This document shows positions 1 to 64,000 of a stretch of DNA of 64,000 nt, in pieces. Every line of letters begins with the position of its first letter. The first letter of the stretch is position 1. The position numbers and the translations under genes are program-made. This DNA is from Candidatus Multivoradales bacterium. Its GTDB lineage: Bacteria > Acidobacteriota > Thermoanaerobaculia > Multivoradales > J023. The stretch covers positions 128,001 to 192,000 of the forward strand of contig CBDFLE010000006.1 in assembly GCA_965248925.1 (NCBI GenBank), given 5' to 3'. The notes beneath the pieces are model-generated. The model was not told the DNA's origin, did not search any database, and was given only the letters and a program-made list of their open reading frames with translations.

Positions 1-803
1 AACAGCGGCAACCGTTCGATCCCACCGCCCACCAGCACCACCGTCGGCGCGAGCTCCGGAGCATCACCCCGAATCTCTAGCGCCGCCAACCGCTCACCCG
101 CGGCGGTAGGGATGAAGAAAACCTCCAGCGAACAGCGTTGACCGGGCAACAGGGCACGAGCGCTACAACCATCGCCGCGAACGAAGAAATCAGCTGCTCC
201 CAGGCCCAGCAAGCGGGCCCTGCCGAGCTTCAGTGGCGCAGTACCGTCATTGACCCACCAGGCCAGCTGTGACGGGCTGGCGGTGCCGAGGGGTTGCGAC
301 TCGAATGCCAGCCGAGCCTGCTCCAAGCGCATCCGCGGCGCCGCGCCGGAGCCCAATAGGGGCACCACCAACTGACCATTGGCGGCGTTACTCGGGATCA
401 CCAACCGAGCACGAGCCGAGCCGCGGACGGTGGGCATGAAGCGCAACCTGAGATCACAGCGAGCACCGCGCGGCAACCGCTGGCCACCGCATCCATCCTC
501 GACCCAGGAAAACGCCGCCGCACCCTCGCCGGCCAGCCGCAATTCGCCGATCAACAGGGCGCGACGACCGGTATTCGACAACGACAGGCCTAGCTCGCCG
601 CTCTCGCCGTCGACACGCAGCTGGCCAAACTCAAGAAGTGCACTCGAAGCCACGACCACCGCCGGCGGTAAATTGAGCAAATAGCCCGCGACACCAGCGA
701 CCGGCAACAACAGCAGCAGGGCCACCAGCCAGGGCCAGCGCCTTCGCGGCGGTGGGTGCGCCGGCAGCAGGGATGGGGAAGCAGCCGGACCGAAATCACT
801 CAC
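1..803 (-). CDS. Membrane-anchored protein with tandem choice-of-anchor D / ASH (ASPM-SPD-2-Hydin) Ig-like domains; runs off the window start
   Basis: Not in the ORF track; translated by hand from GTG at 803: MSDFGP...RRRWPWLVALLLLLPVAGVAGYLL (TM), then two repeats of the pattern L.F....G......L.NxG..PL......G..A.F....DGC....L..G.RC.L...F.PT..G...A.L.I...A......L.G.G. Confidence 0.75.
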   Translation of the reverse strand, partial: MSDFGPAASPSLLPAHPPPRRRWPWLVALLLLLPVAGVAGYLLNLPPAVVVASSALLEFGQLRVDGESGELGLSLSNTGRRALLIGELRLAGEGAAAFSWVEDGCGGQRLPRGARCDLRLRFMPTVRGSARARLVIPSNAANGQLVVPLLGSGAAPRMRLEQARLAFESQPLGTASPSQLAWWVNDGTAPLKLGRARLLGLGAADFFVRGDGCSARALLPGQRCSLEVFFIPTAAGERLAALEIRGDAPELAPTVVLVGGGIERLPL

Positions 804-941
804 CTCTGTCTCGTCACCGAGAGGCAAGTCGAGCAACCCTTTGGAGGAGGGAGCAGCCGCCGATGCGAACGGATCGAGCGGGTCGGAGCCCGGAGCACGC
901 TTCACTGTTTTATCACTCACCGAGTCAGTCGCTCTTGCCAC

Positions 942-3023
942 CTACTCGATCTCTGTATCGCCCCACGGGTAGTCGATCCGGGGCGGTGGCGGCTCCCCAC
1001 CTTCCCCTTGCAGATAGTGCTCCATCCAACGTAGCAATCGCAGAGTGTAATCGTAGCGTCCGGCAGCCTTGCGGTTGCCGTGGCCCTCGCCGGGATAAAA
1101 CACCAGGCGCACTGGCGTCTTGCCGTGAGTCTTGAGATGGCGATGCAGTTCCATCGACTGGCTGGGATGGACCCGTGGATCGTCTTCACCATGGAGGATC
1201 AAGATCGGCGTCCGGGCTTGCTCGACATAGTAGATCGGGCTGCGCTCTAGAAAGAGCTGCCAGTCATCCCACGGCCAGTGACGATCATGGACCAGGAAGA
1301 GCTCGCGCGGAATGTCAGAGGTTCCCAGCTTGGAGATTTTGTCCGAGATGCCGACAAACATCACCGCGGCGGCGAAACGCTCGGTGTAGTAAGTCGCCCC
1401 CCAGGCCGAGGCGTAGCCGCCGTAGGAGCCGCCGGTGATGCCGACCTTGTCCCGATCCACCAGGCCGGCCTGCACCAGATGGTCCACGCCATCCACCAAA
1501 TCGTCGAACTCCCTACCCGCTGGATCCCCCTGACTGAGCTTGGAGAAGGCCACTCCACGGCCGGTGGAGCCGCGATAATTAGGATAGAAAACGGCAAAAC
1601 CACGAGCCGCCAAGATCTGACCAGGGCGCGAATAGTTGGTCTGCCAGTCATTGGAGAAATGCGATTCAGGCCCGCCGTGAGCGATCAGCACCAGCGGGTA
1701 GCGCTGGCCGGCCTGCGAGTCGAGCGGGCGGATCAGAATGCCTTCGAGTTTCAAACCGTCGCGAGCCTGGTAGCGCACCACCTCCTGGCTCGCCATCCGC
1801 GCCTCGGCGAGCCATGGATTGCTATCCGTCAGACGGCGAACCGCGGACGAGTCGGCGGCGCTCCAAAACACCTCGGCCGGATGCTCGGGGGTCGAACCGA
1901 CCAACGCCAGAGCGCCGCCAGGGGCGACACTGATCTTTTTCCAGGCCGCCGCCGCGGCGACTCGGGCAACGGGCTCCACGTCACCGTCCAGGGCCACCAC
2001 TCCAAGCCGCTTTTCCACCCCCTGGTCGAGCAGGTAGACGATCCGGCTGGAGTTCTGCCAGGCGAGGTCGGTGACATGCCCTTTGACTCCGGGAAGCAGG
2101 TCGCGCAATTCGCCACCGCTGGCCGGCACCACCAGCAGACGCCCCTCCTTGGGATCATTGAGGTCGGCGGCCGAGATCATTGCCAAATAGCTGCCGTCCG
2201 GACCCCAGACGAGCTTGCCCAACTTGCCGGGGTTGGCAACCGAGACAACGCCAAGGGCAGCGCCATCTTCGGTCTCGGCCAAGTCGACAATCCGGATCTG
2301 CTTCCGCATGTAGGAATCGTCGACCAGTGGACTCGGTGCCACCACCACCGCCAGACGCTGGCCGTCAGGGCTCCAATAGACCTCGAATGCCGAGCCCTCG
2401 ACCGTGATCTGCCGCGGCGGGGCCTCGCTGCCAAGCTCACTCACCCACACCAGAGTAGGGCGCCAATCCTCCTCGAAGACCTTCTGATCGAAGCCTTTGT
2501 CGCGCAGCTCAGCGTGTTCAGCCGGCTCTTCGGCCGTGGCCAAGAAAGCCAGCTGGCGACCGTCGGGGCTCCAGCTGTAGGCCTTGATGCCCTCGCTGTG
2601 CTCGACCAAGCGCACTGCTTCGCCGCCGTCTACAGGAATCTCCCAGACCGCGTTCTCCTCGTCATCGTCACGCTTGGCGCGGAAGCTCAGCCGGCGACCG
2701 TCGGGGCTCCAGGCAAGATCCCGCACCTGCTGGTGTCCAGCGATGTAAGGACGGCTGGCGCCGTCACTGCCAACCACATGCAGTTCCCGCCAGGCACGGC
2801 CGTTGTCTTCGCTGAACGGATTGCGTGGCACCGACAAGACATAGGCTACCGCCTCACCCGACGGCGATATCACCGCTTCCTCTACCGTCCGCAAACGAGC
2901 AATATCTTCGGGCGCCATGCCGCGGTCAGCCGCTAGCAGCGGGTTGAACATCGCCATCGACCCGGCGATCGCTAGCAAAAATCCGCAGGTGATCCGGAAC
3001 GACGAGGTCGTCTGTCGCTGCAT
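942..3023 (-). CDS. Secreted S9 family peptidase (dipeptidyl aminopeptidase / acylaminoacyl peptidase)
   Basis: Signal peptide, WSPDG propeller repeats, HGGP, NYRGSTG, nucleophile GGSYGG, HGEDDPRV and EGHG. Confidence 0.92.
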   Translation of the reverse strand: MQRQTTSSFRITCGFLLAIAGSMAMFNPLLAADRGMAPEDIARLRTVEEAVISPSGEAVAYVLSVPRNPFSEDNGRAWRELHVVGSDGASRPYIAGHQQVRDLAWSPDGRRLSFRAKRDDDEENAVWEIPVDGGEAVRLVEHSEGIKAYSWSPDGRQLAFLATAEEPAEHAELRDKGFDQKVFEEDWRPTLVWVSELGSEAPPRQITVEGSAFEVYWSPDGQRLAVVVAPSPLVDDSYMRKQIRIVDLAETEDGAALGVVSVANPGKLGKLVWGPDGSYLAMISAADLNDPKEGRLLVVPASGGELRDLLPGVKGHVTDLAWQNSSRIVYLLDQGVEKRLGVVALDGDVEPVARVAAAAAWKKISVAPGGALALVGSTPEHPAEVFWSAADSSAVRRLTDSNPWLAEARMASQEVVRYQARDGLKLEGILIRPLDSQAGQRYPLVLIAHGGPESHFSNDWQTNYSRPGQILAARGFAVFYPNYRGSTGRGVAFSKLSQGDPAGREFDDLVDGVDHLVQAGLVDRDKVGITGGSYGGYASAWGATYYTERFAAAVMFVGISDKISKLGTSDIPRELFLVHDRHWPWDDWQLFLERSPIYYVEQARTPILILHGEDDPRVHPSQSMELHRHLKTHGKTPVRLVFYPGEGHGNRKAAGRYDYTLRLLRWMEHYLQGEGGEPPPPRIDYPWGDTEIE

Positions 3024-3245
3024 TTCTAGCTCCTGTGACTTGTGACTCGATGGGGTCGGATGAGAACATCCTAACCCAGCCTCCGTATCTTGCGAAGAGG
3101 CCGGCGAAGACCGCCACGAAAGCTGGTGGCCGCAGTCATCACCACCACCGAACCGGGGAGAAACCAGAGGTCCCGAAGAGCCGATCTTCGAACCCAGAAG
3201 CCGCTCAATTCAGCCCGTTTTTCTACACCTTTGGGGAGCGCCCCA

Positions 3246-4235
3246 ATGACCACTCTCGACCCTACCCACAAGCCAGCCGGGCAACTCGAAGGCTCGGTTT
3301 CCGACCCGACAGCCGCCCAGCGACCAAGCATGGCCAACAAGCCGCTCAGACTGCCCAACAAACCTGCCTTGCTGGCAACCAAGCCGGCGCGGCTGCCAAG
3401 TCAGGCCCCCGTATCGACCCGGCTGCCACCGGCGACCGATCTGCCCGTGGTTCAAGGCCGTCCCTTCGCCAAGCCCTTCCAGCTACCGCTGCGACCAGTG
3501 GCGGAAGCACGCGACCCGCAAAGCGGCGACGCCCTGGGCCATTTGGTCAGCCAAAGCCAAACGCCAGTGGCCGGCAAGCCAATGCGACGAGCGATTCTCA
3601 AGAGCCTACGCGGGGCGGGCGGCTGGCCAACAGGTTCGGCACCGACCAGCTGATCGAGCGCCTGGCTGCGGCCCGCAGCCGCTTGCGGGCCAAGATCTGG
3701 CGCCGGGCTTGCTCCGTGCTCTCTCCGGTCGCAATCGCGAACAACTTGCAGGCTTGCAGTGGGCCAACCTGCGAGACGGCCTGGATAAGGCCGGCGTCGA
3801 GCTGACGCCTACGGCCAGCAAAGTCGTCGACGCCTATCGCCAGCTAGCCAGCGACCTGCGCGACGATGGCCGCGTGGGCGCCACTCGCAAAGAGCTCAGG
3901 AGCCTGATTCGCAACCAGGAGGAGATTTTGTCGGCCAGCGGATTCGGCCGCGTCTCGACGCTGGTGCTAGCGCCGCCCTCGAAGGTTTCGACCAGCTGCC
4001 CCAGCCGGTCTCGGGGAGCGATTTGGCACAGCTCATCTACGCCGGCACCAACGACCGAGACGGCAATGTCCTCAACGAGTTCCGCACTTTCCGTCGGGGT
4101 CTGCGTCAACACCAGGACCAGCTCGATCCGCAGGCGCGGCAGGTCTTCGACGTATTGCGAAAATACGCCGCCGAAGTACGCCGCGGCGATGGCTTGCCCA
4201 GCGGGCGCTACGAGTCGTTCTTGGCCGACCTGGAA
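3246..4235 (+). pseudogene. Frameshifted hypothetical protein with a Pro-rich N-terminus and two helical repeats
   Basis: Coding-like sequence moves across frames (3090..3653, 3035..3805, 3709..4251, 4023..4430). Repeat units NLRDGLDKAGVELTPTASKVVDAYRQLA and TFRRGLRQHQDQLDPQARQVFDVLRKYA. Confidence 0.5.
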
Positions 4236-4760
4236 AAAGAGAGCAAGCTGATCTTGGCCCACCACTTGGGCCACCGCACGGCAGTCGACACCTCGTTCTT
4301 CATCGGCAAGCTCGACCGCGCGACCAAAGGCGGGTTCCAGCTCTCGACCGATGGTCTGGACTCCTACGCAGATACGGTAGTTCACCAGCTCGGCACCCGC
4401 GTTCAGTATGGTCAGATCATCGAGACCTAGGGCGCCGACTCCAAGGAAGATCAACGCCGGTACTCACCGGCGACGATAATAGCCAGTGAGAAGCGGGCCA
4501 TCCACGGCAAGCCCGACAAAGCCAAGATCTGCACCAGCCACATCGAGCGCCAGAATCTGAATCTGCGCATACGGATGCGCCGCCTGACACACTTGACCAA
4601 CGGCTTCTCCAAGAAGTGGGCGAACCTACGGGCAGCCGTGGCTCTTGAGATGGCCCACCACAACTTCTGCCGTATCCACGGCTCGCTGCGCTGCACCCCC
4701 GCAATGAAGGCTGATCTCTGCAAAGGGACCTGGTCGGTAAGCGATCTGGTGACGGCTTGA
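4236..4760 (+). mobile_element. IS1-family transposase remnant (5'-truncated, internal stop)
   Basis: KESKLILAHHLGHR...LSTDGLDSY...QYGQIIET*GADSKEDQRRYSP...ICTSHIERQNLNLRIRMRRLTHLTNGFSKK...HNFCRIHGSLRCTPAM; TAG at 4428-4430 where Tyr is usual. Confidence 0.85.
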
Positions 4761-4775
4761 TGTCTCTGCGGAAAG

Positions 4776-5159
4776 CTAGGTCACCTGAGCTTTGATGAGA
4801 ATCCGTGTCGCACGAAGTAGTTTCACGCGCAACTCCGGCGCTTTCTTGCCTGAGACATCGGTGTGCGCGCGGTTTCCAATCTCTCGATCTGGAGTGTGAC
4901 AAACCTTGAGACCAGCGCTTCGTGCGTTGCCGGCGGCAAATTCGATCACCGCATTGTCTCGTGGCACCTTACCTCGAGCTAATGTCTCTGAAGGACTAGC
5001 GTACTTGCTCCAGTCTGTTGACATCGCACCTCCATGGTCACGAAACACACCGGGTAGGAGGTCACCACCCGAGAAGAAACCCCTGTGGGCGCGCATGAAC
5101 AGCATGTCCGGGTCCGGCACTTCCTCCGGTGCCCAGACGCCTATTTCTTTATCAGCCAA
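4776..5159 (-). CDS. Small hypothetical protein, putative ADP-ribosyltransferase-like (Tse2-type R/S/H) toxin fold
   Basis: 127 aa with R23 (LFMR), S47 (MSTDW), HTP...NRAH (H99); overlaps the upstream gene end. Confidence 0.55.
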   Translation of the reverse strand: MADKEIGVWAPEEVPDPDMLFMRAHRGFFSGGDLLPGVFRDHGGAMSTDWSKYASPSETLARGKVPRDNAVIEFAAGNARSAGLKVCHTPDREIGNRAHTDVSGKKAPELRVKLLRATRILIKAQVT

Positions 5160-5743
5160 TACAGCAATCCAGCAGTTGCGGCCGTTGGCTCAAGCGTGCC
5201 TTGAATCTTCTGGTTACCGTAGTCGTCTCCATAAAACTCAAGCGGTTCGGTATTTGCTTGTGGAACAGTAACCAGCAACTCAAAGCCCTTGGTCTTCCAA
5301 TACAGATCTACATTCCCTTCCGGGCCGGGTCCAAGTACCGGAGCTGGCATAGAGCGCCCCAGCTCTTCTCGGAATGCCTTCGCCTCAGCCCGGAGGAAGT
5401 TGGCAGCGCGTTCCCAGGTTTCGCGACGATAGCCCGGACTACCGGCACCGTCCCAGTCCGACTCAAGCCTGTAGATGTGGCGCGAGGATTCAATCTCCTC
5501 CTCAATACTCCTGGCCAGGTCCCGCTTCCTGTACGACTGCTCCGCTCTTCCGGCATCGAAAGAAAGTATCGAAGCAGCACTGTGCCCCAACTCAAAAGAA
5601 CTCTCTCCAAACGAGGAGTCTGGCTCGAACTTCGAAGGGCTCCATTGATCGATCGTCCGCGGCGTTCTTGGCGTATGACTCTGCCAATCGAGTGCGTGTC
5701 GTGCCGATCGACAAGTATCACCTTGAAGGGAATCAGTGCTCAT
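5141..5743 (-). CDS. Hypothetical protein with L..DWDG.G...P.L.PGPEG.V.L.W motif (putative antitoxin/partner)
   Basis: 200-aa ORF; ATGA overlap with the upstream gene. Confidence 0.65.
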   Translation of the reverse strand: MSTDSLQGDTCRSARHALDWQSHTPRTPRTIDQWSPSKFEPDSSFGESSFELGHSAASILSFDAGRAEQSYRKRDLARSIEEEIESSRHIYRLESDWDGAGSPGYRRETWERAANFLRAEAKAFREELGRSMPAPVLGPGPEGNVDLYWKTKGFELLVTVPQANTEPLEFYGDDYGNQKIQGTLEPTAATAGLLYWLIKK

Positions 5744-6393
5744 TCTGGCTCCAGCAATGTGAGATCGGTTCTCGCCGCGAATTCTCGGAGGCTTTCGTCC
5801 TTTCTCAAAGCGCGCTCGACGACCTGCGACAGGTCCTTGAGATCACTCCTCTTCAAACCGATGAAGATCTCCTGCACGTCCCGACCTTCGTGATAAACAA
5901 CGCGCATCGTGTGCATAATTAGGGCCGCCGTCGGCTGTTCCTCGGGCTCCCCAAAGGCTGGCCGCAAATCCGTAAAGATCTCAGAGGTACAGAGAGTATT
6001 TGCTTGGCGCCGGCGGAGACGGTACGCTTTTGACAACAAGCCAAGCGAAGAGTCGAGGGTAAAGAGGCGGTCAAAGAACCTCTCTAAGTTGTCCTGGTCT
6101 ACTATTGCTGAAGAAAGTCTTTCGTCTGACTCGATTGTATCCACGAGTTCAGAAGTGGTCAGTGTCTTGCTGGCGTGTGATTCATAGATACCCAGCAGCA
6201 TATAGAGAATGTCCGTTGCCTCCTCCAGGCCAACGCCAGCTGCTTGGGAGAGCGAGCCTTCTTTCCCGCCTGCGGCCAGGGCAGCGTCGTGTTCCTCGAC
6301 GCAGTCCAATAACGCAAATCGCTTTTCGCTATCTAGACCCACGAGGATCTGGAGCGGTTCTATGTGACTTGGTGGAATCCGCAATCTCGCCAT
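5740..6393 (-). CDS. COMMD-like protein (helical N-domain plus beta-beta-beta-alpha COMM-like C-domain)
   Basis: ATG at 6393 with GGAG RBS; 217 aa; C-terminus TLCTSEIFTDLRPAF / AALIMHTMRVVYH / QEIFIGL / RSDLKDLSQVVERALRK. The ORF is solid; the fold call is inferred. Confidence 0.6.
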   Translation of the reverse strand: MARLRIPPSHIEPLQILVGLDSEKRFALLDCVEEHDAALAAGGKEGSLSQAAGVGLEEATDILYMLLGIYESHASKTLTTSELVDTIESDERLSSAIVDQDNLERFFDRLFTLDSSLGLLSKAYRLRRRQANTLCTSEIFTDLRPAFGEPEEQPTAALIMHTMRVVYHEGRDVQEIFIGLKRSDLKDLSQVVERALRKDESLREFAARTDLTLLEPE

Positions 6394-6544
6394 CTCGATC
6401 AACTCCAGCAGGAATCGTGCCGTTCGCCGGTTTTCTCGGCTAGGCATCCACCGATTTGGTGCCATGGAAGCGGTAGCCAGCGCGGCGGGCCGAGCAACGG
6501 GGTGCCCGGCGTTCAGCGGCCGGACCTAGCCGCGCCTGAAGATT

Positions 6545-7246
6545 CTACCAGATGCCGCGCCGGGAGAGGAGAACCCAGCGGCCGAGCGCACCGACAATCA
6601 AGTGGTCCACTAGCTTGACGCCAATCAATTCGCTAGCCTCTGCCATCCGCTCGGTGAAGAGCAGATCCTCGTTGCTCGGCGACGGGTCGCCGCTGGCGTG
6701 GATGTGAAAGATGATCAGCTTCACGGCGTGGTGCTGGAATGCTTCGCTCAAGATCGGTCCAGGCTCAGCCGCTGCTCGGGTGGCTATGCCGCGGAAAATC
6801 TCGCGCGCGGCGATCAGCCGGTGGCGGCAGTCGAGGTAGATCGCGCCGAGAACCTGTTGGTCAAGCTCGCAGTACTTCATCGCCACGTACTCGGCCAGGG
6901 CTATCGGCTGATCGAGCAATCTGCGGCGGTCTAGCTGATGCTCGGCCAGCCGCCGCACAAGCTCACCAGCGGCCAGCACCACAGTTGCTCTCCCCTCGGT
7001 GGCACCGTTGCGGCGCAAGACTGGCCTGGCGGCGCGCAGCAAACCTCTCAGACCGCCAGCAGCCGACAGAAAGCGCTCTGCCACCTTCTCTGCCAACCGG
7101 TACCTCAGCTGCTCAACATCCGTCAGGACGGCCGCTCCGTGGCGTAGCAGCCGGTCGCGCATTGGCTGGTTCCTTTGCGTGGCTAGGCTCTGGCGCCGGT
7201 TGCCGCCGCCGTCAGAGCCGCTTGGTGGTAGGGTGGAGACGGTCAC
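6545..7246 (-). CDS. radC: RadC-family JAB domain protein (somewhat degenerate)
   Basis: MRDRLLRHGAAVLTDVE, YLDCRHRLI, HIHASGDPSPSNED...GVKLVDHLIVG. Confidence 0.85.
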   Translation of the reverse strand: MTVSTLPPSGSDGGGNRRQSLATQRNQPMRDRLLRHGAAVLTDVEQLRYRLAEKVAERFLSAAGGLRGLLRAARPVLRRNGATEGRATVVLAAGELVRRLAEHQLDRRRLLDQPIALAEYVAMKYCELDQQVLGAIYLDCRHRLIAAREIFRGIATRAAAEPGPILSEAFQHHAVKLIIFHIHASGDPSPSNEDLLFTERMAEASELIGVKLVDHLIVGALGRWVLLSRRGIW

Positions 7247-7456
7247 CCCCTCGGCTTCGCGGCGAACGTACCACCCGTCCGCCCGCCTTTCACCCGCCCC
7301 TATCGGACCAACACAGTCTTAGGACACCACCGAGTCGGTTGCAGCTGCCAGGCTCGACAACGTTCTCTGATAGGCTCCGCCGGCATTCGCAACCGCGTTC
7401 TGCCCCTGCCAAACGTTGCTCGTATCCCCCATCTCGCTGGGAGTCTTGATCGCTTC

Positions 7457-8479
7457 ATGAGCCGACCCTCCCCCATCCTCGCCCCTCCGCCACCGACCCA
7501 CTGGCCTCGCCGGCCGCGGCAGGTGAGCTTGGTATGCCCAGTCTTTCGCGAGGCCGAGGGCATCGCCACCTTCACTGCCGCCTTGCTGGCGGTGCTCGAT
7601 GAGCTGGGCTTTCCCTACGAGGTGATTTTCGTCGAAGACGACTCGCCGGACGACACTCTGGGGGAGCTGCGGCGGCTGCACGCCAAGCATGGCAATGTGC
7701 TCAAGGTGCTGTCGATGTCGCGTCGCTTTGGCCACCAGAGTTCACTCGCCGCCGGCCTGCGCTACGCCAGCGGCGAGGTGGTGATTTGCATGGATTCGGA
7801 CTTGCAACACCCGCCGGAGCTGATTCCGGAGATGCTGTGGCGCTGGGCCGGCGGTGATCAGTTGGTCTACACCCGGCGGCGCCATCAACGGGACCGCGGA
7901 CGGCTGAAGGAAACCGCCTCGCGGCTGTTCTACCGCCTGATGGACCGAGCTACCGATGTGCGCTTCGAGGAGGGCACCGCCGATTTCCGACTGATGGATC
8001 AGGTGGTGGTGGAGGCGCTCAATCGCTTCGGCGAACGCTTCTTGCTCTTCCGCGGTCTGGTCAGTTGGATCGGTTTCCGCCGCTCAGTGTTGGAGTACGA
8101 CGCTCCCCCTCGCTTTGCCGGCGAGAGCAGCTACACCTGGGGGCGAATGATGAAGATGGCTCTTGATGGGCTGTTTGCCTTCTCACTGCTGCCGCTGCGC
8201 TTCAGCTTCATCCTCGGCTTCGTCACCCTGCTGTGCTCCGGCGCCTATGGGCTGTATTCGATCATCATCCATCTCCTCGGCCGGGTCGAAGTCGAGGGCT
8301 ACACTTCGTTGGTGCTGCTGGTGCTGTTCCTCGGCAGCCTGAACCTACTCTGCCTGGGAATCGTCGGCGAGTATGTAGGCCGGATCCACGAGCAGGTCAA
8401 GGGGCGGCCATTGTACTTGGTGAAAGAGTGGGTGGGCTTCGAAGGCGACTCCCAACAACTGCCGAGGGAGCATTCTTGA
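7457..8479 (+). CDS. GT2 polyprenol-phosphate glycosyltransferase (GtrB/ArnC-like)
   Basis: VCPVFRE, VEDDSPD, SRRFGHQ, MDSDLQHPP, two C-terminal TM helices, GEYVGRI...RPLY. Confidence 0.92.
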   Translation: MSRPSPILAPPPPTHWPRRPRQVSLVCPVFREAEGIATFTAALLAVLDELGFPYEVIFVEDDSPDDTLGELRRLHAKHGNVLKVLSMSRRFGHQSSLAAGLRYASGEVVICMDSDLQHPPELIPEMLWRWAGGDQLVYTRRRHQRDRGRLKETASRLFYRLMDRATDVRFEEGTADFRLMDQVVVEALNRFGERFLLFRGLVSWIGFRRSVLEYDAPPRFAGESSYTWGRMMKMALDGLFAFSLLPLRFSFILGFVTLLCSGAYGLYSIIIHLLGRVEVEGYTSLVLLVLFLGSLNLLCLGIVGEYVGRIHEQVKGRPLYLVKEWVGFEGDSQQLPREHS

Positions 8480-9462
8480 GCGCTCCTCACCAGGTCTTGG
8501 TCACCGGCGCTGGCGGCTTTATCGGCAGCCATCTGTGCGAAGCGCTGCTCACGGCTGGCCACCAGGTTCGCGCTTTGGTGCGCTACACCTCGCACGGTGG
8601 CAGCGGTTGGCTGGCCGAGGTGCCACCCTACCTCGCCGACGGGTTGGAAGTCTTCTACGGCGATATCCGCGACAGCCGAGCGGTGCGCGAAGCGGTCAGC
8701 GGCTGTCAGACGATTTTCCATCTGGCGGCGCTGATCGGCATTCCCTACTCCTACCGCGCGCCTCGTTCCTATGTCGAAGTCAATATCGGCGGCACTCTCA
8801 ATGTGCTCGAAGCGGCTCGCGATCTGCAAGTCGGCAGAACACTGGTGACCAGCACTAGTGAAGTCTACGGTAGTGCCCAATACACCCCCATTGACGAACG
8901 CCATCCGCTGCAAGGTCAGTCGCCCTATTCGGCGTCGAAGATCGGCGCCGACCACCTGGCGGAGAGCTACCACCGCTCCTTCGACCTGCCGGTGGCAATC
9001 GTCCGACCCTTCAACACTTATGGTCCCAGGCAGAGCGCGCGGGCGATCATCCCGACCATCCTCAGCCAGGCGCTGAGCGGCGACTCGCTGCACCTGGGCA
9101 ACTTGGAACCGGTGCGGGATCTGGTTTTCGTCGAGGATACCGCCGCTGGCTTCCTCGCCCTGGCCGCCGCCGACGACGCCCTCGGGGTGGCGACCAACCT
9201 GGCCACCGGCAGCGGCGTGTCGATCGCTGAGCTGGTCGATAAAGTGAGGCAGCTGCTCGGCAAGGAATTACCGGTACGAGGCGAGGCGAGGCGGCGGCGA
9301 CCGGACTCGAGCGAAGTCTTCAAACTGATCGGCAGCACCGAATGCGCCGCGCAGCGAGCCAGCTGGCATTCGCGAGTCGATCTCGACCAAGGCCTGGAGC
9401 GCACTCTGGCCTGGGTTCGCGACCATCTGGACCAATTCGATGTGCAAACCTACAGCGTCTGA
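8476..9462 (+). CDS. NAD-dependent nucleotide-sugar 4,6-dehydratase/epimerase (LegB-like)
   Basis: TTG start overlapping the GT2 stop; VTGAGGFIGSH, HLAALIGIPYSY, TSTSEVYG, YSASK, RPFNTYGPRQS. Confidence 0.9.
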   Translation: MSAPHQVLVTGAGGFIGSHLCEALLTAGHQVRALVRYTSHGGSGWLAEVPPYLADGLEVFYGDIRDSRAVREAVSGCQTIFHLAALIGIPYSYRAPRSYVEVNIGGTLNVLEAARDLQVGRTLVTSTSEVYGSAQYTPIDERHPLQGQSPYSASKIGADHLAESYHRSFDLPVAIVRPFNTYGPRQSARAIIPTILSQALSGDSLHLGNLEPVRDLVFVEDTAAGFLALAAADDALGVATNLATGSGVSIAELVDKVRQLLGKELPVRGEARRRRPDSSEVFKLIGSTECAAQRASWHSRVDLDQGLERTLAWVRDHLDQFDVQTYSV

Positions 9463-9501
9463 GTCCCAGGCAGCCAGAGCCAAAGCGACAGGAGGCAGCC
9501 G

Positions 9502-10251
9502 ATGCGCGCGGTGATCCTGGCTGGTGGCCGAGGAACCCGACTGGCGCCCTACACCACGGTCATTCCGAAACCCCTGCTGCCGGTGGGGGAAACGCCGATC
9601 CTGGAAATCGTGCTGCGCCAACTGGCCGCCGCCGGTTTCGATCACATCACTCTCACCTTGGGATGGATGGCCGCCTACTTCCGCACTTTTATCGACCAAC
9701 GATCCGACCTGCGCCGGCTGGCTCGAATCGATTTCATCGAGGAGCTGCAACCCACTGGTACCGCCGGCAGCCTGGCCTCGGTCGAGGGGCTCAGAGACGG
9801 CCCTTTCCTGGTGATGAACGGGGACTTGCTGACCACTCTTGACTACGCGGCACTGATTGATTTCCACCTCCGTCGCCAGGCCGAGCTGACCATCGCCCTG
9901 CACCAGAAGCCGGTACCGATCGATCTCGGGGTGGTCGAGACCGCCAGCGACGGCGAGCGGGTCACCGGCTACGTCGAGAAGCCGACTTTGCGCTACACCG
10001 TCAGCATGGGGGTCTACATCTACAATCCCAGCGTGCTGGATGAGATTGTCCCCGGCCAGTACCTTGATTTTCCCAGTCTCGCGCTGCGCCTGATCGACCA
10101 GGGACGAGCCGTCTTCGGCTATCCCAACGACGCCTACTGGCTCGATCTCGGCCGCCCAGAGGATCTCGAACTGGCGCAGCAGATCTTCGCCGAGCGCGGC
10201 GATGAGTTCTTGCCCCCGAACACCGGACCGGCAGCGGAAGCAAGCAAGTGA
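9502..10251 (+). CDS. Sugar-phosphate nucleotidyltransferase
   Basis: ILAGGRGTRL..PKPL, GTAG, NGDLLT, EKP, WLDLG. Confidence 0.92.
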   Translation: MRAVILAGGRGTRLAPYTTVIPKPLLPVGETPILEIVLRQLAAAGFDHITLTLGWMAAYFRTFIDQRSDLRRLARIDFIEELQPTGTAGSLASVEGLRDGPFLVMNGDLLTTLDYAALIDFHLRRQAELTIALHQKPVPIDLGVVETASDGERVTGYVEKPTLRYTVSMGVYIYNPSVLDEIVPGQYLDFPSLALRLIDQGRAVFGYPNDAYWLDLGRPEDLELAQQIFAERGDEFLPPNTGPAAEASK

Positions 10252-11168
10252 GCCGGGTCCTGGTTCTGGCGGCGAATTCATTCGTCGGCCGTTGGCTGGT
10301 GCGCGAACTCGGCGCGCGCGGCCATCAGCTGATTACCGCCGCGCGCTCCGACGACGCTGATCTGCGTTGTGACTTGGGCCGCGCTGAAGAAGTCATGGCA
10401 GCGGTCAGCAGCAGCCACCCCGAGTGCATTGTCAACTGCGCTGGCGCCACCACTCGGCGCGATCCTGAAACCCTCTACAACGTCCATCTGGGCGGTGCTC
10501 ACCGGCTGCTCGAAGCGGTGCGTGAAGCGGCGCCGGCAGCATTGACGATTTTTCTCGGCAGCGCCGCTGAGTATGGTCCGGTGTCAGCCGAGGAGCTGCC
10601 GATCTCGGAGCAGCTGGAGGCGCGGCCGGCAGGGTTCTTCGGCGCCAGCAAGCTAGCCCAAACCCAACTCGCCCAAGCCGCCGCCGTGGAGTGGGGCCTC
10701 TCGAGCCTGGTACTGCGGCCGTTCAACATTCTGGGTCCAGGAACGCCCGCGCACTACCTCCCAGGCGCCCTGGCAAGCCGTTTGCGTCGGCGCCTGGCCG
10801 AAGGCCGTCTCAAGGCTCCGCTAGCGCTGGTCAACGGCGCCGCCAGCCGCGATTTTATCGATGTTCGAGATGTTGCCAACGCCACCGCCGACCTGCTTGA
10901 GCACCACCTGCCCAAGGCTGCCCCGCAGTGCGAGATCTACAACATCGCCAGCGGTAGTGAGACCACCGTGCTCGACCTCGCCCAAGGTCTCAGCTCCCTG
11001 GCCATCCCCGGCCTGCGAGTCGTCGACGCGGGCGTCGCAGAGGGGCGCAGCAGCGTCTTCCGCAGCCGGGCGCGGATCGGCAAGCTGAGCCAAGCCACTG
11101 GCTGGCGAGCGCAACTCACCCTCGATACTAGCCTACGCGATCTGTGGTGTTCGAGCGCTGCGCTGTAG
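10248..11168 (+). CDS. Extended SDR, Rmd-like nucleotide-sugar reductase homolog with altered catalytic motifs
   Basis: GSAAEYG, RPFNILGPG, RDFIDVRDVA, YNIASG; but AANSFVG and FGASK. Confidence 0.8.
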   Translation: MSRVLVLAANSFVGRWLVRELGARGHQLITAARSDDADLRCDLGRAEEVMAAVSSSHPECIVNCAGATTRRDPETLYNVHLGGAHRLLEAVREAAPAALTIFLGSAAEYGPVSAEELPISEQLEARPAGFFGASKLAQTQLAQAAAVEWGLSSLVLRPFNILGPGTPAHYLPGALASRLRRRLAEGRLKAPLALVNGAASRDFIDVRDVANATADLLEHHLPKAAPQCEIYNIASGSETTVLDLAQGLSSLAIPGLRVVDAGVAEGRSSVFRSRARIGKLSQATGWRAQLTLDTSLRDLWCSSAAL

Positions 11169-11221
11169 AGGCAGCACCGCTTTCAGGGAGCAGCCGTCAA
11201 GGTGCTAAGCTGTCGTTCTCC

Positions 11222-11584
11222 ATGTCTACTTTACCCTTCGAAACCTTCTGGGCTTGGTTACAGCTGCATTCGAACTGCATCGTGCGGGTCGCCACCGCCG
11301 ACGCGGTGCTCCACGACGACGATGATCTGCATTGGTATGCCGGCCCCAACGGCGAGGAGTTGGTATTGCAGCTGATCCGCGGCAAGCGTCTGGTGGGTGA
11401 GCTGCTGATCGACGCCGAACGGGTCAGCTACGTCCAGATACTCGGCGAGGAGCACGAGGGCGAGCACCTCTTCGAGGCCATCTTCGAAACTCCCACTGAG
11501 CGTCTGGCCAGCTATTCCTTTGTGCTTGCCCACGGCTTCGACGACGAGCCTGACTCCACCACCCACAATTTGGCGGTGCACTGA
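11222..11584 (+). CDS. Conserved-looking acidic hypothetical protein
   Basis: 120-aa ORF (FETFWAWLQLHSNCIVRV...FVLAHGF) with normal codon style. Confidence 0.65.
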   Translation: MSTLPFETFWAWLQLHSNCIVRVATADAVLHDDDDLHWYAGPNGEELVLQLIRGKRLVGELLIDAERVSYVQILGEEHEGEHLFEAIFETPTERLASYSFVLAHGFDDEPDSTTHNLAVH

Positions 11585-11663
11585 GCCGCATGAATTGTGA
11601 CTCAGGGCACCTCTCTGGCACCGTCTTGGTGAGATCGACGACGTAGTGCGGCCAGTCCCTCTC

Positions 11664-11957
11664 TCAGCTCGCTCTCGGGGCTGGGCTCAGTAGGCCGCTG
11701 GCGACCGACTGGCGAAGTTGCTCGAGAAATGCCGCCTCGTCGTGAATCGCCCGGTCGATCTCCGACCGATGGTCGTAGTAGTAGCTCAACGCGGCGTAGA
11801 CGTCGGCCAAGCGCAAGTCCCGGTCGGCGGCGATTTGCGGTGCGCTCTCGCCGTCCCGGCGGTGAGCAACGGCGATATCTTGCACCGTGACCCGCCGGCC
11901 AACGATGTGCGGCTTGCCCTCGGCAACCTGGGGAGTCGTCGTTATATGTTCACTCAT
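11664..11957 (-). CDS. DUF433 (VapB45-like antitoxin) protein
   Basis: ITTTPQVAEGKPHIVGRRVTV...ADVYAALSYYYDH. Confidence 0.88.
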   Translation of the reverse strand: MSEHITTTPQVAEGKPHIVGRRVTVQDIAVAHRRDGESAPQIAADRDLRLADVYAALSYYYDHRSEIDRAIHDEAAFLEQLRQSVASGLLSPAPRAS

Positions 11958-12223
11958 GGCCGTTGATAAATCCAAAACCTGGGCATCGAAGAGTCCCATT
12001 GTACCGCTGAAGACAGTCGCCGGGGCCTGATGTTGGAAATCTGGCACTTTCTCTTCTACCTAGTTGATTCCACGGCGCTCTTTTCTGCATCAAGGCAAAG
12101 CTATTATATCTTATTCTGAATATCTCTATTCTAGGAGCCTACGGACTCGTAGAAATCTCTCGCCGATACAATTTCGCCGACTCCCCTACCCAGAGATGGC
12201 CAGCCGAGCGCACTCCAGCGCAA

Positions 12224-13219
12224 CTAACGGAAGGAGGGTTCGATGTCTTGGGGCCGATTGTCGAGCACCTGCTCGATGCGCTCCAGCACCGCCGGCCCGA
12301 GCTGCTCGGCAACCGCCAAGGCGGCCATGTTCTCGCGCACCTGCTCGGGACTCGAAGCGCCGGTAATCACTGTCGATACCCGTGGGTTCTTCAAACACCA
12401 GGCAATCGCCAGTTGCGCTCGGGTGCAGTCGAGTTCTTCGGCGATGGGCTGCAAGGCGCGCACTTTCGCTGCCACCTCGCGCCACCAATCGCCGTGGTAT
12501 CGGTCTTTCAGGAAGTCGTATCCGGCGAGCGCCAGACGAGAACCCTCGGGGATGCCATCGTCGTACTTGCCGGTCAAGAAACCGCTGGCCAGGGGGCTCC
12601 AGATAGTGGTGCCTAGCCCGATCAGACTGTAGAGGCGGTGGTACTCCTTCTCCACTCGTTCGCGGTGCAGCATGTTGTACTGCGGCTGCTCCATCTGTGG
12701 CGGAATCAGTCGCTCACGCCGGGCGACGGCCCAGGCCTCCATAATCTGCTGCGCACTCCATTCGCTGGTACCCCAGTAGAACGCCTTGCCCTGATCGATG
12801 ACCTGGTTCATCGCTCGCACGGTCTCTTCGATTGGCGTTTGCGGATCCGGGCGGTGGCAGAACAGCAAGTCGACATAGGACATGCCGAGCCGTTCGAGGG
12901 AGGCATCGACCCCTTCGCGGATGTGCTTGCGCGTAAGACCGATGTCGTTCGGTCCCTCGCCGCCCCAAAAGATCTTGGTCGACACCACCAGGTTGGACCG
13001 CTTCCAACCCGCCCGGCGGAAGGCCTCGCCCATGATCTCTTCCGACCGGCCATTGGCGTAGACCTCGGCATTGTCAAAGAAGTTGACCCCAGCTTCGTAG
13101 GCCACGCGCATCGACTCCAAAGCCATATCCACATCGACCTGCTGGCCGAAGGTCACCCACGAGCCGAACGACAGGGCCGAGACCCGCAGGCCGGCTGCTC
13201 CCAAGTAGCGATACTCCAT
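12224..13219 (-). CDS. Aldo/keto reductase (Kv-beta-like)
   Basis: [42 protein letters not shown]; AAGGAG RBS. Confidence 0.92.
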
Positions 13220-13293
13220 CAATAGCTCCTTTTTCGAATCAAGAAGAGAACGCGCGGCGGGCATGGGCATGGTAGCGGCCCGACAGCGAGCCT

Positions 13294-14106
13294 TCAATGG
13301 GCAGCTTCAGCGAGCACGTGGAAAGCCACCATCCGAGCTGGCGGAGGCACCGCGCTTTGCGCAGCGAGAACCTGCTCGAGATCCCGAGGATCGTCCCGGC
13401 GGCGAGGCAGCAAGCGCACTCGGTATCCATGGTCGCTCAGCCAAGTCACCACTTGCACCGGCGAGGTCTCTACCTGGCGGCACCAATGTAGCTCGATCAC
13501 CAGCCTTGGCGAGAAGCGCCGCAAGGCTTCTGCCCCGCCCCGCAGCAGTGCCAGCTCATGGCCTTCGACATCGATCTTGATCAGATCGATCTGGCGCACC
13601 GCCCGGTTCTCTTCGAGCCAGTCATCGAGTCGCATTAGCGGTACCGACCCAGGTTCGGCATCGACAGTGGCAACCTCGGAGGAAACCTGGGCCATCGAGT
13701 CGTTGCCGGCGGCGGCGAGCAGGGCTCGGCCGCTGGTCTCGCCCAGGGCGCGGGCCACTAAGTGGACATTGCTGAGCTGATTGCGGCGCAGCGTTCGCGC
13801 CAAGCGGACGGCATTCTCAGGCAGCGGTTCGAAGGCGTAAACCCGGCCGGTGGAGGCTACCAGGCGGGCCGCCACCAGGGCGAAGTAGCCCAAATGGCTG
13901 CCCACATCGAGCACCAACCCGCCAGGCCGCAGGTAACGCTTTAGACAAGCCACCACATGCGGCTCGTGCCAGCCAAGACAGTACCCTGGACGGCGGCGCA
14001 ATGGGACCACCACGCGTAGGCCCCGTGCCGGACCGACTCGCACCTTCCAGGGCCAGGCGCCGAGACAGTCGCTCGCCGACAACAGGGCATGGCGCCACGG
14101 CGTCAA
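13294..14106 (-). CDS. FkbM family methyltransferase
   Basis: [25 protein letters not shown]. Confidence 0.88.
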
Positions 14107-14118
14107 CGAGCAATCACC

Positions 14119-16122
14119 TCAGCGGCCGGACGCCGCGGGCTCTCCGGCGGACGCGGCGGCGCCTGGGGCACCTTGCAGCAGCACCTGCTCCAAGAACAGG
14201 GCCACCGCGCTGTTGTAGAAATCTCGGTTGGACTTTTTGCGAAAGCCATGCCCTTCGTCCTTAGCCAGCATGTACCAAGGACTACCGCCGTTCTTCTTCA
14301 CCACGTCGAAGATCTGCTCGGCTTCGCTAGCCGGTACCCGCGGGTCGTTGAGCCCCTGCGCGATGAACAACGGCCGGGTGATCTTGCGGGCATTGGTGGT
14401 CGGCGAGATCTTCAGTAGATGGCGGCGCATCTCGGCATCGCGCTCGTCGCCATATTCGACCCGTCGCAGGTCGCGGCGATAGCCTTTGGTGTTTTCCAAG
14501 AAGGTGACGAAATTGCTGATCCCAACTACGTCGATACCACCCCGCAAGCGGTCGTTGTAGTGGGTCATCGAAGCCAGCACCATGTAGCCGCCGTAGGAGC
14601 CACCCATCACCACCACCCGCGAGGCGTCAAGCTCCGGCCGGACCTCGATCCAATCGAGCAACTTGCCGATGTCTTGCACCGAGTCTTCGCGCAGAAAACC
14701 GTTGTCGAGCTTGAGATAGGTCTTGCCATAGCCACTCGAACCGCGCACGTTGGGAGCCAACACGGCGACGCCGAGTTCTTCGACCATGAATTGGTAGTTG
14801 GGGTTGAAAGTCGGCCGGAACTGGCCTTCGGGGCCACCATGGATGTTGATCACCACCGGAAATTTGCCGCTACCCCGTGGCCGATAGTAGAAGGCCGGGA
14901 TCTGGCGCGCCTCGCCGTCGACTTCATCGAAGGTGTCGTAATGCACTAAATCGGGCAGCACGAAGCTGTTGGAGTCAAGTCCACCCACCTCACTGTAGGT
15001 CCAACGCTCCACTTCGGCGTTGGCCAGATCCACCACGTAGGCGTCTCCGGGGGTCTGGGATGACACCAAGGTCAGGCCGAGACGCCGCGAATCGGGACTG
15101 AAGCCAATGCCAAAAACCTGGCCCGGGGGCAGCTGCGGCAACTTGGCGGGCCGCCGTGACGGCAATTGCCAAAGATGCAGCTTGGAAACGCCGTCTTGAT
15201 TGACTGTAAAGGCCATGTGCTTACCATCCGGCGCCACCACCACACTGCCCACATTCCAAGGAATATGGGCGGTCAACACCTCCTCCTCGCCACTGCTCAA
15301 ATCGCGGTAGCGCAAGTGAAGAAACTCACTGCCCTCGTCAGAGGCAAAGTACATCCCTTTGCCGTCCGGCGCCCAGTCGGCGGCCGAGTAGGCCACTTGT
15401 TCCGAGGTCCGGTGGAGCGCTTCGAGTTCGCCGCTCTCGAGGTCGAGAATGAAGGGATAGGACTCGTTGGCCGACACGTACTGAGCCACCAAAACCCGGC
15501 GATCATCGGGCGACCAAGAGCCGGGAAACCAGGCGCCGGCTGCCTCCAAGACGGGCTGTGACTCACCCTCGGCTGCGAGGTCCAGCAGGTGAATGTCCCA
15601 GCTCTTGCCATTGCGGCGATTGGTGACATAAACCATGCGGTCGCCTGCTCGCGACAGCGAAGGGGCGGAATTGCGCGAAGTACCGTCGGTCAACAGCTTG
15701 GCAACGCCACTTGCCAGATCGAAGCGGTAGAGCTGAAAATTCTCCGAACCACCCACATCGCGCCCCACCACCGCGCTATTGAGCTTCTCGTGCTGGCTGA
15801 CCGCCACCCCCGACACCGGTTCGTCAAAGAAGGTCAGTTGCTGGCGGGCGCCGCCGGGCCGCTTGACCCAATGCAACTGATTGGTCTCGCCAAAGCGCGT
15901 TGAAATCAGGATTCCTTCACCCGAGGGATGCCACCCCTGGAGCGAAGCCGAGCGGGTATTCTGGTACTGGTGAAGACGCCTGGAGATCCGCTCCGGGATC
16001 TCCGGCATGCCCTTGAGCACCAGGTTGCCAATCTCACGGCGGTCGGCCTGCAAGGGGTGGGTAGCCATCAGCGAAAGTCCAGTCAGCAACACGGCGGAAG
16101 CAGTAAACGGCAGCTTGAACAA
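14119..16122 (-). CDS. Secreted S9 family peptidase
   Basis: TTG start after AAGGAG; signal peptide; IHGGPE, PNVRGSSGYG, GGSYGG, DPRVP, DEGHGF. Confidence 0.9.
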   Translation of the reverse strand: MFKLPFTASAVLLTGLSLMATHPLQADRREIGNLVLKGMPEIPERISRRLHQYQNTRSASLQGWHPSGEGILISTRFGETNQLHWVKRPGGARQQLTFFDEPVSGVAVSQHEKLNSAVVGRDVGGSENFQLYRFDLASGVAKLLTDGTSRNSAPSLSRAGDRMVYVTNRRNGKSWDIHLLDLAAEGESQPVLEAAGAWFPGSWSPDDRRVLVAQYVSANESYPFILDLESGELEALHRTSEQVAYSAADWAPDGKGMYFASDEGSEFLHLRYRDLSSGEEEVLTAHIPWNVGSVVVAPDGKHMAFTVNQDGVSKLHLWQLPSRRPAKLPQLPPGQVFGIGFSPDSRRLGLTLVSSQTPGDAYVVDLANAEVERWTYSEVGGLDSNSFVLPDLVHYDTFDEVDGEARQIPAFYYRPRGSGKFPVVINIHGGPEGQFRPTFNPNYQFMVEELGVAVLAPNVRGSSGYGKTYLKLDNGFLREDSVQDIGKLLDWIEVRPELDASRVVVMGGSYGGYMVLASMTHYNDRLRGGIDVVGISNFVTFLENTKGYRRDLRRVEYGDERDAEMRRHLLKISPTTNARKITRPLFIAQGLNDPRVPASEAEQIFDVVKKNGGSPWYMLAKDEGHGFRKKSNRDFYNSAVALFLEQVLLQGAPGAAASAGEPAASGR

Positions 16123-16410
16123 GGCGCTCTCCTTCAACGTGGGTCCTAGACCGGCGGTAGATCGCCGGCGGCGGCTTCGCGGGCCGAAATTGGTGAGTCG
16201 GAACTCAGCGCCTCTGCGAAAGCACCTGAATCCCAGAATCCAATACGTAGGAACGGCGCTCAAGTTCTGAAAATCCATCCGGGCACTCTGTCGACGGTGC
16301 TATACTCAGGTGATAATGTCCAAAATATCGTGCACCGGGCTGAAGTCTGAATCTCCTTCCCGCGCCTCACGGTTGGGTCTTGAAGTTCGCTGGTTTCTCG
16401 TGCGAGCGGT

Positions 16411-17610
16411 TTGACTATGATACCGAACATCTTCGATTCCCTACCCACTCTGTTGGTACAATTTTGTCTTTTCCTCGCGGGACTCGTCGTGGCCCTGATG
16501 GTGGTGTTACTCGCTGATATTAGCCAGCGGAGTCGACTGGGTTTGTGGGGCACGCTTCACCATTCTACAAACTGGTTCAAGAACCACCTCGTCGGCTTAA
16601 CTTCAATTCTGGTGCTGATAGTCACCGGATCTGACCTGGTGAGCAGCGTCCGAGCCGACACTCCGACCTCCTCCACACTCTACCTTGCTGGTGGCATGCT
16701 GCTGGCCGCCGTGCTCCTCCAGTATGGCAACGACTTGTTGCAGCGAATTACCAAGATTGGCCCGGTCGAGTTCTCCCCGCAGGAGTTGGTGGATCTCGAT
16801 CTACAGTTCGACGATATCAGCGACCTGCGGTTGCGAGTCATCGCGGACGGAACCCATCTGGCAAAATTCGAGATGAGCAGCGAAAATATGACCCGCTACC
16901 GCAAGTTTCAGCAACTGATCTGGTTCGCCGAATGGTCCGGGATGAAGCAAAGCGATTTGCCCAGGGGTCAGAACTTTCGAGACTCGCTAGCCAAGCTCTC
17001 GGCGGTCGCCATCCAGCTGGAAGAGTTCTCATTCGCGGTCGAATGTGGCGTGCTTCAGAAGAAGGTCGCGAACGATCGACTGGGGCAGAAGAAAGCGCTG
17101 AAGAAGGTGGGGACAGCATTCTTCGACTGGGCTTCCTCGAGCCAGGAAAGTACGGAAGTGGACAAAGCCACGATTCGTAGACTCTACGAGAATGGCAGAG
17201 AGGAATTCGAGGAACTCCGAAGGATGGACCCCGACGATTTCGAAACTCATTTCCTACTCGGCTATATCTACGACGAGATGGCCGAGTACGACCTCGCTAT
17301 CCAGAGCAATCGGGCTGCTCTGAACATTCGCTCAAGATCGGCGGCGACGAAATACAACCTGGCGATCTCTCAGCTCAAACAAGGTTGGCTGGACGATGCG
17401 CACGTCAGCCTAGGACGCATTTCCCCTGGCGACGCAGGGCTGAAAGGCCTGCTCAAGACATGGGAAAACGACCCGGAAGTATGGCAGTTGGATGCCAAAA
17501 TCTGGGGAGGAGACACCGACCTGATAGAGAGGTACGGGAAATGGAAGACCCACGCAAGGCGGCTTCTCACCGATCTGCAGCGGCCAACAAGCGCCAGTCG
17601 ATCAAGCTAA
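16411..17610 (+). CDS. Membrane protein with about 3 N-terminal TM helices, KIGPVEF motif and C-terminal TPR repeats
   Basis: Hydrophobic N-terminal segments; DPDDFETHFLLGYIYDEMAEYDLAIQSNRAAL...TKYNLAISQLKQG TPR pattern. Confidence 0.72.
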   Translation: MTMIPNIFDSLPTLLVQFCLFLAGLVVALMVVLLADISQRSRLGLWGTLHHSTNWFKNHLVGLTSILVLIVTGSDLVSSVRADTPTSSTLYLAGGMLLAAVLLQYGNDLLQRITKIGPVEFSPQELVDLDLQFDDISDLRLRVIADGTHLAKFEMSSENMTRYRKFQQLIWFAEWSGMKQSDLPRGQNFRDSLAKLSAVAIQLEEFSFAVECGVLQKKVANDRLGQKKALKKVGTAFFDWASSSQESTEVDKATIRRLYENGREEFEELRRMDPDDFETHFLLGYIYDEMAEYDLAIQSNRAALNIRSRSAATKYNLAISQLKQGWLDDAHVSLGRISPGDAGLKGLLKTWENDPEVWQLDAKIWGGDTDLIERYGKWKTHARRLLTDLQRPTSASRSS

Positions 17611-17706
17611 CAAAATAAAACAGCTGCAACACGCAACCGGCACCAAGGCGAGGAAGTCGACCACGAGGCGTGCACCCGATTTAGCGCGTCGTGGGGTGGT
17701 GCAGGT

Positions 17707-17757
17707 TCAAGCCGTCGGATCGACCGAAACCTCGAAGGCCTTCTTGTAGACTCGCAT
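17707..17757 (-). CDS. 16-aa small peptide MRVYKKAFEVSVDPTA
   Basis: AAAGGAG (17763-17769) 5 nt before the ATG; upstream extended -10; downstream hairpin and T-rich tract. Confidence 0.55.
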   Translation of the reverse strand: MRVYKKAFEVSVDPTA

Positions 17758-17797
17758 GGTATCTCCTTTCCGCCTAACGGGCGGGGTCCGTGCTCGG

Positions 17798-17826
17798 ATT
17801 TTAGCAGCTTTCCTCACTGCCGCAAA
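17798..17826 (-). promoter_or_regulatory. Putative sigma70 promoter of the small peptide gene
   Basis: Minus strand TTTGCG-N17-TAAAAT with extended -10 TGcTAAAAT. Confidence 0.45.
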
Positions 17827-17900
17827 ATCAAACCACACTCCTACCCAATACAACCCACGATCCAAGCGTATAATTCCCGATGAGCGCCCCGAAGCCCCCC

Positions 17901-20018
17901 TCAAAGCAGCCGGCGGCGGATGGTCTTGCGGCGTTTGATCTCCTGGTAAGGCTCGATGCCTTCAGCCTGGAAACGCGGCAGCTTCTCGCCCAGGATGCTC
18001 TCGATGTCGCGCACCATCGGTTTCGACAACCAAGTGCCGATCGACGACACGGTGCCGAGCGCGGTGCCGCGAGCGGTCCGCCCCGCGCGGTGGACGTAGT
18101 CTTCCGCCGTCTCTGGCAAGCCGAAGTTGATCACATGCCGAATCACTGGAATGTCGAGACCGCGAGCGGCGACATCGGTGGCCACCAGAATGCGGTACTT
18201 GCCATCACGGAAGTCCCGCAACGCTCGCACCCGCTGCGCCTGACTGCGGTCGGAGTGGATCCGATCGACCGCGAAATTCTCTCGCTCCAACAGGCGAGAC
18301 AGCCACTCGGCATGCAAACGACGGCGGGTGAAGATCAGCGTGCTGCCCTCGATCTCGTTCAGCAACGACACCAGGCAAGGGTTCTTGTCGCGATCGTCAA
18401 CCAGATACAGCCGGTGATCTATCCCTTGCGCAGCGTGGCCCTTGGGGCGGATATCGACCATCTCCGGATCGTGGGTGTACTGCTGTGCCATGCGCTTGAT
18501 CGCCGGCCGCATGGTGGCCGAGAACAGCATCGTCTGGCGGCCCTCGGGGAGCTGCCGCAAGATGTTGTTGATCTGCGGCTGGAATCCCAGGTCGAGCATA
18601 TGATCGGCCTCGTCCAGCACCAGCATCTTGATGCCTTCGAGATGAACATTGCCGCGTTCCATATGGTCGAGCAAACGCCCCGGAGTAGCGACGATCAAAT
18701 CGACGCCGCGACGCAAGCTGTCGATCTGCGGTTGCATCCTGACGCCACCGATCACGCAGACTGTTTTCAGATGATGGTTCTTACTGAACAGATCGAGGAA
18801 AGCCTTGGTCTGTAAAGCGATCTCGCGAGTCGGACAGACAATCACCCCACGGGTGCCCTTGCCATGGTGCAAGCGGGCGGCGATAGGTAACACAAAGGCG
18901 GCGGTCTTGCCCGATCCGGTCTCCGCCAAGCCGATGATGTCGCGCCCTTCGAGGGCATGGGGAATCACCCCGGCTTGAATCGGCGTGGGATGCTCGAAGC
19001 CCACCGCGTGGACTGCGGCAACGATCTCGGCACTCAAGCCGAGGTCGGCAAAACCGCCCTCGGTCGTCGCCACCGGATGTTGCGGAATAGCGCCGGTGGC
19101 CAAGCCATCCGCCACCGCCCCGTCGTCATCGCCTGACCGCCGCGAGCGCCGCGTCTGCACTGGCTTTGCAGACGGCGTCGACTCGGCAACAGCCGTGGGT
19201 CTGGCCACCCGCGGTGAGGTTGCCTCAGCTGACGCGGCCGGTGTAGCCACGGCGGCGGCCGGCTGGTGCCACTGCTTGGGCTCGGATTCCGATCTGGCGG
19301 CAGGTTTGGGCACCGACTTGGACTCGGTTCTCGCCGCCGCCGCTGGCACCTTCTCAACCTGCTCAAGGGCGTCTTTGACCAGCGCCTCCTCGGTCATCTT
19401 GCCGGTCATCTCTCTGGCGGCAGGCTTGGCGACGGCTCGCGCTGGCTGAGGGTGCTGCTGCCGCTCGTCCTCAATGGTTACCTCTCGAGTCGACTGGGCT
19501 GGCCGCGGACGCTTTTCGTCAACAGTGGTTGCCTCTCGGGTCGGACGGTCTGGCTGCGGACGCTTTTCATCGACGACTTTATGCCCTTCTCGGCGCAACA
19601 TCGCCAACGCCTTACCGAGTTTCTTGGCGCGCACTAAAATGTAGTCTGTATCGTAGGTGGAGACTGAGAACAGGCTCACCCTGGCCTTCGCTAGCGGTAC
19701 CGCCAGCGAGGCCAAAACACCGATCAGTGCGAAATCTATCGGCCCCTCTTGTCCTTCGGCCGGTCCCAGCACCCGCACCGCGCGCCAGCCGCGCTCGCAG
19801 CGCAAATCGCCCACTACCTGACGCTCTTCACAAATGATCGACAGCTCGCTAACGCTCCGTGAGATCGAGCTGAAGCTCCCTTCGGTGGCCCAACTCGGAA
19901 CCTCACTCTCGGGTGCCTGACGGCAAACCGCAAACCGCGCCCGCAGCACTTCCAACAGCAACCCATGGGGAGGCGAGGCGGGTTGGCGTGGTCCTTGCCG
20001 GGAGTCGTCTTCACTCAT
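17901..20018 (-). CDS. CASTOR-type ACT-domain / DEAD-box RNA helicase fusion
   Basis: N-terminus FAVCR...SISRS.SELSI.C...GWRA.RV.GP.DF.LIGVLASL..PLA...VS.FSVSTYDTDYILV; C-terminus Q motif, AETGSGKT, PTREIA, DEAD, SAT, ARGLD, HRAGRTAR; one open frame. Confidence 0.88.
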   Translation of the reverse strand: MSEDDSRQGPRQPASPPHGLLLEVLRARFAVCRQAPESEVPSWATEGSFSSISRSVSELSIICEERQVVGDLRCERGWRAVRVLGPAEGQEGPIDFALIGVLASLAVPLAKARVSLFSVSTYDTDYILVRAKKLGKALAMLRREGHKVVDEKRPQPDRPTREATTVDEKRPRPAQSTREVTIEDERQQHPQPARAVAKPAAREMTGKMTEEALVKDALEQVEKVPAAAARTESKSVPKPAARSESEPKQWHQPAAAVATPAASAEATSPRVARPTAVAESTPSAKPVQTRRSRRSGDDDGAVADGLATGAIPQHPVATTEGGFADLGLSAEIVAAVHAVGFEHPTPIQAGVIPHALEGRDIIGLAETGSGKTAAFVLPIAARLHHGKGTRGVIVCPTREIALQTKAFLDLFSKNHHLKTVCVIGGVRMQPQIDSLRRGVDLIVATPGRLLDHMERGNVHLEGIKMLVLDEADHMLDLGFQPQINNILRQLPEGRQTMLFSATMRPAIKRMAQQYTHDPEMVDIRPKGHAAQGIDHRLYLVDDRDKNPCLVSLLNEIEGSTLIFTRRRLHAEWLSRLLERENFAVDRIHSDRSQAQRVRALRDFRDGKYRILVATDVAARGLDIPVIRHVINFGLPETAEDYVHRAGRTARGTALGTVSSIGTWLSKPMVRDIESILGEKLPRFQAEGIEPYQEIKRRKTIRRRLL
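19470..19577 (-). repeat. Imperfect 51-bp (17-aa) tandem repeat in the helicase linker
   Basis: VDEKRPQPDRPTREATT / VDEKRPRPAQSTREVTI / EDER; boundaries approximate. Confidence 0.7.
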
Positions 20019-20445
20019 GTATCAAGCTCCGTTGCCGAGTCCGAAGGGTCTGACGGATTGTCGGCGAATCGAGGATTTGGGGCAGCGGATGCGCGGTTGG
20101 TCGAGGCCGCGATAGCCCCAATTTGGAGATCGGGGAAGCTCAGCTGACCGATGGGCAGGTTGACTGCGGAGTTTCGCGACCGCCGCCTCGGGCTAGCGGT
20201 CCAGAAGCAGAGGCCCAGGGCAGTGTAGCATCAATGCTGCAACGCTTTGTAGTAGACTGTGGACAGGTCATCCAGCAACAACAGACAGTCTCTCACCGCG
20301 ACCGGAGTCGCTCCATCAGGGCGACGACGACGGCTGAGGAGGCGTCTGGAAACAGACTCTCGGCGCGGGATTATGGAAGGGCGGACTGCCGCGCTGTGCG
20401 GTAGGGAGTCAAGGTGCGAGCAGGCAGTTAGGAGGAAGGGTCCCC

Positions 20446-21825
20446 TTGAGCAAAACACCGAACAGAGGTCGTTGGTCATCACGTCTCGGGTTCATTCTCG
20501 CCGCCTCGGGCTCCGCGATTGGCCTGGGCAACATCTGGCGCTTCCCCTACACGGCGGGAGAGAATGGCGGTGGCGCCTTCGTCTTGATCTATCTCGCCTT
20601 CGTGCTGCTAATCGGCATCCCGGTGCTTCTGGCCGAACTCGCCGTCGGTCGCCACACTCACCGCAATCCGGTCGGCGCCTTCCGCGCCATCTGCCCAGGC
20701 TCGCTATGGCCGGTGGTCGGTGGGCTGGGGGTGCTCACCGGCTTCGGCATTCTGGCTTTCTACAGTGTCGTCGCCGGTTGGACTTTGGGCTATGTGGTCA
20801 AAGCAGCTACTGGCACCTTTAGCGCCAGCCTGACCACCGAGCAAAGCAGCGCTATCTTCCAGAGCCTGGTAGCCAGTCCGTCGAATTCGATTCTGAACCC
20901 AATCCTACTTTCCGGTCTCTTCCTGTTATTGACTGCGCTGGTAGTCCAACGAGGGGTCAGCAAGGGAATCGAAACTGCCTCGCGGATCTTGATGCCAATT
21001 TTTTTCATCCTGCTGGTTGTGTTGGCAGGGCACGCATTGTCCCTCGATGGTGCCAGCGCTGGCTTGAGCTTTCTGTTCAAACCTGATTTCTCGAAGATCA
21101 CCGCGACTGTGGTGGTCAGCGCCTTGGGCCAGGCGCTGTTCAGCCTCAGCCTTGGCATGGGAGCGATGATCACCTATGGCTCTTACTTGCCAGAGGACGA
21201 GGATCTTTCCTCAGCAGGCATCATCGTCGCTCTTTTCGACACCGCCATAGCGATTCTCGCTGGTCTGATCATCTTTCCGGCGCTGTTCCACGCCGGCGCT
21301 GTGCCGGATGCCGGCCCGGGCCTAGTCTTCAAGGTCATGCCGACAATCTTCAACACGCTGCCGGCCGGTTCCCTGTTCGGCTTTGCATTCTACTGCCTGC
21401 TGGCGATCGCCGCCTTGACGTCGACAATCAGCCTGCTCGAAGTGATTGTCGCCTACTTCGTCGACGAGCGCGGATGGAGCCGACGCCGCGCCACATGGGT
21501 GATGGCCGGATCATGCTTCGTACTGGCGATCCCAAGCGCCCTCTCCGCTGGCGCCAACTCCTCGCTGACTAACATGGCTGGAGGTCAGGGATTTCTTGGT
21601 TTGCAGAGCATCGTTTGGGGCAACTACTCGCTGTCAATCGGGGCGTTGCTGATCTGCATCTTTGTCGGCTGGGTGTGGGGAGTGCCGAAAGCACTGGCCG
21701 AGGTCCGGCACGGTGGCGCGGATCTGCCAGGTGCAGCTATCTGGGGAACCCTGGTGCGCTACGTCTGTCCGGTCGCGGTGGCAGTCGTTCTGAGCTACAT
21801 CATCTGGACCGGGCAGTATTTCTAG
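20446..21825 (+). CDS. Sodium-dependent transporter, NSS/SNF (LeuT-like) family
   Basis: GSAIGLGNIWRFPY..GENGGGAF, QALFSLSLGMGAMITYGSY, AALTSTIS. Confidence 0.95.
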   Translation: MSKTPNRGRWSSRLGFILAASGSAIGLGNIWRFPYTAGENGGGAFVLIYLAFVLLIGIPVLLAELAVGRHTHRNPVGAFRAICPGSLWPVVGGLGVLTGFGILAFYSVVAGWTLGYVVKAATGTFSASLTTEQSSAIFQSLVASPSNSILNPILLSGLFLLLTALVVQRGVSKGIETASRILMPIFFILLVVLAGHALSLDGASAGLSFLFKPDFSKITATVVVSALGQALFSLSLGMGAMITYGSYLPEDEDLSSAGIIVALFDTAIAILAGLIIFPALFHAGAVPDAGPGLVFKVMPTIFNTLPAGSLFGFAFYCLLAIAALTSTISLLEVIVAYFVDERGWSRRRATWVMAGSCFVLAIPSALSAGANSSLTNMAGGQGFLGLQSIVWGNYSLSIGALLICIFVGWVWGVPKALAEVRHGGADLPGAAIWGTLVRYVCPVAVAVVLSYIIWTGQYF

Positions 21826-21904
21826 TCACCTCTAGAAACTAGCTCAGCGGCCTCGTCGATTGCGACTGGAGTTCTCACCGGTTCGAGGTTCGGTCGCTTG
21901 CGAA

Positions 21905-22507
21905 TCACTGTTTGGTGCTGTGCAACAGCACCAAATTACCAGCGATATCCCCTGCTGCCGCGGTCAACGGCCGTGACTGCACCCGCTGGCGTTGGAAACC
22001 GTGCTTGGCAAATACCCGATCGAGGGACTTGCCATCGATCGCGAACAGGCCAGCTTCTTCGTCGGTGTAGCGGGCGCCGCGCAGCAAGAGACTGCCGCCG
22101 GGCACCAACACCCGCGCCAGCTCGCCAGCGTAGCGCTGTCGGGCCGGTCGCTCGAAGAGATGCAAGCAGCCGCGATCGTAGGCAAAATCCACCGATTGAT
22201 CGGCCAGGGGCAGAGCCAGCACGCTGGCCTCGATCCACTCCACCTCGACCGCTGCTTCAGCCGCCGCACGGCGGGCCAATACCAGCGCTTCGGCACTGCT
22301 GTCGACCCCTTGGACGCGGCAACCGTGAGCGGCCAAGTACACCGCTTCGGCACCCGCGCCGCAGCCCAGGTCGAGCACCCGGACGCCAGCACCCAAGATG
22401 CCCGCCGCGACCCGTTCGACCAGCTCCCGCGGTGGGCCGGGGCTCTGCCAATGCCGCAAATGGTCGCCGTCGCGGTAGGCCAGATTCCAGAACTCGGTAA
22501 CGCTCAG
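21905..22507 (-). CDS. Class I SAM-dependent methyltransferase (start uncertain)
   Basis: VLDLGCGAG, GVDSS, YDRGCLH, VLVPGG. Confidence 0.8.
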   Translation of the reverse strand: MSVTEFWNLAYRDGDHLRHWQSPGPPRELVERVAAGILGAGVRVLDLGCGAGAEAVYLAAHGCRVQGVDSSAEALVLARRAAAEAAVEVEWIEASVLALPLADQSVDFAYDRGCLHLFERPARQRYAGELARVLVPGGSLLLRGARYTDEEAGLFAIDGKSLDRVFAKHGFQRQRVQSRPLTAAAGDIAGNLVLLHSTKQ

Positions 22508-23490
22508 CTCTCCGCCTCGCTCTCGCCGCGGTCTGCTCGATCGAGGAAGCCGTGCTCCTCCATCCACTGGTCGTTGACGAACTTGGTTAGGTAGTTGCGG
22601 ATCGAATCGGGCAAGATGGTGAGCACTTTGCGCGCCTCGGGGTAGAGCTTCAAAGCCTCTAACATGCCCCAGACCGCGCTCCCCGAACTACCTCCCACCA
22701 GCAGACCTTCTTCGCGAATCAGCCGCCGAGCCATCAGAAAGCTGTCGCGATCGTTGCTGTAGATCCAGCGATCCACTAGACCGCGGTCCAGTACATCGGG
22801 GATAAAGTCGTAACCAATCCCCTCCACCTGGTAGCTCTTGACCTCGTCGCGCCCGCCCAACACCGAGCCTTCGGGATCGATGCCGACCACCACGATCTCC
22901 GGGTTCTGCTCCTTGAGGTAGCGAGCAATGCCGGTGATTGTTCCGCCAGTGCCGGCGGTCACCACCAGCAGATCGAGGTCGGCACCGAAGTCGCGCCAGA
23001 TCTCCGTCCCGGTGCCGTAGTAGTGGGCGTCGGGGTTATTGGAATTCTCGTATTGGTCTGGAATCAGCGAGTTCTCGATCTCGCCTTGGAGACGCTTGGC
23101 GACACCGATCAGGCTCTCCGGAGCGTCGTGGGCCGCTTCGGTGGGAGTGCGGATGATCTCGGCGCCGAGCGCCTCCATCACCACCTGCTTCTCCTGACTC
23201 ATCTTCTCCGGCATGGTGATGATCTGGCGGTAGCCTTTGACCGCCGCTGCCATCGACAAGCCGGTGCCGGTATTGCCGCTGGTGGGCTCGATCAAAGTCG
23301 TGCCTGCGCCGATTCGGCCACTGCGCTCAAGTTCCTCGATCATCCGCACCGCGATGCGGTCCTTGGTCGAGCCGCCGGGGTTGAGGAACTCACACTTGGC
23401 GTAGAGTTCGACCCCGGTTTCAGCGCCGACCCGGTTCAATCGCACCACCGGCGTGTCGCCGACGCACTGCAAAATGTTGTCGTAGATCAT
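22504..23490 (-). CDS. cbs: PLP-dependent cystathionine beta-synthase / cysteine synthase family protein
   Basis: AKCEFLNPGGSTKDR, EPTSGNTG, GTGGT, YQVEGIGYDFIP, LPDSIRNY (CBS-type signature). Confidence 0.85.
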   Translation of the reverse strand: MIYDNILQCVGDTPVVRLNRVGAETGVELYAKCEFLNPGGSTKDRIAVRMIEELERSGRIGAGTTLIEPTSGNTGTGLSMAAAVKGYRQIITMPEKMSQEKQVVMEALGAEIIRTPTEAAHDAPESLIGVAKRLQGEIENSLIPDQYENSNNPDAHYYGTGTEIWRDFGADLDLLVVTAGTGGTITGIARYLKEQNPEIVVVGIDPEGSVLGGRDEVKSYQVEGIGYDFIPDVLDRGLVDRWIYSNDRDSFLMARRLIREEGLLVGGSSGSAVWGMLEALKLYPEARKVLTILPDSIRNYLTKFVNDQWMEEHGFLDRADRGESEAES

Positions 23491-23622
23491 ATTTACCTCT
23501 GCTCGCCCTGATCGGTAGCGGAAGCGCTCCGACCCACCGGCCGCCCGCGGGCGGTCTACGGCTCACCGACCAGCAATCTGCGGCCAAGTATAGGCAGCCA
23601 GCCAGGGTCTGCAAAGGTTGAA

Positions 23623-24018
23623 TTAGACGCCGGTGGCGATCGAGTAGGCCCAGTTGGCGGCCAGCACCAGGAGCGCTGCCCACGGCAGCCAACGCGGTAG
23701 CCGGCGCGGCAGGGCCGGTAGCGGCCGGCCGCGCAGAGCCAGCCAGCCGGCCACCAGGCCGGCGGTCAAAAAGGCTGTCCAAGCGGCGCTCTGCAGCGGA
23801 AAGTGAATAAAGGCTTCGAGTACATCGAAACGAGCCAGCGCCAGGGCGGCCCGGGTCGTACCGCAACTCGGGCAGGGCAGGCCGGTCCAGCTCTTCAGCA
23901 GGCAGGCCGGCGCCAAGCCAGCAAAGTGTGGCGCCAGCGGCGACAACGCCACCAGCGCCAACGCCAACCCACCCCACAGCAAGCCGAGCTGGCGCCCGGC
24001 CACCGGTTGCTCAACCAT
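23623..24018 (-). CDS. DUF2752 membrane protein
   Basis: ACLLKSWTGLPCPSCGTTRA plus TM helices. Confidence 0.85.
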   Translation of the reverse strand: MVEQPVAGRQLGLLWGGLALALVALSPLAPHFAGLAPACLLKSWTGLPCPSCGTTRAALALARFDVLEAFIHFPLQSAAWTAFLTAGLVAGWLALRGRPLPALPRRLPRWLPWAALLVLAANWAYSIATGV

Positions 24019-24599
24019 TAGCCGCCGCGGCCATACCAGCGATGCCAAAACCGAAAGCCATCGCCACCAGCACCGCGCAGATACAACACAGCACGATGGG
24101 AATCAGCACCGCCAGGACCGCTTTGGCATGAGTGGTCTTGTGCACCGTCGCCAAACCGATGATGTAGAGCACCAAAGCCCAGATCATGCCGATGATGCCA
24201 CCGACGAAGGGGATAATCGCGGCCAAGCCGGCGGGAGCCGAGTAAGCCACCACTTTGAGCGAGCCCTCGAAACCGGCCTCTGATTGCTGCAAGCCACCCA
24301 ACAGATTGAGGACCAGATGATAGATGCCACTAGCGATAAACAGGACAAAGAGGTAGGCGAAGGGAAATACAACGAGAAACATCACCACGCCAACGATCCC
24401 GGCCCCGCCCATTCCCGCCAGATGTTCCAGCGGCAAGTCGTTGGCCAGTCCACTGAGCAAGGCCAACGAACCACCGAACATCAGGCTCCAGATCTGGTCC
24501 AAGAGACCGCCGACGAAGCCGACGATCAAGCCAAAGAGGATCGGACTGACCAGATCACCGTCCTGGCGCAAGCGGCTGAAAGCCGCCTGCGGCTGAGTC
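24011..24599 (-). pseudogene. Yip1-family membrane protein, 3' part (interrupted by IS)
   Basis: TQPQAAFSRL...KVVAYS...IPFVG...GLATVH; joins in frame to 27129..27303 once the IS is removed. Confidence 0.85.
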
Positions 24600-24624
24600 C
24601 AGAACTCCTGACATACCCTTTTTC

Positions 24625-27018
24625 TCAAATGTCCGGTTGAGCCTCTCCGGAGGTGTTCCGAGGCCCTGGGAAGGCCAGGCTCCGGGGTGGCGCCTTCTTG
24701 ATCGCGAACCGCATCCGTAGCTCGGTGCCGGGGAAGTGGGTGGCGGTAGCGTTGAGTTCTTCGCAGACGGCGGCGATCGCCGCCGTCTTGTGGGGAGAGC
24801 TGAGCGGGTCGATGGAAAGGAGCAGCACGGTGTCGGTAACCTCCATATCGCCGCCGGCCGCGAAAGCGCTTTGGATCAGGGTGCGTCCCTCCTGCTCGGT
24901 GCGGCGGTAGTGGGGTGATAGGAGCCGGAGAAGATCACCTTCGGCCTGGTAGGCGACCATCTTGAGAATATCGGTGAGGTGCTTGCGCTCGACGGACAGC
25001 TTGATGACATCCGCTTCGACGACCTCTTGGACGGGGACGCGGACGGGGAGGGTCGCGCGCTGGTTCTCGAGTTCGGTGATCTGCTCTATCGCTGCCCGGA
25101 CCCTGGCGGAGATGGCGGCGTTGGCGATCTTGAATCCGCGCATCGTGCGCCGCCGATCCTCGCGGTTTTCAAGAGCAGCGATCCCGATGTGGGCCCGGAG
25201 CTGCTCGAGATGTGCGTGAGCTTTGCGCAGCTCTGCATTGATCTTGCCGCGCTCGGGATTCGGCACATCGCGGGCGGCGTCCGCTGGCTCGGTGCCATAG
25301 TCCACCAGGGCATCGAGTGCGAATTCTTCGCGCAGGTATTTGGAGAAGTTCTCTTGCCTCCAACGATCGAACATGCGGTAGGCGACCTCGAGTGTGGAGA
25401 GGTCGCGGCGGGAGGTGATGATGGACGTCTGGTGGCCGTTGTCGCAGAGGCGGGTGACCTGGCGCAGGTACAGCCGCTTGCGCTTCTTCCTCGGGCCATA
25501 CTCGAGGTAGATACGCTGATCGGCGAGGAGGTACTCGAGCTTCCGACCGTGGATCGTGTCCTTGATCTGCCCGAACTTGCTCAACGGCACCGGACGAAAG
25601 GGGGCCTTTCGGTATGTGAGGATGTCGAACTTCTTGGCGATGAGCTTCGCAAACAGCTTCGGGCTCCAACCCCCACGGTCGAAGACGACGGTGACTCGCC
25701 GGTCTCCGAGTAGCTTTCGTACCTCTTCGAGAATGAGGGGAAGCATCGTCGCAAGCCCCTTGTTGGCCTCGGTGGGGACCACGAAGAGAGGCTCGCTCTC
25801 AGCATCGTTGACCCAGTAGTCGGTGGTGGCCGGCATCGCGATCCGCATCCGCGCTACGTGTGTCTTGGGAATCTCTCGGCCACCGTGGTAGGCGCGCACA
25901 TGCCCGTCCACGTAGAGGAAGCCCATGGCATGGCCCCTGGTGGCGACCCGGCGCTGAGCGAGGGCGCGACCGAGATCCGCGGCCAGGCCATGCGCGGCCA
26001 GCCGAGCGAGCTTGTTGCGCAAGGTTTTCACTTCCGGCGCTCGGTCGAGCCCGAGAAGCTGACCCAAATGCCGGGGTGAGCGCTCCTTGAGCCCTTCGGG
26101 TCGCTTGACCCGCAACAGTGCCATCAGCAGCAGGGTTACCAGAGTGGTGCGCAGCCCATAGAAGGCCGGCCCGATGCTGCCGTACAGCTCCTGCGCGATG
26201 GAGAGCACGCCGCTGTCCACCAGGGCGGGAATCGCCAGCAGAGCACCGGCGCCCGGTAGCTGGGTCGCCGCTCCGAAGATCGGCGCCGCATCATCGAGGA
26301 ATCCCAGCCTCGCCAGCAGCCGATCGCTGGCGCGATCCGCTGGATCGAGGTCCAGCGAGAGGGGAACCTGATCTTGCTCGGACGCAGAAGCGGACAGTTT
26401 TGGGTCCGCAGCCGCTGGGTCACCGCCACCCTCAGCGTCGAGCGCAAGATCCGCAGTTTTCAGGGGGCCGTCGACCTGCTGCTCATCAGAGGCGGACAGT
26501 TTTGGGTCCGCACTCTCGAAGGGCATCGTCATCTGCACTACCGACCGCTCTTTCCAGCCCAGGCGCTTGGCGAGCTTGCGAACGGCCTTCTCATCGATGC
26601 CCAGCCGCCGGCCAATCTCGCGATTCGACACACCCTCGGCCTTCCAGCCGTTGACCGCGTCCAGGCGGCCCTGCGCTACCCGAGACTGACCCCGGGGAAA
26701 ACCGCGCGGCCGGCCCAGAGCAGCCAGCCCACCTTCTTCGAAGCGGCGCTGATTCCGGCGCACAGTCCGCACATCACAAGCGAACGCAAGGGCCACCTCG
26801 CGTTGCTGTGCCCAGCCCAATTCAACGAGACTCACCATCGCGTGGGCCTCGCCTGTCCTGTCGCCGGCAGCGAAGTGAGCGAGCGGCATGCCGCTGACCA
26901 CCACCACCCGATAGCCGCCCCTCTGCTGGAGGCGGCAGCGGTCGTTGATCACCACAACCCCATCGGGGACCCCGGCGTGGTCTGGGAACAGGACGGTGTG
27001 CTCGCTCGTCAGTGCCAT
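24625..27018 (-). CDS. Transposase with two N-terminal HTH regions and a DDE domain
   Basis: QREVALAFACDVRTVRR, SNREIGRRLGIDEKAVRK; YVDGH, VFDRGG, RWRQENF. Confidence 0.9.
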   Translation of the reverse strand: MALTSEHTVLFPDHAGVPDGVVVINDRCRLQQRGGYRVVVVSGMPLAHFAAGDRTGEAHAMVSLVELGWAQQREVALAFACDVRTVRRNQRRFEEGGLAALGRPRGFPRGQSRVAQGRLDAVNGWKAEGVSNREIGRRLGIDEKAVRKLAKRLGWKERSVVQMTMPFESADPKLSASDEQQVDGPLKTADLALDAEGGGDPAAADPKLSASASEQDQVPLSLDLDPADRASDRLLARLGFLDDAAPIFGAATQLPGAGALLAIPALVDSGVLSIAQELYGSIGPAFYGLRTTLVTLLLMALLRVKRPEGLKERSPRHLGQLLGLDRAPEVKTLRNKLARLAAHGLAADLGRALAQRRVATRGHAMGFLYVDGHVRAYHGGREIPKTHVARMRIAMPATTDYWVNDAESEPLFVVPTEANKGLATMLPLILEEVRKLLGDRRVTVVFDRGGWSPKLFAKLIAKKFDILTYRKAPFRPVPLSKFGQIKDTIHGRKLEYLLADQRIYLEYGPRKKRKRLYLRQVTRLCDNGHQTSIITSRRDLSTLEVAYRMFDRWRQENFSKYLREEFALDALVDYGTEPADAARDVPNPERGKINAELRKAHAHLEQLRAHIGIAALENREDRRRTMRGFKIANAAISARVRAAIEQITELENQRATLPVRVPVQEVVEADVIKLSVERKHLTDILKMVAYQAEGDLLRLLSPHYRRTEQEGRTLIQSAFAAGGDMEVTDTVLLLSIDPLSSPHKTAAIAAVCEELNATATHFPGTELRMRFAIKKAPPRSLAFPGPRNTSGEAQPDI

Positions 27019-27067
27019 GCTCGATCATGCCTCGGCACCGAAAAAAGCGGACAGTTTTGGGTCCGCA
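26390..27067. repeat. Three identical 21-bp palindromic sites GCGGACAGTTTTGGGTCCGCA inside the IS
   Basis: Copies at 26390-26410, 26492-26512 and 27047-27067; arms GCGGAC-N8-GTCCGC. Confidence 0.9.
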
Positions 27068-27128
27068 CCACCTCTGAGGGGCGGTCCTGTGTTTTCAGAG
27101 GGTTAGGAGGGGTAGGTCAGGAGGTCTG

Positions 27129-27303
27129 GAGTCACCACCATCTTGACGGTCTCGATCAACGCCGGGAAGAATCCTCGCTGTTGCCGCTCCTCCCAGGGCA
27201 GCCGTGGGGTGGCAGCCGGCGGCGGCATCCCTGGCGGCATTGGCGGCGGCGGCTCTGAGGGTGGCGGGGTCAGCGGCGGCGGGGCGGGAATCTCGTCACT
27301 CAT
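27129..27303 (-). pseudogene. Yip1-family protein, 5' part (Pro-rich N-terminus)
   Basis: AAGGAG RBS; MSDEIPAPPP...LPWEERQQRGFFPALIETVKMVVT up to the IS junction. Confidence 0.82.
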
Positions 27304-27480
27304 GAGGGCTCCTTGCGCGAGTTCGAACAGCACAAGGGAGAAGGTCCCCGGCAGCTCGTGGGTCAAAAATAGGAAACTTGGCCTGAAGATTATAGCCGTC
27401 CGCCACGAACTTCGAGCCGCGGCAGAGATGGCAACAACAAATACAATCTCTAACAACCGCCTCGATCACAAGCCGGCGGG

Positions 27481-27870
27481 TCACTGCACGGCGTAGGGCT
27501 CGCTGAGAGTGAAGGGGACAATCTCGACATCGAAGCCGGCCCCCTTCGAGTCCACCATCTGATAGCTGCCCTGCATCACCCCGACGGCGGTCGGCAACGG
27601 GCAACCCGAGGTGTACTCGAAGGACTCGCCGGCCGCCAAGATCGGCTGCTCACCGACCACCCCTGGCCCGCGAACTTGCTCTACCTCACCGTCACCATCG
27701 GTGATCACCCAATGGCGCGATAGCAGCTGAACGGTGTCGCTGCCGGTGTTGGTCAGCCGCACGGTGTAGAGGAAGAACCATTGCCCGGCTGGCGGATTGG
27801 AGCGGTCGGGATCGAATCGCGAAACCACTCGGACAACAATCCGGTGGGTGGTGGCGGTGGAACTAAACAT
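27481..27870 (-). CDS. apaG: ApaG
   Basis: QLLSRHWVITDG...GPGVVGEQP...FEYTSGCPL...MQGSY. Confidence 0.95.
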   Translation of the reverse strand: MFSSTATTHRIVVRVVSRFDPDRSNPPAGQWFFLYTVRLTNTGSDTVQLLSRHWVITDGDGEVEQVRGPGVVGEQPILAAGESFEYTSGCPLPTAVGVMQGSYQMVDSKGAGFDVEIVPFTLSEPYAVQ

Positions 27871-27927
27871 CGATCAGGGCTCTCGGCAGAAGCAAGCTCG
27901 CTCGCGGCGTAGATGGATTCTCGGCGA

Positions 27928-28419
27928 TCAGGACCGGCCGGTTTGCTCACGCAGCCGCTCTGGCACCGGCACTGGCACCAGACTGTCGATATCGCCACCG
28001 AGCAAATAGGCCTCTTTGACCAGCCGACTCGACAGGTACATGTACTCTTCCTTGGGGGTCAGGAAAACGGTCTCGACCCGGGCATCGAGATGGCGATTCA
28101 TCAGCGCCATCTGGAATTCGGCTTCGAAGTCGGACACCGCCCGCAAGCCGCGGACGCTGGTGCGGGCGCCGATCCGGCGCATGTAGTCGACCAGCAGGCC
28201 GGAGAAAGTTTCGACCCGGCAGTCGTCATAGTCCGCCAACACCTCGCGAATGATCTCAACCCGTTCCTCAAGACTAAACAGGGGATTCTTCTCGGTGTTG
28301 CGCAGCACCGCCACGACCACTTCGTCGAACAATGGCCGGCAACGCATGATGATGTCGAGGTGGCCGTTGTGCAGCGGATCAAAGGACCCTGGATAGACGG
28401 CAATGCGATGGGTTCTCAC
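27928..28419 (-). CDS. coaD: Phosphopantetheine adenylyltransferase
   Basis: YPGSFDPLHNGH, RGLRAVSDF, LSSRLVKE. Confidence 0.96.
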   Translation of the reverse strand: MRTHRIAVYPGSFDPLHNGHLDIIMRCRPLFDEVVVAVLRNTEKNPLFSLEERVEIIREVLADYDDCRVETFSGLLVDYMRRIGARTSVRGLRAVSDFEAEFQMALMNRHLDARVETVFLTPKEEYMYLSSRLVKEAYLLGGDIDSLVPVPVPERLREQTGRS

Positions 28420-30622
28420 GGCTTTTTCTTATCTCCCAAGTCCAACGTTAACACGTTGAACTGGGAGTCGGTCACCCGCAACAGCACGATCCGCACCCCC
28501 TCATCCACTTCGATACGGAAGGTCTCGCGCCGCCCGTCAAGCAGGCCGTCGACGGTTCTGGCCGGTTGCCAGGCACCGGCATCGAGACTGTAGGAGGCCT
28601 CGCGCAGAGGCGATAGAGCATCGCTCAACTCGACTTCGAGGGTGCCCTTGCCGTAGCGCGGAGCGGCGGCGGTGGGCGGCGTGTGATCGATCACCACCGG
28701 CGGGCTGGTGCGCTCGGCGAGTTGCGCCGCGGCCAGCGGATCGGCCGGCAGGTCGCTGGCGCTGAGCCGAAAGCGGTAGACCCCGTCGGGCAAGGCGGTG
28801 GCGTCGAAGCTGAACCAGATCTGCTCGAGGTCTTCGACCACCGGCAGCCAGGCACCGCCGCTCCCCTCGGGGCGGAAACTGAGGCGATAGCGCAGCTCGT
28901 CCTCGTTGCCGTCTTCGGCCTCCCAACGCAAGGTCCGGTAGCCCCGCTTCCACAACTGTTTGGTGCGACCGCTATCGTCTGTAGAAGCTACCCTCAAGGT
29001 GTCGAAAATACCCTCGCGGTTGGCGCTCCAGGGTTCGTAGGCTTGGTTTTGTGGATTGAAGTTGGTCGGCACCAGGATCTGCCCGGCGGCAGTACTTCGA
29101 AACTGGAGATCCGTGGCGGCAGGTTGTTCTGCAAGTAGGTCAGCTCGGCGGCATGCATCACCGGACTGTGACGGCCATCGCCCCGCAATTCGGCGCGCCA
29201 CTGCACGAAGCGCCCCGGCGGCACGTCGGCGAGCCCCAGCTCACTGCCGCGGGCCGACTCGCTCCAGCCACTCCAGGTGGCGTCGGGCTGTTCGCTGATG
29301 CCGCTGCGGAACGACAGCTCGACAGCCCCGCCGGACGGCGTCGAGCCACGCCAGAAAAAGGTACCGAAGCGGGCTATCTGGTCGGCATCGAGCACTGTGC
29401 TGGTGTAGGTGCCGCGGCGTTGGCGGCCAGCCCCCAGCAGCTCTACCGACGCGCTATCGGTGCTCAGCACCGCTACCGCATCACCGTCGGCGAGGAGCAC
29501 TACGATCTGGCTCGCCGGCAGGTCTTTCTCCAGCGCCAGTTCCTCACCGGCCCAGCGGTAAAGGCGGCCGTCCTGGCCGGTGCCAATCCACAGCTCGTCG
29601 GCGGCGACAGCCAGGGCATGGATAGTCTGATCGGCGAAACTGGCGAGAAAACGACTGCGGCCATCGGCACTCAGGTGCAGCAGCCGACTGCGTGGTCCCG
29701 CCGCCCCCGCGGCCCGCGAGCCGGTGGTCTCTTTCTGGCTCTCGCTGACCGTTACCCCCTCGTCGTCCTCATCGTCGTCCTCGCCGTTCGACAAGTCAAC
29801 CAGGCTGGCCTCCGAGGCGACCAGCGCTGCCCACACCCCACCCTCTCTATCCGGCACCAGGGCCAGGACTTCGGGCTCGGCGGCGTCGTAGAGGGTACTG
29901 AGCCGGCCGTTGGCAAAACGCAGTAGGCGCCCTTGCCCGGCGGTGCCGGCCAGCACCGTGCCGTCGGCCAAGACCGCTAACGAGCGCAAATGCAGATCGC
30001 CACTATCGAAAAGCAATTCGGCTTTGCCCTGATCGCTGACCTCCCACAGCCGACCCCGCGCACCGGTGGCGACCAGCAGCCCTCCACCGGGACGCCGCTG
30101 GAGGGCCCAGACATAGAGTTCTTCGGGATCAAAGTGGACCACCGGCTCGCCCCCTCCTGGCGGCTGCCGGTAGACCTTGCCGGCGGGCGAGCTGGCGGCA
30201 AAAACAGTGCCGTCGGCGTCGGCCCAGACCGCGAAAACCTGCGGTTCGGGAGTGCTGAAAAACTCTTCCTGACTGCCGTCTCGGCGCACCAGCAAGACCT
30301 TGCCCGACGAGCCGGTACCCACCACCCAACCTGCTGGGTGGACGGCGGCCGAGAACACGTAAGGTTCGTCGATGGCGGCAATGGTGTTCAGCGGCCGGGC
30401 CAGCTCGAGAGCGCCGAACTCGCCGAGACGAACTCCCTTGAGGGTGCCTTCGCTGAAGCTCTCGCGATCGTCGATCTTGAAAACGGTGACTTCGGCAGCG
30501 GCGCTCAGCACGCAGCCGAAAGCCAGCAGGCAGACCCCTAGCTGGCTGATCCGGCGCGCCGATGACAGCTGCTTGCGCGGCGACTGGTTACTCACGAAAT
30601 CTCCTCGCTGCATGTTGTTCAT
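28416..30622 (-). pseudogene. Secreted beta-propeller / FN3-like protein split by a single-base frameshift
   Basis: ORFs 28994..30640 and 28416..29201 join at ...EVLPPG|QILVPTN if one G is added at about 29082. Confidence 0.75.
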
Positions 30623-32469
30623 GGACGCCGCTCCACCCACAGGTCGATGCGTACAGCGCCGGAAATTGGTGCCTCTAGCGTTTCCACGCTCTGCTGATCG
30701 ATAGCCAGATAGAGAGACTTGGCCGAGCGACCAGCGCTGCCGGCCAATAGGCGATGGACCGATCCCGGCAACCGCGGCAGGCTGTCACCCGCGAGCGCCA
30801 ACCCGGGCGCCCGTACCAAGCCATAGACCACCAGCTGACGCCGCGAATGAAAACGGCGCAGCTGCTCAAGGTGGTCCTCGAAGCTGCGCGGCGCCCGGCC
30901 TTCGATCTCCAGCCGCGCGGTGTCCATCGAAGAACCGTCGCCGAGCAGAAAATAGTAGCGCCCGTCCGCCGCTTCGTCCGGCACTTGCAACTCCAGGCGA
31001 CGCCTTTCGAGTTCGCCCTGATGAGGGCGCAGCTCCAGGGTCACTTGTAGGCGCTCACCGGGCTCTAACCGACGGCGGTCGGCCCAGGCCGCGACCAACT
31101 CCAAGGTGCGCGGCGCAGCGATCTGCTGCAATCGTACTTCGACCGCCTCCACTTCTACCTTGGCCAGAGGATTGCGGAATAGAAAGTTGGCAAAGGCCAG
31201 CAAGTAGGTCACCGCATCGCTGGCCGCGGTCTCACCGTCGAAGCTCTGCCGCAAATGCAAATCGCCATAGCGGCCCAAGGCGAAGCTGGCCTCCAAGTCG
31301 ATACCTTGCGGACCGCCACTGTAGGTGCTGGCGGTCAACGCTCCAAGGCTGCTAATGGCCAGCAAAGCAGGACTCAACAACGGCAGCTGAGCGACTTCCA
31401 TCTGGTAGCTGCGCTCCCCCTCGACCGAGGCCACGGTCACCCGCAGCGGAAACGTCGGCGCCTGCAACCCCAGGCGACCCCGCACGCCAGCCTCTCGATC
31501 TTGATCGAAGGCACCCACAACCTCGCCGGCCACCGATAGCTTGAACGAGTTGTAGCGACTGGCGATGGTGGTAATCACCTCGGAGGCGGCCAGCGGCAGC
31601 AAACCGGGGCTAGCGAAAACAGGATGGCCAAAGGCGGTGATCTCGTCCCCACGCCGCTCGGTGAGGGTGCCATGAGCGGCCAGACTGAGATCGCCCGCCA
31701 CCAGCACCATGGCGATGGCGCTGCCGCCCACCAGTTCAGCGGTCGCCGGCCGGATACTCGCACCGCCGTTGGCTGCGGGCAGGCTTAGTGTTGGACTGGC
31801 GCTGGTCAGGGGCGCCAAGGCACCGACCGTCTCAGCTAGTAAGCGATGGGCAGGGGCGCCAAAACCGCTGGCGCTCCACTGCAACGCCGCCGCGGCACCA
31901 TCGCTCAACCGCGGCCGCAAGACCGCCAGGGCTTCGCTGAGCACCGCCCGGCTGTCGTGGGTCACCTCGCCCCCACCACCGGCTGTCAGCAAATCCATCA
32001 GCGACAAATCGAGTGGCACCGCGGCCGGCATCGCGGTCCAGGCAGGCGCTGCTGCCAATCGCCGCATGGCGGCGATTGGCGTGATGCCGGCAATCGGATC
32101 GAGGCCAAAGAGGTAGCCAAAAGCCACCGCGCCAGCCAGCCGGCCATCGATGTAGACCGGACTACCACTCATGCCGCCCAGCACCCCGCTGCGCTCCAGA
32201 TCCTGACCCGACAAGCGGGCCAAAATGTAGCTCAACTCCGGCGTTCTGTGGTGCAGCACGCCGAGCACTTCGACTTCGAAGCGGCTCGGCTCGGTGCCCA
32301 CGAAGACCGACATGCCGTAGCCCCGCTGTCCGCGTTCGATCTCGGCCAGCGAGATAGTCTCGGTGCTACTCGCCGCGGCCTCACCCAGTACCGGACCGGC
32401 CAACAGAAATCCACTACCGACGATTAATATCGTGCAAAGCCCTCTCAGGACTGATCCGCCACGCTGCAT
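30619..32469 (-). CDS. SpoIVB peptidase S55 domain protein
   Basis: GVLGGMSGSPVYIDGRLAGAVAFG, GITPI, AFGHP; signal peptide. Confidence 0.88.
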   Translation of the reverse strand: MQRGGSVLRGLCTILIVGSGFLLAGPVLGEAAASSTETISLAEIERGQRGYGMSVFVGTEPSRFEVEVLGVLHHRTPELSYILARLSGQDLERSGVLGGMSGSPVYIDGRLAGAVAFGYLFGLDPIAGITPIAAMRRLAAAPAWTAMPAAVPLDLSLMDLLTAGGGGEVTHDSRAVLSEALAVLRPRLSDGAAAALQWSASGFGAPAHRLLAETVGALAPLTSASPTLSLPAANGGASIRPATAELVGGSAIAMVLVAGDLSLAAHGTLTERRGDEITAFGHPVFASPGLLPLAASEVITTIASRYNSFKLSVAGEVVGAFDQDREAGVRGRLGLQAPTFPLRVTVASVEGERSYQMEVAQLPLLSPALLAISSLGALTASTYSGGPQGIDLEASFALGRYGDLHLRQSFDGETAASDAVTYLLAFANFLFRNPLAKVEVEAVEVRLQQIAAPRTLELVAAWADRRRLEPGERLQVTLELRPHQGELERRRLELQVPDEAADGRYYFLLGDGSSMDTARLEIEGRAPRSFEDHLEQLRRFHSRRQLVVYGLVRAPGLALAGDSLPRLPGSVHRLLAGSAGRSAKSLYLAIDQQSVETLEAPISGAVRIDLWVERRP

Positions 32470-32546
32470 GTTGCTCCCACCACCTAGCGGCCGGCGACGC
32501 TGCCGAGCCACTGCCTGTGTAGTTCGTCTGAAAGGGTGCTGAGGTT

Positions 32547-33209
32547 TCATTTCCGTGGTCCAGCGCCAGCCGGCGACAATCCCCAGGCGGCCGGCAATTC
32601 GACCGCTCCGCGGCGCAGCAGGCGCCAGCCCGACGGCTCCCATGCCACCACCGTCGAGGGAAGCCCCCCCGGCAACTCGCCATCGTCGATGATCGCCGTC
32701 GGCCGATCAGCCCCTTCTCGTGCCAGCCAGGACTCGAGTTCCGCCGGTTGGCAAATGGGCGCTTGGCCCGCCGCGTTAGCGCTGGTCGAGGTCAGCGGAC
32801 CAAGCTCGCGCAGCAATTCACGCAGCCGGCGATGGGCAGGTACCCGCACTGCCAGTCGGCTCGAAAGCGAACTGGCTGGCAGCTGCTGGTCGAGCGGCAA
32901 CACGGCGGTCAGCGCCGCTGGCCACAGCGCCACCAGCGAGTCGAGCACCGAGGCTGGTACGCGCAGACCGAGACCCTCCAACTGCGCCGCATCGGCCGCC
33001 ACCACCAGAAGCGGTTTCTGCGCCGGCCGGCGCTTGAGCCGGTAGATCGCCGCCACCGCCGCCGCCGAGGAGGGATCGGCAGCCAAGCCGTAACTCGACT
33101 CGCTGGGAATGGCCAGCAGTCCGTCAGCCACCAGGACGCGGCGCAGCAGGGTCGGCGAATCTCCCCAACACCAGCGCACCGGGCTAAATTGACTCTCAGG
33201 CACCGGCAA
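32547..33209 (-). CDS. tsaC: L-threonylcarbamoyladenylate synthase (TsaC/Sua5/YrdC)
   Basis: PSESSYGL, LKRRPAQKPL, LAVRVP, STSAN, PSTVV. Confidence 0.85.
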   Translation of the reverse strand: MPVPESQFSPVRWCWGDSPTLLRRVLVADGLLAIPSESSYGLAADPSSAAAVAAIYRLKRRPAQKPLLVVAADAAQLEGLGLRVPASVLDSLVALWPAALTAVLPLDQQLPASSLSSRLAVRVPAHRRLRELLRELGPLTSTSANAAGQAPICQPAELESWLAREGADRPTAIIDDGELPGGLPSTVVAWEPSGWRLLRRGAVELPAAWGLSPAGAGPRK

Positions 33210-34917
33210 TCAGCTCGCGAGCGTGTTGCAGCGACAACTCGGTTACTTCGCTACCCCCCAACATACGGGCAATCTCCGCTGCTCGAACTTGGTCGTCTAG
33301 ATGTAGCAGCTCGGTGTGGGTGCGGCCTCCGCGCACTACCTTGCTAGCCTTGTAGTGGAGATCGGCGCAACTGGCCACCTGTGGCAGGTGAGTCACCGCC
33401 AGAATCTGACCGCCTTGAGCCAGCCGACGTAACTTGCTGCCCAAGGCAGCCGCCTCGGCACCGCCAACGCCGGCGTCGACCTCGTCGAACACCATCGTCG
33501 AAGAAGTGGCCGCCGCTGCGCTGACGCCGCTAGTACCGCGCGATGCCAATTGCACCGCCAGGTAAAGCCGCGACAGCTCGCCGCCGGAAGCCACCTTGGC
33601 CAGCGGTCGTAAATCCTCCCCGGGGTTGGGCGAGAAACGGTAGACCACCTGATCGTAGCCATGCTCGCCGAACTCGGTCTCCACCCCGTCGATCTGCAAC
33701 CGGCTACCGGCGCGGCGACGGCACTCCAGGGTGACCGCGAAACGAGCACGCTCAAGGGCCAGCTCGGCCAGTTCGCCGCGCACCGCCTGCTCCAGCTTGC
33801 CAGCCCAGCGGCGGCGCGCGGTGGAAAGCTTAGTAGCCGCCTCACGATAGGCTGCAAACGCTTCCCCGAGCTCTTTGTCCAGAGCCTCGCGGCTGTGCTC
33901 GTCACCACTCAGCTCGCCTAGCTCGGCCGCCAATTCAGCCCGCCGCTCGAGCACCGCGGTACATGTCTCGCCGTATTTGCGCAGCAGCCGTTCGAGTTCC
34001 GCCAAGCGGCCTTCGATCTCGTTCAGCCGGCCAGGCTCGGACTCCACTCGATCAAGCCGGCGACCGAGGGTGGTCTCGAGTTCGCCGACCCGAATGCGCA
34101 GCTCTTCGAGCTCCGCCGCCCAAGCCTCCGCTTGCGGTTCCCAGACAGCGATGCCAGCGAGCTGCTGGCCGGCTCGCTGCAAGGTTTCATAGGCCGACTC
34201 GTCCTGCTCGGAAAGGGCTTCCACCGCACCCGAAAGAGCTTGCTGGATGGCCTCTGAGTGGCGCAGCACCTGGCGCTCGGCGCGCAGCTCCTGATCTTCG
34301 CCGGGGCTCATCTCGGCGCTGTCGATCTCGGCAATCTGAAAACGTAGAAAATCGGCCCGCTCGGCCAGCGCCCGCTGATCGCCCGAGACTTCGGCCAGAC
34401 GGTCAGCCAGCTGGCGATAGCGAGCGCAGGCAGTAGCGGTGCGCGCGAGCAGTCTGCTCCCCGCGACTCCACCACAGCGATCGAGCCAGGCGCGTTGCAG
34501 ATCGGGCGCCACCAGGCCGAGTTCCTCACGCTGACCGTGAATGCGGATCAGCGGCGCGGTGATCTCACTGAGCAGTCTGAGGGTCACCGGCTGATCGTTG
34601 ACGAACACCCGATTGCGGCCGGCGCGGCCAATCTCGCGCCGCACCATCAGTTGATCGCCGGCCTCGACCCCGACCGCTTGCAAACGGTCGCGCCAATCCT
34701 CAGCCGGCGGCTCGAAGACCCCGCTGACGGTCAGTGAGCTGGCACCAGTGCGGATCAGATCGGTACTGGCGCGGGCACCGGCCAACAAGGCCAGAGAATC
34801 GACCACGATCGACTTACCGGCACCGGTCTCGCCGCTGATGACGTTGAAACCAGGGCCGAACTCGATCGCCGCCTCGGCCAGCACGGCCAGGTTGCGGATG
34901 TGTAGATCACGCAGCAT
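33196..34917 (-). CDS. recN: DNA repair protein RecN
   Basis: SGETGAGKS, coiled coil, ASGGELSR, FDEVDAGVGG, VTHLPQVA. Confidence 0.96.
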   Translation of the reverse strand: MLRDLHIRNLAVLAEAAIEFGPGFNVISGETGAGKSIVVDSLALLAGARASTDLIRTGASSLTVSGVFEPPAEDWRDRLQAVGVEAGDQLMVRREIGRAGRNRVFVNDQPVTLRLLSEITAPLIRIHGQREELGLVAPDLQRAWLDRCGGVAGSRLLARTATACARYRQLADRLAEVSGDQRALAERADFLRFQIAEIDSAEMSPGEDQELRAERQVLRHSEAIQQALSGAVEALSEQDESAYETLQRAGQQLAGIAVWEPQAEAWAAELEELRIRVGELETTLGRRLDRVESEPGRLNEIEGRLAELERLLRKYGETCTAVLERRAELAAELGELSGDEHSREALDKELGEAFAAYREAATKLSTARRRWAGKLEQAVRGELAELALERARFAVTLECRRRAGSRLQIDGVETEFGEHGYDQVVYRFSPNPGEDLRPLAKVASGGELSRLYLAVQLASRGTSGVSAAAATSSTMVFDEVDAGVGGAEAAALGSKLRRLAQGGQILAVTHLPQVASCADLHYKASKVVRGGRTHTELLHLDDQVRAAEIARMLGGSEVTELSLQHARELIAGA

Positions 34918-34941
34918 GAGAAGAGACGGTTCGAACTCGTC

Positions 34942-35925
34942 TCAGGCGGGATCGGCGCCGGCACTCACTCGATCGCGCCCTGAGCGTTTGGAGCGGTAGA
35001 GTTCACGATCGGCAGCCTCGTAAAGTTCTGACGGGCCGACGAACTCAGAGGAGTAGGCGTGAACGCCGAAAGAGCAGGTGACACTGAGTTCGGCGCCGCT
35101 GTAGGAAAACGTCTCTTCGGCAATGGCCAGGCGCAAGTCTTCGGCCAAGTCGATCGCCGTTGCTAGTTCCATCTCCGGTGCCAAGACGGCGAACTCTTCA
35201 CCACCGACACGAGCGAAAATCTGCTCCGCGCTGAGCCGGCGCCGCACCAGCCGTGAGATCTGCTGCAACACGAAATCGCCACAGAGATGGCCGAAGGTAT
35301 CGTTGACCTGTTTGAAGTGATCAATGTCGAAGAGCACCAAGCAGAGGGGCCGTTGGTGCCGCCGGGCACGATCAAACTCGCGCCGCAGCTCTTCTTTCAA
35401 TTTACGCTGATTGAAGGCCTGGGTCAGGCCATCGCAGACTACCAGCTGGTGAATCGCTTCGTGGTAAGCGTGCTCCGGATCGCGCTCGTGCAAGAATTTG
35501 AAATGCACCGCGCCGACCTGGAAACGGTCGCCACTGCGCAACACCTGGCAACCCTCGACCGGCAAGTCGTTGACGTAGGTGCCGTTGGTGCTGCTCAGAT
35601 CCTCGATCTCCACCCGCTTGCCGCGGTGGATCAAGCGGGCGTGGCGACGGGAGATCGAGCGCACGTCAGGGAGGCTGATTTCGACATCTGTCGAGCGGCC
35701 GATTTCCATCGTGTTCATCGGCCTCACGCTGTAGCGCGTGCCCAGCGGCTTTTCATCCGGATGGGCGATCAAAATAACATCGGCCTCGGCCGCCTCCTCG
35801 CCGTCCTGATCGCCAGCGCCAGCGCCTCCCTGCCGAGCACGCAGGATCAGCGAACTCAGATCGAGGGTTGTTTCCTCGCTGTAGGGGGGGCGCCGTGGCG
35901 ACTCGGGTTTGGGTTTCGGGGTCAT
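34942..35925 (-). CDS. FHA-domain diguanylate cyclase
   Basis: IGRS...ISRRHA...DLSSTNGTYVN (FHA); DIDHFKQVNDTFGH, GGEEF. Confidence 0.92.
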   Translation of the reverse strand: MTPKPKPESPRRPPYSEETTLDLSSLILRARQGGAGAGDQDGEEAAEADVILIAHPDEKPLGTRYSVRPMNTMEIGRSTDVEISLPDVRSISRRHARLIHRGKRVEIEDLSSTNGTYVNDLPVEGCQVLRSGDRFQVGAVHFKFLHERDPEHAYHEAIHQLVVCDGLTQAFNQRKLKEELRREFDRARRHQRPLCLVLFDIDHFKQVNDTFGHLCGDFVLQQISRLVRRRLSAEQIFARVGGEEFAVLAPEMELATAIDLAEDLRLAIAEETFSYSGAELSVTCSFGVHAYSSEFVGPSELYEAADRELYRSKRSGRDRVSAGADPA

Positions 35926-36044
35926 CAGCTGCTCAAATTTTTCCTCGTCGGCAGGAGCAGAAAGCTGCAAAGAAATCCTGCACTGGTGCAAGAACAAGCC
36001 TACAGGCGGCGGTCGAGACCGTCAACGCGGCTGGTGCCTTGCCG

Positions 36045-36866
36045 CTAGCCGTCGACCAGCTCGGCCGAGCGTCGGGCAGCCTCGACGACCGCTTTGATCA
36101 GGGTCACCCGCAACCCCCCCTCCTCGAGCTTCAGGATGCCATCGACGGTGCAACCCGCCGGGGTGGTGACTTCGTCCTTGAGCAACGCCGGATGCTCGCC
36201 GGTCTTCAGCACCATGGCTGCGGCGCCAAAACAAGTTTGGGCGGCCAGTTCAATAGCCACCGCGCGGGGCAAGCCGACCTTGACCCCTCCCTCCGCCAAC
36301 GCCTCGATAACGATGTAGATGAAAGCTGGCCCGCTGGCCGAGAGGCCGGTGACGGCATTGAAGTAACGCTCTTCCAGCACCAGAGAGTGGCCGACAGCGG
36401 CAAACAGCTCGCGCACCATCTCGACCTGCTCTGCTTGGGCATGGCGGCCGCCGCACACCGCCGTCATCCCGCGACCGATACGGCTCGGAGTGTTGGGCAT
36501 CGCCCGCGCCACCGCCACTTGCCGCCCACCGAGCCGGGCTTCGATGGCGGCCGTCGACAGGCCAGCGATGATCGACACCAACAGCTGGCCGTGATCGAGA
36601 CTGTCGGCGATCTCCTCCAGCACGGTATCGGCAACCTGCGGTTTGACGCATAGCAAGACGACATCAGCAGCGGCCACCGCCTGCCGGTTGTCGCTGGTGG
36701 TGGCGATGCCAAAACGCTCGGCGAGGCGCCCCAAGCGTTCCTCGTGCAGCGCCGTGGCAACGATTCTCTCGGCCTCGGCGGTACCGGCGGCGAGCAAAGC
36801 CGAAATCAGATTCTCACCCATCTTGCCGGCGCCGAGCACGGCCAGGCGGAGGCTGTTGGAACTCAT
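36045..36866 (-). CDS. proC: Pyrroline-5-carboxylate reductase
   Basis: GAGKMG, VKPQ, RAMPNTP, SGPAF, VTTPAGCT. Confidence 0.95.
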   Translation of the reverse strand: MSSNSLRLAVLGAGKMGENLISALLAAGTAEAERIVATALHEERLGRLAERFGIATTSDNRQAVAAADVVLLCVKPQVADTVLEEIADSLDHGQLLVSIIAGLSTAAIEARLGGRQVAVARAMPNTPSRIGRGMTAVCGGRHAQAEQVEMVRELFAAVGHSLVLEERYFNAVTGLSASGPAFIYIVIEALAEGGVKVGLPRAVAIELAAQTCFGAAAMVLKTGEHPALLKDEVTTPAGCTVDGILKLEEGGLRVTLIKAVVEAARRSAELVDG

Positions 36867-36885
36867 CGAAATCTCCTCACTGACG

Positions 36886-37803
36886 TCAATTGCCCTTCAG
36901 GAAGGACCGCAGCACATGGCCAGCGACCTCCGGATTCTCGCGCAGACGGCGCAGCGAATAGAGGTACCAATCGCGGCCGTAGGGCACGTAGACCCGCAGC
37001 CGGTGACCAGCGGCGAGCAAAATGCGCCGCAGCTCCTGCTCGACACCGAGCAACATTTGAAACTCGTAGCGATCCGCCGGCACCTTTAACTGGTCGAGCA
37101 GAGCCACCGCGCCGCAGACCAGGTACTCGTCGTGGGTGGCGATGCCGACATAGACCCCGCGGCGGAGCAGTTGCTCGAGCGCCGCCAGGTAATTCAGGCG
37201 TACCGTTTGGTAGCCCTTCCAGGCGTCCTGCCGGGGTTCGATGTAGATCCCTTTGCACAGTCGTACATTGGCGCCCGCGCTGGGCAACTCAGCAATATCT
37301 TGCAGCGTGCGTCGCATGTAGGCTTGGAACACCACCCCCAGCCGACCGCGCGGTCCGGGATCGTGACGCCGGTGGATTTCGCGGTAAATGCGCAAGGTGG
37401 CGTCGGTGGTCCGGCGATCCTCCATATCAATTCGAACAAAACCATCAGCCCGCGCCGCCGACCGCTCCACTAGACCGGCGATGTTGTCGCGGCAGAAAGT
37501 CTCGTCCAGATCGAGCCCAAGCTGAGTGGGCTTGACCGAGATATTGCAGCGCAGATCGTGCTCCTCGATCGCCGCCAACACTCGCTGGTACTCGCCGACC
37601 GCGGCAGTCGCTTGGGCACGGTCCTGGATTTCTTCACCGAGCAGATCCACGGTCACCAAGGCCCCCTCCGCATTCAGTCGGCGGATCGTCTCCACCGCCT
37701 GCTCGACGGTCTCGCCAGCAACATAGCGCCGCGCCACCCAGCCGACCATTGGCTTTGGCACCAGCGGCAGAGTGGTGACCAGGATGCGATTGAATAAGCT
37801 CAT
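36886..37803 (-). CDS. Monofunctional proline dehydrogenase
   Basis: RYVAGE, SVKPTQLG, RIDME, RLCKGIY, ATHD, EFQMLLG, YVPYG..W..YSLRRL. Confidence 0.93.
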   Translation of the reverse strand: MSLFNRILVTTLPLVPKPMVGWVARRYVAGETVEQAVETIRRLNAEGALVTVDLLGEEIQDRAQATAAVGEYQRVLAAIEEHDLRCNISVKPTQLGLDLDETFCRDNIAGLVERSAARADGFVRIDMEDRRTTDATLRIYREIHRRHDPGPRGRLGVVFQAYMRRTLQDIAELPSAGANVRLCKGIYIEPRQDAWKGYQTVRLNYLAALEQLLRRGVYVGIATHDEYLVCGAVALLDQLKVPADRYEFQMLLGVEQELRRILLAAGHRLRVYVPYGRDWYLYSLRRLRENPEVAGHVLRSFLKGN

Positions 37804-37954
37804 CTGTCAGGTAGCTCTCCGAAGTCAGGATTCGGAGGCGGATGTTAGCAGCCACGGCGGGATTCGAGTCACTTTCCCAGTGATCGAAGGGCCGCCATCG
37901 CCAAGCGCCGGACAGGGTATTCGCGGCGATCCTGAGTCCAGGTAGGATCCGACC

Positions 37955-38962
37955 ATGAAAGTCCTCAAATCCTGCCTCTTGATCTTGCTGCTCTTGCTGC
38001 TAGCGGCCGCCCTGCTGTGGCGCTGGTGGGACCGAGAGCCCACTGCCGAAGCGCCGCCCGAGACTCCCCCCGAGCAGGTCGCGCGACCGGCAGAGCCCAG
38101 CGCTCTGGTAGTGGTGCGCAAGACCGGCCCGCGGCCAGCCAAGACAGCGCGAGCCGCGGATCTCGCCACCGCCCGCACCTTTCTCAGCAATGGCGGGCAG
38201 CTCCCCTCCTGCGGCCCCTACGGATTGCTGACCGATGTCGAAGATAGCCAGTTGATCGCTGCTTGCCAGCGGCTCACCGACCGGCTCGACGAAACCTACG
38301 AGCAGCGCTATGGCGTGCGCCCGATCGGTCAGCCAGCCGAGACCATCCTGCTATTTAGCCGGCTCCAGGACTTTCGCGCTTTCAATGCCAGCGGCGCCGT
38401 CGGCAGCGCGAAGAGGGGCTACGCCGGCCACGCTATCCCTAGTCGGGGTTTGGTCGTGCTGCATGCAGAGACCGGCAGCCGCCTAGCTACCCTGCGCACC
38501 TTGCTGCACGAACTCACCCACCTGCTCAACCGCCGCGCCGTTGGCACCGAGCTACCGCGTTGGTTGGCGGAGGGTCTAGCCGACGGCATTGGCGACACCG
38601 CCACCGCAGACGGCCTGCTGCCGCTCACCGCGGTACGCGGCTCAGAAGGCGAAGCGTGCCGATTGCAACTCGGCTACCGCAGCGGCCAAGCTGAGGCGGT
38701 CAGCCGCCTGCTGACCCTCGCAAGCACATCGTTCGACCGCGGAGTCGTGTCCTTCGACTACGAACAGAGCGCCTTCCTGGTGCGCTTTCTGCTCGCCGAG
38801 CCAGCGCTGGCACCTCCCTTTCGCCGGCTGTTGAGGACCTTGGCAAGCGGTACTCCCTACTCTGAACTCGAGTTGCCAGCAGAGCTCGGCGTCGCTTCCC
38901 AGACCCTTGATCAACGCTTCGAGGACTGGATTCTCGGTCACCGCCTTGCTTGCACGACCTAG
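37955..38962 (+). CDS. Membrane-anchored zincin-like protein (DUF1570/peptidase MA-like)
   Basis: N-terminal TM; HELTH...PRWLAEGLAD. Confidence 0.7.
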   Translation: MKVLKSCLLILLLLLLAAALLWRWWDREPTAEAPPETPPEQVARPAEPSALVVVRKTGPRPAKTARAADLATARTFLSNGGQLPSCGPYGLLTDVEDSQLIAACQRLTDRLDETYEQRYGVRPIGQPAETILLFSRLQDFRAFNASGAVGSAKRGYAGHAIPSRGLVVLHAETGSRLATLRTLLHELTHLLNRRAVGTELPRWLAEGLADGIGDTATADGLLPLTAVRGSEGEACRLQLGYRSGQAEAVSRLLTLASTSFDRGVVSFDYEQSAFLVRFLLAEPALAPPFRRLLRTLASGTPYSELELPAELGVASQTLDQRFEDWILGHRLACTT

Positions 38963-39072
38963 CGACGTCCAGGCCCAGGAACTGCGGTAAGCTAGATGGC
39001 CGCCTAGCTCTTCGATAACCCGTCTCGGGGAGCCGTCTCAAAGATTCAATTGACCGCCTAGGAGTCTGCTCC

Positions 39073-39879
39073 ATGCGCCACCCACCCAAAGCAACCGCCA
39101 TCGCCCTTGGCCTTCTCTTCACCTGTCTGTTGCCCCTGACAGCCAGCGCCGAAAGCGCCCAATGGCTCGACAAGCTGGGACAGCTCTACGAGCGCGGCCC
39201 GTTCTCCTTCGATTACACCATGGACATGAAGATCGAGCAGCAGGGGCAGCAGATGACCATGAACGGCCACGGTGAAATGCTCTACGGCGCCAACCGGCAG
39301 ATGCGCATGCACCTCGTAATGTCGATGGCTATCCCCGGCATGCCCGAGCCGATGGAGATGGTTGTCGACAGTGTCAATGATGGAGAGCACACCTGGACCG
39401 AAATCGAACATCCGATGATGGGCAAGCAGGTGATCAAGGTCTCCGCCGCTGACGCCCAACGCAGCAGCGCCAAATCAGGGCTGATGAACGGTCTTGGTAC
39501 CACCAACTCCGATCCGCTGTCGCAAATCGGTAAGTTGCGCGAGATGTTCGATCTGCTGGAGTCTGGCGGCGCAGACGGCTTGGTGGTGCTCAAAGGGCCG
39601 ATGAAAGAGGAAGCCCGCGATGAATTGGGGCCAGCAGCGGCTCTATTCGGCGATGGCAGCGAGTTAGAGCTGCACTTGAATCGCGACACCGGCTTCCCGA
39701 CGCTGGTGACCTTGGGCCAGCCCGGGACGCCGGTCCTAACCATGCGGACGACAAACCTCGAATTCCTCAGCCAGAAAGAGATCGACGCCGATGCTTTCGC
39801 CTACACCGTGCCTGAAGGAGTCAATGTGGTCGAACCGCTAGCCGAAAAGAGCCCCGCCCCGGCGGCTGGTGGTCGCTAG
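39073..39879 (+). CDS. Exported LolA-like protein
   Basis: Signal peptide, beta-rich core, C-terminal FAYTVPEGVNVV. Confidence 0.65.
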   Translation: MRHPPKATAIALGLLFTCLLPLTASAESAQWLDKLGQLYERGPFSFDYTMDMKIEQQGQQMTMNGHGEMLYGANRQMRMHLVMSMAIPGMPEPMEMVVDSVNDGEHTWTEIEHPMMGKQVIKVSAADAQRSSAKSGLMNGLGTTNSDPLSQIGKLREMFDLLESGGADGLVVLKGPMKEEARDELGPAAALFGDGSELELHLNRDTGFPTLVTLGQPGTPVLTMRTTNLEFLSQKEIDADAFAYTVPEGVNVVEPLAEKSPAPAAGGR

Positions 39880-39989
39880 ACAGCTAGTGACAAAGGTTTG
39901 ACCTCCGCAAGGTCACCAGGTTGCAACAATCGTAGGGTCTCGGGCATCGCTCGCTTTCACTCGCTTCACAACTGTTCGGAGAACTCACC

Positions 39990-40466
39990 ATGACGCCACG
40001 CAAACTGCTCATCGCCACCAGCGGCCTGATCTTCGGCACTCTGATCGCGGTGTCGATCGCCTTTTCACTCACCGCCACCGAACATCCGCTGTCGTTCGAC
40101 GATGTCAAGGCGTCGACCCACCGCTTCATTGGCCTGGAATCGTCTATCCAGCTCACTAGCGCTCAAGAAGCGATCAAGAAAGAGGCCCTCGAAGCCCTGC
40201 CGGCTCCTTGTTGCAGCGACAACACCGCCTACACCTGCTGCTGTCCCTGCAATATGTCGCTGTCGATCTGGGGTCTGTCGAACCTGCTGATCACCGAGCA
40301 CGGCTACGACGCCGCCCAGGTGCGGGCCAAGGTCAAGGAGTGGATCCACGAGATCAATCCCGACGGCTTCAGCGGCGAAGTTTGCTACACCGGCGGCTGC
40401 CTGCGCCCGTTCGCCGCCAACGGCTGTGGCGGCATGGCCCGCGGCCGGGTGACCTGGGATAGCTGA
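39990..40466 (+). CDS. Exported Cys-rich hypothetical protein
   Basis: Signal/TM; APCC...TCCCPCN...CYTGGC...NGCGGM. Confidence 0.75.
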   Translation: MTPRKLLIATSGLIFGTLIAVSIAFSLTATEHPLSFDDVKASTHRFIGLESSIQLTSAQEAIKKEALEALPAPCCSDNTAYTCCCPCNMSLSIWGLSNLLITEHGYDAAQVRAKVKEWIHEINPDGFSGEVCYTGGCLRPFAANGCGGMARGRVTWDS

Positions 40467-40468
40467 GT

Positions 40469-41410
40469 TCAGCCAGCTTGGGCGGCTGGTGCCCGCAGTT
40501 CGCGGCCCACATGCTCGTGGGCATGGTAGGAGCTGCGCACCAGCGGACCCGACACACAGTGATTGAATCCCAGCTTGAGAGCGAAGCGGCGATAGTCGTC
40601 GAACTCAGCCGGCGGCACGTAGCGAGCGACCGGCAGATGCTGCGAAGTGGGCTGCAGGTACTGACCGATCGCCAGCACTTCCACCCCGGCAGCGCGAATC
40701 TCGCCAATAGTGCTCAGCAGTTCCTCGCGGGTTTCGCCAATACCCACCATCAGACTGGTCTTGATCACCCCGTCATAGGTGCCCGCGTCACGCCGCCGGG
40801 CGGCTTCCGAGAGTAGGGCCAGACTGCGCTGGTACTTGCTGCCAGGGCGAGCCTCGCGGTAGAGCCGGGGCACCGTTTCCATATTGTGGGAGAAGATCTC
40901 CGGCCGCGCCCCGAGAACGATGTCCAGGGCGTCGGGGACTTGGCGAAAATCCGGGGTCAGAACCTCCACTCCGGTATGTGGATTGCGTCGATGCACCGCT
41001 TCGATCACCGCCGCCCAATGGCCGGCGCCGCCATCCACCAGATCATCGCGATCCACCGAGGTGATCACCGCGTGGCGCAGGGTCATCGCCTCGACCGCTG
41101 CGGCCACATGCTCCGGTTCCTCCACATCCACCGCCTCCGGTTTGCCAGTCTTGACCGAGCAGAAACCACAGCGCCGGGTGCAAGTGTCGCCGAGGATCAT
41201 GAAGGTAGCGGTACCGTGCTCGCCCCAGCACTCATAGATGTTGGGACACCTCGCCTCCTGGCAGACGGTGTTGAGCTTCAGCTTCTTGACCAGCGATTGG
41301 ACTTCGCGATAGCGCTTCGGCGTCGCCAGGCGAATACGTAGCCAATCCGGCCGCCGCTGCCGCGGCGGACGCTGGGCGCTCGGAGCGCCGATCTTGACGA
41401 GATTTTCCAT
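40469..41410 (-). CDS. lipA: Lipoyl synthase
   Basis: CQEARCPNIYEC, CTRRCGFC, GQYLQP, RSSY. Confidence 0.97.
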   Translation of the reverse strand: MENLVKIGAPSAQRPPRQRRPDWLRIRLATPKRYREVQSLVKKLKLNTVCQEARCPNIYECWGEHGTATFMILGDTCTRRCGFCSVKTGKPEAVDVEEPEHVAAAVEAMTLRHAVITSVDRDDLVDGGAGHWAAVIEAVHRRNPHTGVEVLTPDFRQVPDALDIVLGARPEIFSHNMETVPRLYREARPGSKYQRSLALLSEAARRRDAGTYDGVIKTSLMVGIGETREELLSTIGEIRAAGVEVLAIGQYLQPTSQHLPVARYVPPAEFDDYRRFALKLGFNHCVSGPLVRSSYHAHEHVGRELRAPAAQAG

Positions 41411-41727
41411 GGCTTTGAGTCTCGATGAGTGTCGCGGACCGTGAATCGCAATTTTACAGGCGGGTCAATCAGCAGATCCAGGCGCTAGTCTAGCGGATCT
41501 CACCCTCAGAAACCGTCCAGCGTTCTCTGTGAATCTAAGGATGCGTGGCGCAAATAAGGCGGTAAAACAATTGACAGAGCCTACCTTTTGTGCTCAGATG
41601 GCCTCGCGGGCATGCGCTGGATACAACCTGTGGTCGTCGGTTACGGCGGCAACCCCAGAGCGGGTGGGATCCTCAGGCCATGGGCCTGCACTAGCTTTCG
41701 GAAGACGAATACACTCTCAATTCTCCT

Positions 41728-43371
41728 ATGGCTCATGCTTCTAATATTCAGCTAGTGCGAAAGGCTCGCGGTGCCTTCTTCACGCCGCCAAACATGGCTC
41801 AGTACATGACTCGGTGGGCGGTGCGCAGCCCATCCGACTCAGTGCTAGAACCCTCGTGCGGCGAGGCAGTATTCTTGGCCGAGACGGCTGACCGCCTACG
41901 CTCCCTCGGTCTCTCAGGAGACCTTGGCACGCAGCTTACAGGGGTGGATATTCACCGACAGTCCCTGGAGGCCGCGAGGGATCGGCTCGCAAGCCGCAAA
42001 GTTCGGGCCTGTCTGGTCGAGTCAGATTTCTTCGAATTCCAATCAGACAGAAGTTTCGATGTCGTGTTGGGCAATCCGCCATATATTCGGTACCAGAAAT
42101 TTGCGGGTTCAGCTCGGGAAAAAAGCTTAGCTGCGGCTCTTGCCATGGGAGTTCGCCTCCCCCGGCTAGCTAGCTCGTGGGCGGCCTTCGTCGTTCATTC
42201 GGCTTCTTTCCTCCGGCCCGAAGGCCGGACGGCTCTAGTGGTTCCTGCGGAACTTCTTTCTGTCAACTATGCCGGACCAGTTCGCCGATTCTTGTTGGAG
42301 CGCTTCGCAAGAGTGAAGCTGGTGGTTTTCGAAGAGCTTGTCTTCCCTGGAGTGCTTGCAGAGGTGGTTCTGTTACTAGCAGAAGGAAGTGGAGGTACAA
42401 GCTGCTTCGAACTCCACCAAGCTCGGAATCTCAACGATCTAGAGAGCCTAGAGCCGAGCACTTGGATCCCTCCAAATGCCGGAGGCAAATGGAGTCCGGC
42501 TCTGATGGCTGCCGAGCCCACCAGGGTCTATTCGGACATTCTGAGCAAGGACTCCTTTACTGACCTAGCGAGCTGGGGCAAGACCAACCTCGGCATGGTG
42601 AGTGGGAACAACAAGTTCTTCGCTCTAACCAAAGATCAAGTCCAAGTTCTGGGTCTCCCCCAAAGGGACCTTGTCAAGATCTCACCTCCTGGATCCCGGC
42701 ACTTGCGGGGACTCACGATTACAGCACGACACTGGCGGGAACTGTTACAGGCTAGCCGGCCAGTGTATCTTTTTGATCCAGATTCAGTGCAACCTTCTCT
42801 AGAGGGTCTGCGTTACATCCGCTGCGGAGAGAAGCGAGGTGTTGACCGAGCCTACAAGTGCAGGGTCCGCACGCCATGGTGGAAGGTACCAAAGGTCGCA
42901 GTTCCCGATCTTTTCCTGACCTACATGAATCATGTCGCGCCCCAACTAGTGGCCAACAGAGCTCGCCTCCAGTATCTGAACTCCATCCATGGCGTGGTCT
43001 TGAAACCAGGTCTTCGTCAGCTGGGCATGGACCTTCTGCCGATCGCGATGCTCAACAGCGTGACTCTTCTTGGGGCCGAGCTGGTCGGCCGATCCTATGG
43101 CGGAGGAATGCTGAAGCTCGAGCCGAAAGAAGCAGATAATCTTCCGCTTCCTTCACCTGAGTCCATAAAAGGGGCAGAAGGGTCTCTGCGCGCCCTTCGC
43201 CCCCAACTGAGCAAATACCTCCGCAACCGGCAGCTGTTAGACGTTGTGAGGATGGTCGATAGGGTCCTCTTGAGGGGGCAACTCAAGATTAGCAGAGCTG
43301 ATGTAAGAAAACTTAGCGGTGCCAGAGAAAAGTTCTTTAACCGACGAGCCACTCGGACAAGGCGTATCTAG
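41728..43371 (+). CDS. N6-adenine DNA methyltransferase (gamma class) of a type II R-M-like system
   Basis: GAFFTP, VLEPSCGEAVFL, GNPPY, C-terminal GRSYGGGMLKLEP. Confidence 0.9.
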   Translation: MAHASNIQLVRKARGAFFTPPNMAQYMTRWAVRSPSDSVLEPSCGEAVFLAETADRLRSLGLSGDLGTQLTGVDIHRQSLEAARDRLASRKVRACLVESDFFEFQSDRSFDVVLGNPPYIRYQKFAGSAREKSLAAALAMGVRLPRLASSWAAFVVHSASFLRPEGRTALVVPAELLSVNYAGPVRRFLLERFARVKLVVFEELVFPGVLAEVVLLLAEGSGGTSCFELHQARNLNDLESLEPSTWIPPNAGGKWSPALMAAEPTRVYSDILSKDSFTDLASWGKTNLGMVSGNNKFFALTKDQVQVLGLPQRDLVKISPPGSRHLRGLTITARHWRELLQASRPVYLFDPDSVQPSLEGLRYIRCGEKRGVDRAYKCRVRTPWWKVPKVAVPDLFLTYMNHVAPQLVANRARLQYLNSIHGVVLKPGLRQLGMDLLPIAMLNSVTLLGAELVGRSYGGGMLKLEPKEADNLPLPSPESIKGAEGSLRALRPQLSKYLRNRQLLDVVRMVDRVLLRGQLKISRADVRKLSGAREKFFNRRATRTRRI

Positions 43372-44103
43372 ATGGCGAGCGCAGACGATCTATTAATTGC
43401 AGCACTGGCGCAACTTCCTTCAAAACCAGAAGATTCGGAAAAGAGGTCTCCGAAGCAAAAATACTCACAGCAAATGTCAGAAAACCTTGCGAACGCTCTT
43501 GCGGAAGAGTTTCGTAATCGTGGCCTTGCGGAAACGAGACCCGCCCCCCCGGGAGAGATCGGCGGCTCGGGTGCAGAGCGGAGGATTGCTGGCGGCATTG
43601 GCGCCAAGAAAGTCGACGTAAGCTGGGCAACAGAGGAAGCCGGGCTTCTCCTCGGTATCTCAATCAAGACCATCAACTTCAAGGATCGCAAATCTGGACA
43701 CTTTCAGAAGAACCTCACCAACCGTCGCGGAGACATGCTCTTTGAATCTGTCACCCTTCACCGGCGGTTCCCCTACGCCGTTCTAGTGGGCTTCCTATTC
43801 CTCGACAAAGACGCTGCCGAAGACCACACCAAGCGAAGGAACTCAACTTTCAACAACGCACACGATCGATTTCGCATCTTCACAGGAAGGAACGACCCCG
43901 GTGGCAGGGATGAGCAATATGAGCGCCTCTACATAGGGCTTGTGGATGCCAACAAGTTTAGATCGAGCGTCAGGATCTTCGCGCCGGGTTCTCCCGACGA
44001 TCCCGTTGATCTGTCGAACGCGCTTGACGAGGTACTGCAGCTGATCGCCGAGCGCAACCCCGACTTCTACCAATTCCTGAACGGACAACTCCGCAAACTT
44101 TAA
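43372..44103 (+). CDS. Putative PD-(D/E)xK restriction endonuclease
   Basis: Abuts the MTase; KKVDV...ISIK...KNLTNR..D...E. Confidence 0.7.
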   Translation: MASADDLLIAALAQLPSKPEDSEKRSPKQKYSQQMSENLANALAEEFRNRGLAETRPAPPGEIGGSGAERRIAGGIGAKKVDVSWATEEAGLLLGISIKTINFKDRKSGHFQKNLTNRRGDMLFESVTLHRRFPYAVLVGFLFLDKDAAEDHTKRRNSTFNNAHDRFRIFTGRNDPGGRDEQYERLYIGLVDANKFRSSVRIFAPGSPDDPVDLSNALDEVLQLIAERNPDFYQFLNGQLRKL

Positions 44104-44207
44104 AACTCGATCTCTGAGTTGCCACGCTTCCACTTCCTGCACTGGCAATACAGCGGATGTTCACACCTCTCTGCTTTCCCCGCTGTCTCCGATATGATGG
44201 CCGACCG

Positions 44208-45899
44208 ATGACCGACACTATCCTCCAGACCGAGATTCGCCGTGGCGTTTACTGTGATTCGATCGTCCTGATGCAACTGCAGGTGGCACTGGCCGCGCAG
44301 CCAGGGGTGGCTGAGGCCGGCGCCGTGATGGGCACCGCTGCCAACCTCGATCTGCTGCGCCAGAGCGGTCTCTACGACCCGACGCTGGCGGGCGCTGGTG
44401 ACAGCGATTTGGTGCTGGCATTGCGCGCCGAGAGCGACGACGACGCCACCAGCGCCCTGGCCCAGGTCGACGACCTGATGGCCAGGCGCAGCCAGACCAG
44501 CTCGGACACCTACCAACCCCACACTCTGGCCGCGGCCATCGAACAGCTGCCAGAGGCTTCGTGGGTGGCGATTTCCGTGCCGGGTCGCTTTGCCGCTGGA
44601 GTGGCCGGCCAAGCCCTGGAACTGGGCCGGCATGTATTCATGTTCAGCGACAATGTCAGGCTCGAAGACGAGATCAAGCTCAAGCGCCAGGCTGGTGAGC
44701 GCGGCCTGATGATGATGGGTCCCGACTGCGGCACCGCCATCGTCGGCGGCGTCGGACTGGGTTTCGCCAACCGGGTACGCCGCGGCGCAGTGGGACTGGT
44801 GGCCGCCTCCGGCACCGGGCTGCAAACCGTCGCCAGCCGGCTGCACGCCTTGGGCTCGGGAGTTTCGCAGGCTCTTGGCACCGGCGGGCGCGATCTCGGC
44901 ACCGCGGTCGGCGGCGCTTCTACTCTGCAAGCGATCGATCTCCTGGCCCGCGATCCGGCGACCGAGGTCTTGGTGCTGATCTCGAAACCACCGGCGCCAG
45001 CGATCGCGCGAAAAGTGCTGGCCGCTGCTGAAGCTACCGGCAAACCGGTGGTGGCGGCATTCGTCGGCGCTTCCTGGCCGCTGCACCAGATCGGTCGAAT
45101 ACACTTCGCGCGCAACCTTTCAACCGCCGCCCAACTGGCCCACCAACTCGGCCACACCGACGAAACCACCACTAGCGACGCTAGAAACACCGCGCTGGCT
45201 GGCAAGCGGCGCTACCTGCGCGGTCTCTTCGCCGGCGGCACCCTGGCCTATGAAGCGGTGGCCAGCTTGCAAGCGCTGCTCGATCCGCTCTACACCAATG
45301 TGCGTCTGGGCCATGCTAGAGAGCTTAAGACTCCCCATCGCAGCCAAGCCCACACTCTGATCGACCTGGGGGCGGACGAGTACACCAGCGGTCGGCTGCA
45401 TCCGATGATCGACCCCCAGCTGCGTCTAGAACGGCTACGCCGCGAAGCCGCCGACCCTAAAGTGGCGGTGCTGCTGCTCGACCTCGTCTTGGGCGATTCG
45501 GGCCATCCTGACCCGGCCGCCGAACTGGCCGACGAGGTGCGCCGGATCACCGCCGCGGACGGCCCCGTGGTGGTGGCGATAGTGGTCGGCACTGACCTGG
45601 ATCCGCAAGGGGCTAGCCACCAAATCGACCAGCTGACGACGGCGGGCGCACAGGTGTTCGACGATCCCGCCGCCGGCTTCGCGCGGGTCGCGGAATTGCT
45701 CATCGAGCCCACGGCGACACCTCCAGACCAGCCGCTAGCGCTGAGCGCCCTGGCGCCGCCGGTGGTGCTCAACGTCGGTCTTGAGACCCTGCACAACGGC
45801 CTCACCGCCCAAGAAGCCGGCGTGCTGCAACTCGACTGGCGCCCTCCTGCCGGCGGCAACGAACGGCTGATGGCCATCCTGCGACGCTTGCAAGACTGA
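44208..45899 (+). CDS. fdrA: FdrA / AllF acyl-CoA synthetase-like protein
   Basis: YCDSIVLM, FSDNV, MGPDCGT, ASGTG, GLFAGGTL, HPMIDP, WRPPAGG. Confidence 0.92.
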   Translation: MTDTILQTEIRRGVYCDSIVLMQLQVALAAQPGVAEAGAVMGTAANLDLLRQSGLYDPTLAGAGDSDLVLALRAESDDDATSALAQVDDLMARRSQTSSDTYQPHTLAAAIEQLPEASWVAISVPGRFAAGVAGQALELGRHVFMFSDNVRLEDEIKLKRQAGERGLMMMGPDCGTAIVGGVGLGFANRVRRGAVGLVAASGTGLQTVASRLHALGSGVSQALGTGGRDLGTAVGGASTLQAIDLLARDPATEVLVLISKPPAPAIARKVLAAAEATGKPVVAAFVGASWPLHQIGRIHFARNLSTAAQLAHQLGHTDETTTSDARNTALAGKRRYLRGLFAGGTLAYEAVASLQALLDPLYTNVRLGHARELKTPHRSQAHTLIDLGADEYTSGRLHPMIDPQLRLERLRREAADPKVAVLLLDLVLGDSGHPDPAAELADEVRRITAADGPVVVAIVVGTDLDPQGASHQIDQLTTAGAQVFDDPAAGFARVAELLIEPTATPPDQPLALSALAPPVVLNVGLETLHNGLTAQEAGVLQLDWRPPAGGNERLMAILRRLQD

Positions 45900-45931
45900 C
45901 CCGGACCTGAAGCAATGATGAGGAGAATCTC

Positions 45932-47188
45932 TTGAGCCAGATCGACGTTCGAGCCGCCAACCTGGAAGCCATCGAGCGGATGATCTCGGCCCGCCCTCTG
46001 CTGACCAGCGTGGCCACCGCCCGCGATGTGATTCCGGGGCTGGAAGAGGACATGCTGCTGCACGCCGGGCCGCCGATCGAGTGGCCACGGATGTCGGGGC
46101 CGTTGCGCGGCGCGGTGATCGGCGCGCTGCTCTTCGAGGGCCGCGCCACCAGCGAAGCCGAAGCCATCGCCCTGGTGGAGACCGGTGAGGTGCGCTTCTC
46201 CCCCTGCCATCACCACGCCACCGTCGGTCCGATGGCCGGCGTCACCTCGCCCTCGATGGCGGTCTACGTGATCGACAATCCAGAGCACGGCAACCGTACC
46301 TTCTCGAACCTCAACGAGGGCTACGGCAAAGTGCTGCGCTATGGCGCTTTCGCCCCAGAAGTTCTGGCCAAGCTGCGCTGGATGAACGACACCATGGCGC
46401 CGCTTCTTGCCGCAGCGCTCCAAGACGGCGAGCCCCTCGACTTGCGGGCCCTGCTAGCCGAAGCGCTGCACATGGGTGACGAGGGCCACAACCGTAACAA
46501 GGCCGGCTCGCTACTGTTTCAAAAGGTGCTCGCCCCCCGCCTGGCGGCCAGCGCTAGTGACCGCGCTGAGATCGCCAAGGTGATCGCCTTCCTCGGCGAC
46601 AATGCCCTGTCGGTGCTCAATCCGGTGATGGCCGCGTGCAAGGCGATGGCTGATGCCGCCCATGGGGTCGAAGGCTCGACCGTGGTGACCACCATGGCCC
46701 GCAACGGTACTGACTTCGGCATCCGTGTCAGCGGCCTCGGCGACACCTGGTTCACCGCCCCCTCGGCAGTTCCCGATGGGCTCTACTTCTCGGGATTCAC
46801 CAGCGCCGACGCCAACCCGGATATCGGCGACTCGACGATCACCGAGACCACCGGCATCGGCGCCTTCGCCATGGCCGCCGCGCCGGCCATCGTCAGCTTT
46901 GTCGGCGGCGCGCCGCAGGACGCGCTGCACGCCACTTTTGAGATGTACGAGATCACCGTCGCCGAACACCGGCATTTCACCATCCCGCCGCTCGGCTTCC
47001 GTGGCTCACCGGTGGGCATCGACCTGCGTAAAATCGTCGAACTCGGTGTCACTCCACGGGTCAACACTGGGATCGCCCACAAAGAAGCCGGCATCGGCCA
47101 GGTTGGCGCCGGTTTGGTGCGACCACCGATCGAGATCTTCCAACAAGCGCTGATCGAATTCGCCCAGCGGTATGGTGTCGAGTCTTGA
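45932..47188 (+). CDS. ylbE: YlbE / AllG (DUF1116) protein
   Basis: LLHAGPP, VGPMAG, MGDEGHNRN, MARNG, DIGDS.ITE, NTGIAH. Confidence 0.9.
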   Translation: MSQIDVRAANLEAIERMISARPLLTSVATARDVIPGLEEDMLLHAGPPIEWPRMSGPLRGAVIGALLFEGRATSEAEAIALVETGEVRFSPCHHHATVGPMAGVTSPSMAVYVIDNPEHGNRTFSNLNEGYGKVLRYGAFAPEVLAKLRWMNDTMAPLLAAALQDGEPLDLRALLAEALHMGDEGHNRNKAGSLLFQKVLAPRLAASASDRAEIAKVIAFLGDNALSVLNPVMAACKAMADAAHGVEGSTVVTTMARNGTDFGIRVSGLGDTWFTAPSAVPDGLYFSGFTSADANPDIGDSTITETTGIGAFAMAAAPAIVSFVGGAPQDALHATFEMYEITVAEHRHFTIPPLGFRGSPVGIDLRKIVELGVTPRVNTGIAHKEAGIGQVGAGLVRPPIEIFQQALIEFAQRYGVES

Positions 47189-47194
47189 ACTAAC

Positions 47195-48049
47195 TCAAAC
47201 TACGAAATCAAGCCCCACGTCGAGGGCCGGAGCGCTGTGGGTCAGATAGCCTACCGACATCAAGTCGACGCCGGAGGCGGCGACTGCCGCGGCGCTGTCC
47301 GGGTTGATGCCGCCAGAAGCGTCGGTGATCGCTCGGCCAGCGACTATCTCGACCCCGCGCCGGAGATCTTCCGGCGACATGTTGTCGAGCAAAACAGCGT
47401 CGACACCGAGGGCGAGAATCGCCTCTAGCTCGTCGAGATCGTCGACCTCCACCTCGATCTTCACCAGATGTCCGGCGTGGGCGCGCGCACGGCGCACCGC
47501 CTCGGCGGCACTGCCAGCGATAGCCCGGTGGTTGTCTTTGATCAACACCGCGTCGTCGAGCCCAAAGCGGTGATTCATGCCGCCACCGCAGCGCACGGCG
47601 TATTTCTCCAGCGCTCGAAGGCCCGGCGTGGTTTTGCGCGTACACACCACCTTGGCCCGCGTGCCGGCGGTCTTCTCCACCAGTTCACGAGTGGCGGTGG
47701 CGATGCCACAGAGACGACCGAGAAGATTGAGCGCGGTGCGTTCGGCAGAGAGAATTGGCCGCGCCGCGCCCTCGACGCTGGCCAGCACGGCAGCCGCTGC
47801 GACGTCATCGCCATCGTCGGCGTGGCGTTCGATCTGCACGCCGGGATCGAGTATCGAGAATGCCGCCAACGAGGCTTCGAGACCGGCCAACCGGCCGCCG
47901 CGACGCGCCACTATCTGGGCCTTGGCACGAGCTTCGGCCGGTACCGTGGCGTCGGTGGTGAGATCGCCAGCGCGGCCCAGATCTTCGGTCAAGGCGGCCC
48001 GCACCAGGGGTTCGTAGAGCAGCGGGTAGAGCGGTGAGGGGTGACTCAT
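47195..48049 (-). CDS. nadC: Quinolinate phosphoribosyltransferase
   Basis: TRKTTPGLR, HRFGLDD..LIKDNH, EVEVD, LLDNM, SGG. Confidence 0.96.
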   Translation of the reverse strand: MSHPSPLYPLLYEPLVRAALTEDLGRAGDLTTDATVPAEARAKAQIVARRGGRLAGLEASLAAFSILDPGVQIERHADDGDDVAAAAVLASVEGAARPILSAERTALNLLGRLCGIATATRELVEKTAGTRAKVVCTRKTTPGLRALEKYAVRCGGGMNHRFGLDDAVLIKDNHRAIAGSAAEAVRRARAHAGHLVKIEVEVDDLDELEAILALGVDAVLLDNMSPEDLRRGVEIVAGRAITDASGGINPDSAAAVAASGVDLMSVGYLTHSAPALDVGLDFVV

Positions 48050-49677
48050 CAGGCTATCTCTCGCTGGGCTTGGTGGGCGACCACCGGCGACAGCTGCCAG
48101 GCGTCGCTCTGAGATTCTTGCTGCCAAGTCCAGTGCAAGCGCCGGCACCACGCAGGATCGGCGTGGGGAAAGTCACTGCGATAGTGGCTACCGCGGCTCT
48201 CACACCGCTCGCAGGCGGCCTGGGTCACCAGCCGGGCATTGGTCAGTAGGCTGGCGGTTGGCCCCAACGGCGAAGCCAGATGCTGCGCCAATTGCTCAAT
48301 CCGTTCGCGGGCCCAGCGCAAACCGCTGGCGTCCCGCACCAGCCCAACGTGGCGCCACATCAAGCGCCGCAGAGTGGGCGCCAAGCGCGGCTCCTCGGCC
48401 ACTCGGCCAACTTGCAGATCACGGCAAACTGAGCCCCGCCGAGCCCGCCGTAGGAGCCTCTGCGGGGCCGTCGTAGCCGCCAGATCGCGAGCTACCCGAG
48501 CCCCCCAGACAACCCCTTCCACCAGCGAGTTGCTGGCGAGGCGATTGGCGCCGTGAACGCCACTCGAAGTCACCTCGCCACAGGCCCAAAGACCCGGCAA
48601 GGAGGTCCGGCCCAAGGCATCGACCGCGACCCCGGCCATCGCGTAATGAGCCGCCGGAGTCACCGGAATAGGTTGTCGGCGAGGGTCGATACCGGCCTGC
48701 CGACAATGCTCGAAAACGGTGGGAAAACGCCGCGGAAACCTGTCTCCAACCACCCTGCGAGAGTCGAGAAAAACCTGGTCACCAGCTTCGCGGCGACGCC
48801 AGATAGCGCGGGCGACGATGTCTCGCGGAGCTAACTCGGCCAACTGATGAATCGCCGGCATGAAGCGCTCGCCGCGGCCATCGATCAGCACCGCTCCCTC
48901 ACCGCGCAGGGCTTCGGTGACCAAGGGCAGCGGATCTTGCGCGGTCAGCAGAGCGGTGGGATGAAACTGAACCATTTCCAGATCGGCTAGCTCGGCACCG
49001 GCGCGGGCGGCCATCGCCAGCCCATCGCCCACTGCACCCCGTGGATTGGTGGTGTGCAAGAACAGCTGACCGAACCCCCCCGCCGCCAGCACCACCGCTT
49101 CGGCGGCAAAGACCACCCTGCGACCCGCAGCTAGACGGGTCGCCACCCCCACCACCCTCCCCTCGTCGAGCACCAATTCTTCCGCCCGCGAGCCTTCGAC
49201 GGTGCGTAGATGGGCACTGCCTTCGAGAGCTCCGCGCAGCGCTCTGACCAACTCCGCACCAGTAGCATCACCGCTGGCGTGTAAGATCCGACGCCGCCCG
49301 TGGGCACCTTCTCTCCCCAGGCTGAGAGCGCCGGAATCGTCGCGATCAAAACGCGCGCCGAGCTCGATCAACCAGCGCATCAGCGCCGCAGCTTCGGCGG
49401 TTAGACCGGCCACCGCCCGAGGATCGCACAGTCCGGCGCCGGCCGACAGTGTGTCGGCGGCATGCTCAGCCGGCGAGTCGTCCGCCGCCATCGCCGCCGC
49501 CACCCCACCCTGGGCCCAAGGGCTGGAACCCCCCAGACCGAGCTTCTCAGGAGTCAGTAGAGTGACCCGGCGTGGAGCCAGCTGCAAGGCGGTGGTCATG
49601 CCGGCGACGCCGCTGCCGATTACCACCACCCCAGCGGGCAGAACTTCGTCGACGTCGGTCATGGCGCGATAGAGCAT
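48049..49677 (-). CDS. nadB: L-aspartate oxidase
   Basis: GSGVAG, AQGGVAA, QFHPT, TEALRGEG, PAAHY, GVHGANRLASNSL, ESRGSH. Confidence 0.95.
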   Translation of the reverse strand: MLYRAMTDVDEVLPAGVVVIGSGVAGMTTALQLAPRRVTLLTPEKLGLGGSSPWAQGGVAAAMAADDSPAEHAADTLSAGAGLCDPRAVAGLTAEAAALMRWLIELGARFDRDDSGALSLGREGAHGRRRILHASGDATGAELVRALRGALEGSAHLRTVEGSRAEELVLDEGRVVGVATRLAAGRRVVFAAEAVVLAAGGFGQLFLHTTNPRGAVGDGLAMAARAGAELADLEMVQFHPTALLTAQDPLPLVTEALRGEGAVLIDGRGERFMPAIHQLAELAPRDIVARAIWRRREAGDQVFLDSRRVVGDRFPRRFPTVFEHCRQAGIDPRRQPIPVTPAAHYAMAGVAVDALGRTSLPGLWACGEVTSSGVHGANRLASNSLVEGVVWGARVARDLAATTAPQRLLRRARRGSVCRDLQVGRVAEEPRLAPTLRRLMWRHVGLVRDASGLRWARERIEQLAQHLASPLGPTASLLTNARLVTQAACERCESRGSHYRSDFPHADPAWCRRLHWTWQQESQSDAWQLSPVVAHQAQREIA

Positions 49678-50714
49678 CAGCCACCGCTCCCGCGACCGAC
49701 CTCGAGCATGCGCTCGACCGCCCGCCGAGCGCGCGCCGCGATCTGTGGTTCCACTTCCACCGCGTGGTTCAGAGTTTCGAGCGAGCGAAGGATCCTCGGC
49801 AGGGTGATGCGTTTCATGTGCGGGCACAGGCTGCAGGGGCGAATAAAGTCGACCTCTGGCAGCTCGACCGCCACGTTGTCGGACATCGAGCATTCTGTAA
49901 TCATCACCACTCGACCACCGCCGGATTGGCGAACGTGCTCGATCATGCCCGAGGTCGAGCCGACGAAGTCGGCCTCGGCGAGCACTTCCGGCGGACACTC
50001 CGGGTGGGCGATCACCTGCACTCCAGGATAAGCACGGCGAAAGCTCTGAATCTGCTCGGGGGTAAATCGCTCGTGGACCTCACAATGTCCCTTCCACAAG
50101 ATGATCTCGACCTCAGTTTGGCTGGCGACGTACTTGCCGAGATATTCATCTGGCAGGAAAATCACCCGCTGGCTGCCCAAGGACTCGACCACTTCGACCG
50201 CGTTCGAGGAAGTGCAGCAGATGTCGGACTCGGCTTTCACCTCGGCCGAGGTGTTGACGTAAGTCACCACCGGCACGCCGGGATAGCGTTGGCGTAGCAG
50301 GCGCACATCGGCACCGGTAATCGACGCGGCCAGCGAGCAGCCGGCCTTGAGATCCGGAATCAGCACCGTCTTGTCAGGATTGAGCAGCTTGGCCGTCTCG
50401 GCCATGAAGTGGACGCCGCAGAGCACGATCACCTCGGCGTCGGTCTCGGCCGCCTGGCGCGCCAGCGCCAAGGAGTCGCCGCTCAAGTCGGCAACGCCAT
50501 GAAAAATTTCAGGAGTCTGGTAATTGTGCGCCAGGATCACCGCTTTGCGCTCGCGCTTGAGGCGATTGATCGCCGCGATGTAAGGAGCATGCACCGGCCA
50601 CTCCAGCTCGGGAATGACCGACCGTAGGCGTTCGAAGATCGGTGCCGTCGCCGCCGCGACTTGCGGCGTGTAGTCGAGAACGCCCGCGCTGGGCTGCAAG
50701 GTGGTGCTGGTCAT
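49677..50714 (-). CDS. nadA: Quinolinate synthase
   Basis: [36 protein letters not shown]; GGAGG RBS. Confidence 0.96.
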
Positions 50715-50743
50715 CGAGAACCTCCTCGGCCGATCGACCGATA

Positions 50744-50764
50744 TTATGCTCAATATGAGCATTA
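50744..50764. promoter_or_regulatory. NadQ operator 1
   Basis: TTATGCTCAATATGAGCATTA matches the NadQ consensus ttATRCTCannnTGAGYATaa. Confidence 0.85.
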
Positions 50765-50814
50765 CGAGGGTCAAATAAAAGCGGTTGACCCGCAGGTCGA
50801 CCGCTCGAACACCC

Positions 50815-50846
50815 TTATACTAGATCTGAGCATAACCTCTTGTCAA
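50815..50846 (-). promoter_or_regulatory. NadQ operator 2 overlapping the nadA promoter
   Basis: TTATACTAGATCTGAGCATAA (50815-50835) inside minus-strand TTGACA-N18-TAGTAT. Confidence 0.75.
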
Positions 50847-50880
50847 GGCCCCGGTTCGGCTGCCACGTTGCCTGTCAAAC

Positions 50881-51894
50881 CTAGGTTCCCGGCAGACCGG
50901 GCAGCCCCACCCCCGGCGTCGGCCGTTCGCGCAGCACATCACGGCGGAAGCGGAAGCGCTCGGCAGGACGACCGCCGGTGCCCGGATCGAGGCTTCCGGT
51001 GCCCTCCACCAACCCCCCTTTCTCCACCAAGCGGCGAAAGTTCTGCTTGTGCAGGCGAACCCCAGCCAGGGCTTCCACCAACTGTTGCAGCTGCAACAGG
51101 GTAAAGGCGCTCGGCAGGAGCTCGAAGACCACCGGCCGATATTTGATCTTGCCGCGTAAGCGAGAGATCGCGGTGGCCAGGATTCGACGGTGATCGAAGC
51201 TCATCGAACGACCCCAAAGATTTGCCGTCGAAGCCTCGCCCTGCTTGCCGGCGGTACCAGCATCGCGCACCGCCTCCCCCACCAGGCCAGCTTCATAGAG
51301 CAGCTCGTAGCGTTCCAGCACTCGCTCCCCGTCCCACACCGCGCCCCCCAGACCAAAGGTGATGTCGACCCGATCGCGCCGCAGGCTGCGTTCGCGCGGA
51401 TCCTCACTGCCGTCGACCCAATCGAAGAGTGCCGGCTCGACCTGGCGACTGAGGATCTTCGGCCGTCCGCTGCGCCAATCTTCCCATGGCAGATAGTCGT
51501 ACCAAGCCCGCCAGGCAGCGCTATCGGCCGCTGGCCGACCTTCGCGGACCAGCGCCAGATAGCCGATCGACACCACCCGCGGCCCGCCGTGGCGCTCACG
51601 CGGGTCGCGGTGCCGATCGCCATAGGTGTAGAGTTGTTCGACATAACCCAGCTCAAGGCCGGTCTGCTCGCGCACCCAGCGGCGTAGGGCAAGCTCCAAG
51701 GTGCGATCGCTCTCCGGATCGAGGGGACCAAACGGCAATGCCTGGGTCGGGGGATCACCGCGCTCGACGGTGAGAATACGGGGTTCCTCGTCAGTGACTG
51801 CCAAGATCACCGCGTTGAGTCCGATCACCAGGGCGCCGTTGGCGTCCATCGAGGAATGCTGCTTCATACCGTGTCCGGTTAGCTCGACGCACAC
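50881..51894 (-). CDS. nadQ: NadQ NAD-responsive regulator (Nudix-like plus NrtR wHTH); start uncertain
   Basis: LPFGP, QTGLELGYVEQLYT.GDR, PWEDWR, ERYELLYEAGL, DHRRILATA..RLRGKIKYRP, LHKQNFRR. Confidence 0.88.
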   Translation of the reverse strand: MCVELTGHGMKQHSSMDANGALVIGLNAVILAVTDEEPRILTVERGDPPTQALPFGPLDPESDRTLELALRRWVREQTGLELGYVEQLYTYGDRHRDPRERHGGPRVVSIGYLALVREGRPAADSAAWRAWYDYLPWEDWRSGRPKILSRQVEPALFDWVDGSEDPRERSLRRDRVDITFGLGGAVWDGERVLERYELLYEAGLVGEAVRDAGTAGKQGEASTANLWGRSMSFDHRRILATAISRLRGKIKYRPVVFELLPSAFTLLQLQQLVEALAGVRLHKQNFRRLVEKGGLVEGTGSLDPGTGGRPAERFRFRRDVLRERPTPGVGLPGLPGT

Positions 51895-51948
51895 GGGCCG
51901 CGTCGCCTTCAGCGAGCGGCCCGAAGTGGCTGCACGATCAGCGTCGAA

Positions 51949-53250
51949 CTACGGTTGGACGACGTCCCACATGTCGGTATCACCCGAAGTGAAGCCATCG
52001 CCAAAGATCAGGCTATCGCTGTCCGGCGCCTGGGTGGTGAAGGATACCGAGCCAGGAGAACCGGCACGGAACATAGTCAAGGTGGCTGAGTTGCTGGCCG
52101 GCGGCACGTCGGCATCGAACCAGAAAGTGTACATGGTGCCCCAACGCAAGGCGTTGGCGTCGGCGTTGGTGGCTTCGGTGTCGCCGGACCAAGTCACCAT
52201 GCCGCCGCCGACCATCGAAGTCCAATCGGTGTTGTCGTAGGGCTCGCCGGAGTGGTATTCCGGATCGTAGAAACCGACCCCGGTGACCGTCACCGAGGCA
52301 TCCACCGGCACCGAGAAGCTCTGGGCGCTGCGATGGTTATTGAGGTTGTGGACGGCGTAGGAGTAGCGCCAAGTGCCATCACCATTGTCGCGTACCTTGG
52401 TAGCGACGTAGAAGCGACCGTCACCCGCCACATCGACATCGACGATGTCCACCGTCGGGTCTTCGGTCTGCCAGGCGAAAATGGCCGCCTTCTCACGCAC
52501 CGTCCCGCCGGAGAGACTGAGAGTCATCGTCCCGGAGACCGTGACTTCGCTGTAGGAAGCGTTGTTCATGTGATTGCCGAAGGTGGCGTCGTCAGGGGTG
52601 ACGTAGTGCCCCTCGATGTAGTAAGTCGCACCGACATTCAGCGATGGATCAAGGTCGTCTTCATGCACCTGCAGCCGCTTGTAGATGTCGTTGCCGCCCG
52701 CCCCCTGGTCGGTGTAAGGCCAGAGGAAGGCACCGGTGAAAGCGTTGACCTCGAAACGTGGTCCGAGCCGCGAATGGCTGCCGTTCAAGGTCGAGCCGTA
52801 AGGATCGGAACAGCCGACCCCCAAGAGGGCTCCACTGCCGGGATTCTGGCAGCCAAAGCCACAAGCGTTGCCGGCCAAGGCCAAGAAGCCGTGTTTCAGC
52901 CAGCTGATGCCGACATTTTCAATCCGATCGTCCTTGACCCGATACAGGTTCTGGCCGATCACCGGATGATTAGGGTTGTCCGACTGCCACAACAGAGTTG
53001 CGTCGCCCTTGTTGCACGAGGTCGTCGCCACCGAAAAGGCATGGATACTGCCAACACTGCCCCAGTTGCGCACACTCGGCAACTCGCCGACGATCACGTC
53101 GGGGCCGACGGGACCCCGCTGGTCCACTCCTTCCTCTTTCGCCACGGCAGCGCCGGGCAACACGACTAGACTGGCCAGCAAGGCCAGCAACACGAATGAG
53201 CGCCAGGAAAGCAACCCAGGGTTTTTCTGCGCGCACTGCAAAATCGTCAT
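51949..53250 (-). CDS. Secreted protein with a possible lysyl-oxidase-like domain and a C-terminal IFxDGFxSGD motif
   Basis: AAAGGAG RBS, signal peptide; ATTSCNKGD, WLKHGF, GVGCSDPY, YYIEGHYV..D....NN; LIFGDGFTSGDTDMW. Confidence 0.7.
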   Translation of the reverse strand: MTILQCAQKNPGLLSWRSFVLLALLASLVVLPGAAVAKEEGVDQRGPVGPDVIVGELPSVRNWGSVGSIHAFSVATTSCNKGDATLLWQSDNPNHPVIGQNLYRVKDDRIENVGISWLKHGFLALAGNACGFGCQNPGSGALLGVGCSDPYGSTLNGSHSRLGPRFEVNAFTGAFLWPYTDQGAGGNDIYKRLQVHEDDLDPSLNVGATYYIEGHYVTPDDATFGNHMNNASYSEVTVSGTMTLSLSGGTVREKAAIFAWQTEDPTVDIVDVDVAGDGRFYVATKVRDNGDGTWRYSYAVHNLNNHRSAQSFSVPVDASVTVTGVGFYDPEYHSGEPYDNTDWTSMVGGGMVTWSGDTEATNADANALRWGTMYTFWFDADVPPASNSATLTMFRAGSPGSVSFTTQAPDSDSLIFGDGFTSGDTDMWDVVQP

Positions 53251-53415
53251 GCGGAACACTCCTTTGCTCAACCTAGACTGGGAAGGGTCTCTCCGAAGGA
53301 ACATGCTCACACATGGGTCGCGCCGACTACGAAATCACCACCGCTAGCAAGATTGGAATCTAATAGAAGGCCAAGTATAACCGAGATTCCGCCTCTAGAC
53401 CCATCCCAAGTGCTG

Positions 53416-55437
53416 CTAATCCCCTGATTGGCCACCGCTACGCCGACGCTGCTCGACCAGGGCCTGCAATTCGCGGGCTGGCGCCAGCATCGGATCGAGG
53501 GCGAGGGCTTGGTTAAGCTGCTGCGTCGCCGGCTGCAGCCGGTTCAGAGCGAGATAGACCTGCGCCATCAGTAGACGGGTCGACGGATCGCTCGGTGATT
53601 GGCGGATAGCGACCTGGTAGTGCGCCAGAGCGGCTTCATATTGGCCTGTGCTGGCTAGCAGTCCAGCCAGGTTCTCACGCGCCGGCAAGTGGTCGGAACT
53701 CAGGTCGAGCACCTGCTCAAAACCTTCCCGGGCTCCTTCAACGTTGCCCGAGTAGGCCCGCACCAAGGCTCGATTAAAGTGTAGCTCAGCGGACTCGGGA
53801 GCCCGCTCCAAGCCGCGCTCGAAAACCCGCCCGGCTTGCATCATCTGGCCGCGGCTGGCGTGCAAGATACCCAGCCCCAGGTAGGCGTTGATCATCGTCG
53901 GACTGAATTCGAGGGCCTTGCCGTAAGCATCCTCGGCGGCGCTGAATCGCTGTCTAGATGCCAGGTCGCGACCGACCAGCAGGTGCAAGATCGCATTCTC
54001 GGGATCGCTGTGCAACGCCCTCTCAACAGTCGCCCGGAAGCCTTCCCCATCATCTGCCAGCTGCCGCATCCAGGCAAGCTGCGCCACCAGCCGCGGCATC
54101 TCCACCAGGCCCCAGCGGTCGACCCGCCCGAGATGGAGGATGGCGGCATCGACCACCGCGCGTTGCGGCAGATCGAGGGTGATTCTCGGGGTCGGCTGCA
54201 ACACCCTGCCACGAAAGGCGTCAGTGGCGTCGAAGGCCCGCCTGCCGCGCAAGTCCTCAAGCTGTATCCAGGCGCTATGGCCGCAGAGTCCGACCAGCGC
54301 TATCAACGCGAGGGCGAATCCCCAACCGGCCCGAACCAAGCTCCCTCCCCGCTTGAGCCGCAGAGTGCGCAACCGCAGATTGGGCCGATATATCAAGCGG
54401 GCGCCGAGTAGAACTAGATAGGCGACGATCGCCGCCCAGCCCAGTGAAAAAAGAAAGGGCAGCAGGCCGTAGAGGCCGCGAAAGGAAAAGAAAGCGACGA
54501 TGAAAGCGCCAGCGATCAACAACTCCTCCCCAAACGATAGCTGGCGCCGCGCAGTGGCTGGTTTCTTCACCCGCGGCTTCACCAACAGCGCCGGGCGACC
54601 CAAGCCAAAGTAGAGAGCATCGTGGGGACAGACACTGACGCAGTCCATGCACTTCATGCATCCCGGATCCACCACCATGCCGTAGTCGCGCACCTCCTGG
54701 TGAACCCGCACATTCGAGGTACACACCGCCGTACAGTGGCCACAAGACCCGCAGGCGTCGGTCACCCGGATGGCAGCCGGCGCCAGCCGATCAGCGACGC
54801 CAAAAGCCGCACCGTAGGGACAGGCATAAGTGCAGAAGCCTTTGGCGCCCAAGAAGTAGACAATGGCGAATCCACACACGCCGAAGGTCAAGAGCGCCAC
54901 CACCAGACCGGGAAAAGTGGCCCAAAAGTCGGTCGTGGTAAAAGCACTGGTTACCCCTTGCTCCCAGGGCCGTCCGACCACCAGCCGGTAGATCGCCGGC
55001 CACAAAAACATGTAGACGAATGCCGCCATCGGCACCCACAGCAACAGCCGTGAACGCAGCGGCCGGGGGCGGATGCCGAGCTTGCCCAGCAGCCAGCCCG
55101 CCAGGTCTTGCAGCATCACCAGATGACACCCCCAACCACAGAAGAAGCGGCCAAAAAGTGCCGTCGACAGGATCGACGCGGCAAAAAACACCAGGCCGGC
55201 ATTGATCACCCCATGCTTGCTGAACTCCATCGCCTCAGACGGCTCCACCGGCGTCACCGTCGAGCCGGTAAGGCGCCAGTGCACTAGATGCGCCACCACC
55301 GCCAGATGGACGCCCACCAACACCAGAGCCCGCCGCCGCGACATCTTTGACGGTCGCACTTTCGCCGGCGTGGAGACCACCCGCGGCGGCGAGGACTTGC
55401 CAGGCTTAGAGTGGCGGTTTGATTTCTTCGCTGCCAT
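53416..55437 (-). CDS. NapH/MauN-type membrane polyferredoxin fused to TPR repeats
   Basis: GRFFCGWGC, FCTYACPYG, CGSCGHCTAVC, CMKCMDCVSVCP, several TM helices, C-terminal TPRs. Confidence 0.88.
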   Translation of the reverse strand: MAAKKSNRHSKPGKSSPPRVVSTPAKVRPSKMSRRRALVLVGVHLAVVAHLVHWRLTGSTVTPVEPSEAMEFSKHGVINAGLVFFAASILSTALFGRFFCGWGCHLVMLQDLAGWLLGKLGIRPRPLRSRLLLWVPMAAFVYMFLWPAIYRLVVGRPWEQGVTSAFTTTDFWATFPGLVVALLTFGVCGFAIVYFLGAKGFCTYACPYGAAFGVADRLAPAAIRVTDACGSCGHCTAVCTSNVRVHQEVRDYGMVVDPGCMKCMDCVSVCPHDALYFGLGRPALLVKPRVKKPATARRQLSFGEELLIAGAFIVAFFSFRGLYGLLPFLFSLGWAAIVAYLVLLGARLIYRPNLRLRTLRLKRGGSLVRAGWGFALALIALVGLCGHSAWIQLEDLRGRRAFDATDAFRGRVLQPTPRITLDLPQRAVVDAAILHLGRVDRWGLVEMPRLVAQLAWMRQLADDGEGFRATVERALHSDPENAILHLLVGRDLASRQRFSAAEDAYGKALEFSPTMINAYLGLGILHASRGQMMQAGRVFERGLERAPESAELHFNRALVRAYSGNVEGAREGFEQVLDLSSDHLPARENLAGLLASTGQYEAALAHYQVAIRQSPSDPSTRLLMAQVYLALNRLQPATQQLNQALALDPMLAPARELQALVEQRRRSGGQSGD

Positions 55438-55447
55438 GATTTGGGAT

Positions 55448-56137
55448 CTATCGAGTATAGGGCTTGGCTGGCCGAAGACGGCGGTCGAAGATTTTGGCGA
55501 AATTCCTCGCCACCCGCGCCGCCACTTCGTCGAGCGGCGGCGAAGAGCCGATCAGCTGTTCCACCGAGGTGGTTTCGAGCCCCTTGATGCCGCAAGCAAC
55601 AATGCCGGAAAAGAAGCTCAGGTCGGTCGACACATTCAAGGCAAAGCCATGCGCCGTCACCCAGCGGCTCAGATGCACACCCACCGAGGCGATCTTGCAT
55701 CGCCCCACCCAGACTCCGATGGCGCTTTGTTGGTCCCGTCGCTCCGCCGCGATGCCGAGATCCGCCAATGTGAGCACCAAAGAGTCTTGCAGGTCCCGCA
55801 CATAGCGCCGCACATCGCGGCGGTCGGGATTGAGGTCAAGAATCGGATAGCCCACCAACTGCCCAGGCCCGTGATAAGTCACCTGCCCACCCCGGTTGGT
55901 GTGGTGAACCTCTACCCCGGCCTGCGCCAGCCAACGGCGATCGGCCACCACGTCGGCTGGATCGGCGTTGCGCCCCAAGGTGTAGACCGGATCGTGTTCG
56001 ACCAACAGCAGATGCTCGCCACCTCGCCCGGCCTTGAGATCGCCACGAAGCCGCTCTTGCAACTCATAAGTCGGCTGCCAGCCCGCTCGACCGAGGTAGC
56101 GCCACACGAGAGGGCGCCCGCGGGAGGTATTGCTCAT
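55448..56137 (-). CDS. lipB: Octanoyltransferase
   Basis: EHDPVYTLG, RGGQVTYHGPGQLVGYP, KIASVG, HGFALN, ACG. Confidence 0.96.
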   Translation of the reverse strand: MSNTSRGRPLVWRYLGRAGWQPTYELQERLRGDLKAGRGGEHLLLVEHDPVYTLGRNADPADVVADRRWLAQAGVEVHHTNRGGQVTYHGPGQLVGYPILDLNPDRRDVRRYVRDLQDSLVLTLADLGIAAERRDQQSAIGVWVGRCKIASVGVHLSRWVTAHGFALNVSTDLSFFSGIVACGIKGLETTSVEQLIGSSPPLDEVAARVARNFAKIFDRRLRPAKPYTR

Positions 56138-56139
56138 CG

Positions 56140-56967
56140 CTACGGGTCGCCACCGGCAGGCCGAGCCCCAACAACACCCGGGGTGACCCCTCGGGCATCG
56201 AGAAAGGCGGCCATCAGACTCCACAGGTGGTCAAGGCGGTCCACCAGCCGGTGATCGCCATCGCCAAATACATGCAGTTCGACCGGCGCCCACGGACAAC
56301 TTGCCACAAAGCCGGTGATCGCCCACCAATCCACCGAGGCGTCCTGCATGCCCTGCAGGATCAGGGTCGGACAAGACAGCTCGGCTGCCAACTGCGCCGG
56401 GTCATAAGTCCTCAGATCCTCGAGCAACTCCCAGCCCAACTCACAAGTCACCAGATCGTGAGCAAATTCATGGCGGCCATCGCGCTGCCACTGCTCCATC
56501 CCCGCCGGCCCGGCCCATCGCTCCATGCCTTCGGCCATCTCCAGCGCTGGCGCCAGGGTCAGCGCCGCTTCGACCTCCTCACCCTGACGCGAGGCATACC
56601 ACAGCGCCGAAGCACCGCCCATCGACGAACCGACCAACACCACCCGTCGGTAGCCGTGCTGGCGCAGGAAATCGTGTACCCGGCCGACGTCTTCTAGATT
56701 GCGACTCAGGGTGAGCTGCAACATCGAGCCACCGGACTCGCCATGGCCTTGAAAGTCAAACGAGCACACCGCGATGCCGCGGGCCAACAGGCGGCGGCGA
56801 AAGAAGTCGGCCTTCTCACCGCTTTGGCAAGAGCCGAAGCCATGCATGTAGAGCACCGCCAAGTCGGTCCCGGTCGCCGGTTCGGCCAAATGCAGCGCTA
56901 GATGCGAGGCGGTACCGTCACTGGCCTCGAAATTCAGCCGCTGTTCGCTGTGAATGACTTTGTGCAT
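56140..56967 (-). CDS. Alpha/beta hydrolase
   Basis: HGFGS, FDFQGHGES, GSSMGG, GMQD, GDH. Confidence 0.9.
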   Translation of the reverse strand: MHKVIHSEQRLNFEASDGTASHLALHLAEPATGTDLAVLYMHGFGSCQSGEKADFFRRRLLARGIAVCSFDFQGHGESGGSMLQLTLSRNLEDVGRVHDFLRQHGYRRVVLVGSSMGGASALWYASRQGEEVEAALTLAPALEMAEGMERWAGPAGMEQWQRDGRHEFAHDLVTCELGWELLEDLRTYDPAQLAAELSCPTLILQGMQDASVDWWAITGFVASCPWAPVELHVFGDGDHRLVDRLDHLWSLMAAFLDARGVTPGVVGARPAGGDP

Positions 56968-56992
56968 AGGTGTTGCCTCAGAAAGACTCCTC

Positions 56993-57196
56993 GTCCGCCA
57001 CTGGGCGGACGTCACATTATAGCGAGGGATTTCAATCCCTTGCGACCGCCGGAGATGGTGTTGGAGACCGGACGAGGCCGGACGAGACCGGACTTGGCCG
57101 CTCGCAATCGGTACGGCGTGAGCCAACCAATGCGGCGTGGGCCGACCGACACGAGGGGTTAAAACCCCTCGCTAAGTCATAATGTCCCTGCGGGAC
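56993..57196. repeat. REP/REPIN-like inverted palindromic element
   Basis: TAGCGAGGGATTTCAATCCCTTG (57020-57042) is inverted relative to ACGAGGGGTTAAAACCCCTCGCTA (57151-57174); outer hairpins GTCCGCCACTGGGCGGAC and GTCCCTGCGGGAC. Confidence 0.7.
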
Positions 57197-57276
57197 GGAA
57201 GACAGCAGGCAGAGCCCTCGGCGAAGCGGCTCACGGGCCGGCTCAGCCGAGGCTTCGCCTGCTAGGCTAGTCGACG

Positions 57277-57837
57277 ATGGAGGCGCTCAACCCACTGAAT
57301 CTCGGTACCTTGCTGCGCCCCGACTGGGCGCTCTTCGCGCTCGGCGTGGTCTTGCTGCTCTGCGGTCGCCGGTTGGTGTGGTTGGCGTTAGCCGGGCTCG
57401 GCTGCATGCTCGGCCTGGCGCTCGCCGACCGGCTGCTGATCCCCTCGGCCGCAACCTCACCCTGGGTGCAACTCGGCTTGATGGCGTTGTTCGCCTTGGG
57501 CGGCGCGCTGCTGGCGTTGTTCGCTCAGAAGATGGCGGTGGCGGTGGCCGGATTCGTTCTCGGGGTGTTGGGCTCGCTGTGGTTGTTGCAAGCCCTCGGC
57601 TACGCGGAGGAACCTTGGACGCTATTCGCCGTCCTTGGCGGCGCCGCTCTCGGTTTCCTGCTCGGCCGTTTCCTCTTCGCCGTGGCACTGACCGTGTTGT
57701 CGGCGGCCATCGGTGCCTCCTTGATTCTTGAGCCTTTTACTTTGGCAGCCGATTTCAGACCTTTCATGTTCCTCGGCTTGAGCGCCCTCGGCGTCCTCAT
57801 CCAATCCCGCGGCCGGCGGCGGTCAGCGAGGCTCTGA
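57277..57837 (+). CDS. DUF4203-like membrane protein
   Basis: About 6 Gly-rich TM helices, LLLCGRRL, GVLIQ at the end. Confidence 0.7.
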   Translation: MEALNPLNLGTLLRPDWALFALGVVLLLCGRRLVWLALAGLGCMLGLALADRLLIPSAATSPWVQLGLMALFALGGALLALFAQKMAVAVAGFVLGVLGSLWLLQALGYAEEPWTLFAVLGGAALGFLLGRFLFAVALTVLSAAIGASLILEPFTLAADFRPFMFLGLSALGVLIQSRGRRRSARL

Positions 57838-58769
57838 TGCGGGCCAGCGGCAATCCGACCAGCTGGCTGATCGCGCTATTGCTGGTCGCCCTGGCCGGCT
57901 CTCCTCTGTGGGCTGCGGCCACACCGCCCGAGCTGATTTTCGCGGCGCCGCCTGAACTTGAGGGCGCGCTGCGCCGGGCGCGAGGCTTCGATCGCCAGGC
58001 CCTGGTCGAAACTCTGGAGCTCCTCGGCCTCGAGCAGCCGGGGCCGCCAATCCACATCAAATTGGTGGCCGCAGACTCCCCCGAAGCGCGGCAGGCGCCG
58101 TCTTGGGTGCTGGGCTACGCTTTCGGCGCGGCTGGTTGGGCAGTGGTGATCCCGGCCCGTGTGCCGGGCTATCCGGGCCGCAATCTGGAGTCGGTCTTGC
58201 ATCATGAGATCACCCATGTGCTGGTGGCGCGCGCGGCTCACCGCCGTTCGGTTCCGCGTTGGTTCGACGAAGGCCTGGCGATGACCGCCGCCCGGCGTTG
58301 GACCTGGGGCGATCGCTCGCGGTTGGTCTTCGCCACTTTCAGCCGCGGTGGCTTGCGGTTGGCCGACCTCGACCGCGGCTTTCCCGCCAACCCGGCGGCT
58401 TCGGCCCGCGCCTACGCTTTCTCTGCGGCGCTCGTGCGACACCTGATCGAGACCTACGGCCAGGGGGCACCGGCGCGGATCCTTGAGGGTCTGGGTCGCG
58501 GCCGTGGCTTCGCATCAGCATTCCGTCAGGCCACCGGCCACGGCTTGGGCGACGCCGAGAACCTCTTCTGGCGGCAACTAGATTGGCGGAACAAATGGGT
58601 GCCATTCCTCACCAGCTCGGCCTTCGTTTGGCTACTGATCACCAGCCTGGCGCTCCTCGCCTTCCGCCGGCGCCGGGCCCTCGACCAGGCTCAACGCGAG
58701 ATTTGGGATGCCGAAGATAGAGCCCCGTGGGAGCAAGCTGACTCAACCACCGAACCATGGGTAAACTAG
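57837..58769 (+). CDS. Peptidase MA-like metalloprotein
   Basis: Signal peptide, HHEITH...PRWFDEGLA, C-terminal TM. Confidence 0.8.
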   Translation: MRASGNPTSWLIALLLVALAGSPLWAAATPPELIFAAPPELEGALRRARGFDRQALVETLELLGLEQPGPPIHIKLVAADSPEARQAPSWVLGYAFGAAGWAVVIPARVPGYPGRNLESVLHHEITHVLVARAAHRRSVPRWFDEGLAMTAARRWTWGDRSRLVFATFSRGGLRLADLDRGFPANPAASARAYAFSAALVRHLIETYGQGAPARILEGLGRGRGFASAFRQATGHGLGDAENLFWRQLDWRNKWVPFLTSSAFVWLLITSLALLAFRRRRALDQAQREIWDAEDRAPWEQADSTTEPWVN

Positions 58770-58817
58770 GGCAGACTGAGTAGAAATTTTCACCTGATCC
58801 ACCGTCGGAGCCAAGCG

Positions 58818-59501
58818 ATGACCACTCATTTCGACCCCAAGCTATTCGCTTTCTTGCGCGATCTGCGACAGAACAACCAACGCGACTGGTTCCAAGCCCA
58901 CAAGGAACGCTACGAAGACACGGTCAAGGATCCGCTGTTGACCTTTATCAGCGACTTTGGCCCACACCTGCGCAAGATCTCCAAACACTTCGTTGCCGAT
59001 CCCCGACCCACCGGCGGCTCGATGTTTCGCATCTATCGCGATGTGCGTTTCTCCAAAGACAAGAGCCCGTACAAAACTACCGCCTCGGCCCATTTCAAGC
59101 ACCGCCGCGCCAAGGATGTCCACGCGCCGGGGTTCTACCTGCATCTGGAGCCCGGCCAAGTATTCGCCGGTGCCGGCATCTGGCGCCCCGCTGGACCCGC
59201 GGTGAGGGCAATTCGCAGCGCTATTGTTGAGCATCCCGACGAGTGGCGGAAGATGCTCAACAATCGGCGTTTCCGTCAGCTCGGCGAACTCAGCGGCGAA
59301 TCGCTCAAGCGCCCGCCCCGCGACTTCGATCCCGAGCACCCACTGATCGAAGACCTCAAGCGCAAGGACTTCTTGGTCGATCAGCCATTCACCGAGGCCG
59401 ATGCCACCGGCGAGGACTTTCTCGACCGTTTTGTCGACTTCTGCCGCGCCGCGGCGCCGCTGATGAAATTCCTCACCGGGGCTCTAGAGGTGGAATTCTG
59501 A
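58818..59501 (+). CDS. DUF2461 / TIGR02453 protein
   Basis: NNQRDWF, FRIYRDVRFSKDKSPYKT, GFYLH. Confidence 0.93.
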   Translation: MTTHFDPKLFAFLRDLRQNNQRDWFQAHKERYEDTVKDPLLTFISDFGPHLRKISKHFVADPRPTGGSMFRIYRDVRFSKDKSPYKTTASAHFKHRRAKDVHAPGFYLHLEPGQVFAGAGIWRPAGPAVRAIRSAIVEHPDEWRKMLNNRRFRQLGELSGESLKRPPRDFDPEHPLIEDLKRKDFLVDQPFTEADATGEDFLDRFVDFCRAAAPLMKFLTGALEVEF

Positions 59502-59594
59502 GCCGCTGCCAGAAAGACACTTTCGCGGCGGACTCCACCGCCTGATCTTGGCCGATAGAATGCGCTCTCCCGACCGACCTCATGGAGATCGCAT

Positions 59595-62180
59595 ATGAGC
59601 CTTCGTAGCCTGCTTTCTACTCTTGTTCTGTCCCTCGTCACCGTAGTCGCAGCTTCCTCACTCGGCGCCCAGGTTCCGAGCTTCGCCGAGGTTACTGGCC
59701 ACCAACTTGGTGAGCGCATCACCCAGCATCACCAAACTCTGCGCTTCTTCGAGCGATTGGCGGCAACCTCACCGCGAGTGACAGTGGAGATTCAGGGCGA
59801 GACCTGGGAGGGCCGGCCGTTGCCGCTGGCGATCGTCACCTCACCGGCGAATCATGCCCGGCTGGCCGAGATTCGGGCGGGCGCGGCGCGCTTGGGAGGT
59901 GGCGAATCCGACGCGGACTTGCTCGCCTCACAGCCGGCGATCGTCTGGTTGGGAGGCTCGATACACGGCTTCGAGCTGTCCGGCACCGAAGGGCTGCTGA
60001 AGCTGCTGGAGCGGCTGGCGACGGCCGAAGACCCCGCCACGCTGAAGGCCCTCGACCAGACCGTGGTACTGATCGATCCTACCCTCAACCCCGACGGCCG
60101 CGACGCCTTTGCCCAGGCCAACGCCCAGCTCACCAGCCGTCAACCCAATCCGCGGCGGGATGATTGGAACAATGATTGGAGCCGCTGGGACGCCCTACGC
60201 TTCCGCACCGGACACTATTTTTTCGACAACAATCGTGACTGGTTTGCCCACACCCAGCCGGAGACTCGGTACCGGGTGCCGACCTGGGTCAGCTGGCGGC
60301 CGCAGGTAGTGATAGACGCCCACGAAATGGGATCCGATCAGGAGTTCTTCTTCGATCCACCCACCGCCCCCTTCGCCCCCCATTTCCCGGCCTTCGCCCG
60401 CCGCTGGTTCGAGCGCTTCGGCAGCGCCTACGCGGCAGCCTTCGACAGTGCTGGTTTCGAATACACGCAGCGCCAACTGTTCAACTACTACTACCCCGGC
60501 TACTCGACATCCTTCGGCAGTCACCAAGGAGCGGTGGGCATGCTTTACGAGCAGGGCAGCAGCCGCGGTCTGGCAATGGAGAGGGCCGATGGCTCGGTGC
60601 GCACCCTGGCCAACGCCCTCGAGCAACAGTACACCGCCGCCTGGACCGCGGTGCGAATAGCCGCCGACCAGCGGGCCGAGCTCTTGCGTGACTATGCCAA
60701 AAGCCGGCGCCAAGCGATCGCCAGCGGTCGGCAAGGCGTGCGGCGCTACTTCATCGGCGGCGGTGACCCCAACTTGCGCGCCGAACTGGCCAACATACTG
60801 CGCCGCGGTGGCATTGAGGTGCGCAGCTTGCGCCAGCCGACCCAACTAGAGGATCTGCGCGGCCGAGACGGCGCCGACTTGGGCGACTTCGAACTTGCCG
60901 CCGGCACCTTGGTGATCGATGCCGCCCAGCCCAACAGCGCCTTGATCCGCACCCTGCTAGAACCTGAAATCGAGATGCCTGCTGAATTTCTAGAAGCCGC
61001 CCGCCGACGCCTCGACCAGGGCGAGAACCCGCGCTTCTATGACATCACCGCCTGGTCCTTGCCCTTGCTCTTCAATCTTCAAGCCTGGAGCACCGAAGAC
61101 GACGGCCCGCTGAGCACCGACCCACTGCCCGAGGATCCCCGAGGCGCCATTGAACTACCGACCGCCGACGCCACCTACGCCTACATCTTCGATGGCAGCA
61201 GCGCCGCCTCGGTAGCCATAGCCCACCAGCTCAAACAGCTCGACTTCCGCGCCACCACCGCCGGACTGTCGACCCGGATCGACGACCGCGACATCCCCAG
61301 CGGCTCGGTAGTAGTGCGAGTGTCGCAGAACGAACCCACCGTGCATGCCGCCGTGCGCCAGTTGGCCGAACGCTACAAAGTCGATTTGTGGACCGTCACC
61401 AGTGGCGCTGGCCAGGACCAGCGACCGGCGTTGGGCGCGGTGGAGGGCTTGACCGTCCAGCGTGCGCGCATCGCCATCCTCAGCGATTCGCCGGTCAACG
61501 CTTACAGCTTTGGTTGGGCTTGGCACAAACTCGATCGGCAGTACGAGTTGCCTACCACCGTGCTACGCGCCGCCAGCCTGGCGGCAACCCCCCTCGACGA
61601 CTTCGACAGCTTGGTGATCCCCGACCTCAACTCAGCCGAAGCCCTCGCCGACCTGCTCGGTGAGAAGGGGCGCCAGCGGCTGAAGACTTGGGTCGAAGAC
61701 GGTGGCAACGTGGTGGCCCTCGGTCAAGCGGTTGATTTCGCCCGCCACCAGCTCGGCCTCGAGGCGCTGACCTCACCTCTCGACAGCGACGAGGGCGAGC
61801 AGGACAAACGCCGCTTCGCCGTACCGGGAGCCATCCTCCGTGCCGAACTGGACAGCGAAGATTGGATGACCGCCGGCTACAACAGTGACCAGCTGCCCTT
61901 CCTGATCTTCTCCGACCGGGTCTACAACGCTCCCACCGGCCCACCCAAGGCCGGTCAGAAAGTGATCGTCGCCTGCCCCGAGCAAGGCGATCCGCGCTTG
62001 TCGGGTCACCTGTGGCCCGAAAGCACCGAGATGCTGCGCGGCGCGGTGCTGGTCTACCGCCAGCAAGTTGGCCAAGGCCAGGTGATCGCTTTCGCTGAGG
62101 ACACCAACTTCCGCGGTTTCTGGCGTGGGACGGATCGGTTGTTCTTGAACGCGGTGGTGCTGGGGCCGAGCACGTTGTAA
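59595..62180 (+). CDS. Secreted M14 zinc carboxypeptidase
   Basis: IHGFE, NPDG, DNNRDW, DAHEMG, LYEQ, YDITAWSLPL, C-terminal GATase-like region. Confidence 0.9.
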   Translation: MSLRSLLSTLVLSLVTVVAASSLGAQVPSFAEVTGHQLGERITQHHQTLRFFERLAATSPRVTVEIQGETWEGRPLPLAIVTSPANHARLAEIRAGAARLGGGESDADLLASQPAIVWLGGSIHGFELSGTEGLLKLLERLATAEDPATLKALDQTVVLIDPTLNPDGRDAFAQANAQLTSRQPNPRRDDWNNDWSRWDALRFRTGHYFFDNNRDWFAHTQPETRYRVPTWVSWRPQVVIDAHEMGSDQEFFFDPPTAPFAPHFPAFARRWFERFGSAYAAAFDSAGFEYTQRQLFNYYYPGYSTSFGSHQGAVGMLYEQGSSRGLAMERADGSVRTLANALEQQYTAAWTAVRIAADQRAELLRDYAKSRRQAIASGRQGVRRYFIGGGDPNLRAELANILRRGGIEVRSLRQPTQLEDLRGRDGADLGDFELAAGTLVIDAAQPNSALIRTLLEPEIEMPAEFLEAARRRLDQGENPRFYDITAWSLPLLFNLQAWSTEDDGPLSTDPLPEDPRGAIELPTADATYAYIFDGSSAASVAIAHQLKQLDFRATTAGLSTRIDDRDIPSGSVVVRVSQNEPTVHAAVRQLAERYKVDLWTVTSGAGQDQRPALGAVEGLTVQRARIAILSDSPVNAYSFGWAWHKLDRQYELPTTVLRAASLAATPLDDFDSLVIPDLNSAEALADLLGEKGRQRLKTWVEDGGNVVALGQAVDFARHQLGLEALTSPLDSDEGEQDKRRFAVPGAILRAELDSEDWMTAGYNSDQLPFLIFSDRVYNAPTGPPKAGQKVIVACPEQGDPRLSGHLWPESTEMLRGAVLVYRQQVGQGQVIAFAEDTNFRGFWRGTDRLFLNAVVLGPSTL

Positions 62181-62344
62181 GGGAATCGATATATGATCAC
62201 AGACCCCTCGATGGTCATATATTGATGGTCATATTTCCTCTGCATCGCCCCGACGGGGCGGTCTCCCGCGAACAGAAGACCACCCAAACCAAGTGAGTCA
62301 CAAATTCTTAGTCGACCAGCTGACACGATTCGGAGAGCGCCTGA

Positions 62345-62692
62345 TCAGCCGCACTCATCGAGCGGCCTCCAGCTGTCCCAGCAGGGCACCGAATCGGTCA
62401 CCTCCTGGCCACCACTGACTGGCCGCAACGCGCCAAATTTCTCACAGGCATGTGCCATCAGATGGTGTGCCGCAGCCAGGGATGGCGATCTGGTTAGGGC
62501 TTTTGTAAAATCTGTGGTCGCGGGCCGGGCGCCCGTCCATGCTTGAGCGAGGATTATTAACACAATGATCGGAAGACCTGTTCTTAGCCCTCGCGGATTT
62601 GGCAGAGACACAGGCAGCGGGCTGACCGTCGCATTCCGTGCCAAGGCTCGATTGACAGCTGAATCCCTCAGGGTGTTGTCATTAGTCCTCAC
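62345..62692 (-). CDS. Possible small hypothetical protein with one hydrophobic segment
   Basis: 115-aa ORF in a 1.1-kb gap; no recognisable motif. Confidence 0.25.
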   Translation of the reverse strand: MRTNDNTLRDSAVNRALARNATVSPLPVSLPNPRGLRTGLPIIVLIILAQAWTGARPATTDFTKALTRSPSLAAAHHLMAHACEKFGALRPVSGGQEVTDSVPCWDSWRPLDECG

Positions 62693-63290
62693 CTGCTTTC
62701 ATTCACAATTCCAACTTTCGAAGCAGCCCCGGATCACCCACGGGGATCGGCAGAATCGGCCAGCGGACAGCATCGGGGAACCCTCCCGGCGCGGCGGAAC
62801 AAAGCTGGGGATCGCCTGCCAGTAGCAGGCTCCGCCATTGACGACCTGCTTGGTTCAGTAGTCGCCAGGAGTGCTAATTTGGTTTACAAATCACCCAAAG
62901 AGATGTCTTCGGGTTCGCCACTACAGATCTTGATACTCGGAATCTCGCCGGCCTTCAAACAGAACTCAGTCACCACAGAGCTACCAGCAGTCCCACGGGG
63001 TCGCCGGGTCTGATCGATATTGAGTCCGTGGTCGAAGGGATAAGTTTCCAGCGAGCTAAGAGCTTATGGCAAGAGTCGAGTCGCGCTGCAAGCAGCGCTT
63101 TGAGGCCAGATCTGCGTTGCGGGATCTAGAAATATCACCGCTAGTCCTGCACTCTCGCGCCTTGGTATGACCCCAATTCACTCGCTCTCGCCTGCGTCTG
63201 GCCTTCACCACTGGCTCCTGGGTCATCCGTGACTCTCTTGAGCTGACAGGCCTGAGCAGCCGTGGAGATTGGTTCACTCCTCTGTTGCCG

Positions 63291-64000
63291 CTAGCCAGGC
63301 TCGCGACGGCAGAAGCTCCAGCTAGCAACCGCTGCAAACAACAACCCACCCCCGGCGCCAGCGATGGCCCAGCGGGGCTCGAGTTCGCCCGCGGCCAGAC
63401 CGCGAACCGCTGCTACTGGCCATGCCCAAGGGTGGTAGCGCTCCAGGTCGGCACCCACCGAACGGACGGCCAGCATCGAGATCGACGCCACTAGGCCAAG
63501 GCCGATCGGCAGCACGAAGTCGGTGCGCAGCAATGACACCCAGGTCAGAATGGCGAGCAGAAAACAGGCCGCCAAACAGAGGCTTATTAAGCCTTGAAAA
63601 TAGAGTCCCCAGGGCGGTGCGGCTGAGAATCCGACTTCTGGCAGCTGCCAAGCGAGCAGCCAACCCACCCCCAAGACACCGACCAGCAGCAGGGTGGAAC
63701 TCACCACCATCAGCAAAAAGGCGATCAGCTGTTTGGCGGCATAGATCTGCCACCGTGGCAGACCCAGGGAAAACAGCCGCACCAAACCCCGCGATCGATG
63801 CTCGATGGCCGCTAGCAAAGCGCACTGCAACGCGACCGCCAACGGCAAGACCACCATCGCCCAAACACCAAAAGCCCCATCGCCGAGCCAACTCCAAGAG
63901 CGCATCTGGCCAGAACGCAGCAGCCGCGTTCCAGTGTCCGAGAGAGCAAAGGCAAGCAGGGCGGCGATCACGATCCATGGAGCCAACAGAGCTACCATCA
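63291..64000 (-). CDS. ABC-2 type permease (lantibiotic-immunity-like), 5' end outside the window
   Basis: EHRSRG..RLFSL..PRWQIYAAK, 6-TM pattern, PWAWP. Confidence 0.82.
   Translation of the reverse strand, partial: MVALLAPWIVIAALLAFALSDTGTRLLRSGQMRSWSWLGDGAFGVWAMVVLPLAVALQCALLAAIEHRSRGLVRLFSLGLPRWQIYAAKQLIAFLLMVVSSTLLLVGVLGVGWLLAWQLPEVGFSAAPPWGLYFQGLISLCLAACFLLAILTWVSLLRTDFVLPIGLGLVASISMLAVRSVGADLERYHPWAWPVAAVRGLAAGELEPRWAIAGAGGGLLFAAVASWSFCRREPG

Follow-up and report, generated by a model that had tools for sequence, protein, structure and literature searches.

Three tightly coupled genes on the minus strand of a 64,000-nt stretch of DNA (the window) were found to encode a COMMD-like protein (G1), a middle protein (G2) and a small ART-fold protein (G3). 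The conserved core of the locus is the G2-G3 pair; the upstream genes are interchangeable, and the COMMD-like gene is one of several that occur there. We propose a small tripartite module of toxin-antitoxin-like type, spread horizontally, in which G3 would be the effector, G2 its neutraliser and G1 a chaperone-like third component, a reading to which we give about an even chance of being correct.

The features of the locus are listed in Table 1. The tight coupling of the three genes that had been predicted was confirmed by the ORF coordinates and the sequence, which give overlaps of 4 nt and 19 nt. The start of G1 at 6393 agrees with the database's own 217-aa prediction (P0114), and the aligned Met is also where the homolog P0116 begins; W9, E12 and P15, N-terminal residues that are conserved among the homologs, back the TTG start of G3.

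Table 1. Features of the three-gene locus and of the genes beside it (positions are those of the window, or residues where stated).
Feature	Position	Strand	Remarks
IS1-family transposase gene remnant	4240..4757	+	C-terminal part, broken frame; 83% identity to part of a transposase gene elsewhere in the genome
G3, ART-fold gene	4776..5159	-	127 aa, TTG start
Overlap of 19 nt, G2 end/G3 TTG start	5141..5159	-	ORF coordinates and sequence
G2, middle gene	5141-5743	-	200 aa; stop codon 5141-5143
G2 conserved C-terminal domain, residues 72-200	5144..5530	-	Alignment of 34 sequences; predicted G3-binding, antitoxin-like
G2 N-terminal tail, residues 1-66	5546..5743	-	Not conserved; W20 and W34; proposed docking element for the upstream protein
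ATGA overlap of 4 nt, G1 stop/G2 start	5740..5743	-	ORF coordinates and sequence
G1, COMMD-like gene	5740..6393	-	217 aa from ATG at 6393; ORF open to 6465 (241 aa)
G1 helical HN-like domain	residues 8-131		AF2 model
G1 COMM-like beta-beta-beta-alpha domain	residues 134-209		AF2 model
RadC-like JAB gene, directly upstream of G1	6545..7246	-	Same strand as G1; PF04002, E = 1.2e-28

The GC content is 0.54-0.56 in G1, G2 and G3 against 0.63 over the whole window, and in 400-nt windows it is 0.525-0.575 at the operon and 0.62-0.68 in the flanks; the operon is thus more AT-rich than its surroundings, as had been claimed. The IS1 remnant shares 83% identity with part of a 341-aa transposase gene of the same genome (G000:C6:2510891-2511408), which matches Pfam DDE_Tnp_IS1 (PF03400) at 33.2 bits (cutoff, 24.1), and it ends 19 nt from the G3 stop codon. 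The neighbour that had been called radC does match the RadC-like JAB domain (Table 1). The genome has 12 RadC-like matches, of which this is one, and it is therefore not simply the housekeeping gene; its closest relative in the genome is 88% identical and adjoins the other IS1 copy. The flanks do not form a classical defence island of the kind originally predicted; they are polysaccharide-synthesis genes on one side (the first a family-2 glycosyltransferase, the remaining ones named by ORF reading) and an S9 peptidase on the other. A promoter scan found no promoter-like site in the 151-nt gap between radC and G1; the three sites that it found lie inside genes.

G1 is a true bacterial COMMD-like protein with an HN and COMM architecture. 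Its AF2 model (pLDDT 84.3) has helices at residues 8-131, strands at 134-146, 156-169 and 172-180 and a helix at 182-209, the same pattern of a helical N-half and a C-terminal beta-beta-beta-alpha unit that had been read from the sequence. The G1-family profile, searched against PDB sequences, matched 9q6a_A over profile positions 2-215 (E = 3.2e-34). With Foldseek, the best match of the model was 9q6a_B, from a COMMD-like octamer (E = 1.6e-8), and chains of the human COMMD ring came next (E 3.6e-7 to 2e-5), which bears out the proposed resemblance to eukaryotic COMMD proteins. G1 has a pI of 4.8, and searches of Pfam, NCBIfam, PADLOC and PHROGs gave no match for it.

The COMMD-like relative of G1 in PDB 9q6a is MBK5214510, which forms octamers and decamers according to the available text of PMC13392464. 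That text states that what prokaryotic COMMD-like proteins do is unknown or obscure (Liu et al., Nat Commun 2026, PMC13392464; PDB 9q6a/9q6c/9q6d). The gene context that it covers is that of Myxococcota (type VI-like genes), Chlamydia and Haloarcula only, which are other subfamilies, and AlphaFold is reported there to have found no complexes of COMMD-like proteins with their neighbours in these three; the terms 'operon', 'toxin', 'ADP-ribos', 'phage' and 'defence' are absent from its main text (PMC13392464). G1 shares the HN and COMM domains with the prokaryotic COMMD-like proteins, and has sequence-level kinship with the crystallised MBK5214510; it differs in that its gene heads three-gene operons with toxin-like effectors.

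In 32 of 33 loci, which come from many phyla, the gene immediately upstream of the G3 homolog codes for a G2 homolog; the sole locus without one has 13 nt of upstream sequence. With the first start codon of each ORF taken, an overlap between the two ORFs is present in 30 of the 32 other loci and measures 4-31 nt in 26. G2-G3 is thus a small, co-oriented and coupled gene pair of the kind that defines type II toxin-antitoxin systems. The expected co-occurrence of homologs was borne out for this pair and not for the COMMD-like gene, which is present in only 10 of the 33 loci. The G2-G3 complex was predicted with an ipSAE of 0.86 (best control, 0.00), a mark that 116 of 157 solved complexes and 2 of 215 mismatched pairs also reached. 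Three prediction runs had at least 95% of the contacts in common, with a partner pLDDT of at least 89. The interface includes residues 23, 25, 40, 47 and 111 on the G3 side and the conserved motifs at 97-102 and 136-142 on the G2 side, and G2 is predicted to bind G3 over R23, H25 and S47, the putative active site.

The alignment of 34 G2 sequences has no conservation before about residue 72, and the C-terminal domain carries the motifs D-W-D-x-x-G, P-G-P-x-G-S-x-D and F-Y-G-D. The pI of G2 is 5.2. No domain-wide Pfam family was found for it (one of the 34 members matches DUF2281), NCBIfam and PHROGs gave no match, and the G2 profile had no match among PDB sequences at E<=10. Part of PADLOC PDC-M32A was matched by 25 of the 34 family members (best E = 4.4e-7), over profile positions ~266-341 of 375. 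G2 therefore shares a sub-domain only with PDC-M32, to which no full-length match was obtained; neither G1 nor G3 has a PADLOC match, and no description of the function of PDC-M32 was found in the literature searched. Literature searches on COMMD together with toxin-antitoxin, and on DUF7689, TIGR04255 or PDC-M32, returned nothing relevant. In the ESM Atlas the clusters nearest to G2 are unnamed, and the named ones, AF2212-like (0.81) and Atu0565 (0.79), are leads only.

The AF2 model of G3 has a pLDDT of 93.6. Its top match in VIA-align was KptA (rmsd 3.8 Å, 101 residues aligned) at Z 8.7, about as high as models that lack a clear match typically score at best. AvrPphF (6.8), Tpt1 (6.5), DarT (5.5), Tse2 (5.4) and diphtheria toxin (5.3) were also found, together with the Rhs toxins TreTu and TreX (Z 5.1-5.2) and with RES-type toxins, MbcT, Tne2 and SPN (Z 3.2-5.6). 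Among the matches listed, 13 chains are at Z>=5, and at least 35 of the best 50 are ARTs, PARP domains, NAD+-consuming toxins or Tpt1/KptA, as judged by their titles. Foldseek with the same model gave no match at E<=0.001; its top eight matches were all Tpt1/KptA (E 0.1-0.3). The ART reading of G3 rests on the consistency of the hit list.

Among 104 G3 homologs S47 and H99 are invariant and R23 is kept in at least 90%; H88, N96-R97-A98-H99 and R111 are also conserved, and D101 follows H99. In the model R23, S47 and H99 fall on strands 1, 2 and 5, which is the order of the ART triad (by strand order, not by superposition). The ART-like character originally assigned to these three residues agrees with the fold list and the strand order and falls short at the third position, which in the G3 family is H or D as against the canonical E or Q (H-Y-[EDQ] or R-S-E); the chemistry of G3 may therefore not be ADP-ribosylation. 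Tse2, with which G3 had been compared, is a middling fold match.

G3 founds an unannotated family of ~125-aa proteins, for which the model indicates an ART-superfamily fold. The family comprises 1519 representative clusters (50% identity) at E<=0.001, and of the best 150 relatives 148 are stand-alone proteins and two are G2-G3 fusions. None of the 104 family members matches any Pfam family; G3 itself has no Pfam match at E<=1, and none in NCBIfam, PADLOC or PHROGs. When the G3 profile was searched against PDB sequences, one match to a baseplate protein (E = 0.21) was rejected as being at chance level. In the ESM Atlas the nearest G3 clusters are unnamed; the nearest named one is DUF6098 (0.93, 173 shared features), a lead only. 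G3 is basic (pI 9.25), and we consider it a putative toxin.

These data bear on the reaction that G3 might catalyse. With the architecture proposed here left unchanged, G3 could be an NAD+ glycohydrolase or phosphorylase that depletes NAD+ like RES/MbcT or Tne2, and not a transferase. The presence of RES-type toxins, MbcT, Tne2 and SPN in the fold list agrees with this, as does the His or Asp that replaces the acidic catalytic residue typical of transferases. The sole discriminator is that nucleic-acid-directed ARTs (KptA/Tpt1, DarT) outscore the NADases, and NAD+ depletion is held to be on the unlikely side.

The gene upstream of the G2-G3 pair was COMMD-like in 10 of the 33 loci, a member of a second family (family b) in 5 and of TIGR04255 in 2; 11 loci had another gene or none, and 5 had no room for one. 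At least 7 of the 33 loci are without a coupled small upstream gene, and G1 is therefore dispensable for the pair. Swapping was also found on the other side. In 16 further COMMD-like loci, found independently of G3, the partners were G2-G3 (6), DUF7689 (5), retropepsin-like proteins (2) or another pair (3), and COMMD-like genes thus head three-gene operons with four unrelated effector types. Family b was considered as a relative of COMMD and rejected as unrelated, since hhalign of the COMMD-like alignment against family-b proteins gave a probability of 0.5%.

The composition of the G2 tail covaries with the family of the upstream gene. In 17 COMMD-associated G2 proteins 39 of 1238 tail residues (3.2%) are tryptophan, compared with 8 of 1111 (0.7%) in 19 others, counts that take the first start codon of each ORF and come from related, not independent, sequences. 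W-bearing tails were found in 16 of the 17 G2 proteins beside COMMD-like genes and in 5 of the 19 others. The first W is at tail position 15-24 in 12 of the 17, and a second W follows 9-14 residues on in 11 of the 17; in COMMD operons with other effectors, a W is present at 18-20 in 4 of 9 middle proteins. The G2 tails associated with family b share a different motif.

The loci without a coupled upstream gene, and the filling of that slot by unrelated families, would also suit an ordinary two-gene type II toxin-antitoxin system (G2-G3) in which the upstream gene is a transcriptional regulator or an unrelated hitch-hiker and not a physical partner. The omega gene in omega-epsilon-zeta is a precedent for such a role. 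The second-tier Foldseek and HMM matches of the N-terminal half of G1 are to DNA-binding proteins (ParB, TetR-like, Rok, MogR), which points the same way; at E 0.04-0.5, however, they are non-significant. A pure DNA-binding regulator does not explain the covariation of the G2 tail with the upstream family, and the four effector types found behind COMMD-like genes also argue against this reading, which we judge unlikely. In addition, the surface residues needed for DNA or RNA binding are stated to appear to be missing from COMMD-like proteins (PMC13392464).

The distribution of the COMMD-like family is sporadic, with 7, 7 and 5 of 401 genomes in three phyla. In the phylum of the window the gene is present in 7 of 401 genomes, with none among the same-order genomes listed. 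Of 25 pattern matches on viral contigs one was a true relative, which gives no sign of a phage-borne family, and only one viral contig carries the G2-G3 pair. The annotated flanks at the examined loci are housekeeping genes such as metH, glutamine synthetase, cstA and a dehydrogenase, and secretion genes are absent beside every examined locus.

Such a distribution, together with the atypical GC content and the IS remnant abutting the operon, argues against a role for G3 as a Tpt1/KptA-related housekeeping or repair enzyme that removes or caps nucleic-acid phosphates with NAD+, with G2 and G1 as regulatory or targeting subunits. KptA/Tpt1 is indeed the best structural match, at the head of the VIA-align list and in all eight top Foldseek rows, G3 resembles its NAD+-binding ART lobe, and the many conserved Arg and His residues and the high pI suit the binding of phosphate or nucleic acid. 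Tpt1/KptA is two-lobed, however, and its N-terminal winged-helix RNA lobe carries part of the Arg-His-Arg-Arg tetrad; G3, at 127 aa and in a toxin-antitoxin-like operon, is without that lobe, its model aligning to residues 54-180 of chain 9ld3_A only, and the two-lobed arrangement (PF01885) was not found in it. G3 has no sequence-level similarity to Tpt1/KptA, its cleft is predicted to be covered by G2, and sister operons hold DUF7689 (a cysteine enzyme by inspection) or retropepsin-like proteins in the G3 slot. Overall, a repair enzyme is improbable. An interbacterial effector-immunity pair of the Tse2/Tsi2 type, with G3 secreted, G2 as immunity protein and the COMMD-like ring as a secretion loading adaptor, agrees with the fold matches to Tse2, TreTu and TreX and is very improbable, given the housekeeping flanks free of secretion genes, a stand-alone G3 without a delivery domain, and a protective gene that lies upstream of the effector gene and overlaps it, which is the usual type II toxin-antitoxin order.

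In the tripartite module that we favour, toxicity, NAD+ chemistry, the binding of the G2 tail by G1 and a role in defence are what we infer. G3 would be a minimal ART-fold effector enzyme, most likely NAD+-using, that may ADP-ribosylate nucleic acid or another essential target, or degrade NAD+. The C-terminal domain of G2 would neutralise it by covering the cleft with R23, H25 and S47. G1 would assemble into a homo-oligomeric ring, the third component, and would hold the variable, tryptophan-rich N-terminal tail of G2, by analogy with TAC systems; so held, the G2-G3 complex would be stabilised or kept sequestered, and G3 would be freed upon a trigger, probably phage infection. The three-component toxin-antitoxin or defence system that had been predicted fits in part. 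The conserved coupling, the predicted G2-G3 binding, the basic G3 beside acidic G2 and G1 and the sporadic distribution agree with it; a constant COMMD partner and a classical defence island were not found.

The COMMD ring of the eukaryotic Commander complex clamps N-terminal peptides of its partner proteins. A wider reading, tentative and on balance doubtful, is that bacterial COMMD-like rings serve in general as the hubs of a polymorphic system of immunity or conflict, in which one ring family would dock interchangeable adaptor-effector pairs through short W-bearing N-terminal tails and release them upon a trigger, and that the Commander COMMD ring descended from a prokaryotic defence scaffold. 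The effectors of such hubs would include the ART-fold enzyme, DUF7689 (assigned as a cysteine enzyme by inspection only), the retropepsin-like protease and others.

Several small ART-fold toxins with a neutraliser encoded by a neighbouring gene, namely those of DarT-DarG, ParT-ParS, RES-Xre, MbcT-MbcA and Tse2-Tsi2, are similar to the G2-G3 pair, and all of them occur in the fold list, at Z 3.2-5.6. In some ART pairs, ParS-ParT and Xre-RES among them, the antitoxin gene comes upstream. These toxins differ from G3 in having no sequence relationship to it (no Pfam or PADLOC match), and the G2 domain is unrelated to macrodomains, Xre and other named antitoxins. TAC systems are described as having swappable modules and a chaperone by which the antitoxin is recognised through an aromatic pattern in its tail, and CmdT of CmdTAC as an ART toxin (10.1101/2024.02.24.581848; PMC11618068). 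The present locus resembles TAC in its three components, its putatively oligomeric third protein and the low sequence conservation of the antitoxin tail. It differs in that the third component is COMMD-like and not SecB-like (G1 has a COMMD fold and no Pfam or NCBIfam match), the tail is N-terminal where that of TAC is C-terminal, and the gene order is C-A-T, with a chaperone-like role that would fall to G1. The reported CmdT triad, H-Y-[EDQ], likewise differs from the R/S/H-type residues of G3.

The locus and its relatives provide a first functional context for bacterial COMMD-like proteins, and the crystallised subfamily gains a testable setting, as the first gene of three-gene operons that end in a toxin-like enzyme. 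Two families outside Pfam are defined, a widespread ART-fold family and the partner domain dedicated to it. TAC and other defence systems typically exchange their parts in the same combinatorial way as the upstream genes and effector pairs do here. Should the COMMD-like ring turn out to be the chaperone or the sensor, the TAC design would have a second solution, unrelated to the first, and one more eukaryotic trafficking and signalling scaffold would be rooted in prokaryotic conflict systems.

The three coupled genes (see the table; positions count from the start of the window) are G1, encoding a COMMD-like protein, G2, encoding a partner protein, and G3, encoding a putative toxin of the ADP-ribosyltransferase (ART) fold. 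Coordinates and sequence agreed on both of the overlaps that had been proposed, and the original observation is borne out throughout. The start chosen for G1 agrees with the homolog P0116 and with the database's own 217-aa call, and the start of G3 agrees with W9, E12 and P15, conserved in its homologs.

Features of the operon (window positions) and gene content of related loci
Feature	Position or loci	Strand	Details
G1	5740..6393 from ATG at 6393 (5740..6465 open)	minus	217 aa; ORF list
G2	5141..5743	minus	200 aa; ORF list
G3	4776..5159	minus	127 aa, TTG start; ORF list
G1 stop/G2 start overlap	5740-5743	minus	ATGA; ORF coordinates and sequence
G2/G3 overlap	5141-5159	minus	19 nt; ORF coordinates and sequence
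Transposase remnant, downstream of operon	~4240-4757		83% identity to a stretch of another transposase gene (341 aa) of this genome
RadC-like JAB gene, upstream of G1	6545-7246	minus, as G1	Pfam match
COMMD-like gene upstream of G2-G3	L002, L004, L009, L010, L012, L013, L020, L029, L031, L032		10/33 loci
Family b upstream of G2-G3	L014, L023-L026		5 loci; 221-227 aa
TIGR04255 upstream of G2-G3	L005, L017		2 loci
Other small coupled ORFs upstream of G2-G3	L003, L006, L016, L033		4 loci
Larger ORF upstream of G2-G3	L011, L019, L021, L022, L034		5 loci; 17-96 nt gap
Nothing upstream of G2-G3	L007, L015		2 loci
Upstream sequence too short to judge	L008, L018, L027, L028, L030		5 loci
G2-G3 after COMMD-like gene	L037, L043, L044, L046, L048, L057		6/16 loci
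DUF7689 (PF24738) last gene after COMMD-like gene	L038, L040, L041, L045, L047		5 loci
DUF5678-like middle gene and D-T-G aspartyl-protease-motif protein	L036, L039		2 loci
220-246 aa pair after COMMD-like gene	L058-L060		3 loci; family unassigned

The GC content of G1, G2 and G3 was 0.54-0.56 vs 0.63 for the whole window, bearing out the lower GC of the original prediction. The operon was also found, as predicted, between an IS1 remnant and radC; the 341-aa transposase matching the remnant hit Pfam DDE_Tnp_IS1 above cutoff. The 8.0-Mb genome (G000) has 12 RadC-like matches (E<=1e-20), the operon-side copy among them, and the closest paralogue of that copy (88% identical) adjoins the other IS1-family copy (G000:C6:2508152-2513896), so that radC, cargo and IS1 look like an arrangement occurring repeatedly in this genome. 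Between that paralogue and its IS1-family copy lies a different ORF of 359 aa; a genome of the same family (G1606) likewise has 12 RadC-like matches. As to the proposed defence-island context, the annotated flanks, with a glycosyltransferase on one side and an S9 peptidase on the other, are not a classical defence island. Past radC (7457-11168) the flank has the appearance of a polysaccharide-synthesis cluster, with a family-2 glycosyltransferase as its first gene, followed by epimerase-like and nucleotidyl-transferase-like ORFs named from reading the ORFs only. The other flank (942-3023) encodes an S9 prolyl-oligopeptidase-type protein.

No match to G1 was found in Pfam, NCBIfam, PADLOC or PHROGs, and a word-indexed protein search returned only two homologs; ten further homologs were taken from loci, and the alignment of G1 relatives (A6) holds 13 sequences. 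In the AF2 model of G1 (pLDDT 84.3) the N-terminal half is helical, and the C-terminal domain has a beta-beta-beta-alpha pattern. Foldseek against the PDB placed first 9q6a, an octameric 'COMMD-like protein MBK5214510 from Flavobacteriaceae bacterium' (E=1.6e-8), followed by human COMMD ring chains, with 18 hits at E<=0.001. The A6 profile matched the 9q6a sequence over nearly its full length (E=3.2e-34) and therefore, by sequence, G1 is a member of the very subfamily that was crystallised; the COMMD-like size and architecture first read from the sequence are thus upheld.

Two G3 peptide patterns retrieved 33 loci with G3 which, by record titles, belong to Planctomycetota, Acidobacteriota, Chloroflexota, Nitrospirota, Bacteroidota, Pseudomonadota and others. 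Gene neighbourhood, proposed as a check, is conserved: in 32 of the 33 loci the gene immediately upstream of G3 is a G2 homolog, and the remaining locus has just 13 nt of upstream sequence. The slot upstream of this pair is variable (see the table). Family b was tried as a relative of the COMMD-like proteins and is unrelated (hhalign probability 0.5%). The TIGR04255 proteins (L005 651-1391, E=4e-37; L017 1638-2384, E=1.5e-43) overlap the start of G2, and this position suggests that they play a part similar to the COMMD-like gene's. Among the five larger ORFs two are of housekeeping enzyme families, one has weakly a helicase domain and two match none. The only defence-like large neighbour seen was a 957-aa protein upstream of one G2-G3 pair (L006 16-2889), in which a Schlafen AlbA_2 domain and, weakly, a PHP domain were recognised. 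One viral contig (L064, 88.8 kb), the only one found with relatives of the pair, carries G2 and G3 after a coupled 287-aa ORF without Pfam match (2473-4483). A rival reading is that G2 and G3 alone form the pair, the upstream gene being a regulator.

The G1 profile was searched in 401 genomes in each of three phyla and matched in 7, 7 and 5 of them, each centre genome counted. This gave 16 new COMMD-like loci, chosen without reference to G3 (L041 being a weak partial match), and in 15 of these two small ORFs of the same orientation come after the COMMD-like gene; L041 has the effector gene only. The system is thus modular on both sides. The DUF7689 proteins (122-170 aa) are preceded in four of their five loci (not L041) by a middle gene of 148-189 aa without Pfam family; by inspection they carry N-C-x-A-W-A and a later His motif, which reads like a cysteine-histidine enzyme. 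The middle protein of L036 (2180-3220) has a weak DUF5678 match and its counterpart in L039 (410-1513) has none; the D-T-G motif of their last proteins (~150 aa) accompanies weak, below-cutoff aspartyl-protease Pfam hits in L036 and was assigned by inspection in L039. L058-L060, from the phylum of L009, have middle proteins of 234-256 aa and last proteins of 220-246 aa in which a G-L-[TS]-C motif is conserved; one last protein matches phrog_11836 (E=9.3e-8), a family without assigned function.

A C-terminal domain of ~125 residues (72-200 here) is common to the G2 homologs, and the tail in front of it is not conserved. The domain had no relative among PDB sequences; 25 of 34 G2 members hit a sub-region of PDC-M32A, a candidate protein in PADLOC (best E=4.4e-7), and one of the 34 matches Pfam, namely DUF2281 (E=7.9e-6), which we take to be antitoxin-associated. 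The latter member is probably L028 (491-1123), with the match in its N-terminal tail. G2 is acidic (pI 5.2) and G3 basic (pI 9.25). Prediction of the complex of G2(72-200) with G3 gave an ipSAE score of 0.86 (best control 0.00). Of solved complexes 116 of 157 attain this mark, as do 2 of 215 mismatched pairs, counts that apply only roughly here because own alignments were used; at least 95% of contacts agreed between runs, with partner pLDDT of at least 89. The predicted interface includes R23, H25, R40, S47 and R111 of G3 and the conserved motifs 97-102, 136-142 and 169-173 of G2, which supports, but does not show, binding of G2 over the putative active cleft. An effector-immunity pair is a less likely rival reading. 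Two of the best 150 G3 relatives (P0126 and P0185, 370 and 304 aa) read as G2-G3 fusions; they may be real or frameshifted gene calls across the usual overlap.

In the G2 tails next to COMMD-like genes, 39 Trp were counted in 1238 residues, with at least one in 16 of 17 tails; other G2 tails have 8 in 1111 residues, present in 5 of 19. The first Trp lies at 15-24 in 12 of the 17, and a second follows 9-14 residues on in 11. Where COMMD operons carry other effectors, 4 of 9 middle proteins also have Trp at 18-20; tails associated with family b share a different short motif instead. A tail serving to dock onto the upstream protein would be expected to look like this. With interrelated sequences, and with translation assumed to begin at each ORF's first start codon, the pattern is a lead rather than a statistic.

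G3 homologs were recovered at E<=0.001 from 113 of 118 candidates, and a profile of 104 of them matched 1519 representative clusters at E<=0.001 and 910 at 1e-10 among 1.84 billion representatives. None of the 104 matched any Pfam family, and 148 of the best 150 relatives are stand-alone proteins of 108-177 aa. F39, M46, S47, W50, H88 and H99 are invariant; R23, H25, R62, R80, N96, R97, A98 and R111 are at least 90% conserved. With the AF2 model (pLDDT 93.6) Foldseek gave nothing at E<=0.001, its top eight rows all being Tpt1/KptA (E 0.1-0.3). An independent structure search placed KptA first (Z 8.7, rmsd 3.8 Å, 101 residues), then AvrPphF (6.8), Tpt1 (6.5), a Vibrio toxin (5.6), DarT (5.5), Tse2 (5.4) and diphtheria toxin (5.3), the remaining listed rows being almost entirely ADP-ribosyltransferases, PARP domains and NAD+-consuming toxins. 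In this search a best Z of 7-8 is often reached, and no single score is decisive; because the hit list is uniform, an ART fold is the clear reading of the model, as had been predicted. By strand order in the model, R23, S47 and H99 (D101 follows) fall on strands 1, 2 and 5, the places of the ART triad residues, in keeping with the predicted ART-like order. Rival readings are that G3 acts as an NADase instead of a transferase, and that it is a non-toxic Tpt1-like enzyme. G3 is not itself a Tpt1, having one lobe only and no sequence similarity; its family is new within the ART fold.

The nearest known parallel is the toxin-antitoxin-chaperone (TAC) design, described as a SecB-like oligomer that guards the antitoxin by gripping an aromatic pattern in its tail, until the antitoxin meets competition for the chaperone from a phage protein, is degraded and leaves the toxin free; the CmdTAC toxin is an mRNA ADP-ribosyltransferase, and TAC modules are recombinable (PMC11618068; 10.1101/2024.02.24.581848). 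By analogy we propose the same logic with unrelated parts: G3 would be an ART-fold toxin, G2 an antitoxin whose C-terminal domain caps it, and G1 a COMMD-like ring gripping the G2 tail. The analysis shows the folds, the gene coupling, the G2-G3 pairing and the modularity, and it predicts the G2-G3 contact; toxicity, the chemistry of G3, the G1-tail contact and the trigger are inferred.

Prokaryotic COMMD-like proteins are reported as homo-octamers and decamers whose function is stated as unknown; in the available text, gene context was looked at for Myxococcota (type VI-like genes), Chlamydia and Haloarcula, without any complex with neighbours being predicted (PMC13392464). Its main text uses none of the terms operon, toxin, ADP-ribos, phage, immun and defence, and the available part of a follow-up preprint likewise calls the bacterial function unknown. 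Our literature search found no tie of COMMD-like proteins to toxin-antitoxin or defence operons, and nothing on DUF7689 or TIGR04255; neighbourhood data could be contained in the PMC13392464 supplements (Dataset S1, Tables S4-S5, Figs S12-14). We rate G1-G2-G3 as a tripartite toxin-antitoxin-like module with all three parts outside described families. The locus bears directly on a question left open in print, what COMMD-like proteins do in prokaryotes.
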